64,000 nucleotides of DNA, from the NCBI GenBank assembly GCA_018969615.1, contig JAGWYA010000001.1, positions 54,567 to 118,566 of the forward strand, given 5' to 3'. A model generated the notes under the pieces. It searched no databases. It was not told where the DNA came from and saw only the letters and a program-made list of their open reading frames with translations. This DNA is from Patescibacteria group bacterium (lineage in GTDB: Bacteria > Patescibacteriota > Minisyncoccia > UBA6257 > 02-FULL-45-10c). The stretch's first letter is position 1, and every line of letters starts with the position of its first letter. Below are positions 1 through 64,000 of the stretch, piece by piece. The translations under genes were made by a program, and so were the position numbers.

Positions 1-172
1 GAACCAGGGCTCCGAGCGAGGCAAGCGCAAGGGCCAAAAGGCCTGCAAGGCGGAATTTCGCCTGGCGCGCCCGTTCATGATCAATGCGATGCAGCACCGC
101 GTGGTACAGCGCAGGGGACGGCTCGGCCTCGGTAAGCGCTAGGGTATGGCGGATAAAACGGTTCTTTTCCAT
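1..172 (-). CDS. anti-sigma factor, N-terminal part (gene continues past the window start)
   Basis: Minus-strand ORF starting ATG at 172 (MEKNRFIRHTLALTEAEP...LAGLLALALASLGALV), hydrophobic segment, 25 bp downstream of the ECF sigma gene; typical sigma/anti-sigma pairing. Confidence 0.5.
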   Translation of the reverse strand, partial: MEKNRFIRHTLALTEAEPSPALYHAVLHRIDHERARQAKFRLAGLLALALASLGALV

Positions 173-197
173 ATGCGTAAGTATACGTAGAAAGCGC

Positions 198-782
198 TTA
201 TTTTGGTGCCTGCGTATGTAAAAGACCTTTCAGGGCGATCAGCGCGCGGCGATGCCGGCTTTTGACGGTATCCAGCGGCGCCTTGATGACCTCCCCGATC
301 TCCTTGAAGGTCAGCCCTTCTGTATAATACAACGAAAGCACCTCCTGATATTTCACGGGAAGCGTATCGACCATGCCGCTCACTCTGCGCATATCTTCGG
401 AGCGCGCGGCAAGCTCATCGGGCAGCGGGTCGGGGTCCATAAGACTGTCTTCGATCATATTCTCGCCTTCCTCGTTCTCAAAGTCGGAAAACGCGGGGTT
501 TTTCCGCTTCCGCATATGATCGATCGCGGTGTTGCGGGCGATCCTGAACAGCCAGGCGCGGAAATTTTGTCCGCGCTTATATTTTTTGATATGCCGCCAT
601 ACTTTGATAAAGGTCTCCTGGACGATATCTTCCGCATCGGTTCGATTGCGTACGAGGCGGTGAATATAGGCGTAGACGGGTTTGAGCGTCTGCTCAATAA
701 GCATCGCAAGCGCCCGCTCGTTGCCGGCAAGATAGTCAGCGATCAGCTGTTCATCGGTAGCGTGTGTCATAGACGGCTGCAC
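198..782 (-). CDS. RNA polymerase ECF-type sigma-70 factor
   Basis: 194-aa ORF with sigma-70 region 2 (DIVQETFIKVW, RAWLFRIARN) and region 4 (TEGLTFKEIGEVIKAPLDTVKSRHRRAL) motifs. Confidence 0.85.
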   Translation of the reverse strand: MQPSMTHATDEQLIADYLAGNERALAMLIEQTLKPVYAYIHRLVRNRTDAEDIVQETFIKVWRHIKKYKRGQNFRAWLFRIARNTAIDHMRKRKNPAFSDFENEEGENMIEDSLMDPDPLPDELAARSEDMRRVSGMVDTLPVKYQEVLSLYYTEGLTFKEIGEVIKAPLDTVKSRHRRALIALKGLLHTQAPK

Positions 783-813
783 TATGCCAGAAGGAACACC
801 GGATGTCCACCCG

Positions 814-1455
814 CTAGAGCGTCGTCAGGAACGTCTGGTAATCTTTGGCGAATAATTTTTCTCCGATCCGGAAGATACCGTCAGTAATGAAGTATGCCGC
901 GAAGACGTCGATCGAATAATGGAGATGCCCGAGAAGTACGGCGACCGCAAAAATGATCGATGCCGCGATGAACGTATACCGAAGCCGCTTATGGTTCCAA
1001 AACATGAGCGCGATCAGAAAGGGAAGCCCGGTATGACCTGAAAAAAAGAGATCTGCCCCAAAGGTGAACTTATTGATAATGTTATTGCTTAACACGATCG
1101 CATGTTCCGGATAAGGGGCGATATGAGTTAATGAGATGAACATCGAACGGACAACGACCCAGAGCGCGATGCTTTTTAAAGCAAAGGGAATACGCTTTGG
1201 TTCGATGATCAGCAAGCATGCCACGAGCACCACGAAGATAAGAATACCCTGGACGAAGATCGGTTCCGTGTTCACAACCGGAATATTGCTTAAGATGATG
1301 TCGGTTACCGGATTGCTTGCGTGGATCGTCGCATAGGTTCCCGCAAAATAATTGATGACCAGGCTCAGCAGAAGGAAAATGACCGCGCCGATCGCCGAGA
1401 TCACGATATCCGCCTGATTCCAGAAATCTTTTTGTGCCGCAATGAACTTTGCCAT
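814..1455 (-). CDS. PAP2-superfamily membrane protein (PAP2_C/sphingomyelin-synthase-like fold)
   Basis: Polytopic membrane ORF with SGHT and HYSIDV motifs matching PAP2 motifs 2/3. Confidence 0.5.
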   Translation of the reverse strand: MAKFIAAQKDFWNQADIVISAIGAVIFLLLSLVINYFAGTYATIHASNPVTDIILSNIPVVNTEPIFVQGILIFVVLVACLLIIEPKRIPFALKSIALWVVVRSMFISLTHIAPYPEHAIVLSNNIINKFTFGADLFFSGHTGLPFLIALMFWNHKRLRYTFIAASIIFAVAVLLGHLHYSIDVFAAYFITDGIFRIGEKLFAKDYQTFLTTL

Positions 1456-1463
1456 AGAAATGA

Positions 1464-2204
1464 TTATTTACGGATATCGATGAAGTCCTTTGTGAACGGG
1501 CGCTTGAATACCAAGGTCCAGATATAGTTCACGCTGTAACGGAGCCCCATCGTCACCACGCCTTCTCCTTCCAAGCGTCGCCCGGAGGTGTACATCGGGA
1601 GCTGGAAAGTAAATACGACATCGCCGACCTCATTCAGGCGGCGGGCAATATCAGTATCCTCGCCGTAGAACTCAAAAGCAATATTGAACCCGCCGATCTT
1701 TTCCAGTGCGGACCGCCGCACCACGAAATTGCCGCCCTGGAGCATCGCTCCTTTCTTGAGGATAAAACGGTTCACGAGATAGCTCGCGTACCCCGCATAA
1801 TAAAAGATCCGAACGCCGAGGTTCGTAATGAACGAAAGATCATGATAGATATACGGACCGCTGAATCCGACCAAATTCGGGTTCTGGTCGAACGCCGCGA
1901 TCACTTTTTCGATCCATCCATGGGGAAGGACCGTGTCCGCGTCGATATTCGCGATCAATTCGCCGTGTGAAGCGGCAAAACCGGCCTGCCGCGCGGCAGA
2001 CAATCCCTTCTTGTGCTCGTCGACCACCGTGACGCCCTTGAAGGAACTTGCGACCTTCTTGGTTCCGTCGGTGCTTGCGTTGTTTACGACGATCACCTCG
2101 ACATCGTGCCGATGGCGCACTTCTTTCAAGACCGACTCCAGGCATGCTCCCACGTATTTTTCCTCATTATAAGCGGGAATGACAAAGCTCAGTTTCATAG
2201 TCAT
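1464..2204 (-). CDS. glycosyltransferase family 2
   Basis: MKLSFVIPAYNEE...NASTDGT...DAD motif; start trimmed to the ATG just after the GT4 stop. Confidence 0.8.
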   Translation of the reverse strand: MTMKLSFVIPAYNEEKYVGACLESVLKEVRHRHDVEVIVVNNASTDGTKKVASSFKGVTVVDEHKKGLSAARQAGFAASHGELIANIDADTVLPHGWIEKVIAAFDQNPNLVGFSGPYIYHDLSFITNLGVRIFYYAGYASYLVNRFILKKGAMLQGGNFVVRRSALEKIGGFNIAFEFYGEDTDIARRLNEVGDVVFTFQLPMYTSGRRLEGEGVVTMGLRYSVNYIWTLVFKRPFTKDFIDIRK

Positions 2205-2208
2205 TATC

Positions 2209-3396
2209 TTACGTCTTTTTGTACCGTCTGTACAACTCCTCCCAGGTATCGGCGACGCGGGGGATGGCATAGCGCTCCACTGATCGGCGCGCGCCTTTGC
2301 TCAGGCGCGACCAGGTCTTTTTATTTTTCAGGATCCCGATCAAGGCGTTTGCCATCCCTTCCGCATCTCCCGGCTCCACGATAAACCCGTTCTCCGGAGT
2401 GATATATTCAGGCAAGGCCCGGGCGTTGACGCCGACGGCCGGTAATCCGCAGGCAAGGGCCTGCATCAGGGTCATACTTTGCGTTTCCGACGTGCTTGCG
2501 ATCGCAAAAGCCCTTCCGGCGCGGTAGAGCTTCGCGAGAAGCGGCTTTTCAAGCGTACCCAAGAACCGGACATGCTGGACAACGTTCAGGTTCTTGGCAA
2601 GCATGCGCAGCTCATCGGCTCCGGCGCCATGGCCGGCAAGCGCAAGGACGACGTCGGGAACCTTTGCGCGCACCGCCGGCAGCGCACGGATAATAGTATC
2701 GATGTTCTTCTCCGCGGCGAGGCGGCCCGCGTAGACGATCGTGTTCGGCGACAGCTTCAATTTTTTGATCGTTTCTTCTTTTTCCTTTGCCTTGGCCACT
2801 TTTTCAGTGAAAAGATCGGTGTCGATCGGATTTGAAAGCGCCTGGTGCGGACGGACGAACCCGTTCGGGACCATTTCGGAAAAGACCGACTCGGACGGGG
2901 CGGTCACGAATTCGCAGGAATTGTAATACCAAACCGCATAGCGGAGCGCAAGCGATTTCGCCCACGGAAAGCGCACGGGAAGATAACGGACGAACTCGGT
3001 GATCGCCGTGTGGTTCGTGCCGATCACCGGAGTATGCGTCATCTTTCCGGCAAGGAGCGCCTCCAGCCCCACACCGAAGATAAGCTGCGTATGGATGATA
3101 TCGGGCTTGATCTTCCGCATCTCCCGGAGGCTTCCTCCGATCGGAAGCACGAGCCTGGCTTGCCCGGTCGGGGAAGGAACCGAGAAAGAGGACAGGCGAT
3201 GGATATGCACGTGCGGTCCGAGATCAAGCTCTTGCTGCAAAAGATTTCCTTTCCGGTAGTCCACAACGGAATATTGCGGAACAAAAAAATGGATCTCGTG
3301 TCCCCGCGCGGACAATGCTTTTGCGAGCGCAATAATAGAGTCAGCGATCCCGCTGAGCTCCGGAAAGAAATTATCTGAGAAAATGGCTATTTTCAT
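2209..3396 (-). CDS. glycosyltransferase family 4
   Basis: 395-aa ORF, MKIAIFSDNFFPELSGIA N-term and C-terminal GT4 EX7E-like region (GLPAVGVNARALPEYI). Confidence 0.8.
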   Translation of the reverse strand: MKIAIFSDNFFPELSGIADSIIALAKALSARGHEIHFFVPQYSVVDYRKGNLLQQELDLGPHVHIHRLSSFSVPSPTGQARLVLPIGGSLREMRKIKPDIIHTQLIFGVGLEALLAGKMTHTPVIGTNHTAITEFVRYLPVRFPWAKSLALRYAVWYYNSCEFVTAPSESVFSEMVPNGFVRPHQALSNPIDTDLFTEKVAKAKEKEETIKKLKLSPNTIVYAGRLAAEKNIDTIIRALPAVRAKVPDVVLALAGHGAGADELRMLAKNLNVVQHVRFLGTLEKPLLAKLYRAGRAFAIASTSETQSMTLMQALACGLPAVGVNARALPEYITPENGFIVEPGDAEGMANALIGILKNKKTWSRLSKGARRSVERYAIPRVADTWEELYRRYKKT

Positions 3397-3485
3397 CGAT
3401 CGTGTTCGTACCTTTAGTGTAGCATTCCGGCGGTCGGGGCCGCTATTTTATTGAGGCGAATATTACTGCGTACTATACTGAGAGC

Positions 3486-4481
3486 ATGGTTGTAAATGAT
3501 TCGATCGGTGTCCGCCCATTTCCTCTGGCTGCGATAGGGGTGATCGTCTTGGTATGCGGTCTTTATTTTTTCACCCTTGCGGCTCCGTCCGGTCGTGCGC
3601 AAACCGAACAATTCACCGTGCCCCTTCATACGACAACGGGTCAAACGATCGATGCGCTGGCATCCGCGGGACTTATCAAGAACAAACTTGCGTTTCGCCT
3701 GGTGCAAATGGTCCGCGGGCCGATCAGGCCGGGCGGCTTCATGCTGTCATCCTCGATGAACGCCTGGCAGATCGCGGGCGCGCTCACCGGCACGCCGTCA
3801 TTGGCATGGGTCGTGATCCCTGAAGGGCTTCGCAAAGAAGAGATCGCCGGGATCTTGGCGCAGGACCTTGGATGGGATGCGACCACGACCGCGCACTGGA
3901 TCACGACTGACACGACGGCTCAATACGATTATACGGAAGGCGTGTATTTTCCGGACACGTATCTGATCCCGCGGACGGAATCGCCGGCGGCGGTCGCTCA
4001 GCGGCTGCAGCAGAAATTCGAGGAAGTGTTCGCTCCGTATGCCGGCGAAGCGCTCCGGCAGAACATCCGCTGGCCGACCGTGCTCCGTATCGCTTCGATC
4101 ATCCAGCGTGAAGCGGCCGGGCCGGGCGATATGCCGCTCATCGCCGGTATTCTATGGAACCGTCTTTTACAAAATATGCCGCTCGATATCGATGCGACCG
4201 TCCAGTATGCGCGCGGCAATACCGGGAGCGGATGGTGGGCGCCGCTCGCGCCGGCGGATCTCAAGATCGATTCGCCGTACAATACGTATCTCCATACCGG
4301 ACTGCCTCCGCTGCCGATCTGCAACCCGGGACTTGATGCGATCAATGCTGTGCTCCATCCGGCGCAAACAAGCTGTCTCTACTATCTGCATGATTCATCG
4401 GGCCAGATCCATTGCGCGGCGACTTACGCGGAACATAAGCAAAACATTGCGACCTATCTTTCGGGCGCAAAAAGCAATTAA
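3486..4481 (+). CDS. mltG: endolytic murein transglycosylase MltG/YceG family
   Basis: N-terminal TM, YceG-like core; leaderless start (TATACT 7 nt upstream of ATG). Confidence 0.8.
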   Translation: MVVNDSIGVRPFPLAAIGVIVLVCGLYFFTLAAPSGRAQTEQFTVPLHTTTGQTIDALASAGLIKNKLAFRLVQMVRGPIRPGGFMLSSSMNAWQIAGALTGTPSLAWVVIPEGLRKEEIAGILAQDLGWDATTTAHWITTDTTAQYDYTEGVYFPDTYLIPRTESPAAVAQRLQQKFEEVFAPYAGEALRQNIRWPTVLRIASIIQREAAGPGDMPLIAGILWNRLLQNMPLDIDATVQYARGNTGSGWWAPLAPADLKIDSPYNTYLHTGLPPLPICNPGLDAINAVLHPAQTSCLYYLHDSSGQIHCAATYAEHKQNIATYLSGAKSN

Positions 4482-4499
4482 ATTGTATACTAAGGGTAT

Positions 4500-4832
4500 A
4501 TGACCTTTGAGGAATATCAAAAAGCGACCGCCGAGACCGCCGTTTATCCGAAGGAAGGCGACCGGGGCATTGTCTATACGACGCTTGGACTCGCGAGCGA
4601 AGCGGGAGAGGTGGCGGGGAAATATAAAAAGGTTATCCGGGACATGAACGGCAGGCTCAGCGATGAAGTGAAAAAAGAGATGGCCAAAGAGGTGGGCGAT
4701 GTGCTCTGGTATGTTTCTCAAGTATGCGCCGAGCTCGGACTGCCCTTGGAAGATGTTGCGGCCGAGAACATCGCCAAACTTCGTTCGCGTAAAGAGCGGG
4801 GCCGTCTTGCCGGGAACGGCGATGACCGATAA
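4500..4832 (+). CDS. MazG-like nucleotide pyrophosphohydrolase
   Basis: 110 aa, EAGEV...EVGDVLWY motifs of MazG NTP-PPase fold; TATACT -10 8 nt before ATG. Confidence 0.7.
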   Translation: MTFEEYQKATAETAVYPKEGDRGIVYTTLGLASEAGEVAGKYKKVIRDMNGRLSDEVKKEMAKEVGDVLWYVSQVCAELGLPLEDVAAENIAKLRSRKERGRLAGNGDDR

Positions 4833-4850
4833 TTAATTTTAATAACTTGC

Positions 4851-5258
4851 ATGAAAGGATTCGTAACCAATATTGAAAAAGCTTCGTTAGAGAATGAGAA
4901 TTTTCGGAAGGTGCTGTATACCGCAAAGAACAGCCAGCTGGTCGTGATGAGCCTCAAGCCGGGCGAGGATATCGGCGAAGAAGTGCATCAGCTTGACCAG
5001 TTCATCCGCATTGAAGCGGGGACGGGGGCGACGGTATTGAACGGTGTCAGGCAGGATCTGAAAGACGGTTCGATCGTGCTTGTTCCGGCAGGTACGCGGC
5101 ATAATATCATCAATACTTCGAGCGATGCCCCGATGAAGCTCTATACGCTTTATGCGCCGCCGAATCATCTCGACGGGATCGTTCACGTCACCAAAGCGGC
5201 TGCGGAAGCCGATGAAAAACACGATCATTTCGACGGGAAAACGACCGAAGCGGCCTAA
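4851..5258 (+). CDS. cupin-domain protein
   Basis: 135 aa, cupin beta-barrel motifs (GEDIGEEVH...IVLVPAGTRHNI). Confidence 0.6.
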   Translation: MKGFVTNIEKASLENENFRKVLYTAKNSQLVVMSLKPGEDIGEEVHQLDQFIRIEAGTGATVLNGVRQDLKDGSIVLVPAGTRHNIINTSSDAPMKLYTLYAPPNHLDGIVHVTKAAAEADEKHDHFDGKTTEAA

Positions 5259-5261
5259 CGT

Positions 5262-5732
5262 ATGAAAATTCTCATAGGACAAAAAGCTCCGTCATTCGCC
5301 TTACCGGACCAAGAGGGCACGATGCACTCGCTCGCTGATCTGAAAGGAAAGTGGGTGCTGCTCTATTTTTATCCCAAAGACAACACGCCGGGTTGTACGA
5401 TCGAAGCGTGCGGGATCCGCGATTCCTTCCCGGACTTCCAAAAAGTGAAGGCGGTCGTTCTTGGCGTAAGCGCCGATCCGCCGCAAAGCCATGCCCGATT
5501 CATTGAAAAATACAACCTGCCGTTCACGCTCCTCTCGGATGAAAAACATGAAACCCTTCAGGCCTACGGCGTCTGGGGAAAGAAGAAGTTCATGGGCCGA
5601 TCGTACGACGGCATCAGCCGCACTTCGTTCCTGATCGATCCCGAAGGGAAGATCGCAAAGATCTATGAAGAAGTGAAACCGGCCGGGCATGCGGAAGAGG
5701 TTCTGCAGGACCTGAAAACGCTCAAGGTCTAA
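5262..5732 (+). CDS. bcp: thiol peroxidase Bcp (peroxiredoxin)
   Basis: KAPSFALPDQEG...YFYPKDNTPGCTIEACG peroxiredoxin active-site motif. Confidence 0.85.
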   Translation: MKILIGQKAPSFALPDQEGTMHSLADLKGKWVLLYFYPKDNTPGCTIEACGIRDSFPDFQKVKAVVLGVSADPPQSHARFIEKYNLPFTLLSDEKHETLQAYGVWGKKKFMGRSYDGISRTSFLIDPEGKIAKIYEEVKPAGHAEEVLQDLKTLKV

Positions 5733-5785
5733 GAAGATATGGTATACTGAGGGAAAGTCATTTCATCATTAACCTTATTACTACA

Positions 5786-7021
5786 ATGAAATACGTACGC
5801 ATATTACAAGTAACCGCGGTTTCGCTGCTGCTCGTTCCGGTCATGGCTTTTGCCCAGACGACCACCGGCACCACGACAACTGCTGCGCCGGCAACGACGA
5901 CCGTTGCGACCACGACCGGACCGGTCCTGCCGACCGCCGCTTTGACGCCGGCAAGTCCGTTCTATTTCCTGACCCAGTGGGGTGAAGCGCTGCAGGAATT
6001 CTTCACGTTCAGTCCGGAAGCGAAAGCGCAGCTTGAACTGCAATTCGCTGCTCAGCGTATCGCGGAGATCAATACGATGATCCAGGATCAGGGGGCGAAC
6101 GCACCGGGTATCGCAGTCGCTCAGGCGGGGCTCGCTGCAAATATTGCAAAAGCGAACACGGCGGTAACCCAAGTAAAGAGCTCCGGCGGGAATGTGGCCG
6201 CACTCGCGCAAAATCTCAGCCAGGCGATCACTCAGCAAAAGATCACGCTGCAGAACGTTTTCGCGGATGCGCAAGGAAAGGTTGTGGCGCAACAGACGGA
6301 ACTTCAGCAGAAACTGCAGGAAGCGGACAGAGTAGGGAGCACGACCCAGGCGCAGGAGATCGCTCAGCAGCTCTCAAGCCTCCAGACCCAGAAAACAGCG
6401 CTTGTCCAGCATCAGGATAATGCCACGAAAGAGCTCTCTGACGCCGGCGACACCGTTGATACGAATTTGAACTCGGCATCGGCAAGCGATGCCCAGGGCG
6501 CGATCAATGATGTTCTGAATAACCGCGCCAATGCATTAGTGCAGAATCCCGCACTGAACCTTACGCTGGTTGACAAAGCGATCTCAGACGCGCAGGACAT
6601 GCTGACAAAAGGAGATGACCAAGCCGCGACCGAGCTTGCAAAACAGGCAGCCGATGCGCTCGATCGCGCAAAGAACGCGGCAGAGCGCGTACAGGCTCCG
6701 GAAGTAGAAGCGGAGAGTTCCCGTGCGCTGCAACTGTTGCAGAAATACGGCGTTCAGCTGGCGAGCACGACGCTTCCGCAGCTCCCGCCTCCGGGAGAAC
6801 TCGAGGGCGAAGGCATGGTTCCGAACCTCCAGGGCCAGCAGCCTCTGCAGAATGCGCCGCGGCCGGGTGAAGGCGAACAGCCAAATATACCGCTCCCGCC
6901 ATCTTCCTCATCAACGCAAATGGCTCCGGTTCAAGGATTGAGGATCCTGAACTCGTCCGATCAGGGAGGAGAGGTCCCGCAGCAGAATACCTCAGATAAC
7001 CAGCCGGGAGGAGATAACTAG
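5786..7021 (+). CDS. secreted Thr/Gln-rich protein, DUF5667-like
   Basis: Signal peptide, Thr-rich linker, PASPFYFLTQWGE motif, long Q/A-rich helical region, Pro-rich tail; paralogue at 54664-55806. Confidence 0.55.
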   Translation: MKYVRILQVTAVSLLLVPVMAFAQTTTGTTTTAAPATTTVATTTGPVLPTAALTPASPFYFLTQWGEALQEFFTFSPEAKAQLELQFAAQRIAEINTMIQDQGANAPGIAVAQAGLAANIAKANTAVTQVKSSGGNVAALAQNLSQAITQQKITLQNVFADAQGKVVAQQTELQQKLQEADRVGSTTQAQEIAQQLSSLQTQKTALVQHQDNATKELSDAGDTVDTNLNSASASDAQGAINDVLNNRANALVQNPALNLTLVDKAISDAQDMLTKGDDQAATELAKQAADALDRAKNAAERVQAPEVEAESSRALQLLQKYGVQLASTTLPQLPPPGELEGEGMVPNLQGQQPLQNAPRPGEGEQPNIPLPPSSSSTQMAPVQGLRILNSSDQGGEVPQQNTSDNQPGGDN

Positions 7022-7103
7022 CTCCCGCTACGGAAAAAGAACCGGCCGTCAGAGGGCCGGTTTTTTCTTGCGGAAACCGGGGGAAAAATGTATACTCTAC
7101 ACC

Positions 7104-8576
7104 ATGTCACAAGCGAACGAAGTTATTGTCAGATTTGACGACGTATCCTTCGAATTCGGCCATAATCATCCGATCCTCAAGGAGGCGAAATTTTCGATCC
7201 GCCAAGGGACAAAGATCGCATTGATGGGGCAGAACGGCGCGGGGAAAACGACGATATTCAAATTGATCACCGGCGCGCTCTCTCCGGAAGAAGGTTCGAT
7301 CAGCCTTGCGGACGGTCTGACGGTCGCGACAGCACGGCAGGTCATTCCGCGCGACCAGCTCGACCTTACGGTCCTTGAGTTCTTTTCCCGTTGCTTCTCT
7401 CAAAAGGTGTATGATATCGAACCGCGGATCGATAAGATCCTGAAGGTCGTGAACCTTCATGCGCCCCATGATCGCATCATCCGGTCATTTTCCGGAGGCC
7501 AGCAAGCGCGCCTGCTTCTCGCCTCGGCCTTGATCCAGGACCCCGATCTGCTGCTCCTTGATGAGCCGACCAACAACCTTGATCCCGCGGGGATCGCGCA
7601 TCTCACGCAATTTTTGGTGGACTATACAAAGACCTGCCTGGTCATTTCCCACGACGCAGAATTCTTGAACGCATTTACGCACGGCGTGCTGTATCTCGAT
7701 GTCTTCACTAAGAAGGTCGAGCAGTATACCGGCAATTATCACAATGTGGTTGCGGAGATCCAGGTCCGGATCGAACGCGAGCGTATGAAGAATGTGCGCC
7801 TTCAAAAGGACATCGCAAACCGGAAAGAGCAGGCGAACTTCTTTGCGCAGAAAGGAGGGCATATGCGCGACGTCGCCCGGAAAATGAAGGAGAAGATCGA
7901 AGAACTTGAAGAAGAGACCGTTGATGTCCGCCGTGAGGATAAAACGATCAGGCCGTTCGCCATCCAGGCGCAAGATGATCTCTTGGGGCCGATCCTCGAA
8001 CTTTCCTCCGTTTCGATCATGAAGGCTCATAAGCCGGTTCAGAAGAAGGTTGCGATCGCGCTGAAAAAGAACGAACATTTATTGCTTGCGGGGCCGAACG
8101 GGATCGGAAAGACCACGCTTTTGGAAAAGCTTGCGAGCGGCCACGCAAAAGGGGAGCATATCGCCGAAGGCGTCCGCGTCGGTTATTACCGGCAGGATTT
8201 CTCCACGCTGAACTTTGACGACACGGTACATGATTCGCTGGCAGCCGTAACGAAAGATCATCTCGACTGGGGCATGACCGAAGAAAAGCTCCGGTCGGTC
8301 GCCGCGGGATTTTTATTGGATGACCAGCTGATGCGCGCAAAGATCGGAAGTCTTTCCGAGGGGCAAAAAGGATTGGTTGCGTTCGCGCGATTGGTCATGC
8401 AAAAACCGGGCCTTCTGATCCTTGATGAGCCGACGAACCACATCAATTTCCGCCACATTCCGGTGATCGCCAAAGCACTGGATTCTTATCAGGGAGCCAT
8501 GGTCCTGGTCAGTCACGTTCCGGAGTTCGTCAAACAGATCCGCATCGATAAAAAGCTTGATCTTGAACAGCTCTAA
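7104..8576 (+). CDS. ABC-F family ATPase (two tandem ABC domains)
   Basis: Two Walker A (GQNGAGKTT, GPNGIGKTT), signature LSGGQ / LSEGQ, no TM domains; start placed at ATG 8 nt after TATACT. Confidence 0.85.
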   Translation: MSQANEVIVRFDDVSFEFGHNHPILKEAKFSIRQGTKIALMGQNGAGKTTIFKLITGALSPEEGSISLADGLTVATARQVIPRDQLDLTVLEFFSRCFSQKVYDIEPRIDKILKVVNLHAPHDRIIRSFSGGQQARLLLASALIQDPDLLLLDEPTNNLDPAGIAHLTQFLVDYTKTCLVISHDAEFLNAFTHGVLYLDVFTKKVEQYTGNYHNVVAEIQVRIERERMKNVRLQKDIANRKEQANFFAQKGGHMRDVARKMKEKIEELEEETVDVRREDKTIRPFAIQAQDDLLGPILELSSVSIMKAHKPVQKKVAIALKKNEHLLLAGPNGIGKTTLLEKLASGHAKGEHIAEGVRVGYYRQDFSTLNFDDTVHDSLAAVTKDHLDWGMTEEKLRSVAAGFLLDDQLMRAKIGSLSEGQKGLVAFARLVMQKPGLLILDEPTNHINFRHIPVIAKALDSYQGAMVLVSHVPEFVKQIRIDKKLDLEQL

Positions 8577-8611
8577 TAAAAAGACCCTCTTACTTTTGCA
8601 GGAGGATCTTT

Positions 8612-9916
8612 TTAATGCCGGCGAAAGCGAGGATTTCCTCCCTGCCGGTTCCGGTTTCCGAAACCATGATGCGGGCGGCGATTTCGATCAAAGCGCTGCG
8701 ACGCGCCATGGCCGGAAGGCCTTTCCATCGCCGGCTCAGGAGGCTCCGGCAATGACTCGGGAAGCTTGCTGATCGGCAATGATTTTCTCAAAAGCCGTTC
8801 GATCGTACGAAGATCGCCGCGCTGATCAGGCGTCGCAAAGGAGATCGCGTGACCGGAGGCTCCGGCGCGGCCGGTGCGTCCGATCCGGTGCACATAGTCT
8901 TCAGCCTGCTGCGGGAGATCATAGTTAATGACCAGCTCAATATTAGTGACGTCGATGCCGCGGGCGGCGATGTCGGTCGCGATCAGAACACGGTAGCGGC
9001 CGTTCTTAAATCCTTCTAACGCATCCGTCCGCTGGTTCAATGAACGATTGGAATGCAATTCAGCGGCCGTATAGCCCGCAGCCCGGACGACCCGCGTGAT
9101 CCTTTTTGCGGAGAACTTCATCCGTGTGAACACTAAAATGGAACCGTGGTATTCGGAAAGGATCTTATGGAGCAGCGCTGATTTTTGATTTCGCGGAACG
9201 ACGAAGACCTCCTGGGTGACGTTGGTCGCCGCCGTTCCCTGAGGAACGACCTCGATCCGCACCGGGAGCTGCATGTAGCTGCTGGCGATCTGCATGATCG
9301 CCGGAGGCATGGTGGCCGAAAAAAGCATGGTCTGCCGCTGCGCGGGGACATGCTGGAGAATGCGCTTCAATTGAGGGGCGAATCCCATATCAAGCATGCG
9401 ATCAGCCTCATCAAGCACCAGGACCGCAACCTTTGAAAAAGAGAGCGTGCGATGATCAAGATGATCGATAATGCGGCCGGGAGTGCCGATAACGATATCC
9501 GGGCCCCGTTGAATTTCAGCGATCTGACGTCCCATGGCTGTGCCGCCGATCAAAAGGGCGGTTTTGATGCCGAACTCTCCGCCGATCTTTTGAAGCGATT
9601 CACGGACCTGGATCGCGAGTTCCCGCGTCGGGAGCACGATCAAACCGTGCCCGCCGCCCTGAAGAGAACGCTGGATCATCGGGATGCCGAACGCAAGCGT
9701 CTTTCCTGTTCCGGTCTGAGCGATGCCGACCAGGTCTTTCCCTTCCAAAGCGGTCGGGATCGACCGTTCCTGAATAGGGGTCGGATGGACGTATTTATGT
9801 TTATGAAGAGAATTCAGAAGATTCGGCGCGATACCAAGTCCGGAGAACCCGCTTGAAGGCTGAGGCTGCATATGCTGCAGGATACCAGAAGCGGCGGGAG
9901 AATGCCAGGACATCAT
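8612..9916 (-). CDS. DEAD-box ATP-dependent RNA helicase
   Basis: Q-motif, AQTGTGKT, VLDEADRMLDMGF, SAT, HRIGRTGR motifs; Arg-rich C-terminal tail. Confidence 0.9.
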   Translation of the reverse strand: MMSWHSPAASGILQHMQPQPSSGFSGLGIAPNLLNSLHKHKYVHPTPIQERSIPTALEGKDLVGIAQTGTGKTLAFGIPMIQRSLQGGGHGLIVLPTRELAIQVRESLQKIGGEFGIKTALLIGGTAMGRQIAEIQRGPDIVIGTPGRIIDHLDHRTLSFSKVAVLVLDEADRMLDMGFAPQLKRILQHVPAQRQTMLFSATMPPAIMQIASSYMQLPVRIEVVPQGTAATNVTQEVFVVPRNQKSALLHKILSEYHGSILVFTRMKFSAKRITRVVRAAGYTAAELHSNRSLNQRTDALEGFKNGRYRVLIATDIAARGIDVTNIELVINYDLPQQAEDYVHRIGRTGRAGASGHAISFATPDQRGDLRTIERLLRKSLPISKLPESLPEPPEPAMERPSGHGASQRFDRNRRPHHGFGNRNRQGGNPRFRRH

Positions 9917-9954
9917 TTTTCAACATCTGAAAAATGGCGTATACTGGAGAACAT

Positions 9955-10680
9955 ATGAACGACACGACACCGAATAACGGTAAGCCAAAACTGAACGTTC
10001 CGGCAAAAATGCTGCCGGAGATCAAGCGGCCGGTCCATGACTGGCGCTCATCCGCGCATTGGCGCGTCTTCCGCATCATGGCCGAGTTCGTCGATGGGTT
10101 CCAATTCCTCGCTGATTTTAAAAAGACCGTAACCTTCTTCGGATCGGCGCGGTTCCCCGATACGGATCACTGGTATCAGGAAGCGCAAAAGCTTGCCCGG
10201 CTCTTGTCCCAGGAGGGCTATTCGATCGTGAGCGGCGGCGGCCCGGGTATTATGGAAGCGGGAAACCGCGGCGCCGTTGAAGGGCGCAAAGGGGACTCGA
10301 TCGGCCTGAACATCCAGCTGCCGTATGAACAGCGTATCAATCCGTACGTCAAAAAACCGATCGGCTTCCATTATTTCTTTACCCGGAAAGTGATGCTCTC
10401 ATATTCGGCGCAGGCCTATGTCTTTTTCCCAGGAGGATTCGGAACGTTCGATGAAGTGTTCGAGATCCTCGTGCTCATTCAAACGCATAAGATCTACAAA
10501 AAGATCCCGGTCGTCCTGATCGGGAAGGATTTTTGGGGAGCCGTTGATCAGTTTATCCGCACGACCATGCTTAATAAGTACCAGACGATCGATGAAGAAG
10601 ATCTGGCGATCTATTCGATCGTCGATACGGCCGAGGAAGCGCTGAAGATCATCCGAACTTCCAAGCCGCGCAAAGATTAG
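9955..10680 (+). CDS. LOG family protein (TIGR00730 lysine-decarboxylase-like)
   Basis: GGGPGIMEAGNRGA and PGGFGTFDE motifs; leaderless (TATACT 9 nt upstream). Confidence 0.8.
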   Translation: MNDTTPNNGKPKLNVPAKMLPEIKRPVHDWRSSAHWRVFRIMAEFVDGFQFLADFKKTVTFFGSARFPDTDHWYQEAQKLARLLSQEGYSIVSGGGPGIMEAGNRGAVEGRKGDSIGLNIQLPYEQRINPYVKKPIGFHYFFTRKVMLSYSAQAYVFFPGGFGTFDEVFEILVLIQTHKIYKKIPVVLIGKDFWGAVDQFIRTTMLNKYQTIDEEDLAIYSIVDTAEEALKIIRTSKPRKD

Positions 10681-10683
10681 CGC

Positions 10684-11697
10684 TTATTGTCCGTCCGGCA
10701 CCTGATTGACGATCTGTCCCGCGGTGAACGCAGTAATATCGCCGAGAGCGGTCGTCAGGATACGCACCAAAGCCTCTTGGGAATTGAACGCGGTGTGGGG
10801 CGTAACTAACACGTTCGGCATCTGCATAAGCTCCTTGTTCAGCGCTACGGTCTGAAGCGCCTCTTCGCTCAAACCCTCCGGCGCCGATCCGCTCAGCGAT
10901 GCTTTTGTCTCATTCTCTTCTTCAAGGACATCAAGCCCTGCGCCCGCCAGCTCTCCGCGTTTGAGCGCACTCACAAGCGCCCCGGTTTCGATCAATGCGC
11001 CGCGGGCGGTATTGATCACATACGCTCCTTTTTTCATAAAACCGATATTGTTCCTATTAAGCAAATGCTTGTTTTGAGGCGTATAGAGGCAATGGAATGT
11101 GATCACATCGGAACGTTTCAGAAGATCCTCAAAGGACACATAAGTAAAACCAAGTTCGGCGGCCGCTTTCGCATCAGGATAGGGATCGGCGGCGATCACA
11201 TCCATCTCAAATCCCTTGCAGATCTTGATCATTTTTTTGCCGATCCGGCCGGTGCCGATGACCCCGATGGTCTTATGCGCGAGATCGACACCGCGGAGGT
11301 CGGCAAGCGCGAACGATCCGCTCCGTTTGATCTCATCGATCGCGCGGTATAGGTGACGGGTCAGATTAAGCAGAAGGCCGAAAGCAAACTCAGCAACCGT
11401 ATTATCGCCATAGCCGGGCACATACAGCACCGCAATGCCGCGTTTCTTGCATTCAGCAAGATCGATATGGTCATAACCGGTCGAGCGTGTCGCGATACAT
11501 TTCAGATCAGGGAAAGCGCTCAATGCCTGCGCATCAAGACGGGAGTTCACAAAGATCGACAGCACCTCAAGATCGCGCCGCTCCGGCAAAGATCCGGCGG
11601 TGATCCTTTCCTTTGAGAAGGACAGTTCATGGACGGGGAGCGCCGCAGTGATCTGGTCCTGCTCCCATCCCTCCAGTTCAAAAAATCCTATTTTCAT
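10684..11697 (-). CDS. D-isomer-specific 2-hydroxyacid dehydrogenase (hydroxypyruvate/glycerate or D-lactate dehydrogenase-like)
   Basis: GxGxxG NAD fold (GVIGTGRIGKK), catalytic R/E/H arrangement of the 2-HADH family. Confidence 0.8.
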   Translation of the reverse strand: MKIGFFELEGWEQDQITAALPVHELSFSKERITAGSLPERRDLEVLSIFVNSRLDAQALSAFPDLKCIATRSTGYDHIDLAECKKRGIAVLYVPGYGDNTVAEFAFGLLLNLTRHLYRAIDEIKRSGSFALADLRGVDLAHKTIGVIGTGRIGKKMIKICKGFEMDVIAADPYPDAKAAAELGFTYVSFEDLLKRSDVITFHCLYTPQNKHLLNRNNIGFMKKGAYVINTARGALIETGALVSALKRGELAGAGLDVLEEENETKASLSGSAPEGLSEEALQTVALNKELMQMPNVLVTPHTAFNSQEALVRILTTALGDITAFTAGQIVNQVPDGQ

Positions 11698-11720
11698 AAC
11701 GGTATTTTTTTAAAAATGAT

Positions 11721-13025
11721 CTACTCTTTGATCGCTATCAGTATATCAGACACGTTCGCGCCTGTATTGCCGGTCCGTATGAAGTCTTTTGCTTTTTGAA
11801 AAAAGAAGTACGAGTTATTCTCTTGAGTTGCAAGATAGCGCGCGGGATCAAGGCGCAGCGATTCCGCCGCCCGGACCGTACGGACATCGCCGATCGCACC
11901 GCCGACATCGGTATTATCTTTTCCATCCGTATCGAACGAGATAAGACAATGTCCTTTTTTCAGATAGGGAAGCGCCGCAAGGACCAATTCCTGGTTCCGG
12001 CCGCCTTTTCCCGGTTTATGAATGAGCGCGACCGTGCTTTCGCCCCCATACAGCAGAACGGTTCTCGGCCGTTCTTTTGCAAGCGCCTTCGCGATCTTCG
12101 GCCCCAGATCTTTCGCCTCGCCGGCCAGCGTTGCGGTCTTAATGATCGCGCGATACCCGCGGCGCCGCGCTTCCGCTTTCATAGCGATGAGGGCCGTTTT
12201 ATTCGAAACGACGATCTGATTGGTCACCTTGGTAAAATATTTCTTTTCCTTCGGCGTTTCAATGAGCGAAAGAGGCTGCAAATAGCATTTCTTCCAGATC
12301 AGGTATTTATTTAAAAGCTTTTTCGCATCCGCAATCGTGGTCGTATCCCGGACCGTCGGCCCCGAAGCAATGAACTCGATGTCATCGCCGGGAACATCGG
12401 AAAAGATGAGCGAGATCACGCGGGCGGGGTACGCATATTTGGCGAGCCAGCCGCCGCGCGCATACGAAAGATGTTTGCGGATCGTGTTCATTTCTTTGAT
12501 CGGTACGCCGGCGGCGAACAGGCACCGGACGATCGTCACCTCATCCTGGCAGGTGAAGTTCCCCGGCTGGCAGAGAAGCGCGGATCCGCCCCCGGATACC
12601 AGGAACAAGACCAGGTCGTCCTTCCGCATATCCTTTAAAAGATTGATGATCTCGCGCGTCACATCGATGTTCGTTTCGGACATGAACGGGTGAGTGCCGA
12701 CCAGCGACGTGATCCGATGAAGCTTTCTTCCCTGAACATCCAGAACGATCCCTCCCGCAAGCCGGTCGCCCAGAATGCGCTCGATTGTCGCGCCGGCCTC
12801 CAGCGCGCATTTTCCGATCCCGACGACGAAGACCCGTTTCACGCCTTTCAGTGATACTTTTTTCCCCTGAATGAACAGCTGATCGTCCCGGAAATCAACC
12901 GCATCTTTCACGACCTTCGTGGTTTCGATCGCATCCAATCCCGCCTCCAAAATACCCAGCGCATCCTTTCGCAAGGCGGTTTTTGCAAGCGTTGTATAGT
13001 TTTTTACTCTCATCGCCTTTATCAT
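11721..13025 (-). CDS. glycerate kinase (MOFRL family)
   Basis: MOFRL/DUF4147 motifs; start moved to an internal ATG (13025 or 13013) because the longest ORF overlaps typA by 145 bp. Confidence 0.7.
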   Translation of the reverse strand: MIKAMRVKNYTTLAKTALRKDALGILEAGLDAIETTKVVKDAVDFRDDQLFIQGKKVSLKGVKRVFVVGIGKCALEAGATIERILGDRLAGGIVLDVQGRKLHRITSLVGTHPFMSETNIDVTREIINLLKDMRKDDLVLFLVSGGGSALLCQPGNFTCQDEVTIVRCLFAAGVPIKEMNTIRKHLSYARGGWLAKYAYPARVISLIFSDVPGDDIEFIASGPTVRDTTTIADAKKLLNKYLIWKKCYLQPLSLIETPKEKKYFTKVTNQIVVSNKTALIAMKAEARRRGYRAIIKTATLAGEAKDLGPKIAKALAKERPRTVLLYGGESTVALIHKPGKGGRNQELVLAALPYLKKGHCLISFDTDGKDNTDVGGAIGDVRTVRAAESLRLDPARYLATQENNSYFFFQKAKDFIRTGNTGANVSDILIAIKE

Positions 13026-13095
13026 AACGCAGTTCGCACCGCTTCGCGACGAGCGCGCGGGGGATAACAAAAAACCGCACGAATGCGGTTTTTTT

Positions 13096-14886
13096 CTACT
13101 TTCTGAGCTGATTCTTGAGAATGCGCTTGCGGAGACGGAGGCTTTTCGGTGTGACCTCCAGCAATTCATCATCTCCCAGATATTCCAGGCACTGCTCAAG
13201 CGACATGATCCGCGGAGGAATAAGGTCGTCGGTGACCGCATCGGTCTTCGCGCGGAAGTTGGTCAGCTGCTTTTGTTTGCAGACGTTCAGTACCAGATCC
13301 TCGGCCTTGGCGTTCTGTCCGACAACCTGTCCTTCATACACCTTCACGCCCGGTCCGATGAACATTTCGCCGCGCTCCTGCGACATGAGCAGGGCATAGG
13401 CGGTCGAGGTTCCGGTCTCATGGGCGACCAGCGATCCGTGCGGATTGGTCTGAATATCGTTCCACTGCGGATGATAGCCCGCAAACAGGGTATTGATGAT
13501 GCCGTTTCCTTTCGTATCGATCAGGAACTCATTGCGGAATCCGATAAGCCCGCGGGTCGGCACGAAGAAATGGAAATTAGCGATCCCGTTCTCCACGCTC
13601 ATGTTCTTCATTTCGCCTTTGCGGCGGCTCATCTTCTCGATGATGGTCCCGGAATACTGCTCCGGCGCTTCGATCCAGACATCTTCTGCCGGCTCAAGCG
13701 TCTTTCCGTTCTCTTCTTTCATGATGACCTCCGGCTTCGAGACCTGCAGCTCATATCCTTCCCGGCGCATCTTTTCGATCAAGATGCCCAAGTGCAGTTC
13801 GCCGCGGCCGCTCACGACGAACTCGTCAGGCGATTTCCCCGGCTGAACCTGCAATGCGACATCGTTGTCGATCTCTTTTTCCAAACGTTCCTTCAAATTG
13901 CGGGACGTGCAATACTGGCCTTCCTGTCCGGCGAACGGGGAGTTGTTCACGCTGAAGATCATTTTCACCGTCGGTTTCTCGATCGTGATCGGCGGCAATG
14001 CCTCAGGATTTTCCGCCGCGGCAACCGTATCGCCGATATTGATGTTCGGAATACCCGAAAGAGCCGCGATATCACCGGCTTCCATTTCTTTGACCTCTAC
14101 CTTGCTCAACCCGAGGAAGGTCATCAGCGAGACCACTTTTGTGTTTACGATCTTCCCTTCACGGCTGATATGGGCGATCGACTGGCCTGCGGCTATTTTC
14201 CCCCGGGAAATACGGCCGATGCCTATCTTGCCTTTGTAATTATCGTAGCCGATCGAGGTGACCATCACCTGGAGCGATCCCGCGGCATCCGCCTTCGGAG
14301 CGGGAACGTGTTCAAGTACCGCGTCAAAGACCGGTGCGATATCCTTCATTTTTTCCATTTCCGGAGACAACCCCGCAAGTCCGAGCTTTCCCGCAGAATA
14401 AATGATCGGGAAGTTCAGCTGCTCATTGTTCGCTCCCAGCTCGATAAAAAGCTCGATGACCTTATCAAGCACATAGTTCACGCGGGCGTTCTTCTTGTCG
14501 ATCTTATTGATCACCACGATGATCTTCAAACCCATCGCCAGGGCTTTCTTCAGCACGAACCGCGTCTGCGGCATCGGACCTTCCTGGGCGTCCACGAGCA
14601 GCAGCGCGCCATCCGCCATATTCAAAACACGCTCCACTTCGCCGCCGAAATCAGCGTGGCCCGGCGTATCGATGATATTGATCTTCGTGTCATGGTAAAC
14701 AACCGCGGCGTTCTTGGAAAAGATCGTGATGCCGCGTTCGCGTTCAAGTTCATTCGAGTCCATGATCTGCGCCTGCTCGCCAAGCTTGCCGAGGTCGGTA
14801 TCGGACTGCTTCATCATAATATCCACGAGCGTGGATTTTCCGTGGTCGACGTGAGCAATGATCGCAATGTTACGAATTTTTTGCAT
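13096..14886 (-). CDS. typA: translational GTPase TypA/BipA
   Basis: 596 aa, G1-G4 motifs ([21 protein letters not shown]), EF-G-like domains. Confidence 0.9.
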
Positions 14887-14974
14887 TGAAATAGTATACA
14901 GTATCTAAATGGAATTTACAAAAGGAAGGGGGCACTCCGACGCTGGATCGGAGTGCCCCCTTAGGGTGAGGATG

Positions 14975-15253
14975 CTACGCGGGCGAGCCGATGGACATCT
15001 TCGTCTGCGCGAGTCGCACCAGCGACTTCATCTCCTTGGTGGTGCCCTCGTAGCGATGATGAAGCCCGTCGGTGAACTGCTTTTCCGGCTCGTAGAACTC
15101 GGTCAGGACAGCCCCGTCGGAGACCTGGATCACCCCGAATCCCATATCCAGATCGTATCTGAGCGAATCGAGCGCCTCATCCTTCTTCAGCTGGTCCTTC
15201 GAGCATTGCTTCTTCCCGCCGGCCGGACCCTTCAGAGTCGTGCGCGTGATCAT
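14975..15253 (-). CDS. hypothetical protein (92 aa)
   Basis: Strong RBS AAGGAGG 5 nt before ATG; terminator hairpin 14930-14965. Confidence 0.5.
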   Translation of the reverse strand: MITRTTLKGPAGGKKQCSKDQLKKDEALDSLRYDLDMGFGVIQVSDGAVLTEFYEPEKQFTDGLHHRYEGTTKEMKSLVRLAQTKMSIGSPA

Positions 15254-15417
15254 ATACCCCTCCTTTTCGTTTTATGGAATGTACAACGTGTACGACGATA
15301 CCTCGCAGTACAACGGGTATAGAGTATCATTTTTTATATAAAAAGTCAATGGTTTTTACACATAAAATAAAAAGGGCGCGCCGGATATAGTATCCGTACG
15401 CGCCCTTTGAGTTGAAA

Positions 15418-15801
15418 CTAGGCGACCACCACTCGGAGCGCTTCCTGCAGCGACATCTGCTGAGCGCAGATATGCCGGTAGGTCAGAGCCCGCGCGATGT
15501 TCAGATGAAGCTCCTTCATCCGCACCGGAATGGGATCGTCGGAAGGGGAGCGCTGAACGGCCTCCGCCAGCTTCTGGTGCTCGTCCCTGAAGACCCGCGC
15601 CGTTTCCTTGAACAGCTCCATCTCGGTCTTGTCGCCGAGGAAAAGGACCTCGCCGTCCTTGCAGCTCGCGACGACCTTGATCCTCTCTTCCTCGATCAGC
15701 GGCTGCGCGCGTTCGAACATCTCGCACAGCATCGTGACCGCGTCTTCGAAACTGCCGATGTAATCAACCGGCAGTCCGTCGATGACTCCTTTGATCTTCA
15801 T
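15418..15801 (-). CDS. hypothetical protein (127 aa)
   Basis: RBS GGAGG before ATG, own TATAGT -10, strong terminator hairpin 15372-15412. Confidence 0.55.
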   Translation of the reverse strand: MKIKGVIDGLPVDYIGSFEDAVTMLCEMFERAQPLIEEERIKVVASCKDGEVLFLGDKTEMELFKETARVFRDEHQKLAEAVQRSPSDDPIPVRMKELHLNIARALTYRHICAQQMSLQEALRVVVA

Positions 15802-15919
15802 CCCATCCTCCGTTCGTTTACAAAGTGCAAACCTTGCGGGATCCGCAATTAGTAATACTATAAACTATTTTCCATAGATAGTCAATAATAGAAAACCCGC
15901 ACGGTTGTGCGGGTGGAAA

Positions 15920-16210
15920 CTAGGAGCGCTTCATAATGAAGGGATTGGCCTGGATCGCACGGATCTGCGTCGGGGTTCCTTCGGCAACGATAATGAGAAT
16001 ATCGGCATCACCGCCCTCATACTTCATAAGCCGAACCTCGGTCTCTTCTTCGTTTATATGGAAAAGCCCGTAATTCTTTTGCACCGCATCAGTAAGCTCC
16101 CGCACTGCTTTCAAAAAAGGGAGCTTCGCTTTGCGAAACGGGTTTTCGTCATTCCTTTTCGATCCGTCAGGGGATTTTGTTGATCGCACGATCAGCCAGG
16201 TCAGGGTCAT
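15920..16210 (-). CDS. hypothetical protein (96 aa)
   Basis: Track ORF 15920-16273 begins at a non-ATG codon; first ATG (MTLTWLIV...) at 16210; TATACT -10 upstream; terminator hairpin 15897-15925. Confidence 0.45.
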   Translation of the reverse strand: MTLTWLIVRSTKSPDGSKRNDENPFRKAKLPFLKAVRELTDAVQKNYGLFHINEEETEVRLMKYEGGDADILIIVAEGTPTQIRAIQANPFIMKRS

Positions 16211-16280
16211 CGGCTCTTCTCGCGATAATACGGTACTGCTTTCAGTATAGGCGCCAAAAAGCCCGAAAAACAAGAGGAAA

Positions 16281-17384
16281 TTACTTCTTCAGCTGTTCGA
16301 TCACGGCAACTTCCAGAGGCACTGCGGCGAACGGAGAATAACGCATCTCACTATAGGCGCGGATCAATAAACGGATCAGCGCGGTCATTTTCGCGGGATC
16401 TGACATGCCGGCATGTTTTTGGAGCATGCCGATCTCATCTTTGGTCAATTCCCGCTGATATGCGGCAAGCAATCCGGGGTCCATTTTCAGCGTCAACGCG
16501 CGGCGCAAATAATGAATGAGGTCTTTCGTGAATTGCACCACGTTATAGCCGCCCTGTTCGATCTCGTGGATATAGGAAAGCGCTTCCGGGAGCGATCCTG
16601 CCAGTAACAGTTCCGCAAGCTGGGCGGTCTTCTTATAGCCGATCTTTCCGGCGATCCGTTCAACGTCCTGCAGGGTAATATCCTGGTCAAGCGATGCGAT
16701 CTGTCCCAAAAGCGATTCGGCGTCGCGGACGCTGCCTTCGCCGAGCGCGGCAACCAACTCAACCGCATCATCATCGATCATGATCTTTTCGCTCTTTGCG
16801 ATCGCATGCAATTTCGTAATGATCTCGGGCAAAGCCACTTTGCGGAAATGGAAGCGCTGTGTCCGGGACGAAATGGTCGCGGGCACTTTCTCATATTCGG
16901 TCGTTGCCAGAATGAACACGGCGTGCGCTGGCGGCTCTTCAAGCGTCTTCAGCAGCGCATTGAACGCTTCGCGGGTCAGCATATGCACCTCATCGATAAT
17001 AAAGACCTTGGAATGATACGAGGTCGGGGAGAGGCGGACGCCTTCCTGAAGATCGCGGATCTCATCGATGCCGCGGTTCGAGGCCGCGTCGATCTCGATC
17101 ACGTCCAGCGCATGGCCGGTATCGATCTCAGTGCACGGACGGCATTCATTGCACGGCTCGCCCTTCGCTTTGAACTTCGCATCCTTCTGGCGCTTCTCGC
17201 AGTTCACCAGTTTTGCGATCAAACGCGCGGTGGTCGTCTTTCCGGAGCCGCGCGGACCATAGAACAAATAGGCATGCGCGAACGCATCGCGCCGCGCGGC
17301 GTTCCGCAGGATCTCCACGATATGTTCCTGACCCAAAAGGTCTTCAAATGTTTTCGGGCGGTATTTCCGGTAGATCGCGAGCAT
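16281..17384 (-). CDS. dnaX: DNA polymerase III subunit gamma/tau, short form
   Basis: YGPRGSGKTT Walker A, Zn-module CNECRPC, DEVHML, SRC motif; only 367 aa. Confidence 0.9.
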   Translation of the reverse strand: MLAIYRKYRPKTFEDLLGQEHIVEILRNAARRDAFAHAYLFYGPRGSGKTTTARLIAKLVNCEKRQKDAKFKAKGEPCNECRPCTEIDTGHALDVIEIDAASNRGIDEIRDLQEGVRLSPTSYHSKVFIIDEVHMLTREAFNALLKTLEEPPAHAVFILATTEYEKVPATISSRTQRFHFRKVALPEIITKLHAIAKSEKIMIDDDAVELVAALGEGSVRDAESLLGQIASLDQDITLQDVERIAGKIGYKKTAQLAELLLAGSLPEALSYIHEIEQGGYNVVQFTKDLIHYLRRALTLKMDPGLLAAYQRELTKDEIGMLQKHAGMSDPAKMTALIRLLIRAYSEMRYSPFAAVPLEVAVIEQLKK

Positions 17385-17475
17385 AGAATGTCTTCAGTAT
17401 ACACTACATCTCCTTTTTTATGCACGTTGAATTGAGATTCCGCCTTATTTACCGTACACTGAAAACATAATCCCT

Positions 17476-18237
17476 ATGGAATACGAAGTCCGCCTGGATA
17501 AATTCTCGGGCCCGCTCGAAAAACTGTTAGAGCTGATCGAGGACCGGAAACTGGAAGTGACGATGGTGAGCCTCGCGCAGGTCACCGGCGACTTTTTGGA
17601 ATACCTGAAAACCATGGACGAGCAGGCGAAAGACCCGAGCGTGCTCGCGGACTTCGTCGTGGTCGCTTCGCAGCTCCTGCTGATCAAATCGAAAGCGATC
17701 CTTCCGTCGCTGGAATTGACCGAGGAAGAGGAGACCGATATCAAGGACCTCGAGCAACGCTTGCGAGTCTATAAAGAGTTCAAAGCGGCGAGCGAGATCA
17801 TGCGCAAGGCGTGGGATCAGCGTAAGTCTGTCTACGGCCGTGAGCTTTTTTCCGATCTTCCGCCGGTTTTCTACCCGTCCAAAAATATCACGCCGAACGA
17901 TCTGCGCGAACACCTGAACGAACTGCTTCATGAGCTTGGCCGGCTGATCCCGGAAAAACAAACAGTGAAGAAAGTGGTCATGACCCTCGAGCAGAAAGTG
18001 CGCGAGCTGCTGAACCGCCTCAGAGAACAGGCACAGCAAAGCTTCAAGAACCTTTCCAAGGACAAGCCAAAACTGGAGATCATCATGCTGTTCCTTGCCG
18101 TGCTGCATTTGATGCGCGAACGGCTGGTGCGTGCGGATCAGACCGGAGGGCAATTTTCCGATATTACGATCGATGGCGCTCCGCAGCCGCAGGAAAGCGA
18201 TCCGGCGACCCCCTCCGCATTGCCAAGCTCCTCCTAA
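17476..18237 (+). CDS. scpA: segregation and condensation protein A
   Basis: ScpA kleisin motifs; immediately followed by scpB. Confidence 0.8.
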   Translation: MEYEVRLDKFSGPLEKLLELIEDRKLEVTMVSLAQVTGDFLEYLKTMDEQAKDPSVLADFVVVASQLLLIKSKAILPSLELTEEEETDIKDLEQRLRVYKEFKAASEIMRKAWDQRKSVYGRELFSDLPPVFYPSKNITPNDLREHLNELLHELGRLIPEKQTVKKVVMTLEQKVRELLNRLREQAQQSFKNLSKDKPKLEIIMLFLAVLHLMRERLVRADQTGGQFSDITIDGAPQPQESDPATPSALPSSS

Positions 18238-18258
18238 ACCGAGTACTATAAAACGATT

Positions 18259-18933
18259 ATGGCGCAGCACGACCCCTCACAACTTATGGCCCAGATCGAA
18301 GCGCTTCTTTTTATTTACGGCGAACCGATCGACGCAAAAAAGCTCGCAAAGAACCTCGGCGTTTCCGAAGCGGATGTCCGCACAGGCCTTGCGGCGCTTG
18401 AACAGGAACTGACCCGCAGTGAGCGGGGATTGGCGCTTGTCGAAGACAAAGGAAAGGTTCAGCTCGTAACCAAGCCGGCATTCTCAAAGATGCTGGAATC
18501 GATCACGAAGCAGGAGTTCAGCGAATCGCTGACGCCGGCGGCGCTTGAAACGCTATCGATCATTTCTTATGCGGGACCGATCTCCCGTGCGGATATTGAA
18601 TATATCCGCGGCGTCAATTCCAGTTTCATCGTTCGCACACTTCTGATGCGCGGCCTCGTGGAACGCGCAACCGACCCGAAACGGGCGAACAGTTATCTCT
18701 ACAGCACCAGCTTCGAGCTCCTGCGCCACCTCGGACTTTCTAAAAATATCGATCTTCCTGAATATCAAAAATACCATGATCTGGTCCTGCATATGCACGA
18801 CGAGCTCCAGCAAAAGGACGCTGCGCAGCAGGCGATCGATCTTCCTCCCGCCGATGCAACGATCCCTGCCGAACCTTCATCGTTATCTGATGCGCCCGAT
18901 CAGCAGGCGGCATCTGACCAGCCGCAGCCATGA
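18259..18933 (+). CDS. scpB: segregation and condensation protein B
   Basis: Tandem winged-helix ScpB pattern (IEALLFIYGEPI...AALETLSIISYAGPISRADIEYIRGV). Confidence 0.8.
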   Translation: MAQHDPSQLMAQIEALLFIYGEPIDAKKLAKNLGVSEADVRTGLAALEQELTRSERGLALVEDKGKVQLVTKPAFSKMLESITKQEFSESLTPAALETLSIISYAGPISRADIEYIRGVNSSFIVRTLLMRGLVERATDPKRANSYLYSTSFELLRHLGLSKNIDLPEYQKYHDLVLHMHDELQQKDAAQQAIDLPPADATIPAEPSSLSDAPDQQAASDQPQP

Positions 18934-19913
18934 AGAGCCGCGACCTGACCATTCTTATCGCATGTTTCGTGCTCATCCTTGTTGCAGCAAAGCACGGGCA
19001 TGAGATCGCCGCGGTATCCGTGCCTGTACCATCGAGCGCCGCAGCGATCTCCGCATCACCGACCCCGATCGCGACCGGGCCTATTCTCGCGCAGGTCAAA
19101 CAGCTTTTCGATCCGGCGCCGGCGACAACCTCAACCCGATCCGTCTATCCCCGGCGATCGAACTGGACCCTGCTCGATCCTCATCTTTCCGTCCGAGCCG
19201 CGGGCGCCATGGACCTTGAGACCGGCGTCACCATGTACCAGCTCAACCCCAACGAGCGCTGGCCGCTCGCTTCGCTTTCTAAACTGATGACCGCCGTGAT
19301 CGCGATCGAAGATGTGGGAGTGAACACGCGCGTCACGATCACGCCGCAGGACCTGTCCGTTGACGGGATCTCCGGCGATCTGCAGGCCGGCCAGCAATAT
19401 ACCGTTGAACAACTGCTCACGATCATGCTGACGGTATCCAGCAACCGCGCCGCTATGGCGATCGCGGACACCTATGGATTCCAGGAGTTCGTTGACGCCA
19501 TGCAGCAAAAAGCCTCTCAACTGGGCATGACCCAGACCACCTACGTCGAACCGACTGGTTTGTCCCAGCTCAATGAATCGACCGTCACTGATCTTGAAAA
19601 GCTGGCCGCCTATATTTATACGAACCATCCGGAGATCTATGCGATCACCCGGCAGCCGAGCGCAACCGTTGAAGACCTGAACACCGGCGCAACGAACACG
19701 TTCTGGAACATCAACGAGTTCTCGCACACGCGGTCCGATTTCTACGGTGGAAAAACCGGCTTCACCGATGAAGCGGGGGAGAATCTGGTCACTTTGTTCA
19801 CGTATGGCGATCAGCATCTTCTGTTCGTCGTCCTGGGGACAACCGATGATCGCTTCACGCAGACCGAAATATTGTATAATTGGGTCATACAGGCATTCAC
19901 CTTCCACGCATAA
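18930..19913 (+). CDS. D-alanyl-D-alanine carboxypeptidase (peptidase S11)
   Basis: SxxK (SLSKLM), SxN (SSNRA), KTG (GGKTGFT) motifs, N-terminal TM. Confidence 0.8.
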   Translation: MKSRDLTILIACFVLILVAAKHGHEIAAVSVPVPSSAAAISASPTPIATGPILAQVKQLFDPAPATTSTRSVYPRRSNWTLLDPHLSVRAAGAMDLETGVTMYQLNPNERWPLASLSKLMTAVIAIEDVGVNTRVTITPQDLSVDGISGDLQAGQQYTVEQLLTIMLTVSSNRAAMAIADTYGFQEFVDAMQQKASQLGMTQTTYVEPTGLSQLNESTVTDLEKLAAYIYTNHPEIYAITRQPSATVEDLNTGATNTFWNINEFSHTRSDFYGGKTGFTDEAGENLVTLFTYGDQHLLFVVLGTTDDRFTQTEILYNWVIQAFTFHA

Positions 19914-19915
19914 CT

Positions 19916-20962
19916 ATGGCGATCATCGAAGCCGCCCGCGTTCTGGGCCTTTCCGCTGTTTCATTCCTTATCGCGCTCGCGCTGACGCCGGCGGTCGTTG
20001 CGCTGTTGCGCCGTTTCCAATTCAACAAGCAGATCAGGAGCAAAGAATCGGCTCCGGTCTTTTATGAACTGCATAAAGGAAAAGAAAATACGCCGACCAT
20101 GGGCGGCATCGTCATTTGGGCGACCGTGCTTCTTCTGGCAATGCTTCTATTGGTTCTTGGAAAGATCTTCGGCGGCATGTGGGATTATTTGAATTTCGTC
20201 GACCGCGCGCAAACCTATCTGCCCCTCATGGCCATGCTGGTCGCCGCGCTTCTCGGTCTTTTGGATGACCTGATGGGCGTTTTCCGCATCGGAACGAACG
20301 GCGGAGGATTGAAAGTATCCCAAAAACTGATCATGTACCTGCTTCTCGCGCTCATCGGCGCACTGTGGTTCTATTTCCGCCTTGGCTGGAACGTGCTCTA
20401 TATTCCGTTCGTCGGAAGCGTGAATTTCGGCTGGTGGTATGTGCCGTTCTTCATGTTCATTATCGTCGGCAGCGCCTTCTCCGCGAACGAGACTGACGGA
20501 CTCGATGGGCTTCTCGGCGGCGTATCGCTGTTCAGCTTCGGCGCACTGACCGCAGTCGCATTCGCACTCGGACGGTTCCATCTTGCGGCGCTCAGCGGCG
20601 CCGTCGTCGGTGCACTGCTCGCATTCCTGTGGTTCAACATCTATCCGGCGCGCTTTTTCATGGGGGACACCGGTTCCATGGCGCTCGGGATCACGATGGG
20701 CGTTATCGCGCTCCTGACGAACACGGCGCTCTTTCTGCCGTTCTTCGCCGTCATTCCGGTCGTTGAATCGCTGTCCGTGATCGTCCAGATGACCAGTAAA
20801 AAATTGCGCGGCAAGAAGATCTTCCTCTCCACGCCGATCCATCATCATTTCGAGGCGCTCGGCTGGCCCGAAACAACCGTTACGATGCGCTTTTGGATCG
20901 TCTCGGCCGTCTTCAGCGCGCTCGGCATCTCGCTGTTCTTCATCACGCGCTTCATCTCTTAG
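19916..20962 (+). CDS. mraY: phospho-N-acetylmuramoyl-pentapeptide transferase
   Basis: 10-TM protein with MraY DDxxD region (LDDLMG) and NETDGLDGL motif. Confidence 0.9.
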   Translation: MAIIEAARVLGLSAVSFLIALALTPAVVALLRRFQFNKQIRSKESAPVFYELHKGKENTPTMGGIVIWATVLLLAMLLLVLGKIFGGMWDYLNFVDRAQTYLPLMAMLVAALLGLLDDLMGVFRIGTNGGGLKVSQKLIMYLLLALIGALWFYFRLGWNVLYIPFVGSVNFGWWYVPFFMFIIVGSAFSANETDGLDGLLGGVSLFSFGALTAVAFALGRFHLAALSGAVVGALLAFLWFNIYPARFFMGDTGSMALGITMGVIALLTNTALFLPFFAVIPVVESLSVIVQMTSKKLRGKKIFLSTPIHHHFEALGWPETTVTMRFWIVSAVFSALGISLFFITRFIS

Positions 20963-21016
20963 GTTATACACAGACCACAACATTGCACCGGAAAAACGGG
21001 CTGGTATAGTAAAGGT

Positions 21017-21153
21017 AAGCGCATCGGAGATCGCCGATCCGCGAGAGCAGGGAAAAACAAAAAATTCCCACGCTGAGGGTTATCTCTCCCTCGTAATATC
21101 AAAAGAACCTCGATCTTTGGAAGGCCTCACTTCGGTGGGGCCCTTCTTTTTTC
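21017..21153 (+). ncRNA. candidate small RNA (or long structured mraY 3'UTR)
   Basis: Promoter TTGCAC-N16-TGgTATAGT (20983-21010) downstream of the mraY stop, ~140 nt with no ATG, ends at a UUCG-tetraloop hairpin GGCCTCAC-TTCG-GTGGGGCC plus T-tract (21123-21153). Confidence 0.35.
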
Positions 21154-21189
21154 TCCCGTCCTCTTTTTTGCTATACTACTTAATGATAT

Positions 21190-22206
21190 ATGCGCCTCCT
21201 CCGATCCCTCCCGCTCTCCCGTCTGAAGAATAAAGTCGCCATTCTGCGGCTTGATTTCAATACCGAAGACAACTGGCGGATGGACGCCAGCCTGCCGACC
21301 GTGCGCTATCTTGCCCGCCATTGCGCCGCGGTCATGATCGTCAGCCACAAAGGCAGGCCGAAAGGATTTGAAGAAAAGCTCAGCCTGCGCCGGATCGCGC
21401 GCGTCCTCGCCGGAAAATTGGAACAGAAAGTAAATTTTATGCCTGATTTCGACTTCCGCGCCATCACAGCGCAGGTCCGTACCGCCCCGAAAGGAAGCAT
21501 TTTTATGCTGGAAAATCTCCGATTCCTTCCGGGGGAATCAAAGAACGATCCGAGGCTTGCGAAACAGCTTGCCTCGCTGGGAGATCTTTACATCAATGAC
21601 GCCTTTGCGGTCTCGCACCGCGCCAACGCCTCAGTGGTTGCGATCACAAAATATCTCCCAAGCTATGCCGGATTCGAAGTGGAACAGGAGGTGAACCATC
21701 TCGGACAGGCGATCAGGCATCCAAAAAAACCGCTTGTCATTATCCTGGGCGGCGCAAAGATCGACGATAAGCTCCGGGTCTATGATAACCTCAAGTCAAA
21801 AGCGTCGGTCTTTCTGATCGGCGGCGCGCTCACGGATGATATTATCCGCACATTGGCGCGGCCGAAGATCGTTTTTCCGACCGACTTCAGAACGATCAAT
21901 ACTGACATCCGTGATATCGGACCGAAAACGGCGAAAGAATACTGCAAGATCATCCGCACCGCAAAAACCATTTTATGGAACGGCCCGGTCGGCGACATCA
22001 ATCATAAGCGGTTTGCACAGGGGACCATCGCGCTCGCGCGCTGCGTGGCAAAGAACCGGAACAGCATTGTCGGAGGCGGCGAGACCGTCATGTTCCTGAA
22101 AAAGCTGAAGCTGGATAACAAGATCGGATTTATTTCGACCGGCGGCGGCGCGATGCTTGATTTCATTGCCGGCATGAAATTGCCGGGCCTCGAAGCGCTC
22201 AAATAA
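21190..22206 (+). CDS. pgk: phosphoglycerate kinase (compact 338-aa form)
   Basis: N-terminal PGK motifs (RLDFN...HKGRPKG) and C-terminal GGGA/GG motifs; TATACT -10 12 nt upstream. Confidence 0.85.
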   Translation: MRLLRSLPLSRLKNKVAILRLDFNTEDNWRMDASLPTVRYLARHCAAVMIVSHKGRPKGFEEKLSLRRIARVLAGKLEQKVNFMPDFDFRAITAQVRTAPKGSIFMLENLRFLPGESKNDPRLAKQLASLGDLYINDAFAVSHRANASVVAITKYLPSYAGFEVEQEVNHLGQAIRHPKKPLVIILGGAKIDDKLRVYDNLKSKASVFLIGGALTDDIIRTLARPKIVFPTDFRTINTDIRDIGPKTAKEYCKIIRTAKTILWNGPVGDINHKRFAQGTIALARCVAKNRNSIVGGGETVMFLKKLKLDNKIGFISTGGGAMLDFIAGMKLPGLEALK

Positions 22207-22211
22207 TCTCT

Positions 22212-23381
22212 ATGGCTCAATTTAAAAATACCGGGAAAGCGATCCGGCGCATTCTTTTGGCGAAACAACAGAATGAAAAGATCGGTATTTGGGGTGATTA
22301 CGACCCCGACGGCATTCCCGGAGCGACCCTTATCCGCAGCGCGCTGCTCGGCGCGGGGTTCAAGCGGGGCGATCTGACGGTGATCCTCCCGAACATCAAG
22401 CGGTATAACCGGAGCTTCAATCCGGTCCATTTACGGCTCCTCAAGCGCAAAGGCGTTTCACTGATCCTGGGCGTTGATTTCGGAACCGCCGATTTTGCGC
22501 AGGTGAAGATGGCGCACGACATGGGGTTTGATATCATCTTATTCGACCACCATCTGCAGCTTCCCGGAAAGCTTCCGGCGATCCTGATCAACCATCTGCA
22601 GAAAGGGGACCACTATCCGCATAAGAACTGGTCCGGCACTGGCGTCGCGTATAAATTCTTTGAAGCCTTTTATCACGATCAGAAGCTTGATCTTGTAAAG
22701 CTGGAAAAGAACATCGACCTGCTAACACTCGCTCTCATTGCCGATCGCATTCCGATCGACGGCTATAACGACAAATACATCGAGCGCGGCGTACATCTCC
22801 TGAACCGGCATACGCGGCCAGGCCTCCAGGCCTTTCTTCATTTGACCGAAAACGACCACATCACACGCCATCAGGTTATGTCGACGTTCATCAGCCGTTT
22901 TTATCCGCGGCGGAGCAATGAAGAAAATGAGCTGTATCGGCTCTTTACGGCAAAGACGCAGAAGGCGGCGTCCCGATATGCCAAGATCCTCAATGGTCGG
23001 TATCGGGCGGTTCGCGCTGAGATCGACTCCTCGGTCCAAAAAGGTGTTGATGCCTATAAGGCGGGCGCCCGGAACGTAGTCGTACTCCGCGTGAATATGC
23101 CCTCCCTTGCCAGCGGGATGGTTGCCGCAGTTTCAGAGGGGCTCGTTGAAAAGATCGAGATCCCGGTCTTTGTCTATAAGCGGCAGAAGAATTTCTTTCA
23201 AGGCTCGGCTCGGGCGCCATTGGGTTCTGACTTCAATCTCTCCAAAGCCCTCGATACCTGTAAAGATATCATGATCAGCTACGGCGGCCATCCGACTGCG
23301 ATCGGATTCCATTTTAAGGCAAGCAAGGAAAAGCAGTTTCAAAAAGCGGTACAGGAATATTTCAACAACCTATCCAGGTAG
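22212..23381 (+). CDS. DHH-family phosphoesterase (NrnA/RecJ-like nanoRNase)
   Basis: DHH motifs (GDYDPDG, ILFDHH) and DHHA1-like C-terminal region. Confidence 0.7.
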   Translation: MAQFKNTGKAIRRILLAKQQNEKIGIWGDYDPDGIPGATLIRSALLGAGFKRGDLTVILPNIKRYNRSFNPVHLRLLKRKGVSLILGVDFGTADFAQVKMAHDMGFDIILFDHHLQLPGKLPAILINHLQKGDHYPHKNWSGTGVAYKFFEAFYHDQKLDLVKLEKNIDLLTLALIADRIPIDGYNDKYIERGVHLLNRHTRPGLQAFLHLTENDHITRHQVMSTFISRFYPRRSNEENELYRLFTAKTQKAASRYAKILNGRYRAVRAEIDSSVQKGVDAYKAGARNVVVLRVNMPSLASGMVAAVSEGLVEKIEIPVFVYKRQKNFFQGSARAPLGSDFNLSKALDTCKDIMISYGGHPTAIGFHFKASKEKQFQKAVQEYFNNLSR

Positions 23382-23509
23382 TAGATCTGCGATGCGCATT
23401 TAACTTTATTCGCATATCGAAATTGGATAACATTATAGAAAGCTACTATGACCATAGAGAATAATAAAATTATTTTTTGCGAATAAATGTCGCAGATTCA
23501 CTACCTGGT

Positions 23510-24151
23510 ATGAGCTCCGCGAAGAAATACTACGCTTATTTCTTTTCCACCGATAAACAAGGGATCTGCGATTCGTGGATCGAGTGCGAAAAGATCGTCT
23601 CGGGAAAGAACGCGCGGTTCCGCGGATTTTCTACGCGCAGTGAAGCGGAGGCCTGGCTGAATGCCGGAGCGAACTATGAACTAAAGCCGAAAAAACAAAG
23701 GGTAAAAACAGAATTGCTTCCGGGGATCTATTTTGATGCCGGAACCGGCAGGGGAGACGGCACCGAGATCAGTGTCACGGATGAAAACGGCGCGAACTTG
23801 CTTCATAAGGTTATGCTGAAGAAAAAGATCAACAAGCATGGCAAGCACCTTCTTACCAAGGGCGAGACCAATAATTACGGCGAACTGCTCGCATGCCAAT
23901 ACGCGCTGAAGCTCGCGCTAAAAAATTTAAAAAAAGGAATTTATCCTGAGCGAAGCCGAAGGATCTTCGGGGACAGCAAGCTTGTGATCGAATACTGGTC
24001 CAAAGGGTTCATTAAGCGCAACGATCTGCCGAAAGCGACCGTGAAGCTTGCCGATGCGGTGGCGAAATTACGAAAAAAATTCGAGGAGGCTGGCGGCCAG
24101 ATCCGCCACATTTCCGGAGACGATAACCCGGCAGACCTGGGATTTCACTAA
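23510..24151 (+). CDS. rnhA: ribonuclease HI with N-terminal hybrid-binding (Cauli_VI-like) domain
   Basis: N-term KKYYAYFFSTDKQGICDSWIECEKIVSGKNARFRGFSTRSEAEAWL, then RNase H catalytic D/E/D residues; terminator 24163-24190. Confidence 0.8.
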   Translation: MSSAKKYYAYFFSTDKQGICDSWIECEKIVSGKNARFRGFSTRSEAEAWLNAGANYELKPKKQRVKTELLPGIYFDAGTGRGDGTEISVTDENGANLLHKVMLKKKINKHGKHLLTKGETNNYGELLACQYALKLALKNLKKGIYPERSRRIFGDSKLVIEYWSKGFIKRNDLPKATVKLADAVAKLRKKFEEAGGQIRHISGDDNPADLGFH

Positions 24152-24317
24152 AAAATAAGGCCGTCCCATGATCATTTAAGGACGGCCTATCTAATAGAAA
24201 GGTTATGTGTTCGGCACGAATTTGATCAGCCGCATAACCTCTAAAGGTATTTGTAGTCTATAAAATACACGGAGAAGTGTCAATAAAAAACTCGCCCAAG
24301 CGGACGAGTGACTCTGG

Positions 24318-24521
24318 TCATTCTTGATTCATAAAAGCACGGATCGGCTCTCCAAAAGCTTTTTCGCCGATGCCGCCGAGCACAAGAAGGATCGCCGCGA
24401 TCCAGTGGACCGTCAAAAGCACGAGTGCCAAACCGGAACAGATCAGCGCGAGCCAATAATGATCACCGGAGAGCGAAAGGACCGCGATCGCGATAAGCGC
24501 AATTCCCGAAATTCTTTCCAT
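24318..24521 (-). CDS. small membrane protein (2 TM, ~67 aa)
   Basis: Start set at MERISG... with RBS GAGGA; terminator hairpin downstream. Confidence 0.4.
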   Translation of the reverse strand: MERISGIALIAIAVLSLSGDHYWLALICSGLALVLLTVHWIAAILLVLGGIGEKAFGEPIRAFMNQE

Positions 24522-24645
24522 CGATATCCTCAAAGTTGTTTTCGCAGGATCTCTTTTGAGTATGGGTCGATAGGTATTCATTGTCAATTTTAAAATAAAA
24601 AATGCCCCCGCTTAGTCTTTCGACTGAGTGGGGGCGTGAGACTCA

Positions 24646-24906
24646 TTATGGATGAGCCTTCTTTGCGAGGTACTCCTTCTCCAACGCCTTGTCTCGGGCT
24701 TTACGCTGGATCTCATCGATCACGAAAACCACCACTACGCATGCGAAAAGCCCAGCGATGATGGTCAAGGTCGTGATCAAATGCGTCCAGAAAATGAACC
24801 AGAGCGCCTGAAGGACGAGCGCTGCGAGTAATACGGCGAGAACCGCACCAACGATCGCTGCTGCAACGACAAAGATCAACATGAAGAACAATCCGATGAT
24901 CTCCAT
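24646..24906 (-). CDS. small membrane protein (~86 aa)
   Basis: RBS AAGGAGG 5 nt before ATG (MEIIGLFF...); 14-bp terminator stem 24608-24640. Confidence 0.5.
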   Translation of the reverse strand: MEIIGLFFMLIFVVAAAIVGAVLAVLLAALVLQALWFIFWTHLITTLTIIAGLFACVVVVFVIDEIQRKARDKALEKEYLAKKAHP

Positions 24907-24999
24907 ACTACCTCCTTTCAATTTAAAATGTACTTAAGCTATAAGATACCAGATTATAGTGATATTGTCAACTTATAGAAACTATGCTATAGTGACTGC

Positions 25000-25360
25000 G
25001 GTAACTCAGATAGCAGCTTTGATCCGCTTCGGCGGATCGGAGAGGAAAGTCCGGACACCATGAGCGGTCCTTGATCGTTCAAAGCGTAGCGGCTAACAGC
25101 CGTCATCAGTAATGAAGAGGTGCGAGCAGTGACGTCTTGATCCGAAAGGAGCAGGAGAGCCTGATCTCAACGTAATCGGCTTAACCCGGCCATAGAGATA
25201 ATAAAGCCGGGGTGAAACGGCAAAATCCTTACAGGGTGCAAGTCCGTGCTTCGATGCAAATCGGAGAGTGACGCAAAGATCCTTTGTGTAAACAGAGGGC
25301 AAGATAAATTGTTATCATTCCGGCTCCGGCCGGAAAACAGAATCCGGCTTATGAGTTACC
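25000..25360 (+). ncRNA. rnpB: RNase P RNA (bacterial type)
   Basis: P4 halves GAGGAAAGTCCGGAC (25041-) and ACAGAATCCGGCTTATG (25338-), 9-bp P1 pairing 25000-25008 with 25352-25360, GGTGAAACGGC and GCAAGTCCGTG conserved blocks. Confidence 0.85.
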
Positions 25361-25365
25361 CGCAC

Positions 25366-25395
25366 AGCCGCCGCAAGGCGGCTTTTGCGTTTTTA
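25366..25395 (+). terminator. rho-independent terminator of rnpB
   Basis: AGCCGCC-GCAA-GGCGGCT hairpin followed by TTTTGCGTTTTT. Confidence 0.75.
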
Positions 25396-25426
25396 TACAA
25401 TAAAAAACAACCTCTTAAAGAGGTTG

Positions 25427-25729
25427 TCATTCGATCCGCGGCAGAGCGATGCTCCAGCCGCATTCATGATTCAAACAGTCCCATTGCTGCAGCTCATGAT
25501 CGGCAGTGAGCTTGACCGACCAGAGCTTGCACACCGGGCACCGGCTCAATGCATGCATTTTTGTGAAAAAATTTCTGCATTTTTCGGTCGCGCAGGCGAT
25601 CCACTCAAGTTCGATATACGCCGCAAGACGGTCAAGGATCTCCCGGTCTTTGAATTGTTCAAAGATCCGTTTTCCGACAATACCACAATGCCGGCAGGAC
25701 AGGGAAGTGGCAAACTGCCGTCTCCGCAT
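25427..25729 (-). CDS. Cys-rich double zinc-ribbon-like protein (100 aa)
   Basis: RBS AGGAGGG before ATG; four Cys pairs (CRHC, CATEKC, CPVC, CLNHEC); hairpin terminator 25400-25428. Confidence 0.55.
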   Translation of the reverse strand: MRRRQFATSLSCRHCGIVGKRIFEQFKDREILDRLAAYIELEWIACATEKCRNFFTKMHALSRCPVCKLWSVKLTADHELQQWDCLNHECGWSIALPRIE

Positions 25730-25812
25730 AATCCCTCCTCTCTAATGGACTGGCTTTATCCTATCAATTTCATCCCTAAAAATACAACAGGCCACCCGAA
25801 GGTGGCCCTTGC

Positions 25813-26046
25813 TTACATCCAGGGGATGTAAGCGGTGAGGTCCTGCTTGAGGACCAGGAACTTCCGGCGCAAGCGCGCGAGGTTCCGATTCTCTTTGATG
25901 CTGAAGAACATCAGTCCCAGTCCGATGACGGCGATGACGACGCCCAGCGGGAAGCTGTAGCGGTTCGTCGCGTAGTCGGACGTCCCCGCGCCCAAGGTGG
26001 TAAGGAAGAACCCGATCCATCCCATTCCCAAGTCGATGTCGATCAT
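25813..26046 (-). CDS. small membrane protein (77 aa)
   Basis: RBS AAGGAG 7 nt before ATG; two hydrophobic helices; terminator GGCCACC-CGAA-GGTGGCC at 25786-25808. Confidence 0.6.
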   Translation of the reverse strand: MIDIDLGMGWIGFFLTTLGAGTSDYATNRYSFPLGVVIAVIGLGLMFFSIKENRNLARLRRKFLVLKQDLTAYIPWM

Positions 26047-26069
26047 ACACTCTCCTTTTTACGGCAATG

Positions 26070-26117
26070 GTTTTGAGAAAAATTGGGCCCCACCGGATTA
26101 AACTCACTCCGGTGGGG
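26070..26117 (-). terminator. intrinsic terminator/attenuator hairpin directly upstream of the 25813-26046 gene
   Basis: CCCCACCGGA-N10-TCCGGTGGGG stem followed on the minus strand by AATTTTTCTC. Confidence 0.55.
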
Positions 26118-26650
26118 CTTGCGTCTTTTCAATGGCCCTTTGCCGACCCTCATCCTTGGGGAAGGTCGTTTTGCCCTTAGGGCGATGTTGGGCAAATCGG
26201 GAGCCCCTGCATGCCGCGTTACGCGCCAAACGGCGCGGTACGCAACGGCGTGCAGGGGGTACGACTCATCATTCACCGTTGGTGGCGGCTTACTCGCGTT
26301 TCACCGCGCGTTGGGGGCGGTGTTTGCCCTTTTACAGGCAAATCGTGGCCCCGCAAATAAGAGACTTCGCTTTCGCTGTCTCTATAGCCAAGGTCCGTGC
26401 TCTCGGTACGTCACATTCACATCCATTTATCAAGATGAGAGCACGGATCATACGATCACACACGGGGCCGCCGTAAGCGTCGTGTCAGCACCATTGGGTG
26501 CCTCCTTTGAGCTCGCTACAGGGTAGCGGACGTCAGGCGCACTCCACGCGCAACAGGCATTCCGTCGGTCGGCCTGCGGGCGGGGAGCGAAGGATGGGCC
26601 CGAACTTCAGGCACATTCTTCGCTTCCCGCTCGCTTTATTTGTTTTAAAA
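26086..26650. ncRNA. candidate large structured RNA / long 5' leader of unknown family
   Basis: ~560 nt GC-rich, only mutually overlapping junk ORFs; 13-bp stem CCCCTGCATGCCG/CGGCGTGCAGGGG; two similar modules GTTTGCCCTT...GGCAAATCG(G/T)GGCCCC at 26166-26210 and 26318-26357; terminator-like hairpins at both ends; flanked by TTGACA-N17-TATCTT (minus, 26661-26689). Confidence 0.4.
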
Positions 26651-26694
26651 GTACCTGATAAAGATAGCATATATTATCAATTCTGTCAATATCC

Positions 26695-26723
26695 TTGGCA
26701 GGGCATCAAAAACCGATTATACT
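26695..26723 (+). promoter_or_regulatory. sigma-70-like promoter TTGGCA-N17-TATACT
   Basis: Hexamers 17 bp apart, 29 nt upstream of the 26753 ATG. Confidence 0.5.
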
Positions 26724-26752
26724 ATCCGCAGTTCTTCACGAGGTGAACACTA

Positions 26753-27031
26753 ATGAGCGAACCATGGATGGTCAAGGTCATTGACGTGATCCACGATGAT
26801 TGCAACCGGCCCATTTGGGTGCGGATCCAGTACATCAAGGAAGGGGAATTACTCCACGATGCCGTATTCGTCCGGGGAAGAGAACAGGCTGCAGTTTTTC
26901 TGGAAAGACGGATCAATGGCTTCATTCCCAAAAACCGATTCGGCAGAATGCGGAAAAGGGCCTTTGCGGTCATAGAACAAGCAAGGCCCCCTGAAGCGAT
27001 CCAGCTGGGTCTTCCGCTCGACTTAGGATAA
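26753..27031 (+). CDS. hypothetical protein (92 aa)
   Basis: RBS GAGGTG; terminator AAGCTCCC-GTTA-TGGGAGCTT-TTTATTTTT at 27038-27066. Confidence 0.5.
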   Translation: MSEPWMVKVIDVIHDDCNRPIWVRIQYIKEGELLHDAVFVRGREQAAVFLERRINGFIPKNRFGRMRKRAFAVIEQARPPEAIQLGLPLDLG

Positions 27032-27118
27032 ACACCAAGCTCCCGTTATGGGAGCTTTTTATTTTTATACGCTCAAGGTATTCTATACAGAGCACCATAC
27101 ATAACTAAGAGGCTAAAA

Positions 27119-27466
27119 ATGAGCAGATTAGTGACAGAAGTTATTGATGATACATTTAGTAACTTAGTTTTAAATTCCCCCTTACCGGTCATTGTTGATT
27201 TCTGGTCACCGGCTTGCGGTCCGTGCATTTCCCTTGCGCCGCTTTTAGAAAAGTATGCAAAGAAAATGCAAGGCAAAATAACTTTTTTGAAATACGAAGT
27301 GAAATGGGGAGATGATCAGCCCATAAGAGCTCAATATGATATCCGTTGCCTGCCAACGGCCATTCTTTTCAAGAACGGCAAGGAAATGAAAAGAGCTTCG
27401 GGAATCGGCTCAGCGGATACCACTATCAATGTCTTGCTCGCTTCATTAGCTCGGCCCCCTTTATAA
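27119..27466 (+). CDS. trxA: thioredoxin
   Basis: CGPC active site (DFWSPACGPC), thioredoxin fold length; RBS AAGAGG; terminator GGCCCCCTTTATAAAGGGGGCT-ATTTT; AT-rich codon usage unlike neighbours. Confidence 0.8.
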   Translation: MSRLVTEVIDDTFSNLVLNSPLPVIVDFWSPACGPCISLAPLLEKYAKKMQGKITFLKYEVKWGDDQPIRAQYDIRCLPTAILFKNGKEMKRASGIGSADTTINVLLASLARPPL

Positions 27467-27524
27467 AGGGGGGCTATTTTATATACGATCCGACTATGAG
27501 ATTGCCCCGTATAAAAACAAGTCA

Positions 27525-27553
27525 TTGACTTTTCCGCTTATTTTTATTATAAT
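27525..27553 (+). promoter_or_regulatory. consensus sigma-70 promoter TTGACT-N17-TATAAT
   Basis: Exact spacing 17; 42 nt upstream of the 27596 ATG. Confidence 0.6.
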
Positions 27554-27595
27554 ATAAACAGTTTTTCGTTAAATTTCAGAGCAAGGAGGCGCGCC

Positions 27596-27916
27596 ATGAT
27601 GCGTATGTCTTCACAGCAGCTCGATGACCAGACGGTTCTGGTCATCGGCTACGACGTGGACGAAGATCCTGACATCGAATTGTGCGCGGTCTTCCGAGCC
27701 CTGGAAACCGAACGCACAGCGCAGCTCATCAAAAGGTACAGCCGCGGTGCAGGAGAAGAGCACCAGCTCGAAATGGACAACTTCCGCGATCTGGATGAAG
27801 AGACGAAGCAACGCTTCGAGAAGGTGATGCCCGGCTTCCATAAAGCCGCGATGCAGGCGTTCAAGTTCGCGCCGTTCGACGACAGCCTTCCGCCGCAAGG
27901 AGAGCTGGACATCTGA
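27596..27916 (+). CDS. acidic hypothetical protein (106 aa)
   Basis: RBS AAGGAGG; terminator AGCCCTCCGATC...GATCGGAGGGCT-TTTTC at 27924-27960. Confidence 0.55.
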   Translation: MMRMSSQQLDDQTVLVIGYDVDEDPDIELCAVFRALETERTAQLIKRYSRGAGEEHQLEMDNFRDLDEETKQRFEKVMPGFHKAAMQAFKFAPFDDSLPPQGELDI

Positions 27917-27960
27917 CCCAAGCCCTCCGATCAATTCAAACGATCGGAGGGCTTTTTCAT

Positions 27961-28014
27961 TGTTTGTCCAATTTATTCTTATCCGATAAGCCGAGGATAA
28001 ATTGGATACAAACA
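27961..28014. repeat. nested inverted repeat
   Basis: TGTTTGTCCAATTTAT ... ATAAATTGGATACAAACA arms enclosing the perfect palindrome CTTATCcGATAAG. Confidence 0.6.
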
Positions 28015-28138
28015 ATAGAACCCCGCTAAGAGCGGGGTGAAGTGTTAACTTCATTTTTTATTCAATAAAAAGACCCACTATGACGCGTCATAGTGGGTTA
28101 TATGCAGGCGATAAAGGAGGCGTGGCTGAGCTTTTACT

Positions 28139-28399
28139 TTAGATCGTTCCGCCTAATCTCAACGCGACCCTCTTCCTTGCCTCTTTTCTCCTTTCCGCTT
28201 TCGCCAGCTTTTGCTGCCGCTCATATTCTTTCTTCACAAAGGCGATATGTCTTTTCACAGGCTCGCTCTCAAGGATCGAGCGAAGATCATAAACAATCGT
28301 GCCGCAGGCAAGCACGCGCCTTACTTTGACCGCGGGGAAAAAGCTTGGACAAAACCTTTTGAGCCAGGGGATCCTGGAAAGCGGCGATTCTCTGACCAT
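28139..28399 (-). CDS. hypothetical basic protein (86 aa)
   Basis: Own promoter TTGACG-N16-TATACT just past the obg stop; terminator CCCACTATGACG/CGTCATAGTGGG at 28078-28108. Confidence 0.5.
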   Translation of the reverse strand: MVRESPLSRIPWLKRFCPSFFPAVKVRRVLACGTIVYDLRSILESEPVKRHIAFVKKEYERQQKLAKAERRKEARKRVALRLGGTI

Positions 28400-28461
28400 C
28401 TGAGCACTTCCGTTATTAAAACGTACTAACCTCAGTATAGAACCCTCTCTTGGCTCGTCAA

Positions 28462-29463
28462 CTATTTCTTCTTACGACGGGAGGAGGGCCGGGAATCGAT
28501 TTTCTTCTTCTTGATGATCTCATTGAGGATCTTTTTCACCCGTTCAACACTGTCCCAGTCATAGATGGAGATGACATATGTCTTCGGATTCAATTTTTTC
28601 ATTTTCGCCATCAGCGCCTTCAGTTGTTTCGGACTGACCGCATCGCTCTTGCTGATAAAAAGATATTCCTTCTTCTTCAGAAGCGCTTTATTATAGGCGC
28701 CGAGCTCTTTCCGGATCGTACGATAATCAGCGACCGGGTGCGCCGACTCAGCGGATACAAAATGAAAGAGGATGCCGGTGCGTTCCACGTGGCGGAGGAA
28801 TTTCATACCCAAGCCCTTCCCGGACGAAGCGCCTTCGATCAATCCCGGAATATCGGCAAGAATAAGCTCATAGTGCACCCCGAGGTTTGGCTCAAGCGTA
28901 GTGAACGGATAGTTCGCCACTTTGCTCTTTGCGCCGGTCAGTTCATTGAGCAGGCTCGATTTCCCGACGTTCGGCAACCCCACGAATCCGACATCGGCGA
29001 TCATCTTCAGTTCCAGCCGGAGTTTGAATTGTTCGCCGGGAAGGCCGTATTGGAAACGCTTCGGGCTCGTGTTCTTTGGCGAGCGGAACAAAAAATTACC
29101 CTTGCCGCCGTGGCCGCCTTTGGCGATCGGGATCCGTTCACCGATCTTTACGATCTCCTGTGCCGCTCCCGTATCCAAATTATGGACTACGGTCCCGACC
29201 GGTATTTTGAGCACCAGATCGTTGCCGGTCGACCCATCGCTGAATTGCCCTCGGCCGGGCCGGCCGTTCTCGGCAGAGATATCCTTTTTAAAACGGAATT
29301 GATTGAGCGCGCTCAGATCGGACACGCCTTCAAAAAAAATACTGCCGCCGTTTCCGCCGCTTCCGCCTGCAGGACCGAGCGCCATCTTGTTTTTATCGAA
29401 CGCCACGGCGCCTTGTCCGCCGTCGCCAGCCTTCACCTGGATTGTGATATCGTCGATCAGCAT
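28462..29463 (-). CDS. obg: GTPase Obg/CgtA
   Basis: N-terminal Gly-rich Obg fold (KAGDGGQGAVAF...GGNGG), G-domain GLPNVGKSSL, DIPGLIEGAS. Confidence 0.9.
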   Translation of the reverse strand: MLIDDITIQVKAGDGGQGAVAFDKNKMALGPAGGSGGNGGSIFFEGVSDLSALNQFRFKKDISAENGRPGRGQFSDGSTGNDLVLKIPVGTVVHNLDTGAAQEIVKIGERIPIAKGGHGGKGNFLFRSPKNTSPKRFQYGLPGEQFKLRLELKMIADVGFVGLPNVGKSSLLNELTGAKSKVANYPFTTLEPNLGVHYELILADIPGLIEGASSGKGLGMKFLRHVERTGILFHFVSAESAHPVADYRTIRKELGAYNKALLKKKEYLFISKSDAVSPKQLKALMAKMKKLNPKTYVISIYDWDSVERVKKILNEIIKKKKIDSRPSSRRKKK

Positions 29464-29565
29464 AGTAGTGAACCTATCTTACGTATAATCTCACAGAACA
29501 GCAAGCCCCGCTGCTAGACGGGGCAAGGGCTGTCATTCGGATGGGTTCTGCGATAGGATATCTCC

Positions 29566-30288
29566 ATGGAACCGGAACAGTATCCGATGCGGATCAATAA
29601 ATATCTCGCACTTAAAAAATATGCGAGCAGACGGGAGGCCGACGAGTTCATCAGGAACGGCTGGGTGACGATCAACGGCAAAACCGCACACCTGGGCGAT
29701 AAAGTGAACGAAGGCGATAAAGTCCGGGTGAGCGAACGCATCATGAAAGAGCGCCGCGCGCATCTTGAGTATTTTGCCTATAACAAACCGGCAGGCATCG
29801 TCTCCACGAATCCGGAAGAAGGGCAGCAGTCCATCCTTGATGTCGCCGGGATCTCAAAATACGTTTTTCCGCTCGGCCGCCTCGATCGCGAGTCCCGCGG
29901 CCTCATCCTGCTCACCAACGACGGACGCGTAACAAAAAGACTTCTCGGCCCGGAATATGAACACGAAAAAGAGTACATCGTGAAAGTCGATAAGCCGCTC
30001 GAAAAACATTTTCTCAAGCACCTGGAGACCGGCATTGATATCGAAGGGCATCGCACTAAACCGGCGACCGTCAAACAGACCGGCGAGCGCGCGTTCCGTA
30101 TTACGCTCATTGAAGGGAAGCGGCATCAGCTCCGCCGCATGTGCGCCGCATTCGGATTTATCGTAAAGGATCTTCAGCGCGTCCGCGTTATGAATATTAA
30201 ACTTGGCGGGCTTAAAGAAGGAATGTATCGCAAGATCGAAGGAGAGGAGCTGCATCAGTTCCTCAGCGAGCTTGGGCTCCGCCTGTGA
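29566..30288 (+). CDS. pseudouridine synthase, RsuA/RluB family
   Basis: S4 domain (MRINKYLA...) plus catalytic LGRLDRESRGLILLTNDG. Confidence 0.85.
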   Translation: MEPEQYPMRINKYLALKKYASRREADEFIRNGWVTINGKTAHLGDKVNEGDKVRVSERIMKERRAHLEYFAYNKPAGIVSTNPEEGQQSILDVAGISKYVFPLGRLDRESRGLILLTNDGRVTKRLLGPEYEHEKEYIVKVDKPLEKHFLKHLETGIDIEGHRTKPATVKQTGERAFRITLIEGKRHQLRRMCAAFGFIVKDLQRVRVMNIKLGGLKEGMYRKIEGEELHQFLSELGLRL

Positions 30289-30429
30289 TCGTTATTCCGC
30301 TTATTTCCTTGATGCCGACCTCTCACCGAAGAGCGACTAACGGCTCTGCAACAGCGGTACGGACAGCAGAGAGTGGATATTAAAAAGAAATATCAGTACT
30401 ATAAGAAAAGCACTTCAACGGAGGATCTC

Positions 30430-30756
30430 ATGAAGCGATCAGTGATCGCGCCGCATCGCGTCCGGCTGAATGCCGAGTCGCACTTCCGGGAACAGCTCTG
30501 TTTTCCCTGGGGAAGTCCGTTCGGCTTCGTGAACGATCGGGATTGGCGGCTGATTCAAAAACACCGGCAGCTCGATCAGCGAAAGAAGCCTCGGCGTGCA
30601 CGCTCCAAAAAAGAACAAAGCGGAAATTACGTCCTGGTCTACCGGGATACGATCGGAACCCCGATCGAACCGCCGGAGATCCGCATCGGCAGCCGTAAAG
30701 GCGAAATGACCTTCCGCGCACGCATGTTCTTGTGTTCGGAAGTTTTTCTCACCTAA
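30430..30756 (+). CDS. hypothetical basic protein
   Basis: RBS GGAGG before ATG (MKRSVIAPH...); terminator ATCACCCCGAC-CTAA-GTCGGGGTGAT-CTTTT at 30757-30792. Confidence 0.5.
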   Translation: MKRSVIAPHRVRLNAESHFREQLCFPWGSPFGFVNDRDWRLIQKHRQLDQRKKPRRARSKKEQSGNYVLVYRDTIGTPIEPPEIRIGSRKGEMTFRARMFLCSEVFLT

Positions 30757-30857
30757 CGATCATCACCCCGACCTAAGTCGGGGTGATCTTTTATGAATTG
30801 CAAAGAAAGCCGCACTCCGTTAGCATAAAAGAAGTTTTTTGAACAAGGATCAACCTC

Positions 30858-31313
30858 GTGAAAGACCAAGGTCGGCGGATCGTGTATACGATCCTTGCAG
30901 TGATCGCCGGAATATACGGAGTCTTCTGGATCATTGTTCACATCGCCTCATTTGGAAAATTCCTCATGGACACGCCATTCTGGACCGTAGCGGCCCTCTT
31001 CTGGACCGGCCTTATCCTTTGGTGCGGCACGGGGATCATATCAGAAACGATCTGGATGCGCTTTTGGAATAACGTCCGCATGAAGTATCCCGGCCTTCCT
31101 CTCGTTCCTTCAAAAGAACGGGCGGGGATCGCCTTACTCATGCATGCGTTTATGGGTCCGTTCAGCGCGCTCATAACGTACTATGCGATCCGACAGATCC
31201 AAGCGATCATAAAGCGCGCGGAGGACGATGGCGATGACGGCGGCGATATCGTCATCCATATTCCGGATCCTGATCCGAAACCAAGCGCTCCCAAGGAACC
31301 CGCTCTTCACTGA
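30858..31313 (+). CDS. membrane protein with acidic C-terminal tail (GTG start)
   Basis: RBS AAGGA, 4 TM helices, DDGDDGGD tail; terminator hairpin overlaps the stop. Confidence 0.5.
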   Translation: MKDQGRRIVYTILAVIAGIYGVFWIIVHIASFGKFLMDTPFWTVAALFWTGLILWCGTGIISETIWMRFWNNVRMKYPGLPLVPSKERAGIALLMHAFMGPFSALITYYAIRQIQAIIKRAEDDGDDGGDIVIHIPDPDPKPSAPKEPALH

Positions 31314-31394
31314 GCGGGTTTTTTATTGACACCCCCCCTAAAAAAGGTATTGTATCCATACGGACATTAACAACAAAACACCGGATGGAGGAGT

Positions 31395-31943
31395 ATGAAG
31401 TCACTGAAACTGACTGCCGTCTGCGCCGCACTGCTGCTTTGTTCTTTCGCGGCCCCTCCCGCTTTCGCGGAGAAAAAGGCCCCGCAAAAACAAGTGACCG
31501 AACAAGCCAACACGGGACAGCACAACAGCGACACCGGTAACGATCCGCGGATCGTGGATCCCGTGCGAGCCGCTAAGGTCACTCAGGGAGAATCCAACAG
31601 CGACGAGAGCAACGACACGGTCCCATTCATCGTAACACCTCCGGCCCCAAGCATCGGCGCATTTCACCTTACGACCAAAGCCACGCTTAAAGAGGCGGTG
31701 ACATACTTCGACCAGCGCGGCATGCGCCTCGCTACCTCCCAGGAACTTTTTTCCTTTCTGGCTCAAAACCCGGAAGCGTTCGAGGGAAAACTTCTTATTA
31801 CCGCAGAACTCGCGGTGCGCACCGTAACGATACAGGTAAGCCCCGGCGTTACGATACAACAGACAAAGACCTATTTCCTCCACAAAAAAGATGGCGATAC
31901 CGTGCTTCCACCGGGAAGCATGATCATGCTCGAACCCAAGTAA
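31395..31943 (+). CDS. secreted hypothetical protein
   Basis: Signal peptide MKSLKLTAVCAALLLCSFAAPPAFA, RBS GGAGGAG; terminator 31958-31990. Confidence 0.55.
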   Translation: MKSLKLTAVCAALLLCSFAAPPAFAEKKAPQKQVTEQANTGQHNSDTGNDPRIVDPVRAAKVTQGESNSDESNDTVPFIVTPPAPSIGAFHLTTKATLKEAVTYFDQRGMRLATSQELFSFLAQNPEAFEGKLLITAELAVRTVTIQVSPGVTIQQTKTYFLHKKDGDTVLPPGSMIMLEPK

Positions 31944-32061
31944 AAACTACTGGGTTTCGGAACCCGCTCTTCGCTGAGCGGGTTTTTATTTTATATTGAC
32001 CACGAAGAAAGGAGTCGTTATAGTAAGGAAGCACTTCGATAAATAAAGGGTTGGGGGAACA

Positions 32062-32304
32062 ATGAAAACACTGCTGGGACTGCCTCTTTTGGTTTTGGAA
32101 AAGATCGGCGAGCGGGCAGGCAAAGCTCTCTGCGCCCTCGGCGAACACAAACTCAAAGGGAAAGGAGTCGCTCTGGGCGTCGGCGATGCCTTCAAATGCA
32201 CCCGAAAAAAATGCACTTACGAAACGCCTGCCGTCGAATGGCCTGAACCGGGAATACCCCTTGTCGATCCCAAAATTGAGGCGCTGCCTCCATATCGACC
32301 GTAA
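32062..32304 (+). CDS. small hypothetical protein (80 aa)
   Basis: RBS GGGGGAAC; terminator CGCCGCC-TGAAAA-GGCGGC-TTTTTTATT at 32319-32345. Confidence 0.45.
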   Translation: MKTLLGLPLLVLEKIGERAGKALCALGEHKLKGKGVALGVGDAFKCTRKKCTYETPAVEWPEPGIPLVDPKIEALPPYRP

Positions 32305-32346
32305 TGCTTTTTGTTTATCGCGCCGCCTGAAAAGGCGGCTTTTTTA

Positions 32347-32850
32347 TTACAAAATTTCTAGGACGCGATACACAACGGAACCGCGCGGAGTTTTAAATAC
32401 AACCTCATCGCCGACACGATGCTTCATCAATGCAGCACCAAGAGGGGACTTGAATGAAATGCGCCCGCGGGGAGGATCGGTCTCATCGGGGCCGACGATC
32501 TGGAATGTTCTTTCTTCGCCGGATGCCAATGCCAGTTTTACCGTTGAACCGATCCGGACCGCGTCTGTCGGTCCGTCTTCTTTGATCACGACCACGCGCT
32601 TTATTTTATCTTCAATGCTTAAGATACGGCGATGCGTTCGGCGAAGAAGAGACTTTGCTTCTTTATATTCCGCGTTCTCGGAACGGTCCCCGAATGCCGC
32701 GGTGCGCTGCGTTTCCGCGATCAGTGCCGGCAAAGATCTTTTCAACCGATCATGAAGGCTTTGAAGATTTCGAAAGCCTGCCTCGGTCAAATAGACCGGG
32801 CCTTGATCGCGTACTTTTAATTTATCCCAGCGACTCTGAGGGATCTGCAT
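32347..32850 (-). CDS. greA: transcription elongation factor GreA
   Basis: GreA N-terminal coiled coil and C-terminal FKBP-like domain (RIGSTVKL...FQIVGPDETDP...ISFKSPLGAALMKHRVGDEVV). Confidence 0.85.
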   Translation of the reverse strand: MQIPQSRWDKLKVRDQGPVYLTEAGFRNLQSLHDRLKRSLPALIAETQRTAAFGDRSENAEYKEAKSLLRRTHRRILSIEDKIKRVVVIKEDGPTDAVRIGSTVKLALASGEERTFQIVGPDETDPPRGRISFKSPLGAALMKHRVGDEVVFKTPRGSVVYRVLEIL

Positions 32851-32986
32851 ACCATCCCATCTTACCAGATGGGATGGCTAGAGAATAGTTGACTTATTTC
32901 ATTATTTATGGTACTTTATATTCAGTTCGTACCACAGACCTCATCGTGGATCCCGGATGCCGAAAGGCAAGTGAAAGGAGAAACGT

Positions 32987-33361
32987 ATGACGACCGCCAA
33001 CGAGAAAGCCAAGGACGAGAAGAAGCAGCAGAGCGCGGAGACGCGCGCGAACATCGAGATCGCCCGCGAGCAGCGCGAGAAGCGCCAGGAGGCCAAGGCC
33101 AAGCGCATCGAGGACAGCATCCTCGCGCGCAGCCAGCGCACGCCGGCCGATCAGCTGGCGCTGCTGGACAAGCGCCTGGGAGTCGGCCAGGGCGCCATCG
33201 TCGAGCGGGCGCGGCTCGCCCTCGTCGCGTTCGACGCGAAGAACGGCGGGAAGGACGCGAAGCTCACCGGCGAGATGGCCATGAAGCGCAACCGCCTGGT
33301 GATGGGGCTGGACGGCTCCCGCTGCATGCGGCGCTTCGGCCTCAGTCCGCGGATGGCGTAA
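32987..33361 (+). CDS. hypothetical protein, K/E/R-rich N-terminus; compositionally foreign (GC3 ~95%)
   Basis: RBS AAAGGAG 6 nt before ATG; promoter TTGACT-N17(TGg)-TACTTT at ~32902-32933; terminator AGCCGGTTTTT-CCATAA-AAACCGGCT-TTTGTTTTT; codons almost exclusively G/C-ending. Confidence 0.55.
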   Translation: MTTANEKAKDEKKQQSAETRANIEIAREQREKRQEAKAKRIEDSILARSQRTPADQLALLDKRLGVGQGAIVERARLALVAFDAKNGGKDAKLTGEMAMKRNRLVMGLDGSRCMRRFGLSPRMA

Positions 33362-33444
33362 GGCAGTAGGTTTTCCAGCCGGTTTTTCCATAAAAACCGG
33401 CTTTTGTTTTTCTTGAAAATGATCATTATGGTATACTAAATGAT

Positions 33445-33615
33445 ATGGAAAAAATTCATGGGGCATGGCGCCAGTTCGTGGATACTTCGCATCATGCGTT
33501 TAAATTTAGGATCGGAAATCTGGTCGCCTCATCACTGTCGGGCTTCATTGCCGGCGTGATCTTCACGTCGATCTTTTGGGCAGTCCTGTTCTACCTTTTC
33601 GTGAACGTGCACTAA
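33445..33615 (+). CDS. small membrane protein (57 aa; absent from the ORF track)
   Basis: TGGTATACT extended -10 8 nt upstream of ATG; MEKIHGAWRQFVDTSHHAFKFRIGNLVASSLSGFIAGVIFTSIFWAVLFYLFVNVH with one TM helix. Confidence 0.4.
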   Translation: MEKIHGAWRQFVDTSHHAFKFRIGNLVASSLSGFIAGVIFTSIFWAVLFYLFVNVH

Positions 33616-33623
33616 TCGGTTCC

Positions 33624-34085
33624 ATGCCCGATACGACAGCTCAAAAAGAAGAAAAGGAGGTCAAAAAGATCGCCGCTGAATTAAAGGTCAATTTACCGAC
33701 CAAGCGCATGCCGATCCTGATCAAGCTGATCGTTCTTTTTCTGCTCGCCGGCGGGTTCAGTATCATCGGCAGTCTTTTCACGAACATCATTAACACCGAT
33801 CCGATCGATCTCTGGAGCTATATCCTTCGGGTGGTCTTCGGTTTTCTGATCATTACGATGGCGTACGGGATCATCGAAAAGAAAAGCTGGGCGCTCTGGC
33901 TTTACGCGCTTTTGGCTCTGATCGGCCTGGCAACCAACCCGATCCCGGTCATCTTACCAATCATCATCCTGATCTATTTGTTCTCCAAGCGCGAATATTT
34001 TACGTCGTGCATTCTCGATAAAACATGCAAAGCCATTTGGGACCGGATCATCAGTCTTCTGCCCCGGAAAACAAAGGCATCATAG
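33624..34085 (+). CDS. membrane protein (4 TM)
   Basis: Start at MPDTTAQKEEK just after the preceding stop; hydrophobic helices. Confidence 0.5.
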   Translation: MPDTTAQKEEKEVKKIAAELKVNLPTKRMPILIKLIVLFLLAGGFSIIGSLFTNIINTDPIDLWSYILRVVFGFLIITMAYGIIEKKSWALWLYALLALIGLATNPIPVILPIIILIYLFSKREYFTSCILDKTCKAIWDRIISLLPRKTKAS

Positions 34086-34197
34086 GTTGAGCCGCCGGGA
34101 ACGCATTGAGCATCATCCTTTCAGAAGGGCTTCTCCGCCGTCGGACATTTCGAAAATAAAGAGGAAGCGCTATGATAAGAGAAAGAGATACGCCTCT

Positions 34198-35562
34198 ATG
34201 ACACTTTTTCTCCGTAATAAATATATCAGCCTTCTCACGCTTGCATCCCTGCTTGCGGCATTCGCGCCGTCCGCATCCGTTATGGCGCAAACGCTGACCA
34301 GCGCCGAACGCGCCCAGCTTGAACAGCAGCTCGCACAGGTCCAGGCGGAACAGGCGCAGGCCCAAAGCCAGCTAGCTACCGCGCAATCAAAGTCGCGGTC
34401 GCTTCAAAACGATATCGACGTCCTGGCGGCGAAGGTCCGGGCTGAACAGCTCGACATCCAGGCGAAGAACCTTTTGATCCAAACACTTGGCGATAATATC
34501 ACCACGAAACAGGCCGAGATCGCATCGCTGGATGCGCAGATCGCTCAAAATAAACAAAGCATCTCTGACATCTTCCGCGCCCTGCAGCAAAGCGAGGACA
34601 CTCCGTTACTGGAATCGCTTCTGAAGAACAATTCGCTTTCGCAGCTATTCGATTATTCCATTGACCTCATCTCGCTGCAGCAGGGGATCGACACGCTTTC
34701 CGCGCAACTCGTTGCGAATGAGGCATCCAGTACGGCGGAAAAGGCGGTCCTGGTCGACCGGCAGAACGCCGCCGTCGATGCGCGCTATACGATCCAGCAG
34801 GAGCAAAAATCGCTCCAATCGAACCAATATCAGCAGCAGCAGCTTCTTTCGATCAGCAAGAACAATGAAGCGGCTTATTCCGCTCTCGTAACCGCGAAAA
34901 AAAAGGAAGCGGATGCCATTAATGCGAAGCTCTTCGTCCTTGCCGGCGGATCGAACCCGATCCCGTTCGGCAAAGCCTATCAATACGCCGTTGCCGCCTC
35001 GAACATAACCGGCGTTGATCCGGCATTCCTGCTTGCGATCCTGACCCAGGAATCAAACCTCGGTACGAACCAGGGAATGTGCTTCCTGAGAGACACCTCC
35101 ACCGGGTCCGGTGTCGGCGCGCATACCGGACGGACCTTTGAGAACGTCATGAGCCTGGGCAATATTCCCGACTTTATGACGATCACCTCCACGCTCGGGA
35201 TCGATCCGTTCAACACCGTTGTTTCATGCCCGCAATCGATCGGCTACGGCGGCGCCATGGGTCCGGCTCAATTTGAACCCTCTACCTGGATGCTGTTCTC
35301 TAACCGCGTCGGGAAAGCGCTCGGATTCACCAGCATGGCCGATCCATGGAACCCGCAGGACGCGTTCATGGCCTCCGCGCTATACTTGTCCGACCTCGGC
35401 GCCGGCGCAGGAACCTGGACCGCCGAAAGTAACGCGGCATGCCGCTACTATTCGGGCCGCACCTGCGCCCACTCATCGCTTATCGCAAGTTACGGCTATA
35501 GCGTCATGTCGCTCGCATCTTCGATCCAGCAGAACGAGATCAATAAGCTGACGGGGATCTAA
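34198..35562 (+). CDS. secreted coiled-coil protein with C-terminal lysozyme-like (SLT) domain
   Basis: Signal peptide, ~200-aa Q/A-rich coiled coil, then AFLLAILTQESNLG catalytic-Glu motif of lytic transglycosylases. Confidence 0.6.
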   Translation: MTLFLRNKYISLLTLASLLAAFAPSASVMAQTLTSAERAQLEQQLAQVQAEQAQAQSQLATAQSKSRSLQNDIDVLAAKVRAEQLDIQAKNLLIQTLGDNITTKQAEIASLDAQIAQNKQSISDIFRALQQSEDTPLLESLLKNNSLSQLFDYSIDLISLQQGIDTLSAQLVANEASSTAEKAVLVDRQNAAVDARYTIQQEQKSLQSNQYQQQQLLSISKNNEAAYSALVTAKKKEADAINAKLFVLAGGSNPIPFGKAYQYAVAASNITGVDPAFLLAILTQESNLGTNQGMCFLRDTSTGSGVGAHTGRTFENVMSLGNIPDFMTITSTLGIDPFNTVVSCPQSIGYGGAMGPAQFEPSTWMLFSNRVGKALGFTSMADPWNPQDAFMASALYLSDLGAGAGTWTAESNAACRYYSGRTCAHSSLIASYGYSVMSLASSIQQNEINKLTGI

Positions 35563-35643
35563 TAAACTTACTTTTTTATATTTCATTGCTTTATCTCCAC
35601 CGGGGGATTAAGCTTTATTTATTACTTTGAAAAGGAGGGTGAT

Positions 35644-35988
35644 GTGAAATCGGAAAATGAGGATATCGTCATCAAGGAAATAGAAGGGGTCTCGAATGCG
35701 CGAGAATTACATTTGCGCACGCTCTTGAGCGATTTCCCTGAGCATTACGAATGCCAGGCCGATGCCGTTCGATTCAATGTGAACGAACAGGCCGATAACC
35801 AAGCGTATGTTCTCGCAGGAAGTATGTTTCGCGCGACCGGCGTTCAAGAAGTGGAAATACACCGCTATATCGTTACGGTATGGATCAGCGCGGCTTTTCA
35901 GTGGGAAGAGCTTGAGAAAGAAATATGCGGAGTACTCCGCGCCTACCTCAAGATCAAGCACGCCGAAAATCAAAAGCCGAAGGAATGA
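35644..35988 (+). CDS. hypothetical protein (GTG start)
   Basis: RBS AAAGGAGGG; terminator ATCCGCTC-GAAA-GAGCGGAT-TTTTT at 36003-36030. Confidence 0.5.
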   Translation: MKSENEDIVIKEIEGVSNARELHLRTLLSDFPEHYECQADAVRFNVNEQADNQAYVLAGSMFRATGVQEVEIHRYIVTVWISAAFQWEELEKEICGVLRAYLKIKHAENQKPKE

Positions 35989-36095
35989 TCTCTGTATGAT
36001 CCGCTCGAAAGAGCGGATTTTTTATGAACAAAGAGGGAAGTGAGGCGGTTGAATTTCCGTTTCGATTCGTTTAAACTAGTTTCATTGCCAGATCG

Positions 36096-36166
36096 TCTAA
36101 TGGTAGGACACAGGACTCTGAATCCTGTTATCTTGGTTCGAATCCAAGTCTGGCAGCAAATAAAAA
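36096..36166 (+). tRNA. tRNA-Gln (anticodon CUG)
   Basis: Acceptor TGCCAGA/TCTGGCA, D arm GTCT-AATGGTA-GGAC, anticodon arm CAGGA-CTCTGAA-TCCTG, T arm CTTGG-TTCGAAT-CCAAG, discriminator G; CCA not encoded. Confidence 0.85.
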
Positions 36167-36343
36167 ATCTCTCTGGGCACAGCCGGGGAGATCTTTTATT
36201 TTGTTAGGATTCGAACCAGCCGCACCCCGTATCAGGAAGGCAGGAGCGAAGCGACGTTGGAAACCGAAGGTGTCCAAGACGGGGGTCGGGGTGCGGCGTG
36301 GTTCGAGTGAGCGAGCGGGTCATCTGACCGCGAGTGAAACTTA

Positions 36344-36360
36344 AATCCAAGTCTGGCAGC
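36344..36360 (+). repeat. exact 17-nt duplicate of the tRNA-Gln 3' end (att-like direct repeat)
   Basis: AATCCAAGTCTGGCAGC identical to 36151-36167; preceding CTTAAATCC resembles the T-loop. Confidence 0.8.
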
Positions 36361-36397
36361 TAGTAGCTTCAAAAAACCCGGCACTTAGCCGGGTTAG

Positions 36398-36601
36398 TTA
36401 CAAACTATTTTTTTTGGTTATTTCGATAAGATTGGGGTTCCGAATATATTCATTGCCTTGAATTTGGATCTTCCAGTTATTGAATTCATGTAGGACTTGC
36501 TCACGACTACCAATCATTGAAAGTTCTACATGATGCCATTTTCTACCCCTGAATTTTCTTTCCTGATAATGAATTTGAAACTCCGTTGAGATAGTGGTCA
36601 T
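36398..36601 (-). CDS. hypothetical protein (AT-rich)
   Basis: RBS GGAGGGG before ATG (MTTISTEF...); terminator AACCCGGC-ACTTA-GCCGGGTT at 36371-36395. Confidence 0.4.
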   Translation of the reverse strand: MTTISTEFQIHYQERKFRGRKWHHVELSMIGSREQVLHEFNNWKIQIQGNEYIRNPNLIEITKKNSL

Positions 36602-36680
36602 CACCCCTCCGCGATTCAAAGATCTAATTTAGATATAATAATAAAAATAGGCCGTCCTGTCAATTATTGTCCTTTTTCTG

Positions 36681-36712
36681 AGTTCGAAAGCTGTCCAAGA
36701 CCCCCAGATAGT
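36681..36712 (+). repeat. degenerate tRNA-3'-end-like repeat B
   Basis: GTTCGAAAGCTGTCCAAGACCCCCAGAT; 24/26 identical to copy C (37313-37340); shares GTTCGAA..TCCAAG with the tRNA T-arm/acceptor. Confidence 0.6.
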
Positions 36713-36748
36713 ATTGATAAAAAGATATAAATTTTTTAACATTAAAAC

Positions 36749-37267
36749 ATGGGATTCGAAAATATGAATCGGGCAATGCCAAGTCCTGAAAAAAAGGCTG
36801 AAGTAGCCTCAAATGAAAAGAAGGCTCAGCTTGAGGCAAACATGCTGAAAGCAAAGTTAAAAGAAAGGCTTGATTTTGGCAAGGAGCCCACAAAAGAAGA
36901 CTACGATGTTGCCCTCCAAGAACTGGAAGAGCTGAAAAAGCTTGCCGAAAAGGACCCTGAAGGACTTGAGAAAATTGTGCAATATGCAAGTCGATCTGCC
37001 ATAGGCGCTGCGACTGCGCTTAGTACTATTGGTGCGCTCGCCGAAGAAACGCTGATCAAAGCAGGTCTTTTTGACGCGGGAGGGGAAAATGGCTCGATCA
37101 TGGGCGGAGAAGGACATGGTTATGGCGATATTTTAAAGAAGAAAGCTGATTTTATAAAAAAACTTTTTACCAAAGACAGCGAAGTGCTTTGGAATGACGC
37201 CCAAAGGCAGATCCTAGCTCTTCAGAAAGAAGCTGGCCGGATCGCAGAAGATGAATCATCTAAGTAG
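36749..37267 (+). CDS. hypothetical protein (172 aa)
   Basis: Lys/Glu-rich N-terminus; bracketed by direct repeats B and C. Confidence 0.5.
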   Translation: MGFENMNRAMPSPEKKAEVASNEKKAQLEANMLKAKLKERLDFGKEPTKEDYDVALQELEELKKLAEKDPEGLEKIVQYASRSAIGAATALSTIGALAEETLIKAGLFDAGGENGSIMGGEGHGYGDILKKKADFIKKLFTKDSEVLWNDAQRQILALQKEAGRIAEDESSK

Positions 37268-37312
37268 GGAGCGGCGCTCAGTAAGCGCCGTTTCTATTTT
37301 GAAAATATAGTA

Positions 37313-37340
37313 GCTGCAAAGCTGTCCAAGACTCCCAGGT
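37313..37340 (+). repeat. degenerate tRNA-3'-end-like repeat C
   Basis: GCAAAGCTGTCCAAGACTCCCAGGTCG, preceded by TAGTAGCT as is the copy at 36361. Confidence 0.6.
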
Positions 37341-37386
37341 CGTTTTTTGAAAATAAAAAAGCTCCGCCGAAGCGGAGCTGAGGAAC

Positions 37387-37884
37387 TTACTTTTCGTTCT
37401 TATTGAGAAAGATGACGGATTTGACCACGCCTCCATTGAAAACGCGAATGGATGCTTGGACGCCGCTGATGGTCGTACCGTGATAAAGCAGCCGCATTCC
37501 GATCACCGCATTAGAAGGAATGGTCCACCAAGAACCGTTCACCTTCACCTGAGTGCAACGCTTCCCTCCGGAAGAAAAGTCGAGTAAGTCTCGAATGGAC
37601 GGGCCGTTGCCGAGCAGGCTAGCCTCAAGGACGAGATACCTTGCTTTATTCGGATCGGGGCCATCGCTGAACTCTTCTTCTGTCCCAATAGTGACCGGGG
37701 GGCGAGGCTGAGCGAAATGGACCTGCACGGGAACACGGCGAAAGATCACCCATGGCTTCGCGTGGTAGTCCGGCCACTGCACCGTCGTGCTTGTCGAAGG
37801 GTTCACCGCGGAAACCGCGGTGGTCGCCATGCTTCCGAAGCAGGGCATCAGACACATCGCCAACACCAGACCCAACTTCTTCAT
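37387..37884 (-). CDS. secreted hypothetical protein
   Basis: Signal peptide MKKLGLVLAMCLMPCFGSMA; RBS GGAGGAAG; terminator AGCTCCGC-CGAA-GCGGAGCT at 37352-37378. Confidence 0.55.
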   Translation of the reverse strand: MKKLGLVLAMCLMPCFGSMATTAVSAVNPSTSTTVQWPDYHAKPWVIFRRVPVQVHFAQPRPPVTIGTEEEFSDGPDPNKARYLVLEASLLGNGPSIRDLLDFSSGGKRCTQVKVNGSWWTIPSNAVIGMRLLYHGTTISGVQASIRVFNGGVVKSVIFLNKNEK

Positions 37885-38078
37885 GCTTCCTCCGTCCTGT
37901 TTTTGAAAGTAGAAGACCTGATCCCAATATAGGGGAGGAGAACCTAAAAAACAAGGGTTCGAAAATTATCCGTAGCTCCCGGCAAACTCAAAAAGGATCA
38001 GGCCTTCAATGAAAGGGCGCGTGTTTAAGTAAGGCCCATCCATCGCGCTCAAGGATAGAAAATGATAGAATAAAAACC

Positions 38079-38507
38079 ATGAAAACCGCAAAAGAAAAGC
38101 TGCAAGCTGCCATACAATATGCAATGGCAAATCGTCCGAAGATCGGCGGGTTTCCATTCCTTGCGGAGTGCCTCCGGCGGGCGGGAGTAGAACGTAATTT
38201 TTGGTCGCTTCCCGGAGCGCAAAGTATCTATGTCATGAAAGACGACGCCGTTTTTAATCAAGGCACCCCCTTGGCGTCAGGAATGGGGGATGTGCCCGCT
38301 TTCGATGAAAAGGCCCTTATTACCGCGCTTCGCACCGATCAGGCGGGACAAAGCACATTTCCGGAATTCCTTATTGCTTCGTGGAAAGCCGGCGTTATCA
38401 GTTATGAAGTCGATCTTTCCGCCCGCACTGTCACATACCGCGGCGCTCAAGGGGGAAAATATATCGAATCGTACCCGGCAGTTGAGATCGGCGACATGGG
38501 GATCTAG
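38079..38507 (+). CDS. DUF1398-like (YbcV-like) protein
   Basis: Recalled family pattern FPEFLIASWKAGVISYEVDLSARTVTYRG; TAGAAT -10 8 nt upstream of ATG. Confidence 0.4.
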   Translation: MKTAKEKLQAAIQYAMANRPKIGGFPFLAECLRRAGVERNFWSLPGAQSIYVMKDDAVFNQGTPLASGMGDVPAFDEKALITALRTDQAGQSTFPEFLIASWKAGVISYEVDLSARTVTYRGAQGGKYIESYPAVEIGDMGI

Positions 38508-38621
38508 CTGATCCATCCAAACATTGGATCCGATAAGAAGCCGTGTACGATCTGTGCGCTGTGCGCAAGGCCGAGGATGTCAGTAGTAAAAAAACCCGCG
38601 CAGTGCTTGCGCGGGATCGAT

Positions 38622-39071
38622 CTAGAGATCTTTAACGAACTCTCTGAATTCGGGATCCGGGACTCCGTTTTTATCGGCCTCAGGAGGAAGGGGTTCGGCT
38701 TTGAATTTCTTCTCCACCCATTCTCGGACCTGTTGATCCGCGATCCCTTTCATGGCTTCTTCGGCACATTCCGCCCTGAGCTCCAAATGGAGCCCGGGAT
38801 CGACCGCCTCGATGACCATCCTGAAAGTAACCTCCTGCCGATACGCGAGCCTCAGACGCTCGTGAAATTCTGTATAAGGGAATTCTCCGGCGTCGTGCTC
38901 TTCAAGGCGCACCATCGCAGGCTGGAGAAACATACCGAGACTAACTCCTTCGGCACTTTCCGGAGCCGTTCGATCGTGTTCAAGAATGAATCGCTGACCA
39001 TGATCCTCGATCACTGCTCGTCCAGTCTCACGGCAGAACACTGCCTTGGCCATCAGGAACCTCTTTATCAT
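38622..39071 (-). CDS. hypothetical protein (149 aa)
   Basis: Terminator CCCGCGCA-GTGCTT-GCGCGGG right after the stop. Confidence 0.45.
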   Translation of the reverse strand: MIKRFLMAKAVFCRETGRAVIEDHGQRFILEHDRTAPESAEGVSLGMFLQPAMVRLEEHDAGEFPYTEFHERLRLAYRQEVTFRMVIEAVDPGLHLELRAECAEEAMKGIADQQVREWVEKKFKAEPLPPEADKNGVPDPEFREFVKDL

Positions 39072-39123
39072 TATTTTGAACTAACTCCACTATAAAGCTC
39101 CGATGCCACTTTTTCAATAAAAA

Positions 39124-39894
39124 CTACAGCAGATCTTTATATCCGTTCATAAAATCCCTGTACGCCATCGGTTTTTTGCCTTCCGGCTGGACTTTGAGAA
39201 GAACCAGTGCGCCATCTTTCAATTCGGCTTCAAGCAGTTTCATCCGGATCTGTTTTCCGTTCTTCAGTGAGAGGATCGTGAACGCACCCGGCTCAGGGTT
39301 CATCGCGCGGACCTTCCGCGCCACCACTTTCGGATCGTCAGCCTTCAGATCAACCTGCGCGTCGGCGGTCACGAATTTCTTCGTGAACGTCGCCGCTTTT
39401 TCATTCTGAGATTCCGCATGCAAAGTTCCATCAAGCCACTTCGGCAACGCCGCGACCAAAAGTCCGGAGCCGAGATGAGCAAGCCGGTCGATCATCGTTT
39501 CATAGGTGTCCGTTTCCGCGATCGGCGCCACAGCGCTTGCAAGGACCGGCCCGTGATCAACGCCTTCATCGATCTGAAAGATCGCCACGCCCGTTTCGTG
39601 CTCGCCGGCAAGGATCGCCGACTGAATAGGGGAGGCGCCGCGGTATTTCGGCAGCAGGGACGGATGCACGCCCAGCGTTCCTTTCGGCGGGATCTCCAGC
39701 AGATCTTTTTTCAGGATCTTGCCGAACGCCGCCACCACGAACACATCCGCCTTCAGCGACTTCAAATATTCCAGGTCCAGCGGCGCGCGCGCATCGCGGA
39801 TCTCCGCGGCCGGCGTCATGCCCGCTTTCTTCAGATCATCGAGAACCAGTTGTGCGAAGCGGGATTCCTGCCCGCCGAAGAAGACATAGCGCAT
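39124..39894 (-). CDS. fmt: methionyl-tRNA formyltransferase (short form)
   Basis: Formyltransferase N-domain motifs (VVAAFGKIL, HPSLLPKYRGASPIQ). Confidence 0.85.
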   Translation of the reverse strand: MRYVFFGGQESRFAQLVLDDLKKAGMTPAAEIRDARAPLDLEYLKSLKADVFVVAAFGKILKKDLLEIPPKGTLGVHPSLLPKYRGASPIQSAILAGEHETGVAIFQIDEGVDHGPVLASAVAPIAETDTYETMIDRLAHLGSGLLVAALPKWLDGTLHAESQNEKAATFTKKFVTADAQVDLKADDPKVVARKVRAMNPEPGAFTILSLKNGKQIRMKLLEAELKDGALVLLKVQPEGKKPMAYRDFMNGYKDLL

Positions 39895-39941
39895 AGATAG
39901 TAAGTAGTACGTTGGCAGTAGGCAGTAAAAAGACGGTGGGA

Positions 39942-40433
39942 TTAAGAATGTTCGACTTCATATTTATGCAGCCCCGTCGCTTTATCGATAAAAACCGTGC
40001 CGTTCAAGTGATCGGTCTCATGCTGGAACACGCGGGCGAGCAGGCCCCACGCTTTGATCTTGATCTTCTTGCCGTTCTTGTCATACCCCTCCAGCGTCAC
40101 TTTCTCCGGACGGGTCACGTCGCCGAACACCTCGGGCACGCTCAGGCATCCCTCTTCGATCGTGTCCGTTTCGCGGGAGAACTTCGTGATCTTCGAATTA
40201 AAGATCGCGTAGAACTTGTCATTGACCAGCGCGACGAACACATGCATATCAAGTCCGATCTGGTTCGCGCTCAGGCCGACACCGTTCGCATCCTTCATCG
40301 CTTTGCGCATGCGCGTGAGAAGCGCGCGGATCTCTTTCGGGGAATGTTTTGAAAAATCAAAAGGCGCCATCCGTTTGCGGAGGAGCTTCAGTTCCTGCTT
40401 GTTGTCGATCACCCAAATGCCGTGTTCGGTCAT
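39942..40433 (-). CDS. def: peptide deformylase
   Basis: GLSANQIG, EGCLS, HETDHLNG metal-binding motifs. Confidence 0.9.
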   Translation of the reverse strand: MTEHGIWVIDNKQELKLLRKRMAPFDFSKHSPKEIRALLTRMRKAMKDANGVGLSANQIGLDMHVFVALVNDKFYAIFNSKITKFSRETDTIEEGCLSVPEVFGDVTRPEKVTLEGYDKNGKKIKIKAWGLLARVFQHETDHLNGTVFIDKATGLHKYEVEHS

Positions 40434-40440
40434 AGTCGTT

Positions 40441-40785
40441 TTATTTTTTCGTCGGCGGGCGGGACCGATAATTGGATCCCGGTCTCGGCTTCGTTTCTTT
40501 ATTCGGATCGCCCTGATTGCGGCGAAGCTCGGAGAGCATTTTCATAAAATACGCCCCGCGGTTATCGACATTCTTCCGCTCCGCGAGATCTTTCGCCATA
40601 CGGATCAGCTGCGTATTATCGTACAGCTTCGCAATGCGCATATACAATGATTTATGTTCCTGATCATGCAGCAGTTCCGCGAGAAGCAGTCCCGTCGATT
40701 GGAACGGCACATAGACTCGCGATTTCTTCACGCGTTCTTTGAGCGTCTTCACATACTCATTGTTGATGCCGGAGAGCGGGTCCAT
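40441..40785 (-). CDS. hypothetical protein upstream of def-fmt
   Basis: 114-aa ORF in the same orientation, 8 bp before def. Confidence 0.4.
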   Translation of the reverse strand: MDPLSGINNEYVKTLKERVKKSRVYVPFQSTGLLLAELLHDQEHKSLYMRIAKLYDNTQLIRMAKDLAERKNVDNRGAYFMKMLSELRRNQGDPNKETKPRPGSNYRSRPPTKK

Positions 40786-40814
40786 AACGTCTATTGTATG
40801 CTATAGTATTCGGT

Positions 40815-41375
40815 ATGAAAAGACGCTTGTTCATCGCCCTTGATCTTCCGGAGGATCTGAAACGATCGCTTGCGCGGGAAGTAGAGGCGATCCGCTATCA
40901 CTTCACAGACGACGTCCGCTTTATGGCGCCGGAACAGTGGCATATCACGCTCGCATTCCTCGGCGACCAAACCGACGAAACGCTCCCGCTCATCACCGCG
41001 GCCATGGAGAAAATAGGGAAACGCTTTACGATCCCGGAGATCGAACTGACGAACATCGGATACGGACCAACGGCAGCCGCGCTCCGGATGGTCTGGCTCA
41101 ACGGATCCGATGCTTCATCCCGCGCGCTTCAGCCGCTCTCCGAAGCGCTTACTGATGCTCTCGTGGAAGAAGGCGTGACTTTCCGCCGCGAATTCCGCCA
41201 ATTCAGGATCCACATTACGCTGGCGCGCTTCATGACCCATGACAACCTTCCCGAGCTCAACCGTCCGTTCACCCATGCCTTTGAGGTCCCGGCAATGGAC
41301 CTGATGGAGTCGACGCTGACCCGTTCCGGCGCGGAATATGCGCTTTTACAGAAAATAAAATTTCAGGTAGACTAA
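40815..41375 (+). CDS. thpR: RNA 2',3'-cyclic phosphodiesterase (2H family, ThpR/LigT-like)
   Basis: Two HxT/S motifs (HITLAFLG, HITLARF); leaderless (TATAGT 6 nt upstream). Confidence 0.75.
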   Translation: MKRRLFIALDLPEDLKRSLAREVEAIRYHFTDDVRFMAPEQWHITLAFLGDQTDETLPLITAAMEKIGKRFTIPEIELTNIGYGPTAAALRMVWLNGSDASSRALQPLSEALTDALVEEGVTFRREFRQFRIHITLARFMTHDNLPELNRPFTHAFEVPAMDLMESTLTRSGAEYALLQKIKFQVD

Positions 41376-41390
41376 CAAGAACAAGGTTCT

Positions 41391-42656
41391 ATGCTTGAAG
41401 AATTCAAAAAGAAATACGGTCATCACATTCCGCTCTACACGGCGGTCTTTATCGCGGTTGCGGCGTTCGGCATGCTGACCTTCTATACCGGCTATGAGAC
41501 CGGAACGCTCCACCCGAGAACGATCACGATCGACCACGTCACGAACACTTCCGCCGACGGCATCACGAACGTGAATTTCGGCACCTTCTGGGAAGCATGG
41601 GATATGATGAAGAATCAGTATCTCAAGGGTGCATCGACAACGGACCAGCAGCTGGTCTACGGCGCGATCAACGGCCTCGTGAACTCGGTCGGGGACCCGC
41701 ACACGGAATTCTTCCCGCCGGCTGATGCGACAAAGTTCGAACAGGACGTCGCCGGGAACTTCGGCGGTATCGGCGCCGAGATCGGCACGAAGAACAATAA
41801 TATTGTCGTCATCGCTCCGCTGAAAGATAATCCTGCGGCTGCGGCGGGGCTCAAGGCGGGGGATATCATCGCCGGGATCGACGGAAAGACCATTGACGGA
41901 ACCGACGTCAACGCAGCCGTTGAAAAGATCCGCGGCGCCATCGGCACGCCGGTCACCCTGACGATCTTCCGCGACGGATGGACCAGTACAAAAGATATCA
42001 AGATCGTTCGTGCGAACATCCAGGTTCCGACGCTTGATTCAAAGATCATCCATGCCGGCGGCAAAAAGATCGCCTATGTTGCGCTTTATGAATTCAACCA
42101 GAATGCTCCGATCGATTTCTACCAAGGAGCGCTCACGGCATTGCTTAACCGCTCCGACGGCATGATCCTCGACCTGCGCGATAATCCGGGCGGCTTCATG
42201 GAGGTTGCGGTCAACCTGGCCGGCTGGTTCGTTGATAAAGGAACAACCGTGGTCAGTGAACGCTTCCGGAACGGCAGCGAACAGGCATCTTATGCCGATG
42301 GCAATGAGGCGCTCAAGAATATGCCGCTCGTTATTCTGGTGAACAAAGGCTCCGCTTCCGCGTCCGAGATCCTTGCCGGAGCGCTCCGCGATATCAAAGG
42401 CGCGAAGCTCGTCGGAACGAATACCTATGGCAAAGGGACCGTGCAGGAGATGCGCAGCCTGAGCGACGGATCGTCCATTAAGCTGACGATCGCGAACTGG
42501 GTCCTTCCGAACGGCACGATCATCAGTGAGGACGGTTTGACCCCGGATGTTGAAGCCGATCTCACCGATGCGGATATTGCAGCAGGAAATGATACTCAGC
42601 TCACGAAAGCGGAAGATGTCCTTTTGCAAGAGATCGCTTCCTCGACGCCGCAGTAA
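41391..42656 (+). CDS. carboxyl-terminal processing protease (S41) with PDZ domain
   Basis: PDZ (GLKAGDIIAGIDG), S41 catalytic Ser/Lys region (NKGSASASEILAGA). Confidence 0.85.
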   Translation: MLEEFKKKYGHHIPLYTAVFIAVAAFGMLTFYTGYETGTLHPRTITIDHVTNTSADGITNVNFGTFWEAWDMMKNQYLKGASTTDQQLVYGAINGLVNSVGDPHTEFFPPADATKFEQDVAGNFGGIGAEIGTKNNNIVVIAPLKDNPAAAAGLKAGDIIAGIDGKTIDGTDVNAAVEKIRGAIGTPVTLTIFRDGWTSTKDIKIVRANIQVPTLDSKIIHAGGKKIAYVALYEFNQNAPIDFYQGALTALLNRSDGMILDLRDNPGGFMEVAVNLAGWFVDKGTTVVSERFRNGSEQASYADGNEALKNMPLVILVNKGSASASEILAGALRDIKGAKLVGTNTYGKGTVQEMRSLSDGSSIKLTIANWVLPNGTIISEDGLTPDVEADLTDADIAAGNDTQLTKAEDVLLQEIASSTPQ

Positions 42657-42685
42657 TAGAAAATATCAGGACAAAAAAATCCCCG

Positions 42686-43408
42686 TTAAGCGGGGATTTT
42701 GATTTTCTGAATGAGCATGTCGAGAACCTTTGTAGCAACCGACTTGATCATCTTACGTTGGTTGAGCTTCGTTGTGTCCAAGAGGCGCAACTGAGGATAT
42801 CGAGGTGACAGATCTTTATAAGCGGATCGATAGCGATCGGCAAGAACTTTGATCGTCGCCGGATTCGTCGTTTCGCCCATCTTATTACTGAGCGCATTAA
42901 GCCTATTGCGCTTCATGGCTTCTTTAGGATCAGCCACCATAAAATAAGCAACATCGATCTTATCCATCCAAAGCGGCGAGAGAAAGAAGGATTGATACAG
43001 CTTAGCCCACTCGGGCGTAAGCAGTTCTTTTCCTTCCCAATACATCATCCAGCAGTAGGCGTCGAACACGCAGCGGTCAAAGATCACGATGTCGTAGCTA
43101 TGGCCGAAGCTCTGATCGATCAGCGCCGTCAGCGCATAAAGGCCGGTACGCAGGTTATAAACCGGGGTAGTCCGGGGAATATGCCGAATGACTTCGGCGC
43201 CTTCCTGCGGCGTCCAGACACGCAAACCCATCTTCCGAAAAAAATTATCAAGCTCTTTAATGGTCGTGGTTTTTCCGGCATCCGGCGATCCGGTGAACTC
43301 AAGAAAAAATGGCCGAGGGAGAAAAGATTGATCGTAACGCTTTCGCGTTTTCAGATACTTATGAATCCGATCGGCTTTCCGCTCGAAGGCATTCTTGTTT
43401 TTGCTCAT
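42686..43408 (-). CDS. P-loop kinase, deoxynucleoside-kinase-like
   Basis: Walker A GSPDAGKTTT, ERS-like motif FDRCVFD; RBS AAAAGGAG. Confidence 0.5.
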   Translation of the reverse strand: MSKNKNAFERKADRIHKYLKTRKRYDQSFLPRPFFLEFTGSPDAGKTTTIKELDNFFRKMGLRVWTPQEGAEVIRHIPRTTPVYNLRTGLYALTALIDQSFGHSYDIVIFDRCVFDAYCWMMYWEGKELLTPEWAKLYQSFFLSPLWMDKIDVAYFMVADPKEAMKRNRLNALSNKMGETTNPATIKVLADRYRSAYKDLSPRYPQLRLLDTTKLNQRKMIKSVATKVLDMLIQKIKIPA

Positions 43409-43458
43409 ACCGCTCCTTTTGGATTTGGAATGATCTAATGTAATATTACTAATACGCT

Positions 43459-44037
43459 ATGGAAAAGTCTATGAAACCTGTGTATATCGGTCTCGACATG
43501 GACGGCGTGATCATTGATCACACGCTCCCGAAGATCCGTCTTGCCGAGCGGTACGGCATCACGATCACGCCGGAGCAGACACCCTCGGAGATCATGAAAA
43601 CGCTCCTTCCGGCGGAAGCTTGGAAAGAGCTCCAGCATACGCTTTACAGCGATCCTGCGGTCGCATTCGCATCTCCGGTCATGCGCGGCGCGCGGCCGGC
43701 GCTGCGCGAACTTTCCGAGAAACGCATCCCGTTCGCGCTTATCTCGCGGCGCAAGGATCCTGAGATCGCGAAAACGCTTTTAAAAAGAAGCGGCCTTTGG
43801 GGCGCCTTCTTCCATGAAGAAAATACCTTCTTCGTCAGCGCACCGGAAGACAAGAACGTCCGCGCGCGCGAGCTCGGCGTCACGCATTATCTCGACGACG
43901 AACTAAAAGTGCTCGATGCCTTGGCGCAGGTACCGAACCGATACCTTTTTGATAAGTACGGCGCGTTCGGAGAACGAAACACCTATCCTGCGATCCATTC
44001 CTGGCAAGAATTCCTGATGACGATCGATCTGCTCTAA
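43459..44037 (+). CDS. HAD-superfamily 5'(3')-deoxyribonucleotidase-like hydrolase
   Basis: Motif I LDMDGVIID typical of the NT5C-type HAD family. Confidence 0.5.
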   Translation: MEKSMKPVYIGLDMDGVIIDHTLPKIRLAERYGITITPEQTPSEIMKTLLPAEAWKELQHTLYSDPAVAFASPVMRGARPALRELSEKRIPFALISRRKDPEIAKTLLKRSGLWGAFFHEENTFFVSAPEDKNVRARELGVTHYLDDELKVLDALAQVPNRYLFDKYGAFGERNTYPAIHSWQEFLMTIDLL

Positions 44038-44083
44038 AAAAGGGATATGGTATACTAAGGATATAAACGAAAATAATAACTTT

Positions 44084-44527
44084 ATGAATGAAAATAACAA
44101 GAAAATGGTTCTGGCAGGCGCAGGAGTGGTCGTCGTACTGATACTGGTCGTCTGGGGCATTATGGCGCTTCGCGGCGGCCAGCAGACCAATCAGCCGTCG
44201 AATCCGACCGCAGCAGCCGTACCGGCGCCGTACACCGGACCGGTCCAAGCGCCATTATCAGGCACTGACCTCGCAAAAGCATCGCCGGACGTTTCGATCA
44301 ATGACGGATCGTTCTCACCGGGAAGCGTAACGATCAAGCAGGGTGACCGCGTGATCTGGGTGAATAAAGGGACTAATGTGCATGCCGTTACCAGCGATGG
44401 AGGATTGTTCCAGAGCCTCATCCTGAACCCGGGCCAGCGCTATCAGTTCACCTTTACGGTCAAAGGAACCTTCACGTATCACGACTCGACCAACACGGGC
44501 ATGACCGGAACGGTTATCGTTCAATAG
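44084..44527 (+). CDS. membrane-anchored cupredoxin-like protein
   Basis: N-terminal TM; beta-rich C-domain with His and Met ligand candidates (NVHAVT, YHDSTNTGMTG) but no Cys. Confidence 0.4.
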   Translation: MNENNKKMVLAGAGVVVVLILVVWGIMALRGGQQTNQPSNPTAAAVPAPYTGPVQAPLSGTDLAKASPDVSINDGSFSPGSVTIKQGDRVIWVNKGTNVHAVTSDGGLFQSLILNPGQRYQFTFTVKGTFTYHDSTNTGMTGTVIVQ

Positions 44528-44530
44528 CCT

Positions 44531-44770
44531 ATGCGTATCCACGTGCGTGTTCGCCTGAACGCGCGTGAAGAGAAAGTGGAAAAGGAGATCATACAGCGCC
44601 TCGCCGGAGAAGAGACGCTGTATCGTGTTTCCGTGAGAGCGCTGCCCATAGATGGAAAAGCGAATATCGCGGTCATCAAGGCGCTTGCCGCGCATTTCAA
44701 GACCGCTCCTTCCCGCGTCCAGATCGTGGCGGGACACGCTTCCCGTGAAAAGATCGTTGAACTGAACTAG
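44531..44770 (+). CDS. YggU/DUF167 family protein
   Basis: 79 aa, V...A.P..GKAN..VIK.LA pattern. Confidence 0.65.
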   Translation: MRIHVRVRLNAREEKVEKEIIQRLAGEETLYRVSVRALPIDGKANIAVIKALAAHFKTAPSRVQIVAGHASREKIVELN

Positions 44771-44824
44771 TTCGTCCTCAAAGGACTTATTGACCACAAT
44801 ACCCCCCTGGGGTATCATACTTTT

Positions 44825-45094
44825 ATGAAGAAAACCACGAAAGCGAAGGTCTTGCGGCGCCTGAAGATCCTTGAGGGTCAGGTCCGGGGCATTCACAAGA
44901 TGATCGAAAAAGATATTTACTGCGTCGATATCCTGCATCAAACGCTTGCGCTTAAAGAAGGATTGTCCGGCGTCGAAAATAGCATCCTGGAGAACCACTT
45001 GGATACGCACGTGGTCCAGCAGATAAAAAAGGGGAAGTCGGCAAAAGCAACGCGCGAGATCCTGTCGATCTATAAACTTTCCCGAAAAATATGA
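44825..45094 (+). CDS. CsoR/RcnR-family metal-sensing repressor
   Basis: [17 protein letters not shown]...YCVDILHQ...LENHL helix-bundle signature. Confidence 0.7.
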
Positions 45095-47379
45095 GCTCCA
45101 AAAAGACCTTTATCGTCCGAGGAATGGACTGCGCTTCATGCGCATTATCCATCGAAAAAGCGCTGAAAGCGATGCCGGGAATTTCTTCGGCAAACGTGAA
45201 CTTTGCGACCGAAAAAGCCGTCGTCGAAAGCGACCGCGCGATCGATCCTCATATGATCACCGCGCATATTCAGGAGCAGACCGGCTATGAGCTAGTGGAA
45301 GAAAAACAAATGAACGCTCATGCCGCCGGTATGCAGCACGGCCAGATGAGCCAGATGAAACAAACCAACACCGGCCACGACCATGCGCGCATGCTGAAGC
45401 AGGAAGATATCGCGCTTCTTTGGAAGAAGTTCGCGGCCGGGGCTGTCCTGTCCGCAGCGATCATGCTGCTGGGATCTCTTCCGGCCATTCCGGGAGCAGC
45501 GGCTCTCATATCGCGAAACTCACGCCTCTTTCTAATGGCGCTCTTTGCGACGCCGGTTGAGTTCTGGGTGGGCAGCCAATTTTGGCGGAGCACTTGGGCT
45601 TCGCTCAAGCACGCAACAGTCAACATGGATACACTGGTCGTGCTCGGAACCGGTGCGGCATATTTCTCGGGACTGATCATTACCGCATTGGAATTGAACG
45701 GGGTCCATGTGGGACTGGATGTCTATTTCGACACCGCGGCGGTTGTGACCACGCTGGTCATTTTAGGAAAATATCTGGAAGCCCGCGCCAAAGGAAAAGC
45801 GTCTGAAGCAATTAAAAAATTGCTCACGCTCCAAGCAAAAACCGCGCATGTGCTTCATGAGGGAAAGCATGAAATGGACATGCCTGTCGAAACGATCGCG
45901 ACCGGGGATCTTCTCCTGGTCAAACCGGGTGAAAAAGTTCCCGTGGACGGAACGATCATCTCAGGATGGGCGACGATCGATGAATCGATGGTAACCGGCG
46001 AATCGGTGCCGGTTGATAAGAAAGAAGGGGATGCGGTCATCGGTGCGACGGTTAATACCACAACCACCTTTACGATGCGGGCGACCAAGATCGGCAGGGA
46101 TTCGTTCTTAGCCCAGATCGTTGCGCTTGTGGAATCTGCACAGGCGAGCCGTGCACCGATCCAAAAGATCGCGGATACCGCTGTTTCGTATTTTGTCCCG
46201 ATCGTCCTTGCAATCGCCGCGCTGACGTTCGGCGCCTGGATGGCATTCGGACCTGCTCCGATACTCACGAGAGCGCTTCTGAACGGGATCGCGGTCCTGG
46301 TCGTTGCGTGCCCCTGTGCCATGGGACTGGCAACACCGACGTCCATTATGGTAGGAACCGGAAAAGCAGCTGAACGAGGCGTCATCATCCGCAACGCTGA
46401 AGCGCTCGAGCTCGCCGGAACGGTCACCACGATCGTACTGGATAAGACCGGAACCGTCACCGAAGGGAAGCCCCGTGTCACCGATACGATCGATCGTGCC
46501 GGCCTGGGAGAAGCCGAGGTTCTTCGGCACGCGGCAAGTCTTGGCGCGCTTTCGACGCATCCGCTTGACCGTGCGGTCGCCGAGGCGGCAGGCGACACTA
46601 AGCGCGACGCGGTAAAGAACTTCAGAACGATCCCCGGACAGGGAGTCGAAGGCCTGGTCGCTCTTGCAGAGGGAAACCGCATGCTGTTCCTCGGAAATAG
46701 CCGGTTGCTTGATGCTCATCATATCGATCTCCGTACCGCACAAAACGATATCGAACGCCTTGAGCGGGACGGGAAGACGCTTCTGCTTCTCGCCGATGAG
46801 AAAAAACTTCTTGGCATCATCGCGGTCGCAGATGCGATCAAGCCGACCGCGAAAGAAGCCGTCGAACAACTTCGAAAGCTCGGACTTGATATCTGGATGA
46901 TCACCGGCGACAATGAACGGGCTGCGGATGCGATCGCACGCTCGGTCGGCATCACTCAGATCATGGCCCGCGTCTCTCCTCAGGAAAAAGCGATGAAGAT
47001 CAGCGCGCTCCAGACAAAGGGGGCGCGAGTCGCCATGGTCGGCGATGGGATCAACGACGCCCCCGCACTGACCCGTGCGGATGTCGGCATCGCGATCGGC
47101 GGCGGAACCGATATTGCGATAGAATCAGCCGGGATCACGCTGGTTTCGGGCGATCCGCTTAGTATTGTGCAAGCCATTATGCTCAGCCGAAAAACGCTGA
47201 CTAATATCAAAGAGAACTTGTTCTGGGCATTCATTTATAATATGATCCTGATCCCGGTGGCCGCAGGAGCTCTTTGGCCGTGGTGGGGGATCACGCTTGA
47301 CCCGATGCTCGCAGGAGGCGCGATGGCGCTGAGTTCGCTCTCGGTCGTCCTCAACGCATTACGATTACGCAAAGCATAA
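45091..47379 (+). CDS. copA: copper-translocating P-type ATPase
   Basis: HMA domain [11 protein letters not shown] motif, [13 protein letters not shown]; 4-bp overlap with the csoR-like gene. Confidence 0.9.
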
Positions 47380-47400
47380 AATCACGGTATACTCACTCAT

Positions 47401-47850
47401 ATGGAACACCATCACGCAAAAAAACTGAATTGGGCCTTTCTGGCGGTAAGCTTTACCGGCCTGATGGATGCCCTCTATCTTTCGATCGAACGGCTGCGCG
47501 GGCAGGCGGTCTTATGTAATATCATCCAGGGATGCGACAAAGTGACCTCGAGCGCTTATTCCACGCTTCTGCACATTCCGGTTGCCTATCTCGGCGTCCT
47601 TTATTATTTTCTGATCTTCCTCTTCGCCTTGTGGTTCCTGGCCACGAATAACCACACCTCGCTCACCCTTGCGGCAAGTATGACCGTTGTCGGCCTCCTT
47701 GCGTCCGCCTGGTTCGTCTATCTGCAGTTCTTCGTGATCAAAGCGATCTGCGTCTATTGTCTCTTGTCCGCAACAACCTCGACGCTCCTGTTCGTTTTTG
47801 GCATATACTACCTGATCCGCAAACTGAGAAAGGTCGGCTTACCAAAATAA
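47401..47850 (+). CDS. vitamin K epoxide reductase (VKOR) family protein
   Basis: 4-5 TM, loop Cys pair (CNIIQGC) and CxxC (CVYC); leaderless (TATACT 8 nt upstream). Confidence 0.65.
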   Translation: MEHHHAKKLNWAFLAVSFTGLMDALYLSIERLRGQAVLCNIIQGCDKVTSSAYSTLLHIPVAYLGVLYYFLIFLFALWFLATNNHTSLTLAASMTVVGLLASAWFVYLQFFVIKAICVYCLLSATTSTLLFVFGIYYLIRKLRKVGLPK

Positions 47851-47863
47851 TAATCATTGCTTT

Positions 47864-48346
47864 ATGGACCATAAACATCTTATAGGAAAAATTACCTTGT
47901 TCGCGCTTCGCGTTTCGCTCGGTGCGATGTTCTTATACGCGGGTATGACCAAGCTGCTGGACCCGACCTGGTCAGCGGCGGGGTACCTCCTCGGCGCAAA
48001 ATCGTTCACCGGATTTTACCAGTGGCTCGCCCAGCCGGGCATCCTGCCGGTGGTTAATTTTCTAAACGCATGGGGACTGACCCTTCTGGGACTTGCGCTT
48101 ATCTTAGGCATTGGCGTCCGCCTTGCGTCCGATCTCGGTGCGATCCTGATGCTGCTCTATTACGGAGCGCTTTCATTCCCGTTCCCGAGCGCGACCGCGT
48201 TCATCATTGATGACCATATCATCTATGCGATCGTTCTGCTGTATCTTGCGGCCGTCGGCGCAGGGCAGGTTTGGGGATTGGAAGAATGGTGCATGCACAC
48301 GTCGTTCTGCAAGCGCCATCGCATTATTCACTACCTGCTGGCCTGA
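47864..48346 (+). CDS. DoxX family membrane protein
   Basis: LFALRVSLGAMFLYAGMTKL DoxX N-terminus, 4 TM. Confidence 0.65.
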   Translation: MDHKHLIGKITLFALRVSLGAMFLYAGMTKLLDPTWSAAGYLLGAKSFTGFYQWLAQPGILPVVNFLNAWGLTLLGLALILGIGVRLASDLGAILMLLYYGALSFPFPSATAFIIDDHIIYAIVLLYLAAVGAGQVWGLEEWCMHTSFCKRHRIIHYLLA

Positions 48347-48374
48347 TCATTATTCATTAATTACTTTAAGAAGT

Positions 48375-49073
48375 ATGAAAAAACTATTCGGAGGGATCGT
48401 CATCAGCGCGCTCGTGCTTATGCTGCATGGATCGGCATCAGCCGCCGCAGCGCCGACACCAACTCAGACAGCTCAGGACCCCGAAACTGCGGGTCTTCAG
48501 CTCCTCCAGCAACTCCAGTCGGGTCAGCGTTCCTGCGCAAACCTTTCGCAAAATGATTTTGACCTGCTCGGCGATTATTTCATGGGACAAATGATGGGGA
48601 ACTATCACGAGACCATGGACAGCATCATGCAGCAGAACCTCGGCGATGCCGGGGACACCGCTATGCATGTTGCGATGGGCGAACGGTTCAGCGGCTGCAA
48701 CACCGCCGCCACGCTCCCTTTTTCAGGGAATAACGGTTTTTATCCCATGGTCGAGATGATGAACGGCGCGTACGCAAATTCCGCGGCGAACGGCTACGGC
48801 ATGATGGGAAGCAGTTATGCACCAACGGCATACCCGGCAGGCAAGGGGATGATGGGTGACTGGGGATATGAATGGTCCTGGTTCTCGTGGATCTGGGTCG
48901 TTCTCTGGTATGCCCTTGCAGTTGTTCTGGTCATACTTGGCATCCGCTGGCTCCGGAAGTCGCATCTGATCGGCGGACACCATTCCTCAATGGAGATCCT
49001 GAAAGAACGCTATGCGAAAGGCGAGCTTACCAAAGAACATTTTGAGGAAATGCGAAAGGAGCTTCTGAGGTAA
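48375..49073 (+). CDS. secreted/membrane protein with C-terminal SHOCT domain
   Basis: Signal peptide, C-terminal TM + ILKERYAKGELTKEHFEEMRKELL (SHOCT); track ORF 48207 trimmed to the ATG after the DoxX stop. Confidence 0.55.
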   Translation: MKKLFGGIVISALVLMLHGSASAAAAPTPTQTAQDPETAGLQLLQQLQSGQRSCANLSQNDFDLLGDYFMGQMMGNYHETMDSIMQQNLGDAGDTAMHVAMGERFSGCNTAATLPFSGNNGFYPMVEMMNGAYANSAANGYGMMGSSYAPTAYPAGKGMMGDWGYEWSWFSWIWVVLWYALAVVLVILGIRWLRKSHLIGGHHSSMEILKERYAKGELTKEHFEEMRKELLR

Positions 49074-49115
49074 TGTGATATACTGAAACTAAATCATTCA
49101 TCACTATTTATTCTC

Positions 49116-49892
49116 ATGGACACAAAGATAAAAAATTATGCAGGTATCGCCGCGATCGTACTGATGGCAGCCGTCGCAGTGGCGACCGTGTGGTTCGTTT
49201 ATTCCTATACGAAGGTCATCACGCCGACGTCATTCCGCAGTTTTAACGTCACCGCGGAAGGGAAGACCTATGCGATCCCGGATGTCGCGCAATTCAGCTT
49301 CACGGTCCTCACCGAAGGCGGAACTGACCTGACCACGCTTCAGCAGGAGAACACCGCGAAAGCGAACCAGGCGATCGCAGCGGTAAAAGCCGACGGCGTT
49401 GCCGACAAGGATATCCAGACGCAGGGGTACACCGTCCAGCCGCGCTACCAGTATTGCCAGCCTGACATAAAAACAGGGACGACCTGCCCGCCGCCGGCGA
49501 TCGTGGGATATACCATTCAGCAAACGGTCATGGTCAAAGCGCGTGATTTCTCCAAGATAGGGGATATGCTCAGCAAAGTGGTCTCCGCCGGCGCGAACTC
49601 GGTCTCACAGCTGAGCTTCACGCTTGATGACCCGACCAGCGCACAGAATACCGCCATGGCGCAGGCGATCGAAAAAGCGAAGGCGAAAGCGGTATCGATC
49701 GCGCAGGCAGGCGACTTCGAGCTGGGACGGCTTCTCTCCATCCAGGAAGACAATAATACGCCGTCGCCGATCGTCCGTTTCGCTTCAGCGAGCGTAGCGG
49801 TACCTGAAGCAGCCGCGCCGTCTCCGGCGGTCCAGTCCGGATCACAGGAAGTGGACGTCTCGGTCACGCTTCAATACGAGATCGGGAACTAG
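49116..49892 (+). CDS. SIMPL-domain (DUF541) protein
   Basis: N-terminal TM then SIMPL pattern (RSFNVTAEGKTYAIPDVAQFSFTV..QGYTVQPRYQY); bidirectional terminator 49908-49945. Confidence 0.7.
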   Translation: MDTKIKNYAGIAAIVLMAAVAVATVWFVYSYTKVITPTSFRSFNVTAEGKTYAIPDVAQFSFTVLTEGGTDLTTLQQENTAKANQAIAAVKADGVADKDIQTQGYTVQPRYQYCQPDIKTGTTCPPPAIVGYTIQQTVMVKARDFSKIGDMLSKVVSAGANSVSQLSFTLDDPTSAQNTAMAQAIEKAKAKAVSIAQAGDFELGRLLSIQEDNNTPSPIVRFASASVAVPEAAAPSPAVQSGSQEVDVSVTLQYEIGN

Positions 49893-49962
49893 CAGTTTCG
49901 TTCAACATAAAAATACGCCCGTATACAGCGGGCGTATTTTTATTTACAATGACAATATTCAC

Positions 49963-50739
49963 ATGAAGCCCAAAGCACGCACATCATGGGGCGACGTCTC
50001 CGAGTGGTATGACACCCTTCTCGAAGAAACGCCGGGAACCTACCAGAAGGAAGTGATCCTTCCGGAGCTTTTACGCCTCATGGAACTCAACTCGGGAACC
50101 GTGGTCGCCGACATCGCATGCGGCCAGGGATTCTTCAGCCGCGCCTTCGCGCAAAAAAGCGCGCGCGTCGTCGCCGCTGACATCGCCCCTGAGCTTATCG
50201 CCGCCGCAAAACAAAATACGCCTCCGTCGCTGCAAAAAAGGATCCGCTATGAGGTTTCGCCGGCGGACCATCTTGCGGCGATCTCAACGCACAGCACCGA
50301 TGTCGCCACGATCATTCTGGCGATCCAGAACATCGAGAATGTGAACGGCGTTCTTGGTGAAGCGGCGCGCATCCTCAAGCAGAACGGGCGGCTCTTCATC
50401 GTTATGAACCACCCCGCGTTCCGCATCCCGAAAGAAAGCGCCTGGGGCTGGGATCCGAAAACGCAAACGCAATACCGCCGGCTCGACCGCTATATCTCGG
50501 AATCAAAAGTGAAGATCCAGATGCATCCCGGCGACAAGCCGGAAGAGCATACGATCTCATTCCACCGTCCGCTCCAATTTTATGCAAAAGCGCTTCGGAA
50601 ACACGGATTTCTGATCTCCCACATGGAGGAGTGGACCTCGCATAAACAAAGCCAACCGGGGCCCCGGGCGGCCGCGGAAGACCGCGCACGGAAAGAATTC
50701 CCGTTATTCCTCTGTATTGAAGCGATCCGCCACGTATGA
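49963..50739 (+). CDS. class I SAM-dependent methyltransferase
   Basis: Motif I VVADIACGQGFFS, motif post-I, Rossmann fold. Confidence 0.8.
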   Translation: MKPKARTSWGDVSEWYDTLLEETPGTYQKEVILPELLRLMELNSGTVVADIACGQGFFSRAFAQKSARVVAADIAPELIAAAKQNTPPSLQKRIRYEVSPADHLAAISTHSTDVATIILAIQNIENVNGVLGEAARILKQNGRLFIVMNHPAFRIPKESAWGWDPKTQTQYRRLDRYISESKVKIQMHPGDKPEEHTISFHRPLQFYAKALRKHGFLISHMEEWTSHKQSQPGPRAAAEDRARKEFPLFLCIEAIRHV

Positions 50740-50742
50740 TCT

Positions 50743-52428
50743 ATGCCTAGGAAGAAGTATTTGTATACTCTGACCGCGATCCTCGTATGCGCATCGGTAT
50801 TGCGCATCTATGGTCTTTCGCGCGGTGATACCGTCAGCGACGAAGTATTCATGGCCTTTCGCGGACTCGGCATGATCGATTTCGCCGCCGCGCCGACACA
50901 AACAACGCCGTGGGAATGGTGGGATCCAGTCACGAACCCGGGGCAGGCGAGCGCCGTGCCGTGGTGGGCGAAACTGTCCATGCATGACCATCCCTGGGGT
51001 GTTCCGTTTATTCAGCATGTCTCCATGTCGCTCTTCGGTGAAAGCCGGTTCGGATTCAGGCTGCCCTCGGCGCTCCTGGGAATAGCCTCTGTGTGGCTGC
51101 TTTACGCTATCGGCAGTGCGCTTTATAGCGAAGGCGTCGGACTGATCGCCGCGGGGATCCTTGCGATCACCGTCAACAGTGTTTATATTTCCCGCATCGG
51201 GCTCCAAGAGGCATATGTGATATTTTTCATGCTTCTCGCAACGTTGGTATTCTTAAAGTCGCTCCGCGATCCGCGCTTTTTGTTTTGGACCAGTGTCGTG
51301 ATCGGCATCGGAGCCGAAATGAAGTATACGACCCTGATCGTCGTCCCGATCTTCCTGACATATCTTGCGCTCACCAAACGATCCTCTTTCAAACAAAAAT
51401 ATCTGTGGTATGGGATCGGCGTATTCCTCGTTCTGATCAGTCCGTCCGTCATCTATAATATCGGCCTTTATCATGCAGTCGGTCATTTTGATCTCCAATT
51501 CTCATATGCCCTCCATCAAAATCCGACGCAGTGGGTCTCGGCGCCGGGGAAGGACATCGGCAGCCTCGGGGATCGCATCAAGGAATTCGTTCCTAATCTG
51601 ATCAAAACGAACTCCTGGATGCTTCTGCTTGCCTATGCCGCAAGTCTTCTTTCATTCGTCTGGATCCTTTTCAAAAAACCGCTGGATACGCTTCAGAGAC
51701 ACGGCTTCCTGATCACCGCAACGGTCTTCCTGGCGATACTCATGCTTCTGGTCGGCCCCTCATATCGTTTTCTCACGATGCTGACTCCCTTCATTGCCAT
51801 AACGGTCGCGCTGTTCATCGCGCGCACCTACGCCGTCTTCCCGAACGCGCGTATTCTTTTATGGACCGTCGGAGCCGCTCTGATCGCGTTCGAGATGTTC
51901 TATTCGTTCAACAGTCAGATAGCCTATTATCCGGTCGGGCAGTTCCCGTGGGCATGGTCCGCCGTCCGCTACGAGAACTACAACTGGGGGTATAATGCGC
52001 TTGATTCCTATCTGCAAAGCGAGCTCGGCGATAAGATGCCGGGAGTGACCTTTAATGTGAAATATCAATTCCTGGAACTGATGCGCGAACAGGCGATCGC
52101 GCAAGACCAGGCCCAGGGACTGCCGGCGTATCCCGCCCTCATCGTCTACAACGGGAACTTCGACGGCGGCGCGAAGCTCTGGGTGCTCGACCGCTACAGC
52201 TTCTATGATGCCTGGCCGATCATCGATCTTGCGACCTATCAGCAGTATCTCCGGGAGAACGGCGATACCTATGTTGAACAAAGCGGCTTCAAAGTGCTTT
52301 ACTTTATACAAGAAACGAACGAAGTGCCCGAAGGGGATCTCAGCGCGCTGACCGGCGGATCATTGACCCAGATCACCGATCCGCGAGGGGACGTCGTATT
52401 CAATGTCTATAAAACATTCCTTCCGTAA
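50743..52428 (+). CDS. GT-C family glycosyltransferase (GT39/ArnT/PMT-like)
   Basis: ~12 TM, N-terminal DE-containing loop, large C-terminal periplasmic domain. Confidence 0.75.
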   Translation: MPRKKYLYTLTAILVCASVLRIYGLSRGDTVSDEVFMAFRGLGMIDFAAAPTQTTPWEWWDPVTNPGQASAVPWWAKLSMHDHPWGVPFIQHVSMSLFGESRFGFRLPSALLGIASVWLLYAIGSALYSEGVGLIAAGILAITVNSVYISRIGLQEAYVIFFMLLATLVFLKSLRDPRFLFWTSVVIGIGAEMKYTTLIVVPIFLTYLALTKRSSFKQKYLWYGIGVFLVLISPSVIYNIGLYHAVGHFDLQFSYALHQNPTQWVSAPGKDIGSLGDRIKEFVPNLIKTNSWMLLLAYAASLLSFVWILFKKPLDTLQRHGFLITATVFLAILMLLVGPSYRFLTMLTPFIAITVALFIARTYAVFPNARILLWTVGAALIAFEMFYSFNSQIAYYPVGQFPWAWSAVRYENYNWGYNALDSYLQSELGDKMPGVTFNVKYQFLELMREQAIAQDQAQGLPAYPALIVYNGNFDGGAKLWVLDRYSFYDAWPIIDLATYQQYLRENGDTYVEQSGFKVLYFIQETNEVPEGDLSALTGGSLTQITDPRGDVVFNVYKTFLP

Positions 52429-52431
52429 CGC

Positions 52432-53577
52432 ATGATCTCATTTACCATCACGAAACGATCGAAAAAAAGCAGGGCCCGCCTGGGCATCCTGAAAACGCCG
52501 CACGGGACCGTACAGACGCCGGCTTTCGTGCCGGTCGCAACTCAAGCCGCCGTTAAAGCGCTCACGAGCGAGCAGGTGATGCGGACAAAGACCCAGATCC
52601 TTATCTCGAACACGTTCCATTTGCATATCCGACCGGGCGAGAAAGTGGTCAAAGCGGGCGGCGGGATCCAGAAGTTCATGAATTTACAGAAACCCTTTAT
52701 GACCGACTCCGGCGGATTCCAGGTCTTCAGTCTCGGCTTCGGCAAGGACTTCGGCATGGGAAAGATCCTTTCTCAAAAACAAAAACAGAACACATCGATC
52801 CAGGTCGGACAACAGCCGAAACTGCTCAAGATCACCGAGGACGGCGTCCTGTTCCGCGCGTATACCGACGGACGAGAAATGTTCCTCGGCCCGAAAGAAT
52901 CGATCGCGATCCAGCAGGCGCTGGGAGCCGACATCATCCTTGCCTTCGACGAATGCACTTCGCCGATCGCCGATCATGAATACACCCAGCGATCGCTTGA
53001 AAAGACCCACCGGTGGGCGAAGGTGTGCCTCAAAGCGAAAACCAGTGATCAGGCGCTCTATGGGATCGTCCAGGGAGGAAAGTTCAAGGATCTGCGTATT
53101 GAAAGCGCGCAGTTCATCGGAGGCCTTCCGTTCGACGGTTTCGCCATCGGAGGTGAGTTCGGCGACAACAAAGCGATCATGAGCAAAATGCTCCGCTGGA
53201 CCATTCCGGAACTGCCGGATGAAAAGCCGCGGCATCTGCTCGGCATCGGCTATCTTGAGGATATGCCGAAGATCATTGCCGAAGGCGTCGACACCTTCGA
53301 CTGCATCGTTCCGACGCATTACGCCCGCCGCGGCGTCGCGTTCACGTCCCGCGGAGAACTGGAGCTCAGCAAACAAAAATTCCTGAACGACCGCGCCCCG
53401 ATCGACCGGAACTGCGGATGCGAGGTCTGCCAAGGAGGCTATACCCGGAGCTATCTGACCCATCTGCTGCGCGCGAAAGAGATCGCCCCGCTCACCCTTA
53501 TCACGATCCACAATCTGTTCTTTTTCAATACCTACGTTGAGCGCTTGCGCGCGGCGATCGCACAAGGGAAGTTATGA
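52432..53577 (+). CDS. tgt: queuine tRNA-ribosyltransferase
   Basis: TGT TIM-barrel motifs (TPAFVPVAT, MTDSGGFQV, LGIG) and C-terminal Zn site CGCEVCQ. Confidence 0.9.
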   Translation: MISFTITKRSKKSRARLGILKTPHGTVQTPAFVPVATQAAVKALTSEQVMRTKTQILISNTFHLHIRPGEKVVKAGGGIQKFMNLQKPFMTDSGGFQVFSLGFGKDFGMGKILSQKQKQNTSIQVGQQPKLLKITEDGVLFRAYTDGREMFLGPKESIAIQQALGADIILAFDECTSPIADHEYTQRSLEKTHRWAKVCLKAKTSDQALYGIVQGGKFKDLRIESAQFIGGLPFDGFAIGGEFGDNKAIMSKMLRWTIPELPDEKPRHLLGIGYLEDMPKIIAEGVDTFDCIVPTHYARRGVAFTSRGELELSKQKFLNDRAPIDRNCGCEVCQGGYTRSYLTHLLRAKEIAPLTLITIHNLFFFNTYVERLRAAIAQGKL

Positions 53578-54611
53578 CCGCTTTAGAACGCCTTCTTGCG
53601 CAATACGATTATTCGTTCCCGGAACGCCTGATCGCGCAGCGGCCCGCCTCGCCGCGCGACGCGGCGCGCCTCCTTGTCTTTGACCGGCGCACGAAGCGCA
53701 CGCATTTCAGCACCTTCGCGCATCTCGCAGCATTCCTTCCGGACAATGCCGTGCTGGTTTTTAATGATACCAAAGTGATCCCGGCCCGCTTCACGGTCAC
53801 GAAACCGACCGGCGGCAAAGCGAAACTTCTGTACCTCGCAACCGAAGGGCGTACTATTCGGGTTATGGCCGATCGGAAACTGACGATCGGCTCCCGCCTT
53901 ACGCTTGCGCCGAGGCTTTCCTTCACCGTATCCGGCAAAAAAGAAAAATATTATTATCTTCGCCCGTCCTTTCCGTTGGCGCGCCTCTTCAGCGTCCTGG
54001 AGCGCTACGGCACAACGCCGATCCCGCCGTATATCAAACACGCATCGCTTTCCGAAAAAAAGCTCCGCACGAGCTATCAGACGATCTTTGCCCAGACAAA
54101 AGGATCGGTTGCCGCACCCACGGCATCGCTTCATTTCACCAAACGGCTCCTTGCGGCGCTGAAAAAACGGGGGATCCGCATCGTTTTCGTAACCCTGCAC
54201 GTGAACATCGGCACCTTTGCGCCGCTGACCGAAGCTCAGCTCGCCACAGAGCGGCTCCATGAAGAATATTATGAGATCGCTCCAAAAACCGCCGCGATCC
54301 TCAACGCCGCAAAAAAAGCGGGGGATCCGGTCATCGCCGTAGGCACCACTTCCGCGCGCACGGTGGAATCCGCATGCGACCGGTCAGGAAGGGTCTCCGC
54401 CGGCGCGGGTTCGACCGAGCTCTTCATCCGTCCGCCGCATACTTTCAAATGCATCACCGGGCTGATCACGAACTTTCACGTCCCCCGATCAAGCCTGATG
54501 ATGCTTGTAAGCGCATTGGTCGGCCGGCAGACGCTTTTACGCCTCTATCGATCTGCGATCAAAAAACGGTTTCGGCTCTTTTCATTTGGAGACGGCATGC
54601 TCCTCCTCTGA
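53574..54611 (+). CDS. queA: S-adenosylmethionine:tRNA ribosyltransferase-isomerase
   Basis: QueA N-terminus (LAQYDYSFPERLIAQRPASPRDAARLLV) and core; overlaps the tgt stop. Confidence 0.85.
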   Translation: MTALERLLAQYDYSFPERLIAQRPASPRDAARLLVFDRRTKRTHFSTFAHLAAFLPDNAVLVFNDTKVIPARFTVTKPTGGKAKLLYLATEGRTIRVMADRKLTIGSRLTLAPRLSFTVSGKKEKYYYLRPSFPLARLFSVLERYGTTPIPPYIKHASLSEKKLRTSYQTIFAQTKGSVAAPTASLHFTKRLLAALKKRGIRIVFVTLHVNIGTFAPLTEAQLATERLHEEYYEIAPKTAAILNAAKKAGDPVIAVGTTSARTVESACDRSGRVSAGAGSTELFIRPPHTFKCITGLITNFHVPRSSLMMLVSALVGRQTLLRLYRSAIKKRFRLFSFGDGMLLL

Positions 54612-54663
54612 AAATGCCCGAAAGACGCATGCAGAACGGTCCGGGACGCGGTATACTAAGAAT

Positions 54664-55806
54664 ATGAAATATGGATTGCTTTTAGCGGGCGTACTCCTTC
54701 TCGTCGCTCCTTTTGCCTATGCAGGGACACCGCAACGGGCCCTTCTTTTAGCGCAAACAAGCGCCGTTACCGCAGCAAGTCTCGGGATCAGCGACTCGGG
54801 ACTTTTGCCGACGAATCCGTTCTACTTCATCAAAGAGTGGGGGAGAGCGATCATGCGTGCGACCACAGCAAGCGGAGCCCCTCAGGCGAACCTCGAACTG
54901 CGGTTCATCAATGAAAAGGCTGCCGAGCTTCAGCAAGTTGACCAGATCAGCGGTATGAATGCCAGTGCGCTCACGACCGCACTCCGCTCCTATATCCGAG
55001 AGCAGGGGATGCTTCAGAGTAGTCTTCAGGCGTTACCGGAAATAAGCCAAGACCCAAGGGTCACTGATGTCCTCACCGCGATCAGCGCGCTCACCCCGAG
55101 CCATGAACGGCTTTTGGATGCGCTTGCACAAGAATATAACGGAGAGACTGTCGTTGAGAACCTTCTCTCTTCCGCGAAAGGCCTTCTGGAACAATCACTG
55201 CTTACCGCAGCGGGGAAAGCAGCCCCCGACCAGTTCGCGCAGATATTCCAAACGGCTTTGACGGAAGGTCTGTCGGGAGACCTTAAGAACACCTACGCCG
55301 CCGAGATCGTCGGGCGCTTGCAGGCGGCGGCGCCGCAGCCGATCAGCGATGCGCTCGCTCCGGCCTATGCAGGGTTTACGGCCCAAAGCGCCGCGGAAGT
55401 GCAGACATTCCTCGCGACCGCTTCACTGAGCGATGCGACCGCCGCACTTCAAGAGCTTCCTGATTCTCCGGAACGGCAGAATGTCGGGATCCAGATCTAT
55501 GAGAAACAAAAACGGGATCTGGAAGCGCCGCGCGCGGCAGCGGTACTCGTCTTGCCGTCAAGCGGCTCGACATCGACCAGCGCGATCCTGTGCAGCACCA
55601 TTAAAAGCAACTTTGACGATCTCTGGAACCTGTTCAAAACAGACCGAATGTCCAATCAGGAATACCTTCAAAAATATGCGGTATTGAGGGATCAATATGC
55701 GAATTGCCAGCTTCCGACCATCCTACCGTCTTATCCCGCAAGCAGCACGCCTGCGGTATCTTCTCCAGGGACGACCACGCCGGCCGCTGTCCCGGCAACG
55801 CCTTAA
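54664..55806 (+). CDS. secreted DUF5667-like protein (paralogue of 5786-7021)
   Basis: Signal peptide; PTNPFYFIKEWGR motif mirroring PASPFYFLTQWGE; leaderless (TATACT 7 nt upstream). Confidence 0.55.
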   Translation: MKYGLLLAGVLLLVAPFAYAGTPQRALLLAQTSAVTAASLGISDSGLLPTNPFYFIKEWGRAIMRATTASGAPQANLELRFINEKAAELQQVDQISGMNASALTTALRSYIREQGMLQSSLQALPEISQDPRVTDVLTAISALTPSHERLLDALAQEYNGETVVENLLSSAKGLLEQSLLTAAGKAAPDQFAQIFQTALTEGLSGDLKNTYAAEIVGRLQAAAPQPISDALAPAYAGFTAQSAAEVQTFLATASLSDATAALQELPDSPERQNVGIQIYEKQKRDLEAPRAAAVLVLPSSGSTSTSAILCSTIKSNFDDLWNLFKTDRMSNQEYLQKYAVLRDQYANCQLPTILPSYPASSTPAVSSPGTTTPAAVPATP

Positions 55807-55812
55807 CGCCTT

Positions 55813-56517
55813 ATGTTTCGCCGATTTACAGATCAGAATACGCTTTTTTGTTTTTCACCCGCGGTCATGCTTCTGACCTCGATCACAGAAGGGGTTCTTT
55901 TTCTCTATACCGTCATTCGCTACCGCATGACCCGATTCGGGCAGCTTGCGGCGCTCGCGCTGCTCCTCTTGGGGTTGTTCCAGATCGCCGAATATCAGAT
56001 CTGCGGAGGGAATGCGCCCTGGTTCTGGGCGCGGATAGGACTCGTTGCGATCACGCTCTTGCCTCCGCTAGGCGTCCATTTGATCTCGTTCCTTACCCGG
56101 GAGCGCTCGTTTGTCCGCGCAGGCTACGCAGGAGCGGCGGTCTTCGGCGGGATCTTTGCGTTCATACCCGACGCCATTACCGGAACGACCTGCGGAGGCA
56201 ATTATATCATCTTTAACACCCTGCATCCGCTGGGGGGGCTCTACGGAATCTATTATTTTGGCTTTCTCTTTTTGGGCCTCTGGAAGATCGGTGTTACACT
56301 AAGAAAAGCAGTCCGGCACGAACGCTCGCTTCTCATCTGGATGGCCATCGGATACGCCTCGTTCCTCCTTCCGATGGGGATCGTCTATTCGCTTTCACCG
56401 GCAACGCGGCAGGGGGTCCCGTCCATCATGTGCGGATTTGCCATTACTCTGGCTCTGATCCTCGGCATCCTGGTCACGCCTCGCGCCCATTCATTGCATA
56501 TCATTAATCATTCCTAA
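55813..56517 (+). CDS. polytopic membrane protein (7TM-like), unknown function
   Basis: ~7 predicted TM helices, Gly-rich. Confidence 0.45.
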   Translation: MFRRFTDQNTLFCFSPAVMLLTSITEGVLFLYTVIRYRMTRFGQLAALALLLLGLFQIAEYQICGGNAPWFWARIGLVAITLLPPLGVHLISFLTRERSFVRAGYAGAAVFGGIFAFIPDAITGTTCGGNYIIFNTLHPLGGLYGIYYFGFLFLGLWKIGVTLRKAVRHERSLLIWMAIGYASFLLPMGIVYSLSPATRQGVPSIMCGFAITLALILGILVTPRAHSLHIINHS

Positions 56518-56520
56518 TCT

Positions 56521-58158
56521 ATGCCGTTGGTAGACGATCTCAAAAAGATCATTAAAGGAGAAGTGCTCGCGGACGACGCCACACGGGCGAAATTCAGCCA
56601 TGATGCAAGTCTTTTCGAGCTGCGCCCGCAGGTCGTGGTCGCGCCGAAAGATGTCGAGGATATCCAGGCATTGGTGAAGTATGTCACCGAAAAACGGAAG
56701 GCGGGGGAGACGATCTCGATCACGGGACGGTCCGGCGGAACCGATATGAGCGGCGGCGCACTGACCGAATCGATCGTCCTCGATTTTTCCAAGCACTTTA
56801 CCCGCATCAAAAATATCAGCAATTTTTCCGCGGTCGTTGAACCCGGCGTCTACTACCGCGATTTTGAAAAAGAAACCCTGAAACAAAACCTTCTTCTACC
56901 GACCTATCCCGCCTCCCGGGAGATCTGCATGATCGGCGGCATGGTCTCGAACAACTCCGGCGGAGAGAAGACCCCCGCCTACGGCAAAACCGAAGATTTC
57001 GTGATCGGACTGAAGATGATCCTCAGTGACGGAAAAGAATATGTGATCAAGCCGCTTGATAAAGCCGAACTTCAGCAAAAGATGAAGGAACCGACCTTTG
57101 AAGGAAAGCTCTATAAGAAAATGTACGACCTGGTCTCCAAGAACTATGACCTGGTCAAAAAGGCGAAACCTGACGTCACCAAAAACTCCGCGGGATACGA
57201 CCTGTGGAATATCTGGGACGGGGAAACATTCGATCTGACCAAGCTTTTCGTCGGGTCCCAGGGGACGCTCGGTATGGTCACTGAAGTGAAGTTCCGCCTG
57301 GTCCAGCCGAAGAAATATTCGAAACTTGCCGTGATCTTTTTGCGCAATCTTGATCCGCTTCCGGAGATCATCAAAAAAGTACACGCGCTCAAACCGGAAA
57401 GCTTTGAATCGTACGATGACAATACGTTGAAACTGGCGATCAAGTTCATTCCGGACCTCATCAAGGTCCTAAAGCCGAAGAACCTCTTCAAGCTCGGCTG
57501 GAGCTTCCTTCCGGAGATGCGCATGGTCCTGACCGGCGGATGGCCGAAACTGGTGCTCCTCGCGGAATTCACCGGCGACAACGAGAAAGAAGTGGATGCG
57601 CGCATGCATGAACTTTCCACGCAGCTGCAGCCGATGCATCTCGCGTTCCGCATGATCCATGACGAGGACGAAGCGAACAAGTACTGGGTCATCCGCCGCG
57701 AGAGCTTCAACCTGCTCCGCAAACACGTCAAAGACAAGCGGACCGCCCCATTCATCGACGACTTCATCGTTCGGGCGGAAAAGATCCCCGAGTTCTACCC
57801 GCGGCTGAACGCGATCCTCAAAAAATACGATATCTTCTATACGATCGCCGGACACGTCGGCGACGGAAACTTCCACATCATCCCGTTGATGAACCTCAAG
57901 GACCCGCGCTCGAAGCAGATCATCGAAAAACTTTCGGGAGAGGTTTACAAGCTCGTGCTTGAATATCACGGATCCATCACCGCGGAACACAACGACGGCC
58001 TGATCCGGACGCCGTACCTCGAAGAAATGTTCGGTTCTGAGGTCTACGAACTATTCAAAGAAACAAAGAAGATCTTCGATCCGCTGGATATCTTCAATCC
58101 GGGAAAGAAAGTGGACGGCAACATGAAATACGCCTTCGACCACCTGGTCAAATCCTAA
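56521..58158 (+). CDS. FAD-linked oxidase (GlcD/D-lactate dehydrogenase family)
   Basis: FAD_binding_4 N-domain (GRSGGTDMSGG) and C-terminal FAD-oxidase domain. Confidence 0.8.
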   Translation: MPLVDDLKKIIKGEVLADDATRAKFSHDASLFELRPQVVVAPKDVEDIQALVKYVTEKRKAGETISITGRSGGTDMSGGALTESIVLDFSKHFTRIKNISNFSAVVEPGVYYRDFEKETLKQNLLLPTYPASREICMIGGMVSNNSGGEKTPAYGKTEDFVIGLKMILSDGKEYVIKPLDKAELQQKMKEPTFEGKLYKKMYDLVSKNYDLVKKAKPDVTKNSAGYDLWNIWDGETFDLTKLFVGSQGTLGMVTEVKFRLVQPKKYSKLAVIFLRNLDPLPEIIKKVHALKPESFESYDDNTLKLAIKFIPDLIKVLKPKNLFKLGWSFLPEMRMVLTGGWPKLVLLAEFTGDNEKEVDARMHELSTQLQPMHLAFRMIHDEDEANKYWVIRRESFNLLRKHVKDKRTAPFIDDFIVRAEKIPEFYPRLNAILKKYDIFYTIAGHVGDGNFHIIPLMNLKDPRSKQIIEKLSGEVYKLVLEYHGSITAEHNDGLIRTPYLEEMFGSEVYELFKETKKIFDPLDIFNPGKKVDGNMKYAFDHLVKS

Positions 58159-58168
58159 ACCGTTCTAT

Positions 58169-58972
58169 CTAGAGACGGTGGATCGCGCTCTTGCCGAGAT
58201 GCTTTTCCGCCGCAAGGATGATCTTTTCCATCTGAATGACCGTCTGTACGGGATATTTTCCGACGGCGCTTTCTTCCGACAGCATGACCGCGTCAGAACC
58301 GAGTGAGATCGCATAGGCGACGTCGGTCGCCTCCGCCCGGGTAGGGGAGGGATTATTCACCATGGAAAGCATCATCTGGGTGGCCGTGATCACCGGCTTT
58401 TTTGCCTTCTTCGCCGCGTGAATAATGCTCTTCTCAATAAACGGTATCTCGCCGAGCGGCACTTCGTTCGCCAGGTCGCCCCGGGCGATCATGATCGCAT
58501 CAGCCGCCTTCATGATCTCGGGAAGGCGGTCAACGGCGACCTTGCGCTCGATCTTTGCAATTATCGGCTTCACCGACCCCAATTGGCGCATAATAGAGCG
58601 CAAATGGAGGATATCCGCCGCACTGCCGACATAGGACATCGCGACATATTCAACGTCATGGAACAAACCGAACTCGAGGTCCCGGACGTCCTTTTCCGTA
58701 ATACTCGAATGCACGTATTTCGCCACATGATGGCCGCTCGTTCCTCCTTTTACGCGGGGACCTGAAAGGTCCTGAATGATCGGGATCTTCCGCCGCGCAC
58801 GACGCGCTTCGGTTCTGATCATATGGATAAAGCGTTCATGCTGCTCGTAAGAGCCGTGAGAAAAATTAAGCCGTATGACATCCGCCTGGTGGGCGATCAT
58901 GCGGCGAAGCACCGCCGGCTTGCCGCTGGCGGGTCCGATCGTTGCAACGATCTGTGCGCGGGAGATCTTCAT
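58169..58972 (-). CDS. pyk: pyruvate kinase, catalytic A domain only (267 aa)
   Basis: IVATIGPAS, MIARGDLANEVP, TQMMLSMV motifs; lacks B and C domains. Confidence 0.7.
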   Translation of the reverse strand: MKISRAQIVATIGPASGKPAVLRRMIAHQADVIRLNFSHGSYEQHERFIHMIRTEARRARRKIPIIQDLSGPRVKGGTSGHHVAKYVHSSITEKDVRDLEFGLFHDVEYVAMSYVGSAADILHLRSIMRQLGSVKPIIAKIERKVAVDRLPEIMKAADAIMIARGDLANEVPLGEIPFIEKSIIHAAKKAKKPVITATQMMLSMVNNPSPTRAEATDVAYAISLGSDAVMLSEESAVGKYPVQTVIQMEKIILAAEKHLGKSAIHRL

Positions 58973-60198
58973 GAGGTGATACGCCAGAGGCGGTTATATT
59001 TCGCAAGCCGTTCGCCGCGATTCGGCGCACCGGCCTTGAGCCCGAAAGCTCCGAATGCATAGGCAAGATCGGCGATAAAATCGTCGTTCGTTTCTCCGCT
59101 GCGGTGACTGACCACGCAGGCGATCCGCGCGGCATCCGCCAGCTTCATAACTTCTAACGTCTCGCTTAACGTACCGATCTGGTTCGGTTTAATGATGATC
59201 CCATTGATGCTTCCGTGTTCCAGCGCTTGCTCCAAGCGGCCGGGATTCGTCACGGTCAGGTCATCGCCGATCACTTTGATCCCGCGATGCGCCGCATGCA
59301 GGCGCGCGAATCCTTCAAAATCCTCCTCATCGAACGGATCTTCAATGGAGATCAGGGGATATTTTTTAATCAGCGCTCCGTACAGCTTCAGCAGGTCATT
59401 TTGGGCCATGCGCTTTCCGTCAACGTCATATTTGCCGTTCCGATAGAACGATGAGGCGGCCGAATCGATCGCCAGCATGACCTTGCCCTTCAAATGCAAT
59501 TTTGCGAGGACATTCGTCAGGATCTCCAGCGGTTCAGCGACCTTCCGCGCCTGGATCACGAACCCTCCTTCATCGCCATAGTTAGCCGAAAAAGGGGAGT
59601 AGCGTTTTTTAACCTGCGCCCTCAGCTCAGCGCGAATTTTGTCGGCAACGATCAGGCCTTCTTCGACCGTATCCGTCAGCGAAACGATCATATATTCCTG
59701 AAAGGCGAGATAGCTTGAGGCATGCTTGCCGGCATTGATCACATTCATAAAAAGCCGCGGCGCCTGCGGCTTTGTTTTCAGCATACGGGACAGATAGCCA
59801 TGCATCGACAGGCCTTCCGCTGCAGCGGCGGCCTTTGCGGAGGCGATACTGACCCCCAAAAGCGCATTCGCACCCAAACGGCGCTTATTCGGCGTTCCGT
59901 CGGCGGCACAAAGCAAAGCGTCCAGTTCTTTCTGTTGGCGGACATCCTTTCCCTTCACCTTTCTTGCTAATACCGTCCGAACGCCGGCAACGGCCTTCTT
60001 CACTCCTAAGCCGCGGAAGCGTTTCTGGTCACCGTCGCGTTTTTCCCAAGCCTCATGAATCCCGGTACTTGCCCCCGAAGGGACTGAAAAGGTTCCTGAT
60101 GCGGCATCAGTAGAGACCGTCACTGAAAGGGTAGGGTTTCCCCGGGAATCGAGGATCTCCTCTGCGCTCACGCCGGTAATGCTAAAACGAGACTTCAT
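58969..60198 (-). CDS. eno: enolase
   Basis: ILDSRGNPT, metal-binding D/E/D, SHRSGETED motifs; 4-bp overlap with pyk. Confidence 0.9.
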   Translation of the reverse strand: MKSRFSITGVSAEEILDSRGNPTLSVTVSTDAASGTFSVPSGASTGIHEAWEKRDGDQKRFRGLGVKKAVAGVRTVLARKVKGKDVRQQKELDALLCAADGTPNKRRLGANALLGVSIASAKAAAAAEGLSMHGYLSRMLKTKPQAPRLFMNVINAGKHASSYLAFQEYMIVSLTDTVEEGLIVADKIRAELRAQVKKRYSPFSANYGDEGGFVIQARKVAEPLEILTNVLAKLHLKGKVMLAIDSAASSFYRNGKYDVDGKRMAQNDLLKLYGALIKKYPLISIEDPFDEEDFEGFARLHAAHRGIKVIGDDLTVTNPGRLEQALEHGSINGIIIKPNQIGTLSETLEVMKLADAARIACVVSHRSGETNDDFIADLAYAFGAFGLKAGAPNRGERLAKYNRLWRITS

Positions 60199-60261
60199 AC
60201 GCTTATAGTATAGCGTATTTTCTCTCTGCTGGCGAAAAATAAAAACAGCCCCGAAGGGCTG

Positions 60262-61239
60262 TTAGAGCGCAATGATGATCTTCTTCCGGTCCATGGAAAG
60301 ACCGAGTGCGATCATGATGCACGCCTGGATCAGAGCGACTACCGGAAGCAGGATAAGCGGAACGGATGATCCGACCGCGCTGGTTGCGAGCTTGTTCAGA
60401 ATGCCCGACACCATATAGAGTACCAGCGCGTTCTTACCCAAGCTGTTCAGCAGCGCGACCGGGCGGACAGCGAAACCTTCTTTCAGTGAGAACAGAAAAA
60501 AGAACGCGAAGCATCCCGCCAAACTGACGAGGATATAGGACGAGCTGACGGAATACTTGCTGACCACCGCAAAATGCAGCGCATCCCAGGCAAGGACCGC
60601 GATCGCCGCAGCCGTTACCAGTACGCGCAGCACGTAGCGTGCCGGCGCGCAGGTTGAGCGCCAATCACAGACCGCCGAAGCGATCAAGACGATCGACATC
60701 CATGAAAGCACCGCGCATGGTCCGCCCATGTCGTAATGAACGCCGAGCGAACTTGCCAGATGCGGGAACCCAAGGATGTTCTGCCACACCACCAGCGATC
60801 CGATCCCGGCCAGGATCCGATAGATCGGCTTCCAGTCCAGCATCGGAAACGCCGCGATACAGCACAAGCCGATCATTTCAAGCGTTCCCCAGTTAAAGAC
60901 CGGATGTCCGGGGCCGGCGATCAGACAATCACCGACGGCGCCGAACGCGATCAGGGTCACGCCGCGGCGGATCGCATGGATCGCAGCAGCCGTACGTCCG
61001 TCCCGCTCCCTGCGCTTCCGCAAAGAGAGGGGATAGGCGAGTCCGACCGCAAAAAGAAACAGCGGGGCGATCAGATCGGCGATATGATAATGGCCTGCCG
61101 GAGCATGGTCGAGCCATCCCGGCGTCAAAGTAAATCCGTAAAATCCGTTGAAAATGATCAAGAGCAGCACGGCAAAACCCCGGAACTCATCCAAGGCGGC
61201 CCAGCGGCTCTGCTTCATCGTCATGGTATCCTCATTCAA
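60262..61239 (-). CDS. DUF1624/HGSNAT-like membrane protein
   Basis: ALDEFRGFAVLLLI N-terminal motif, ~9 TM. Confidence 0.5.
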   Translation of the reverse strand: MNEDTMTMKQSRWAALDEFRGFAVLLLIIFNGFYGFTLTPGWLDHAPAGHYHIADLIAPLFLFAVGLAYPLSLRKRRERDGRTAAAIHAIRRGVTLIAFGAVGDCLIAGPGHPVFNWGTLEMIGLCCIAAFPMLDWKPIYRILAGIGSLVVWQNILGFPHLASSLGVHYDMGGPCAVLSWMSIVLIASAVCDWRSTCAPARYVLRVLVTAAAIAVLAWDALHFAVVSKYSVSSSYILVSLAGCFAFFFLFSLKEGFAVRPVALLNSLGKNALVLYMVSGILNKLATSAVGSSVPLILLPVVALIQACIMIALGLSMDRKKIIIAL

Positions 61240-61333
61240 ATTCTAACGAGCTGCTTTTATGGTACGCGCACGGGAACTCCCTGTCAAAGCCGCCGCCGAT
61301 GAGGCATCGCCGGACGGGGAAGGCCGTTCCTTT

Positions 61334-61383
61334 GTACCTACTATATGTCGCACAATATACCTTTTGCGACATATATCAGGTAC
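61334..61383. promoter_or_regulatory. 19-bp-arm inverted repeat (candidate operator)
   Basis: GTACCTACTATATGTCGCA-N12-TGCGACATATATCAGGTAC, 17/19 complementary, between two minus-strand genes. Confidence 0.45.
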
Positions 61384-61420
61384 AAAAAAGGACCTCTTAA
61401 AAGCCCCCTTTAAATACCCC

Positions 61421-61678
61421 TTAATGCATCCGCTGGACAATCTGCTGCAATAACGTCACTAAGAAATTCGCTGAAACGATAAGAATATTAGTGATCGCAA
61501 CCACAAACGCTTTGATACTGATACCATAATGGACGCCGATCCACGCATCGATCCCGATGCCCCAATTCAGCAGATTTTGCAAAAGCTTCACCAGGTCGGC
61601 CCCGTTCTGCGGCATATAGGCCGCCAGGGTCTTTGCAGCCCCATTGAACAGATCGAACAGGTGCAATAACTGGTCCAT
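61421..61678 (-). CDS. small membrane protein (85 aa)
   Basis: Hydrophobic C-terminal half; hypothetical. Confidence 0.4.
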   Translation of the reverse strand: MDQLLHLFDLFNGAAKTLAAYMPQNGADLVKLLQNLLNWGIGIDAWIGVHYGISIKAFVVAITNILIVSANFLVTLLQQIVQRMH

Positions 61679-61695
61679 ACGGCCAGTATACCATA

Positions 61696-62658
61696 CTACA
61701 ACACCTTTTTCACGCGTTTATAGGCCTTATAAAACAGGTACTTCAACTGGTGCACTACAACGACCTTACCGGGCGCTAAAACGGCCTCTGTGCCTCCGAA
61801 TGAGCGCTTAAAAGCGGTAACTCCCGGCCACTTAGTATCATCGATACCCCAAAAATCAAAAACTTTAACGCCGCGGCGATGCGCCTCTTCAAAAATAGCC
61901 CAGATCAAAAGATCAGGAGCTCGCAGCTGCTTCTGACCGCCATCGCTTCCGGCATGCAGATAAAAAACCGTTTGCCCCCACCAGACCACTTGAGCCGCGG
62001 CGACCGGAGCCCCTTCATGAAATGCCACAAAGATCTCCGACGGAAGCGCCGCAAGAATATGCGCATAATGCTCGGACTCAAAGATCCCGAAATGCTGGCG
62101 AGAAGCCGTTCTTTTGATCAGACCCGAAAACGCATCAAGAAATTCCTGAGATCTTCCGTGGGTGATCGTAACGCCGTTCTTCAGCGCATAGCCGATGCCC
62201 TGCCGGCGCGTTTTCACCATATCCCTGCGGATATCGTCAAGGTCACGTGAAGTATCAATGTGCAATGTTTTCGGCGGCTGAAGGTTCCATCCCGCCGGAA
62301 GCGATGCGAGGTCAAGTAATTTCAGCGGTTCGATCAAAACGAACATGCTTGCCGGATCGATCGTCCGCGCGAAATCAACAAAACGCCGCTGTCCGGCGCT
62401 ATCGAGCGCGTAACCGCTCTGAAAAACCGGTCCGTGCGGGATATATAAATAGTTCCCGATACGTGTCCGCTGAATGCGGGCTTGGAACGCCGCACGGCGC
62501 TCCCCTCCTTCACTAACCCAGAAACGCCACACCCGGGAGCCTTCGTGCTTTTGCAGATCACCCCATTCCCATGACTGTAAAAAATCTCCGCCGTTCGCGG
62601 CAACGAATGCGTTCCATCCCTCGCGATCCGTATGTTCTTGAGTGAAAATAAGGTTCAT
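61696..62658 (-). CDS. FemAB-family peptidoglycan aminoacyltransferase
   Basis: FemABX fold pattern (WEWGDLQK...VAAAQVVWWGQTVFYLHAGSD). Confidence 0.8.
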   Translation of the reverse strand: MNLIFTQEHTDREGWNAFVAANGGDFLQSWEWGDLQKHEGSRVWRFWVSEGGERRAAFQARIQRTRIGNYLYIPHGPVFQSGYALDSAGQRRFVDFARTIDPASMFVLIEPLKLLDLASLPAGWNLQPPKTLHIDTSRDLDDIRRDMVKTRRQGIGYALKNGVTITHGRSQEFLDAFSGLIKRTASRQHFGIFESEHYAHILAALPSEIFVAFHEGAPVAAAQVVWWGQTVFYLHAGSDGGQKQLRAPDLLIWAIFEEAHRRGVKVFDFWGIDDTKWPGVTAFKRSFGGTEAVLAPGKVVVVHQLKYLFYKAYKRVKKVL

Positions 62659-62697
62659 TCTATACCGAACTCCATGCCGCCGTCCCGGCGAACGCGG

Positions 62698-64000
62698 TTA
62701 TGCAGCCGAAGACGGCCCGTTTAATTTTTCGATCCCTTCGGCGATCCTGCGAAGCGATTCATCCTTCCCGACAATGCCCATGACCTCAAACGGACCCGGC
62801 GAGCGCTCTTGCCCGGTCAAAGCGACCCGAAGCGGCCACAACACCGCGGCGCGGCCCTCATTGTTCGCATACGGCATCAGCATTGCTTCCAAGTTCTCCT
62901 GGGTGAATTCATGCACTAAGACGCCGCGGATGATCTCCTGGCATTTTGAGAGATGGACCGCCGCCGCTTCACGCGTACTTTTCTTTCCGACAAGCAGCGC
63001 GCCGTCATAAGTATGCGGCAAGAAGGAATCGCGCAACGCTTCGTAATCGCTCAATCGCTCCATACGCATCTTTCCGATCTCCAAAAGGCGCACGGTCGTA
63101 GGCGCATCATGAAAAACGACCTTCTCTTCGCCATATAATGCGATCAGCATCGCAAACAGGTCCGCGCCGGTCTTTTCTTTGATGTATTCGGCGTTCAGCC
63201 AGTTCAGCTTTTGCACGTCGAAGACCGCCCCGCCTTTTTGCACCCGGTTGATATCGAACTTCTCAATGATCTCGGCGGCCGGCATCTTCTCCTTGTCATC
63301 AAGCGGATGCCACCCGAGCAGCGCAATGAAGTTCACTAACGCAGCGGGAAGATAGCCCTGCATGCGGTATTCGTTCAGCGAGGTCGCCGCATGGCGCTTG
63401 GACATCTTACTGCGGTCTGTGCCCAGGATCAGCGGCAAATGCGCATAGACCGGCGGCGTAAATCCGAGCGCGCGGGCGATCAGGATCTGCTTCGGCGTGT
63501 TCGCGATATGGTCCTCGCCGCGGATCACATGGCTCATCCGCATCTCATGGTCATCCACGACCACGGCAAAATTATACAGCGGCGTCCGCAAGTTCTTTGC
63601 GATCGCAAGATCCCCGATCAGACCCGTCTCAAACGAGATCGTTCCGCGGATCATATCATCGAACGATATGGTCTCATGCTCAGGGACCCGGAACCGGATC
63701 ACCTGTCCCCTCTCTGCGGGAACGTTCTTATCTCGGCAGGTTCCCGGATAGATCGGCGCCTTTCCTTCCTGCTGCTGCGCCTGCCGGTCCTGATCCAATT
63801 TTTCTTTGGTGCATTCGCAGTAATATGCCAGCCCTTTATCTAACAGCTCGCGGAGAGAACGTTCATAGATATCCAGGCGCTCGCTTTGGCGATACGGCCC
63901 CTCATCCCACTGGAGGCCGAGCCACCGGAGCCCTTCGATGATGTCGTCCTCGAACCGTTTTTCCGATCGCTCAAGGTCGGTATCTTCGATGCGGAAAATA
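62698..64000 (-). CDS. gltX: glutamate--tRNA ligase, 3' partial (N-terminus beyond the window end)
   Basis: KMSKR (KMSKS) motif; reading frame stays open upstream of the track start through YYCECTKEK (Zn-site) and IRIEDTDLERS to position 64000. Confidence 0.85.
   Translation of the reverse strand, partial: IFRIEDTDLERSEKRFEDDIIEGLRWLGLQWDEGPYRQSERLDIYERSLRELLDKGLAYYCECTKEKLDQDRQAQQQEGKAPIYPGTCRDKNVPAERGQVIRFRVPEHETISFDDMIRGTISFETGLIGDLAIAKNLRTPLYNFAVVVDDHEMRMSHVIRGEDHIANTPKQILIARALGFTPPVYAHLPLILGTDRSKMSKRHAATSLNEYRMQGYLPAALVNFIALLGWHPLDDKEKMPAAEIIEKFDINRVQKGGAVFDVQKLNWLNAEYIKEKTGADLFAMLIALYGEEKVVFHDAPTTVRLLEIGKMRMERLSDYEALRDSFLPHTYDGALLVGKKSTREAAAVHLSKCQEIIRGVLVHEFTQENLEAMLMPYANNEGRAAVLWPLRVALTGQERSPGPFEVMGIVGKDESLRRIAEGIEKLNGPSSAA

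What the first reader, a model, noticed from the sequence alone, without database searches (positions are those of the whole stretch)
26086..26650. ~560-nt ORF-free, GC-rich structured stretch between divergent promoters: candidate undescribed large ncRNA or riboswitch-like leader
No plausible ORF occurs between the small membrane protein gene (25813-26046, -) and the 26753 gene (+); the only ORFs mutually overlap on both strands and look like junk. The DNA is highly self-complementary. It has a 13-bp stem (26203-26215 with 26247-26259). It has two near-identical modules GTTTGCCCTT-loop-GGCAAATCG(G/T)GGCCCC at 26166-26210 and 26318-26357. It has a 9-bp stem at 26397-26446. On the minus strand a perfect TTGACA-N17-TATCTT promoter (26661-26689) points into the region. 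The region ends in a 10-bp hairpin plus U-tract (26070-26117) only ~25 nt before the AAGGAG RBS of the small membrane protein. This is the architecture of a transcription-attenuating leader or riboswitch, but about 500 nt long. A plus-strand hairpin plus T-tract at 26582-26645 also allows a plus-oriented RNA. It matches no riboswitch, tmRNA, SRP, 6S or RNase P consensus I can recall.
Basis: seen in the sequence. Interest (0 to 1): 0.75.

Follow-up and report, generated by a model that had tools for sequence, protein, structure and literature searches.

The report
Conserved structured leader RNA, CPR bacteria
The ORF-free, hairpin-rich stretch is a real, evolutionarily conserved RNA of about 580 nt, absent from Rfam, transcribed on the minus strand in front of a tiny membrane-protein gene in a small group of ultra-small (Patescibacteria) bacteria, and it most likely controls that gene through a short upstream reading frame and a terminator.

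Summary
Window 26071-26654 (minus strand) is a strongly folded, non-coding stretch bounded by a conserved TTGACA-N17-TATCTT promoter and an 11-bp terminator 25 nt before the RBS of a 77-aa membrane protein. Using homologues of that protein I found the same element in 8 further Patescibacteria contigs, always on the gene's strand. The shared plan has five parts:
- an extended -10 promoter;
- a long 5' hairpin, P1 (10 of 23 pairs covary);
- an invariant GGAGG followed by the GNRA-type hairpin P2;
- a long-range helix, P3, that closes a three-way junction;
- a CGAUUU tail, then a variable extension of 0-400 nt and usually a terminator.

No Rfam 15 family matches any member. The GGAGG sits 5-7 nt before an AUG/GUG that opens a 12-14-codon frame (MLTxRxRRPHG) lying over the 5' strand of P3. 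Synonymous differences are enriched in that frame only.

My best reading (about 0.5) is a cis-acting leader of the mgtA/corA type, in which translation of the upstream frame and RNA folding together decide read-through. The main rival (about 0.25) is a stand-alone RNA that partners the membrane protein, as OLE does with OapA. The plus-strand reading is not supported. This is a new RNA family with a narrow distribution and untested function.

The parts
26661..26689 (-). Promoter: -35 TTGACA (26684-26689), 17-nt spacer, extended -10 TGCTATCTT (26661-26669). The transcription start is inferred at about 26652-26654.
   Evidence: 10 of 12 matches, with TG extension. TTGACA-N12-TRTGCTA is conserved at the same place in 8 species. 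The pattern is rare in the window: 4 matches against 0.18 expected, one of them in front of the RNase P RNA gene.
26576..26634 (-). P1: long 5' hairpin, GCGAGCGGGAAGCGAAGAAUGUGCC / GGCCCAUCCUUCGCUCCCCGCCCGC. The lower half (GGGAAGCG/CGCUUCCC) is nearly invariant in sequence. The upper half covaries. Two internal positions switch between A.C and A-U.
   Evidence: 23 pairs, 10 with compensatory changes, 90.8% of cells paired, and 0 of 500 shuffles reach the covariation score.
26509..26575 (-). Variable linker with three small hairpins (for example GCGCGUGGAGUGCGC and GCUACCCUGUAGC). It is shared with species B and replaced by other hairpins in E-J.
26501..26505 (-). Invariant single-stranded GGAGG (Shine-Dalgarno-like), in the context AAAGGAGGC.
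   Evidence: Invariant in all 8 copies (alignment A7). It lies 5-7 nt before an AUG or GUG in every copy.
26487..26502 (-). P2 hairpin GGCACC-CAAU-GGUGCU. In relatives it is GGCAC-GNRA-GUGCU. Its closing G.U pair exists only on the minus strand.
   Evidence: G.U in 7 of 8 copies, and two compensatory pairs in the duplicated copy B2 (GGCGUC/GACGCU).
26456..26494 (-). Candidate upstream ORF (leader peptide): AUG GUG CUG ACA CGA CGC UUA CGG CGG CCC CGU GUG UGA = MVLTRRLRRPRV*. It covers the 5' strand of P3.
   Evidence: 12-14 codons in 6 of 7 species; synonymous versus non-synonymous codon differences in three independent close pairs are 7:6 in this frame, 1:11 and 1:12 in the other two. Between G and H, 5 of 5 differences are synonymous. 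The stop codon is kept through UAA<->UGA changes.
26347..26469 (-). P3 domain. The long-range helix GGCCCCGU (26462-26469) / GCGGGGCC (26347-26354) encloses helix c (26394-26447; 11-bp stem, 32-nt loop) and helix d (26360-26383; AGAGAC..GAAA..GUCUCU). This is the junction domain.
   Evidence: P3 is 98.7% paired and its seventh pair switches A-U <-> G-C; the same P3/b/c/d architecture in E, F, J and in G, H, with helices b and c covarying or replaced. One search gives the stems.
26323..26346 (-). Conserved tail ACGAUUUGCC after P3, running into the hairpin UUUGCC-UGUAAAAG-GGCAAA.
   Evidence: CGAUUU follows P3 in every member..
26119..26322 (-). Variable 3' extension: hairpin CACCGC..GCGGUG (26302-26322); helix e (26204-26259), followed by a second GGGGCU-CCCGAUUUGCCC tail and hairpin (26170-26203); and hairpin 26145-26167.
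   Evidence: The CACCGC hairpin is shared with B and G, and covaries in C. The base of helix e is kept in B while its apical part is replaced. The extension is 0 nt in H and J and about 400 nt in B and G.
26071..26118 (-). Intrinsic terminator: GCCCCACCGGA-loop-UCCGGUGGGGC (26087-26118, dG -23.7 kcal/mol), then CCAAUUUUUCUCAAAA (26071-26086).
   Evidence: Species B and D keep a hairpin here with compensatory changes and a G.U pair that exists only on this strand. E, F, G and C have unrelated stems in the same position, each followed by a U-tract.
25813..26058 (-). Regulated gene: RBS AAAGGAGAG (26050-26058) and the 77-aa two-helix membrane protein (25813-26046), with a GAGTSD loop, FFSxxENRN and a basic C-terminal tail.
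   Evidence: 17 clusters, all from Patescibacteria or metagenomes. No Pfam or NCBIfam match. No promoter-like site lies between the terminator and the RBS.

Best explanation
Window 26071-26654 (minus strand) is a member of an undescribed family of structured 5' leader RNAs. The family precedes a conserved small membrane-protein gene in a clade of Patescibacteria (CPR bacteria).

What is shown:
- A conserved extended -10 promoter starts a transcript whose first element is the long hairpin P1.
- P1 is followed by an invariant GGAGG, the small hairpin P2, and the long-range helix P3, which closes a three-way-junction domain.
- Next come a CGAUUU tail, a lineage-variable set of extra hairpins and, in most species, a strong intrinsic terminator 20-30 nt before the gene's RBS.
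- No promoter-like site was found between the terminator and the gene.

What is inferred: the gene can be expressed only by read-through, so the RNA acts in cis as an attenuator.

Proposed mechanism (inferred). The GGAGG and the AUG/GUG 5-7 nt downstream drive translation of a 12-14-codon, Arg-rich frame (consensus MLTxRxRRPHG). This frame lies exactly over the 5' strand of P3. A ribosome translating or pausing there keeps P3 from forming. The GGGGCC-containing 3' strand is then free to pair with the GCCCC-containing 5' arm of the next helix and, finally, of the terminator, which would allow read-through. Without a ribosome, P3 and the terminator fold and the transcript ends at about 26075.

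This is the logic of leader-peptide attenuators, and of the mgtA/corA leaders in particular. In those leaders a short upstream frame sits inside a three-way junction of a long leader in front of a membrane-protein gene.
For: Conservation and strand:
- The same promoter/P1/GGAGG-P2/P3/tail plan is found on the gene's strand in species B (L082-L087), E (L098), F (L099), G (L100), H (L101/L102) and J (L107/L194). It is partly present in C (L089) and D (L088).
- A profile made only from E, F, J, G and H hits window 26629-26464 (minus strand) at E = 3.2e-11.

Covariation:
- P1: 10 of 23 pairs are compensatory, and 0 of 500 shuffles reach the score.
- P2/P3: 98% paired, with 4 compensatory pairs.
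- Helices b, c and d covary or are replaced while the architecture is kept.

Features that exist only on the minus strand:
- the G.U pair closing P2 in 7 of 8 copies;
- U.G pairs in P3;
- G.U pairs in the terminators of B and D;
- GNRA loops;
- an A-rich, U-poor composition.

Leader role:
- H and J have no terminator, so there the RNA must be the 5' UTR.
- In A, B, D, E, F and G a terminator of -17 to -27 kcal/mol lies 20-30 nt before the RBS. In the window, the promoter scan finds no site between them.

Upstream frame:
- GGAGG is invariant and a start codon lies 5-7 nt away in 8 of 8 copies. The frame has 12-14 codons in 6 of 7 species.
- The 33 nt from the start codon through the P3 5' strand have no indels.
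- Synonymous differences are enriched only in this frame: 7:6 against 1:11 and 1:12 in three independent pairs, and 55/187 against 10/158 and 34/173 over all pairs.

Other:
- No Rfam family matches the window or any homologue.
- Architectural precedent: the mgtA/corA 5' regions have a three-way junction that holds a regulatory upstream frame, followed by further stem-loops (PMC11552253).
Against: - No conserved antiterminator lies next to the terminator. The best partners of its 5' arm are 80-120 nt upstream and differ between species. The proposed relay of pairings rests on trivial GGGG/CCCC complementarity.
- The U-tract after P3 is short (3-5 U, after a CGA spacer), so P3 itself is at best a weak terminator.
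- The peptide is poorly conserved between F and J in its first 8 residues. The conserved RPHG is encoded by the P3 strand, which RNA structure also constrains. In E the frame runs on for 81 codons.
- In C (L089) the RNA has its own terminator and is followed by a second promoter plus P1 in front of the genes. That looks like an independent RNA gene.
- The terminators are very stable, which suits a stable RNA product.
- Homologues of the protein in L090 and L092 have short AT-rich leaders without the RNA.
- P1 and helix e pair slightly better on the plus strand.
- There are no expression data, and only about 8 distinct sequences.
Confidence: 0.5

Rival explanations
1. Stand-alone structured non-coding RNA. 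It would end at the terminator, accumulate as a stable RNA of about 580 nt, and work together with the adjacent membrane protein. For example, the protein's basic cytoplasmic tail could tether it to the membrane, as OapA tethers OLE RNA.
For: - It has its own strong promoter, of the same type as the one in front of the RNase P RNA gene, and a very stable terminator.
- In C (L089) the RNA has its own terminator and the genes have a separate promoter plus P1.
- It has a multi-helix core with GNRA loops, variable-length peripheral hairpins and an A-rich composition, as in known large structured RNAs.
- It is invariably next to a membrane protein with a conserved basic tail.
- Precedent: oapA is the most common immediate downstream neighbour of ole. 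OapA has a conserved cluster of positive charges on its cytoplasmic face and localises the RNA to the membrane (PMC12265935).
Against: - In H and J no terminator separates the RNA from the gene.
- In six species the gene has no recognisable promoter of its own, so the RNA is at least also a leader.
- The protein family is wider than the RNA: L090 and L092 lack it. The protein therefore does not need the RNA.
- The RNA is evolving by duplication and deletion of modules, for example the 144-nt difference between the window and species B.
- The invariant GGAGG plus start codon, and the frame-specific excess of synonymous differences, point to translation.
Confidence: 0.25
2. Hairpin-rich spacer with no function of its own. 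On this view it is accumulated, duplicated and decayed copies of a terminator-like unit (helix-GGGGCC-CGAUUUU) between two divergent promoters, conserved only because the species are close.
For: - The unit recurs three times in the window: P3 plus tail, helix e plus tail, and the terminator.
- The profile aligns the P3-3'-plus-tail consensus to the terminator.
- The window differs from species B by a 144-nt repeat-mediated deletion and a replaced segment.
- The extension ranges from 0 to 400 nt.
Against: - The core of about 290 nt is kept in lineages whose membrane proteins are only 40-50% identical.
- Helices show compensatory changes.
- The GGAGG/P2/P3 sequence is invariant and the 33-nt linker has no indels.
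- Between the window and species B, 26359-26811 is 90% identical, against 79% for the adjacent stretch 25597-26200 that holds the coding genes.
Confidence: 0.1
3. The functional RNA is on the plus strand. It would be an antisense RNA that starts near 26086 and ends at the 26576-26634 hairpin plus T-tract, perhaps repressing the membrane-protein mRNA as in a type I toxin-antitoxin pair.
For: - In the window the plus strand folds better (-283 against -259 kcal/mol).
- P1 has three G.U pairs on the plus strand that are A.C mismatches on the minus strand. Across species, two P1 positions switch between A-U and A.C on the minus strand, which means they are always paired on the plus strand.
- The two stem SNPs in the 99.6% identical contig L081 keep helix e fully paired only on the plus strand.
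- T-rich sequence follows the plus-strand hairpin in A, B, F and J.
Against: - No plus-strand promoter was found in the window.
- The T-tract is absent in C and E and displaced in G and H.
- In species B the minus strand has the stronger z-score (-12.3 against -6.9).
- The lower plus-strand energies follow from the U-richer composition of that strand.
- The P2, P3 and terminator wobble pairs, the GNRA loops, and the conserved promoter, terminator, SD and gene orientation all fit the minus strand only.
- The protein is a syntenic core-genome gene with two helices and 68-78 aa, not a typical type I toxin.
Confidence: 0.05
4. The region encodes a protein missed by the ORF listing, or is a decayed gene.
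For: ORFs of 147 and 114 aa span it on the plus strand. A gene caller called a 167-aa ORF on the homologous contig.
Against: - No Pfam hit for any of the six ORFs.
- The only database relative is the translation of the same conserved DNA: 59% identity over 38% of the query, with frame lost outside that part.
- The alignment with species B has indels of 1, 2, 7, 9, 44 and 144 nt.
- The ORFs are not kept in E-J.
Confidence: 0.02

Closest known systems
mgtA / corA 5' leader RNAs of Enterobacteria (with the upstream frames mgtL / corL)
   Same: - A long structured leader in front of a membrane-protein gene.
- A three-way junction in the 5' part, followed by further stem-loops.
- A short upstream frame that lies inside the junction, with its SD in a stem.
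- Mutually exclusive folds and translation of the frame decide premature termination (PMC11552253).
   Different: - No sequence or structure homology: the Rfam scans found nothing.
- Termination here would be intrinsic (hairpin plus U-tract), not Rho-dependent.
- The peptide is Arg-rich (RRPHG), not Pro/acidic-rich.
- The leader is 350-800 nt rather than about 260 nt.
- The regulated protein is a 70-aa protein of unknown function, not a Mg2+ transporter.
- The signal sensed is unknown.
Classical leader-peptide transcription attenuators (trp, his, pyrBI)
   Same: - Promoter, SD plus short frame, alternative GC-rich helices, intrinsic terminator just before the RBS.
- The frame overlaps the first strand of the first helix.
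- The peptide is rich in one amino acid: Arg takes 3-5 of 12-14 codons.
   Different: - The helix strands are 110-130 nt apart and enclose a conserved folded domain.
- No compact 2:3 antiterminator is visible.
- The regulated gene is not an amino-acid or nucleotide biosynthesis gene.
OLE RNA with OapA (Bacillota)
   Same: A large, ornate RNA whose immediate downstream neighbour encodes a small membrane protein with conserved positive charges on the cytoplasmic side (PMC12265935).
   Different: - No match to the OLE model or any other Rfam model.
- OapA has four transmembrane helices (PMC11332333); this protein has two and is unrelated.
- The RNA here is absent from part of the protein family.
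- It carries a likely translated frame and is the 5' UTR in two species.
Riboswitches with terminator expression platforms
   Same: A conserved structured domain, then an intrinsic terminator, then the RBS, on the strand of the regulated gene.
   Different: - No known aptamer class matches.
- The distance between the conserved core and the terminator varies from 0 to 400 nt.
- Two members lack a terminator.
- No ligand can be inferred from a gene of unknown function.
Type I toxin-antitoxin loci (hok/sok-like long structured 5' UTRs)
   Same: A small hydrophobic protein behind a long, highly folded leader that holds an upstream frame. Complementarity exists between the 5' end and the coding region (10 nt).
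   Different: - The gene is a syntenic core gene next to the RNase P RNA, DHH and Obg genes in all species.
- The protein has two helices and 68-78 aa.
- No antisense promoter was found.
- The 5'-end/coding-region complementarity is absent in E and F.

Membership tests
Any Rfam 15 family (including OLE, GOLLD, ROOL, HEARO, raiA, 6S, SRP, tmRNA, RNase P, group I/II introns, riboswitches, Mg sensor) | Covariance-model score at or above the family's gathering score | tested here: not met
   Window: only a tRNA, at 36086, reaches a gathering score. At E<=10, region 25700-27000 gives only miRNA/sRNA noise of 15-21 bits. Homologous loci: nothing in the element at gathering score or at E<=1.
tRNA / tmRNA | Cloverleaf, or a tRNA-like domain with a tag reading frame | tested here: not met
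   ARAGORN finds nothing in 24000-28000.
Leader-peptide attenuator (including the mgtA/corA type) | A short translatable frame with an SD inside the leader | tested here: met
   Invariant GGAGG, with AUG or GUG 5-7 nt downstream in 8 of 8 copies. The frame has 12-14 codons in 6 of 7 species. Synonymous differences are enriched in this frame only. Translation itself is not demonstrated.
Leader-peptide attenuator (including the mgtA/corA type) | The frame overlaps one strand of a helix whose formation is coupled to termination | tested here: inconclusive
   The frame covers the P3 5' strand (26462-26469) and stops 0-12 nt after it. Coupling of P3 to the terminator is only inferred.
Leader-peptide attenuator (including the mgtA/corA type) | Mutually exclusive terminator and antiterminator structures | tested here: inconclusive
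   No conserved adjacent antiterminator. The best partners of the terminator 5' arm are the GGGGC strands of the preceding module (-13 to -16 kcal/mol, against -23 to -27 for the terminator).
Leader-peptide attenuator (including the mgtA/corA type) | A terminator between the leader and the regulated gene, with no intervening promoter | tested here: met
   Met in A, B, D, E, F and G. Not met in H and J, which have no terminator, nor in C, which has a second promoter.
Riboswitch | A ligand-binding aptamer that binds a metabolite | not testable with these tools
   Needs in-line probing or binding assays. No known aptamer class matches.
OLE-like membrane ribonucleoprotein | Homology of the RNA to OLE and of the protein to OapA | tested here: not met
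   No Rfam hit. The protein has no Pfam or NCBIfam family and has two helices, not four (PMC11332333).
OLE-like membrane ribonucleoprotein | Physical binding of the RNA by the neighbouring membrane protein | not testable with these tools
   Only adjacency and a conserved basic tail are seen.
Intrinsic terminator (26087-26118 plus U-tract) | A GC-rich hairpin directly followed by a U-tract on the transcribed strand, with structure conserved but sequence not | tested here: met
   An 11-bp perfect stem, dG -23.7 kcal/mol, followed by CCAAUUUUUCUC. Seven species have unrelated stems plus U-tracts in the same position. A 4-nt spacer lies before the U-run.

The most novel reading that the evidence does not exclude
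This would be a new class of large, multi-domain structured RNA specific to a clade of Patescibacteria, not just a leader. It would accumulate as a terminated 0.35-0.8-kb RNA and form a membrane-associated ribonucleoprotein with the conserved two-helix protein encoded immediately downstream. That would make it an independent, non-homologous counterpart of the OLE-OapA particle in ultra-small, host-dependent bacteria. The short frame might make it a dual-function RNA.
Probability: 0.2. Interest if true: 0.8.

Novelty: new variant of a known kind. Interest (0 to 1): 0.6.

Why it matters
Almost nothing is known about RNA-based regulation in Patescibacteria. These bacteria have tiny genomes, few transcription factors and very short intergenic regions, so a conserved non-coding element of 0.35-0.9 kb is costly and conspicuous.

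If the leader model is right, this is the first candidate attenuator from this phylum that depends on an upstream reading frame, and it shows that ribosome-coupled control exists there. It would also mark the 70-aa GAGTSD membrane protein as a tightly regulated product worth studying.

If the stand-alone reading is right, it adds a new large structured RNA class with a dedicated membrane partner.

Either way, the family gives a defined target for covariance-model searches, metatranscriptome mapping and in vitro assays: conserved promoter, P1, GGAGG-P2, P3 junction and CGAUUU tail.

Tried and rejected
1. Known RNA families. Rfam at gathering score and at permissive E-values, on the window and on the homologous loci, gave no match in the element. 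ARAGORN found nothing.
2. Phage or plasmid origin. blastn against phages and plasmids found nothing. A P3-pattern scan of viral contigs gave 3 unrelated hits.
3. Synteny through Obg. Eighty Obg loci from other Patescibacteria (58-75% identity) hold no homologue of the region by blastn or nhmmer, with either the single sequence or the profile. The family is therefore narrow.
4. The divergent 92-aa gene is an orphan and was useless for comparison.
5. Protein-coding reading: rejected.
6. Metagenome scan with promoter plus P1 5' arm. Of 120 stretches, 118 were chance matches and only L107 = L194 was real.
7. Long-range helix CCCGGAA/UUCCGGG suggested by RNAalifold: not consistent in F, G and H, so dropped.
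8. Alternative pairing of the P1 3' arm with the CCCGGAAGCG repeat in the linker: present in E, F, G and J only, so not adopted.
9. Strand choice from folding energy. It is inconsistent between species and driven by composition, so it was not used.
10. A full-length covariance model was not built. The core exceeds the practical size for calibration, and the MAFFT alignment of the junction between subgroups is unreliable.
11. The 10-nt complementarity between the P1 5' arm and the coding region is not conserved in E and F. It is left as unexplained.
Full report
**1. The observation**

I read 25700-27000, listed ORFs and scanned for repeats, promoters and terminators.
- 13-nt stem, 26204-26216 / 26246-26258.
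- Perfect 11-bp stems, 26394-26404 / 26437-26447 and 26087-26097 / 26108-26118.
- 29-nt arms, 26576-26604 / 26606-26634.
- The duplicated TTTGCCCTT...GGCAAATCG unit.
- Minus-strand promoter TTGACA-17-TATCTT with a TG extension, 26689-26661.
- On the minus strand after the last hairpin, CCAAUUUUUCUC and then AAAGGAGAG-N4-AUG of the 77-aa gene.

The 601-nt stretch folds far better than dinucleotide shuffles on both strands (z = -9.1 minus, -12.0 plus). In a scan of the whole window in 200-nt windows (mean z -0.5, sd 1.5), five of the seven windows across 26001-26700 score -3 to -5.6.

Only overlapping junk ORFs cross the region, and none has a Pfam hit.

**2. Not a known RNA, phage or plasmid sequence**

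Rfam 15 at gathering score finds only a tRNA, at 36086. At E<=10 the region gives only 15-21-bit noise. ARAGORN finds nothing. blastn against phage and plasmid collections finds nothing.

**3. Organism and relatives**

The neighbouring Obg gene places the window in Patescibacteria (Parcubacteria/Paceibacterota-like; best 75% identity). None of the 80 Obg loci fetched holds a relative of the region. The divergent 92-aa gene is an orphan.

A protein search with the 147-aa junk ORF returned one spurious gene call (P0002). It lies on a syntenic contig from a sister species, 'B' (L082).

The 77-aa membrane protein has a small family: 17 clusters, all from Patescibacteria or metagenomes. Its members share a GAGTSD loop, FFSFEENRN and a basic tail. 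They have no Pfam or NCBIfam match.

I fetched the contigs of its members and made one metagenome pattern scan. Together these gave the upstream regions of eight further lineages:
- B (L082-L087)
- C (L089)
- D (L088; only 120 nt upstream)
- E (L098)
- F (L099)
- G (L100)
- H (L101/L102)
- J (L107 = L194)

**4. A conserved RNA on the minus strand**

All these regions share one plan on the strand of the membrane gene, which is the window's minus strand.
- Promoter TTGACA-N12-TRTGCTA(TnnT).
- About 30 A-rich nt.
- P1, a hairpin of about 25 bp (CCGGGAAGCGA...UCGCUUCCCGG).
- A variable linker.
- Single-stranded (A/U)GGAGGC.
- P2, GGCAC-(GNRA-like loop)-GUGCU.
- A 17-nt linker of fixed length.
- P3, GGCCCCACGG...CCGUGGGGCC, enclosing 110-130 nt that fold into helices b, c and d (d carries a GNRA loop).
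- The tail CGAUUU(U)CC.
- An extension of 0 nt (H, J), about 150-200 nt (window, E, F) or about 400 nt (B, G).
- A strong hairpin plus UUUUUCU(C/A)AAA in the window, B, D, E, F and G.
- The RBS.

A profile built from E, F, J, G and H alone finds window 26629-26464 (minus) at E = 3.2e-11. No Rfam family matches any of these loci inside the element.

**5. Covariation**

- P1: 23 pairs, 10 with compensatory changes, 90.8% of cells paired. No shuffle of 500 reaches the score, and slid controls give 30-53% paired. Its lower half is invariant in sequence.
- P2 and P3: I counted these on a mini-construct in which I replaced the internal domain with an AAAA linker. They are 98% paired with 4 compensatory pairs. 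Examples are GGCACC/GGUGCU against GGCGUC/GACGCU in the duplicated copy of species B, and A-U<->G-C at the seventh pair of P3. Most of P3 never varies, which says nothing either way about the structure.
- Junction: it has the same layout in E/F/J and in G/H. Helix b is GCUUG/CAAGC in F and J, and CUCG/CGAG in G and H. Helix c1 is GCG/CGC, GGCAA/UUGCC or GACA/UGUC. The apical part of c is wholly replaced between G and H.
- Terminators: the stems are unrelated in sequence, and each is followed by a U-tract.

The sample is small, about 8 distinct sequences. P1 is well supported. The rest is supported but not statistically secure.

**6. Strand**

Several features fit only the minus strand:
- the conserved promoter, terminator and gene orientation;
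- the G.U pair closing P2 (7 of 8 copies);
- U.G pairs in P3;
- G.U pairs in the terminators of B and D;
- GNRA loops;
- the A-rich, U-poor composition.

Folding energy does not decide the matter. The plus strand is lower in four of seven species, because it is the U-richer strand.

Two things remain unexplained. In P1, two positions switch between A-U and A.C on the minus strand, which means they are always paired on the plus strand. And the two stem SNPs of a 99.6% identical contig (L081) keep helix e fully paired only on the plus strand.

The promoter scan of the window found no plus-strand promoter in the region. The T-tract after P1 on the plus strand is not conserved.

**7. How the window version arose**

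Species B has a 908-nt spacer against 706 nt here. It holds two tandem copies of the GGAGG-P2-P3 unit. The window lacks exactly the 144 nt between the direct repeats AAGAGAnTTCGCTTTCGCTGT, so it joins the 5' part of copy 1 to the 3' part of copy 2.

The terminator itself aligns to the P3-3'-plus-tail consensus. The RNA therefore grows and shrinks by duplication of a helix-GGGGCC-CGAUUU unit.

**8. A probable upstream reading frame**

In all 8 copies the invariant GGAGG lies 5-7 nt before an AUG or GUG. The frame has 12-14 codons in six of seven species, 22 in copy B2 and 81 in E. Examples of the peptides:
- MVLTRRLRRPRV (window)
- MLTQRQRRPHGRS (G)
- MLTKRILRPHGNAR (J)

It runs over the P3 5' strand and stops 0-12 nt later.

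The 33 nt from the start codon through the P3 5' strand have no indels. Synonymous versus non-synonymous codon differences:

| Comparison | This frame | Frame +1 | Frame +2 |
|---|---|---|---|
| Three independent close pairs (A-B, G-H, F-J) | 7:6 | 1:11 | 1:12 |
| All pairs (synonymous / all differing codons) | 55/187 | 10/158 | 34/173 |
| G versus H | 5:0 | 0:5 | 0:5 |

The stop codon is kept through UAA<->UGA changes in two lineages.

Caveats: F and J differ at 5 of the first 8 residues. The conserved RPHG is encoded by a strand that RNA structure also constrains.

**9. Mechanism**

Shown: the architecture, the conservation, the covariation, and the absence of a promoter-like site between terminator and RBS in the window.

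Inferred: the gene is reached only by read-through, so the element is a cis-acting attenuator. In H and J, which lack a terminator, it must be the 5' UTR.

My preferred model is that occupancy of the upstream frame by a ribosome prevents P3 from forming and so shifts the downstream GGGGC/GCCCC pairings away from the terminator.

Weak points:
- No compact, conserved antiterminator exists.
- The U-tracts after P3 are short.
- In C the RNA has its own terminator, followed by a second promoter plus P1.
- Protein homologues in L090 and L092 lack the RNA.

The closest precedent is the mgtA/corA leader type. There a three-way junction contains a regulatory upstream frame, is followed by more stem-loops, and sits in front of a membrane-protein gene (PMC11552253). 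There is no homology, and termination there is Rho-dependent.

**10. Rivals**

- A stand-alone RNA that partners the membrane protein, as OLE does with OapA (PMC12265935). This fits the strong promoter and terminator, the arrangement in species C and the ornate fold. It is weakened by H and J, by the protein family being wider than the RNA, and by the translated-looking frame.
- Functionless terminator debris.
- A plus-strand antisense RNA.
- A missed protein gene.

The last three are each unlikely, for the reasons given in the rival entries.

**11. Verdict**

This is a real, conserved, undescribed structured RNA family with a narrow phylogenetic range. It is most likely a leader/attenuator with a short upstream frame. 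Its function and signal are unknown.

Confidence that it is a conserved minus-strand structured RNA is about 0.9. Confidence that it acts in cis as described is about 0.5.

Noticed in passing
window 24998-25367 (+): A bacterial type A RNase P RNA that the gathering-score Rfam scan misses: 86.2 bits against a cut-off of 100, E = 3e-26. A promoter-like site TTGTCA-N12-TATGCTA lies at 24965-24989 and a terminator at 25366-25383. The same gene sits in the same place, between the membrane-protein gene and the Cauli_VI/DHH genes, in L092 3259-3628 (102 bits).
   Followed up: partly
window 36158-36360: After tRNA-Gln (36086-36157) and its terminator come three odd features: an inverted copy of the tRNA T-arm (GGATTCGAACCA, 36207-36218), an 11-bp stem (36219-36229 / 36287-36297), and a direct repeat of the tRNA 3' end (AATCCAAGTCTGGCAGC, about 36343-36360). 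ARAGORN and Rfam call only the one tRNA. This could be an integration scar, a tRNA fragment or an interrupted tRNA.
   Followed up: partly
window 27917-28138: This intergenic region has the next-strongest folding signal of the window on both strands (z about -9). It holds perfect 13-nt inverted repeats at 27920-27932 / 27942-27954 (AAGCCCTCCGATC...GATCGGAGGGCTT, terminator-like) and at 28073-28098 (ACCCACTATGACG|CGTCATAGTGGGT, with no spacer).
   Followed up: no
window 25946-25955 versus 26622-26631: The 5' arm of P1 (AGCGGGAAGC) is 10 of 10 complementary to the membrane-protein mRNA at the conserved S-F-P-L codons (AGC UUC CCG CU). Eight of these nt are kept in D, G and H. The match is absent in E and F. 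It could be coincidence or a long-range contact between the 5' UTR and the coding region.
   Followed up: partly
window 25813-26046 (-), and L083, L088-L102, L107: A small, uncharacterised protein family restricted to Patescibacteria: 68-78 aa, two predicted membrane helices, a GAGTSD..NRYSFPLG loop, FFSFEENRN and an Arg/Lys-rich C-terminal tail. There are 17 clusters and no Pfam or NCBIfam model. The gene is always near the RNase P RNA, Cauli_VI-domain and DHH genes. G and H carry an extra 76-aa membrane ORF in front of it, and C has two tandem small ORFs.
   Followed up: partly
window 26187-26189 and 26211-26212, versus L081: A 1.4-kb Logan contig (SRR32006840) is 99.6% identical to the window. 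All 5 differences fall inside the RNA: three in a hairpin loop and two adjacent ones in the stem of helix e. The stem differences move a mismatch on the minus strand but keep full pairing on the plus strand. They lie near the contig end, so assembly error is possible.
   Followed up: partly
window 25427-25729 (-): A 100-aa ORF that looks like a Cys-rich Zn-ribbon protein follows the membrane-protein gene, separated from it by a terminator-like hairpin at 25789-25808. ORFs of similar size (100-112 aa) follow the membrane gene in B, D and C, and a Cys-rich ORF follows it in J. There is no family match beyond a weak HypA-like hit (E = 0.007).
   Followed up: no
L089 1-518: In species C the order of the modules is different. 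The tail and extension of the RNA come first, with their own terminator (CCCCGAUGGA..UCCACCGGGG plus U7). Then comes a second copy of the promoter and P1 hairpin, directly in front of the membrane genes. The contig ends inside the RNA, so its 5' part is unseen.
   Followed up: partly

Follow-up and report, generated by a model that had tools for sequence, protein, structure and literature searches.

The DNA immediately downstream of the tRNA-Gln(CUG) gene in the analysed window, a stretch of 64 kb from a Patescibacteria group bacterium, is interpreted with moderate confidence as an integration hotspot with two layers. The first layer is a small element which has been maintained behind the tRNA gene, and the second is cargo that is found in this lineage only. 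The original prediction had described the 3' end of tRNA-Gln as an integration site followed by elements that appear decayed or are non-autonomous cassettes. The assignment as a hotspot was borne out, as the closest relative, L285, lacks positions 36361-38589 and the breakpoint lies at 36360; the 186-nt interval next to the tRNA gene, however, is not a decayed scar.

The Repeat of the tRNA-Gln 3' End

ARAGORN found one tRNA-Gln, and the Rfam covariance models gave no second tRNA match in the window up to E = 10. This part of the locus is composed as follows:

36086-36157, + strand: tRNA-Gln(CUG) (ARAGORN; Rfam tRNA 36086-36156, 65.9 bits)
36158-36202: intrinsic terminator, bidirectional, consisting of A-tract, 10-bp stem and T-tract; immediately adjoins the tRNA and makes up the left part of the 186-nt insert
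36207-36307, + strand: long imperfect hairpin, left arm 36207-36229, right arm 36287-36307
36243-36252: GAGCGAAGCG motif, preceding the inner hairpin
36257-36277, + strand: inner hairpin, TTGGAAAC, loop CGAAG, GTGTCCAA
36344-36360, + strand: second 17-nt copy of the tRNA 3' end, 17/17 identical in L285

The tRNA-Gln gene is 100% identical between the window and L285. The sequence AATCCAAGTCTGGCAGC is present in exactly two copies in the 64 kb, at 36141-36157 and 36344-36360, with a start-to-start distance of 203 nt and 186 nt between the copies; two or more matches were obtained in 0 of 100 shuffles. The exact recurrence of the tRNA end had been recognized before, but its first copy had been placed at 36151-36167. 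Compared with the ARAGORN and Rfam positions, both this copy and the tRNA start had been set 10 nt too high, and the gap, given earlier as 176 bp, was measured as 186 nt. As in genomic islands, an intact tRNA gene was found at one border, and its 3' segment recurs in direct orientation at the junction. The tRNA segment 36141-36157, from the T-loop to the 3' end, is the putative recombination target and the first repeat copy. With 36344-36360, the small element ends on its right side and the lineage-specific block is bounded on its left.

Structure of the 186-nt Element

Both repeat copies are kept within 36141-36360, and this region contains no ORF. The 186-nt element is strongly folded, and a folding z of -5 was determined for the region of the long hairpin. 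This hairpin had been noticed earlier and exists, but its arms, previously assigned to 36203-36222 and 36282-36300, are located at 36207-36229 and 36287-36307. The left arm opens with GGATTCGAACCA; in reverse complement, this is segment 36134-36145 of the tRNA T-arm. Both arms resemble fragments of a tRNA T-arm plus the variable region and, read in reverse complement, the arm sequence equals that of genuine tRNA-Arg and tRNA-Ser genes of L293 and L294. The arms are kept in L285 and L292, and the long outer hairpin is conserved in sequence, with no compensatory changes.

For the inner hairpin, a comparison of five homologs revealed that 97.5% of the cells are paired and that five of the eight pairs carry compensatory double changes. 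This covariation was matched by 0 of 500 shuffles, and slid controls were paired to 25-58%. The 3' strand of this conserved, covarying hairpin is the sequence at about 36270-36285 that had been listed as a third relative of the repeat; it is not an att remnant.

A strong terminator stands between tRNA-Gln and the remainder of the element. Neither a promoter nor a remnant of a recombinase gene was found for the 186-nt element. With Rfam 15, 36158-36360 matched no family, the tRNA being the only match in the window with E up to 10, and six related loci likewise gave the tRNA alone with E up to 1. Just one copy of the element was found in the window, as in each of the loci retrieved.

Conservation in the Closest Relative

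L285 shares about 88% DNA identity with the window, and the gene order is kept. The element with its repeat is 97.5% identical to L285 (five differences in 203 nt), with 97.3% for the element alone and 100% for the repeat. In the surroundings, identities of 85.9% for SLT, 93.0% for NfuN, 69.1% and 85.6% for the spacers and 83.2% for the o149 region were obtained. The element together with the repeat is the best-conserved non-tRNA sequence of the locus, and so few differences (at most five in 203 nt) would be expected with a probability of 7e-7 at the average rate of the block and of 8e-16 at the spacer rate. The differences are unevenly distributed, with 4 in the 49 nt of terminator and linker versus 1 in the 154 nt of core and repeat (Fisher p = 0.013), so that the latter are 99.4% identical; two of the five differences fall in the terminator 36158-36202.

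A Family of Elements in Patescibacteria

Judged from shared motifs and a shared hairpin, the element belongs to a previously undescribed family which is located directly 3' of tRNA-Gln in Patescibacteria. The window element and the small elements behind tRNA-Gln in other Patescibacteria have a covarying hairpin and motifs in common, and family elements are structured, about 130-200 nt long, contain tRNA fragments and are kept under constraint at tRNA-Gln. For the interior of the element, a Smith-Waterman score of 33 was obtained against L124, compared to 16.5 +/- 2.5 for shuffles (0/500 as good). Sequence and covariance models built from the four closest relatives did not retrieve the window copy as a whole, and family membership is therefore based on homology at the level of motifs and hairpins. 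Further copies were identified with the covariance model in L138, L144 and L143, the last containing two tandem element copies with identical ends.

Presence and absence of such elements were seen in related genomes. L002 contains a 174-nt element with a 15-nt repeat, and its relative L003 has an empty site with the same downstream flank. A second pair is formed by L056, which is empty, and L141, with a 7.7-kb island and an 18-nt repeat. Such pairs could also result from deletion between the repeats instead of insertion. The species-representative genomes identified via the SLT protein, of which the closest are 66-68% identical, show no synteny around the tRNA; they were of no use for an empty-site test and were the source of the L002/L003 pair. 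In several independent events with unrelated contents, those of the window, L072, L095, L141, L143 and L153, the start of the repeat coincides with or adjoins one T-loop position, (G)AATCC.

L292, which is more distant, also has a copy of the window type behind tRNA-Gln, in the same position and orientation as in the window and L285, but here the element is present without the repeat. An element can thus do without the repeat, and instead of having been inserted it could be a functional sequence resident at this site. The corresponding alternative, in which the element and its repeat form a functional structure of RNA or of single-stranded DNA that is linked to tRNA-Gln and inherited vertically, with the "empty" sites produced by deletion between repeats, is considered possible but improbable. 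An example would be a transcript whose 3' end mimics that of tRNA-Gln for processing. The shared location in these three genomes, the strong and uneven conservation with its maximum of 99.4% in core and repeat, the covariation of the hairpin and the exact end of the conserved block at the 3' end of the repeat are in agreement with it. However, no Rfam match and no promoter were found for the element, which is cut off from the tRNA by a strong terminator. Moreover, a homologous element in L158 sits inside a foreign insert, the repeat of the homologous element in L124 is mismatched to the resident tRNA, tandem copies are present in L143, and the close relative L289 contains no element; all this speaks against the alternative.

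The Lineage-Specific Block

Between SLT and def, L285 has the window sequence in collinear order. In blastn, the homology ends at 36360 and resumes at 38590, showing that 36361-38589 is a lineage-specific insertion which begins at the end of the repeat:

36361-38589: lineage-specific block, 2229 nt, containing o73, o172, o165 and a DUF1398 protein; no recombinase encoded
36398-36619, - strand: o73, 73 aa; promoter 36663-36635 (strong, 11/12), terminator at about 36373-36400
36682-36707, + strand: degenerate tRNA-3'-end-like motif GTTCGAA[AGCTG]TCCAAGACCCCCAG, left edge of the block shared with L284
36749-37267, + strand: o172, 172 aa, cargo
37308-37338, + strand: TAGTAGCT followed by a second motif copy, AAAGCTGTCCAAGACTCCCAG; direct repeat with 36687-36707 around o172
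37387-37884, - strand: o165, with a signal-peptide-like N-terminus, distal part of the block
38079-38507, + strand: DUF1398 protein, distal part of the block
38590-39123, - strand: conserved flank with o149 and its terminator, 83% identity to L285; followed by fmt and def
38622-39071: o149, conserved in the closest relative

By blastn, the block is absent from L285 and L286, and the closest relative contains 52 unrelated nt in its place; o165 and the DUF1398 protein are missing in both L285 and L289. Independent assemblies of the same species (L001/L005, L039) do contain the block. As for other islands, presence and absence among relatives thus coincide with a left breakpoint at the att core, 36360. 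At the right border, no copy of the core was identified, and a degenerate repeat sought at 38570-38589 gave no convincing match. The GC content drops to 0.35-0.46 at 36.3-37.3 kb compared to about 0.52 around, which agrees with the AT-rich segment reported before at 36.4-37.3 kb. The variable DNA had been thought to reach about 39.1 kb; since o149 is conserved in L285, it ends at 38589. This separates conserved element, lineage-specific cargo and native flank on the corrected map of the window.

No Pfam or PHROGs match was obtained for o73, the PHROGs search on the island ORFs gave nothing meaningful, and blastn of 36158-38589 against phage and plasmid collections gave no match. The homolog search with NfuN returned the protein itself alone, and exact-protein look-ups of NfuN and Fmt returned only identical fragments from the same species.

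The only real homolog of o172 is P0003 in L284, with 73% identity. The same tRNA-Gln 3' end stands at the beginning of the L284 contig, and behind it are encoded a large serine recombinase, a Rep of the rolling-circle type, an ATPase and a NERD protein; the o172 homolog is located 5.7 kb downstream of the tRNA 3' end, behind the serine-recombinase element. Homology between the window and L284 begins at the GTTCGAA of the motif at 36682, and L284 carries a motif of this type with its own tRNA variant. After the 5-nt insertion, the window motif matches the tRNA 3' end at 10 of 15 positions, and the L284 motif matches its own tRNA at 12 of 15. The motif 36682-36707 is probably an old attR-type junction.

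Around o172, the copies 36687-36707 and 37318-37338 have 20 of 21 nt in common. Motifs of the AAGCTGTCCAAGAC type are located at 36267, 36688 and 37319 with at most one mismatch, and at least three matches were found in 1 of 100 shuffles. The degenerate copies flanking o172 were thus confirmed as present, alike and similar to the tRNA end, but their shared derived features identify them as copies of each other and not as independent decays of the tRNA end. The occurrence of TAGTAGCT at 36361 and 37308 was also verified, and a third copy is located on the minus strand at 23441. As an att core, TAGTAGCT was rejected, three copies in 128 kb of both strands being close to expectation; it is left as a weak hint.

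Taken literally, the prediction would make all of 36158 to about 39.1 kb dead integration debris, with the 186-nt interval as a functionless, gutted island. The repeat of the tRNA end with its degenerate copies, the patchy composition, the lack of an integrase and the absence of the block from L285 are consistent with this reading, which we nevertheless regard as unlikely. For 36158-36360 it is already contradicted, since the interval and its repeat, being 97.5% identical to L285, are conserved far above the neutral expectation (P of about 1e-6 or below) and the covarying hairpin is common to elements of other species. In addition, o149 belongs to the conserved flank outside any island.

Recombinases and Other Occupants of tRNA-Gln Loci

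No homologs of LSR, GIY-YIG, IS110 or Rep proteins were detected by tblastn in the whole window, and Pfam identified no integrase among the ORFs of 36.3-39.1 kb, so that the earlier statement that no integrase remains holds for both searches. Also, no excisionase or transfer gene was found in the window.

For comparison, 120 tRNA-Gln loci were sampled. In L078, L086, L106, L126, L142, L149 and L284, the gene directly next to the tRNA encodes a protein with the domains Resolvase, Recombinase and Zn_ribbon_recom, and its reading frame runs antisense into the tRNA. These serine-recombinase elements contain no small element at the tRNA-proximal end, which makes their link to it circumstantial. GIY-YIG ORFs are located directly 3' of tRNA-Gln in 14 of the 120 loci. 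In this locus and its relatives, tRNA-Gln(CUG) is a common docking site for large serine-recombinase elements with a gene overlapping the tRNA in antisense, GIY-YIG cassettes, IS110 and gene islands without a recombinase.

The element and the block might also have been placed by a free-standing GIY-YIG homing cassette which targets the tRNA-Gln 3' end, the window retaining an ORF-less remnant. Besides the 14 loci, the GIY-YIG ORFs between tRNA and repeat in L072 and L150, the GIY-YIG gene at the orthologous site of L289 and a hairpin resembling a cassette flank right after the repeat in L285 point in this direction. Yet neither such a gene nor a remnant of it was found in the window, the element has no sequence in common with the cassette flanks, and homing by double-strand-break repair alone makes no target repeats, so that this origin is very unlikely. 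Truncated tandem copies resembling tRNA-Gln occur in L104, L157 and L151, but a tandem duplication of the tRNA-Gln gene with decay of the second copy is hardly credible here. The recurrence is limited to 17 nt of the tRNA, and the 186 nt which precede the second copy have no direct similarity to tRNA-Gln (no D-arm or anticodon-arm similarity is visible upstream of 36344); what they hold is a terminator, the T-loop copy in inverted orientation and motifs specific to the family.

In viral contigs, the 17-mer att core gave four matches, about the number expected by chance and all in coding-like sequence without tRNA context. A longer degenerate pattern of the tRNA end gave no match, a loose scan with CTTGGAN{2,20}GGGGTCGGG produced only noise, with no family member found by nhmmer among its matches.

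A Model for the Two Layers

In the two-layer interpretation, the element 36158-36360 would have been placed by site-specific recombination, and we infer an exchange in the T-loop around TTCG|AATCC. By this insertion, the tRNA would keep a functional 3' end and gain a terminator, while the displaced 3' end would become the repeat. The core and the repeat are maintained and not decaying, and would most likely act as an att-bearing module that offers another site for landing, and/or as a structured nucleic acid, either RNA or single-stranded DNA. The cargo 36361-38589 would then have accreted at the second target copy in this lineage only, in the order o73, o172 between the two degenerate tRNA-end-like motifs, o165 and DUF1398. 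The recombinase would have been supplied in trans and was probably a serine recombinase; the best candidates may be the large serine recombinases which abut the same tRNA in relatives with the frame antisense into the tRNA. Points against the model are the lack of recombinase, excisionase and transfer genes in the window, the missing tRNA-end copy at the right border of the 2.2-kb block and the single-copy state of the element.

If the locus is still mobile, excision of the small element would give the circle junction ...GAGTGAAACTTA-AATCCAAGTCTGGCAGC-AAATAAAAAATC (GAGTGAAACTTA-AATCCAAGTCTGGCAGC-AAATAAAAAATCTC), and its loss would leave the empty site tRNA|TAGTAGCTTC (tRNA|TAGTAGCTTCAAAAAACCCGG). 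Loss of the 2.2-kb block would leave repeat|AAAAAACCCGCGC (repeat|AAAAAACCCGCGCAG).

More speculatively, and with low probability, the small elements could represent a new class of minimal, protein-free integrative modules, or a new structured RNA which these carry. Their stems, made of tRNA fragments (the 3' end or T-arm, once inverted and once direct), would mimic a tRNA attachment site when folded. Serine-recombinase and rolling-circle elements of Patescibacteria would use them as attP sites or as landing pads that can be carried along, which would make them a tRNA-mimicking analogue of integron attC and of the folded att site of CTX phage. If true, portable att sites or a new RNA would explain the exchange of small cargo at a fixed site in reduced genomes without integrases, and compact pairs of recombinase and att site would become available for engineering.

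Comparison to Known Systems

The mobile elements of Patescibacteria (CPR) have been charted only poorly. Integrative elements are established to accrete in tandem at att cores which have been restored (PMC7192596, PMC5704250). The locus resembles tRNA-targeted IGEs and their tandem arrays of the Islander/TIGER type (PMC7192596) in the intact tRNA at the end, the direct repeat of the 3' segment at the junction, the lineage-specific block with precise breakpoints and the further insertion at a restored core, which would lead to an array. In contrast to these, it has no internal integrase and no repeat at the distal border, its tRNA-proximal unit is conserved and of only 186 nt, and the candidate enzymes in relatives are serine and not tyrosine recombinases.

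Cis-mobilizable elements (CIMEs) are kilobase-sized decayed ICEs or IMEs. Like the CIMEs of Firmicutes, where CIME-IME/ICE accretion is described (PMC5704250), the unit described here is bounded by attL- and attR-like sequences and is without recombination and transfer genes. It differs from them in its size of about 0.2 kb, its high degree of structure and its membership in a sequence family with a covarying hairpin. We know of no conjugative partner in Patescibacteria.

A similarity to the large serine recombinases of the phiC31, Bxb1 and A118 type is given by the Resolvase/Recombinase/Zn_ribbon_recom proteins at the tRNA-proximal end of inserts in relatives. Furthermore, the left repeat borders cluster at one T-loop position, which fits a fixed crossover dinucleotide and unrelated P arms. 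For serine integrases, an identity of 2 nt usually suffices, and they are "not known for targeting tRNA genes" (PMC7192596). Here, in contrast, the target is a tRNA gene, the ORF runs antisense into it, and none is present in the window; serine integrases would thus be able to target a tRNA gene, outside their known habit.

The element may also be compared to integron attC and CTX-phage attP, folded single-strand sites in which short imperfect palindromes of about 60-150 nt form the recombination substrate. Cassettes with one ORF or none, arrayed at one site, would be a further common feature. The rolling-circle Rep of the single-stranded-phage type in L284 would be in line with such a system. 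However, no integron integrase, Xer sites or GTTRRRY core are present here. Serine recombinases act on duplex DNA.

In phage T4, free-standing GIY-YIG endonucleases of the SegB type are found in tRNA gene clusters, and the GIY-YIG ORFs of L072, L150 and L289 are similarly tied to tRNA genes as selfish cassettes. Unlike these, the window contains no GIY-YIG gene, and a repeat-flanked architecture is not known for seg genes.

Other Readings of the Element

Several further assignments were rejected. A MITE or an IS-derived miniature element would have terminal inverted repeats, a short target-site duplication and many dispersed copies; the element is present once in the window and the other loci, and the 17-nt repeat is the end of the tRNA. 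Some relatives (L158b) do have tRNA-end-like inverted termini. A role of the inverted tRNA copy as a primer-binding site was discarded, as the complementarity enters the genomic trailer and not CCA. Group I intron, T-box, SRP-like and tmRNA-like readings had no support from Rfam. A reading as a minus-strand tRNA gene was dismissed, since the covariance models gave no match and the 3' T-stem is not kept among the window, L285 and L292.

The tRNA-Gln Gene and the Copies of Its 3' End

A normal tRNA-Gln(CUG) gene was identified by ARAGORN and Rfam, confirming the gene named in the original prediction but placing it 10 nt further upstream. As had been noticed, an exact second copy of its terminal 17 nt, AATCCAAGTCTGGCAGC (36141-36157), is present at 36344-36360; the copies are 203 nt apart from start to start, and the gap between them is 186 nt, not 176 bp. 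Two matches to AATCCAAGTCTGGCAGC were obtained in 0 of 100 shuffles, and no third copy with up to 3 mismatches is present elsewhere in the window. The features of this region are the following:

36086-36157: normal tRNA-Gln(CUG) (ARAGORN and Rfam)
36158-36202: bidirectional terminator, within the interval between tRNA-Gln and repeat
36207-36218: GGATTCGAACCA, perfect reverse complement of a tRNA-Gln T-arm segment
36207-36229 and 36287-36307: arms of an imperfect 21-bp hairpin, in a region folding with z = -5

The motif AAG(C/G)TGTCCAAGAC is found at 36267, 36688 and 37319; the latter two copies, identical over an extended 20 of 21 bases, flank the open reading frame o172. Across 36.3-37.3 kb, the GC content drops to 0.35-0.46.

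Elsewhere in the window, ARAGORN reported a 'tRNA-???' with a 4-base anticodon (cgcg) at 17020-17097, in GC-rich coding-like sequence; it is absent from the output of the Rfam tRNA model and is probably a false positive. At 33000-33300, the GC content rises to a local peak of 0.70 and the sequence is strongly skewed to purines and to A over T (AT skew 0.52); this segment lies in overlapping open reading frames with a high content of Lys, Glu, Arg and Ala.

The Orthologous Locus in Relatives

Two stretches of the window recur at 100% identity elsewhere: 34799-36894 on a 2.1-kb contig of the Patescibacteria MAG REEB161, and 37943-40271 on a Logan contig. The arrangement is thus present in independent assemblies of one species. 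Orthologous contigs were reached through Fmt homologs, and the gene order SLT, NfuN, tRNA-Gln ... fmt, def is kept. The window is homologous to the relatives L285 and L286 (92% identity in Fmt, about 88% in DNA) from 34247 onward; this homology breaks off exactly at the end of the second 17-mer (36360) and is resumed at 38590, the o149 terminator. In L285, 52 unrelated bases replace the 2229 of the window. This gap (36361-38589) implies that o73, o172, o165 and the DUF1398 gene are lineage-specific, while o149 belongs to the native flank. An empty site in relatives had been proposed as a check on integration, and a much emptier one was indeed found in L285, its left breakpoint being the end of the repeat.

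In L289 (Fmt 82%), a GIY-YIG gene lies directly 3' of tRNA-Gln, and neither the 186-nt element nor the repeat is present at this locus. In L291 and L292 (Fmt 65-66%), tRNA-Gln is located within 0.05-1.1 kb of fmt in a different arrangement. L285 also contains an extra ORF of 121 aa between the o149 homolog and fmt (2796-3161, locus orientation) that the window lacks; thus, the interval is variable on its fmt side as well.

The 2.2-kb Block

Five ORFs separate the repeat from fmt, and a weak DUF1398 match was all that Pfam gave for them. The single non-self homolog of o172 (73% identity) was identified on the contig L284, which starts with a tRNA-Gln 3' end identical to that of the window at 30 of 31 bases. 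It is followed by a serine recombinase, a REP_ORF2-G2P replication protein, an AAA_15/AAA_21 ATPase and a NERD protein, and then by the motif GTTCGAA[AATTG]TCCAGAGCTGCCAGC and the o172 homolog. At the DNA level, the window and L284 are homologous from the GTTCGAA of the window motif at 36682 to the o172 stop codon. Between tRNA and motif, L284 contains a 5.7-kb recombinase element, where the window contains the small element and o73. Past its 5-nt insertion, the motif matches the tRNA 3' end of its own genome at 10 of 15 positions (window) or 12 of 15 (L284), as would be expected of an old attR-type junction.

The motif copy at 37318-37338 has the insertion of the first copy and other derived bases in common with it, which identifies the pair as a direct repeat around o172 and not as separate tRNA-end copies that decayed independently. 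A tRNA-end copy was not found at the right border of the block (38589/38590).

The 186-nt Interval and Related Small Elements

Metagenome contigs were scanned for the window-type tRNA-Gln 3' end, which yielded 120 loci. In many of these, a second copy of the tRNA end lies 77-385 nt downstream, and in some 1.5-7.7 kb downstream. A recurrent order was identified in the window, L002, L099, L108, L124, L138, L143 and L158: a terminator or an AT-rich stretch comes first, the T-loop or 3' end of the tRNA follows in inverted form 20-70 nt past tRNA-Gln, and GC-rich hairpins precede the direct repeat. The window interior aligned to that of L124 with a Smith-Waterman score of 33 (shuffles 16.5 +/- 2.5; 0/500), the common pieces being CCCCG-(U)AGGAA-GCAG-GCGAAGCG and an 8-bp hairpin with the loop CGNNG. 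Across five homologs of this hairpin, 97.5% of cells are paired and compensatory double changes occur in 5 of the 8 pairs; this was equalled by 0 of 500 shuffles, and slid controls were 25-58% paired. The window sequence GTGTCCAA, previously taken for a third repeat remnant, is the 3' strand of this hairpin. In L292, tRNA-Gln is followed by a copy of the window type that shares its arm sequences and has no direct repeat. Neither the small element of the window nor those at six related loci matched any Rfam family. On these sequence comparisons, the 186-nt interval is best described as a member of a family of small elements 3' of tRNA-Gln.

When reverse-complemented, the arm GGATTCGAACCAGCNGCACC of the long hairpin equals T-arm and variable-region sequence of genuine tRNA genes for Arg and Ser; the 20-nt left arm matches the reverse complement of tRNA-Arg(CCG) (L293:7147-7222) and tRNA-Ser(GCT) (L294:10891-10978), both on viral contigs. 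This suggests that a tRNA different from tRNA-Gln was the source of the arms, and the stems appear to be assembled from tRNA fragments.

Between the window and L285, identity is 85.9% for SLT, 93.0% for NfuN, 69.1% and 85.6% for two intergenic spacers, 83.2% for the o149 region, 97.3% (5 differences) for the 186-nt interval, and 100% for both tRNA-Gln and the 17-nt repeat. If the 203 nt had diverged at the block-average rate, at most 5 differences would have a probability of 7e-7; for the spacer rate, the value is 8e-16. With the surroundings, tRNA aside, at 69.1-93.0%, the interval does not have the appearance of the decayed element initially assumed. Four of the five differences fall in the terminator and linker (49 nt) and one in the other 154 nt (Fisher p = 0.013), and constraint on core and repeat fits this better than a uniformly young insert.

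Enzymes Encoded at tRNA-Gln

An all-against-all comparison of the ORFs downstream of tRNA-Gln revealed two recurrent families. Small GIY-YIG proteins (about 80-120 aa) are encoded immediately 3' of tRNA-Gln at 14 loci (L048, L051, L055, L059, L061, L072, L076, L081, L091, L104, L121, L128, L150, L155), and also in L289 and L292; in L072 and L150 they lie between tRNA-Gln and the repeat. Hairpin flanks such as ACTTCGGCAAG...GCCGAAG are frequent, and a remnant of such a flank directly follows the repeat in L285.

Large serine recombinases were identified at 10 loci. At six of these (L078, L086, L106, L126, L142, L149) and in L284, the ORF occupies the tRNA-proximal 1.5-1.7 kb on the opposite strand and runs antisense through the 3' half of tRNA-Gln, so that the C-terminus (e.g. 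...DLDSNQ) is encoded by the T-arm. These recombinases are mutually only 24-29% identical, implying an old association with tRNA-Gln. No tyrosine integrase was seen among the ORFs downstream of tRNA-Gln in the loci compared. In L060, an IS110 transposase (DEDD_Tnp_IS110 and Transposase_20) is encoded about 1.6 kb after tRNA-Gln, between two tRNA-3'-end-like copies.

Evidence for Gain, Loss and Movement at tRNA-Gln

In L002, a 174-nt element and a 15-nt repeat precede CAACTCGAGC, and in its relative L003 the tRNA is joined straight to this same flank, CAACTCGAGC. L143 carries two elements in tandem with identical left and right ends. A 7.7-kb island in L141, encoding a sugar dehydrogenase, a two-component system, a glycosyltransferase and secreted proteins and no recombinase, lies between the tRNA-Gln end and its 18-nt repeat, and L056 represents the corresponding empty site. 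Among independent events whose inserts are unrelated, several have a repeat that starts at or beside one and the same T-loop position, (G)AATCC. In L124, the acceptor sequence of the repeat differs from that of the resident, self-consistent tRNA-Gln, and L158 contains two 'TCTGGC'-type small elements within a 1.6-kb insert in a 'CCCGC'-type host; these mismatches imply that elements have moved between tRNA-Gln variants.

Accretion at tRNA attachment sites has been described for integrative elements (PMC7192596, PMC5704250), and it is the most economical reading of the present locus. A small att-bearing module would have been placed against tRNA-Gln, and its distal repeat would have served as a second target copy, at which the window lineage gained further cargo. 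Unlike in textbook accretion, the proximal unit in the window is 0.2 kb long, protein-free and structured, and appears to be a constrained member of a family; the recombinase class in the relatives (serine) departs as well.

Further rearrangements of tRNA genes were observed. In L138 (10560-11010), the resident tRNA-Gln is cut into a 5' fragment (acceptor and D-arm) and a 3' fragment by an insert carrying a different, complete tRNA-Gln, and a small element with its own repeat comes next. In L035 (4680-5000), tRNA-Thr(TGT) is followed by an insert of about 145 nt and a 34-nt T-arm and acceptor copy with compensatory T-stem changes, and upstream there is a 5' fragment of tRNA-Thr; such rearrangements thus extend beyond tRNA-Gln. 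Truncated or expanded tRNA-Gln-like tandem copies occupy the first 80-140 nt after tRNA-Gln in L104, L157, L070, L151 and L095; several start with TGGCGGG(G/A)TGAAGTAG and have a reduced D-arm, and some have T-arm insertions. Another recurrent motif after tRNA-Gln, GCAGTGCCCAG followed by a hairpin and GGGTA, was identified in L083, L090, L097 and L002 (9790-9830).
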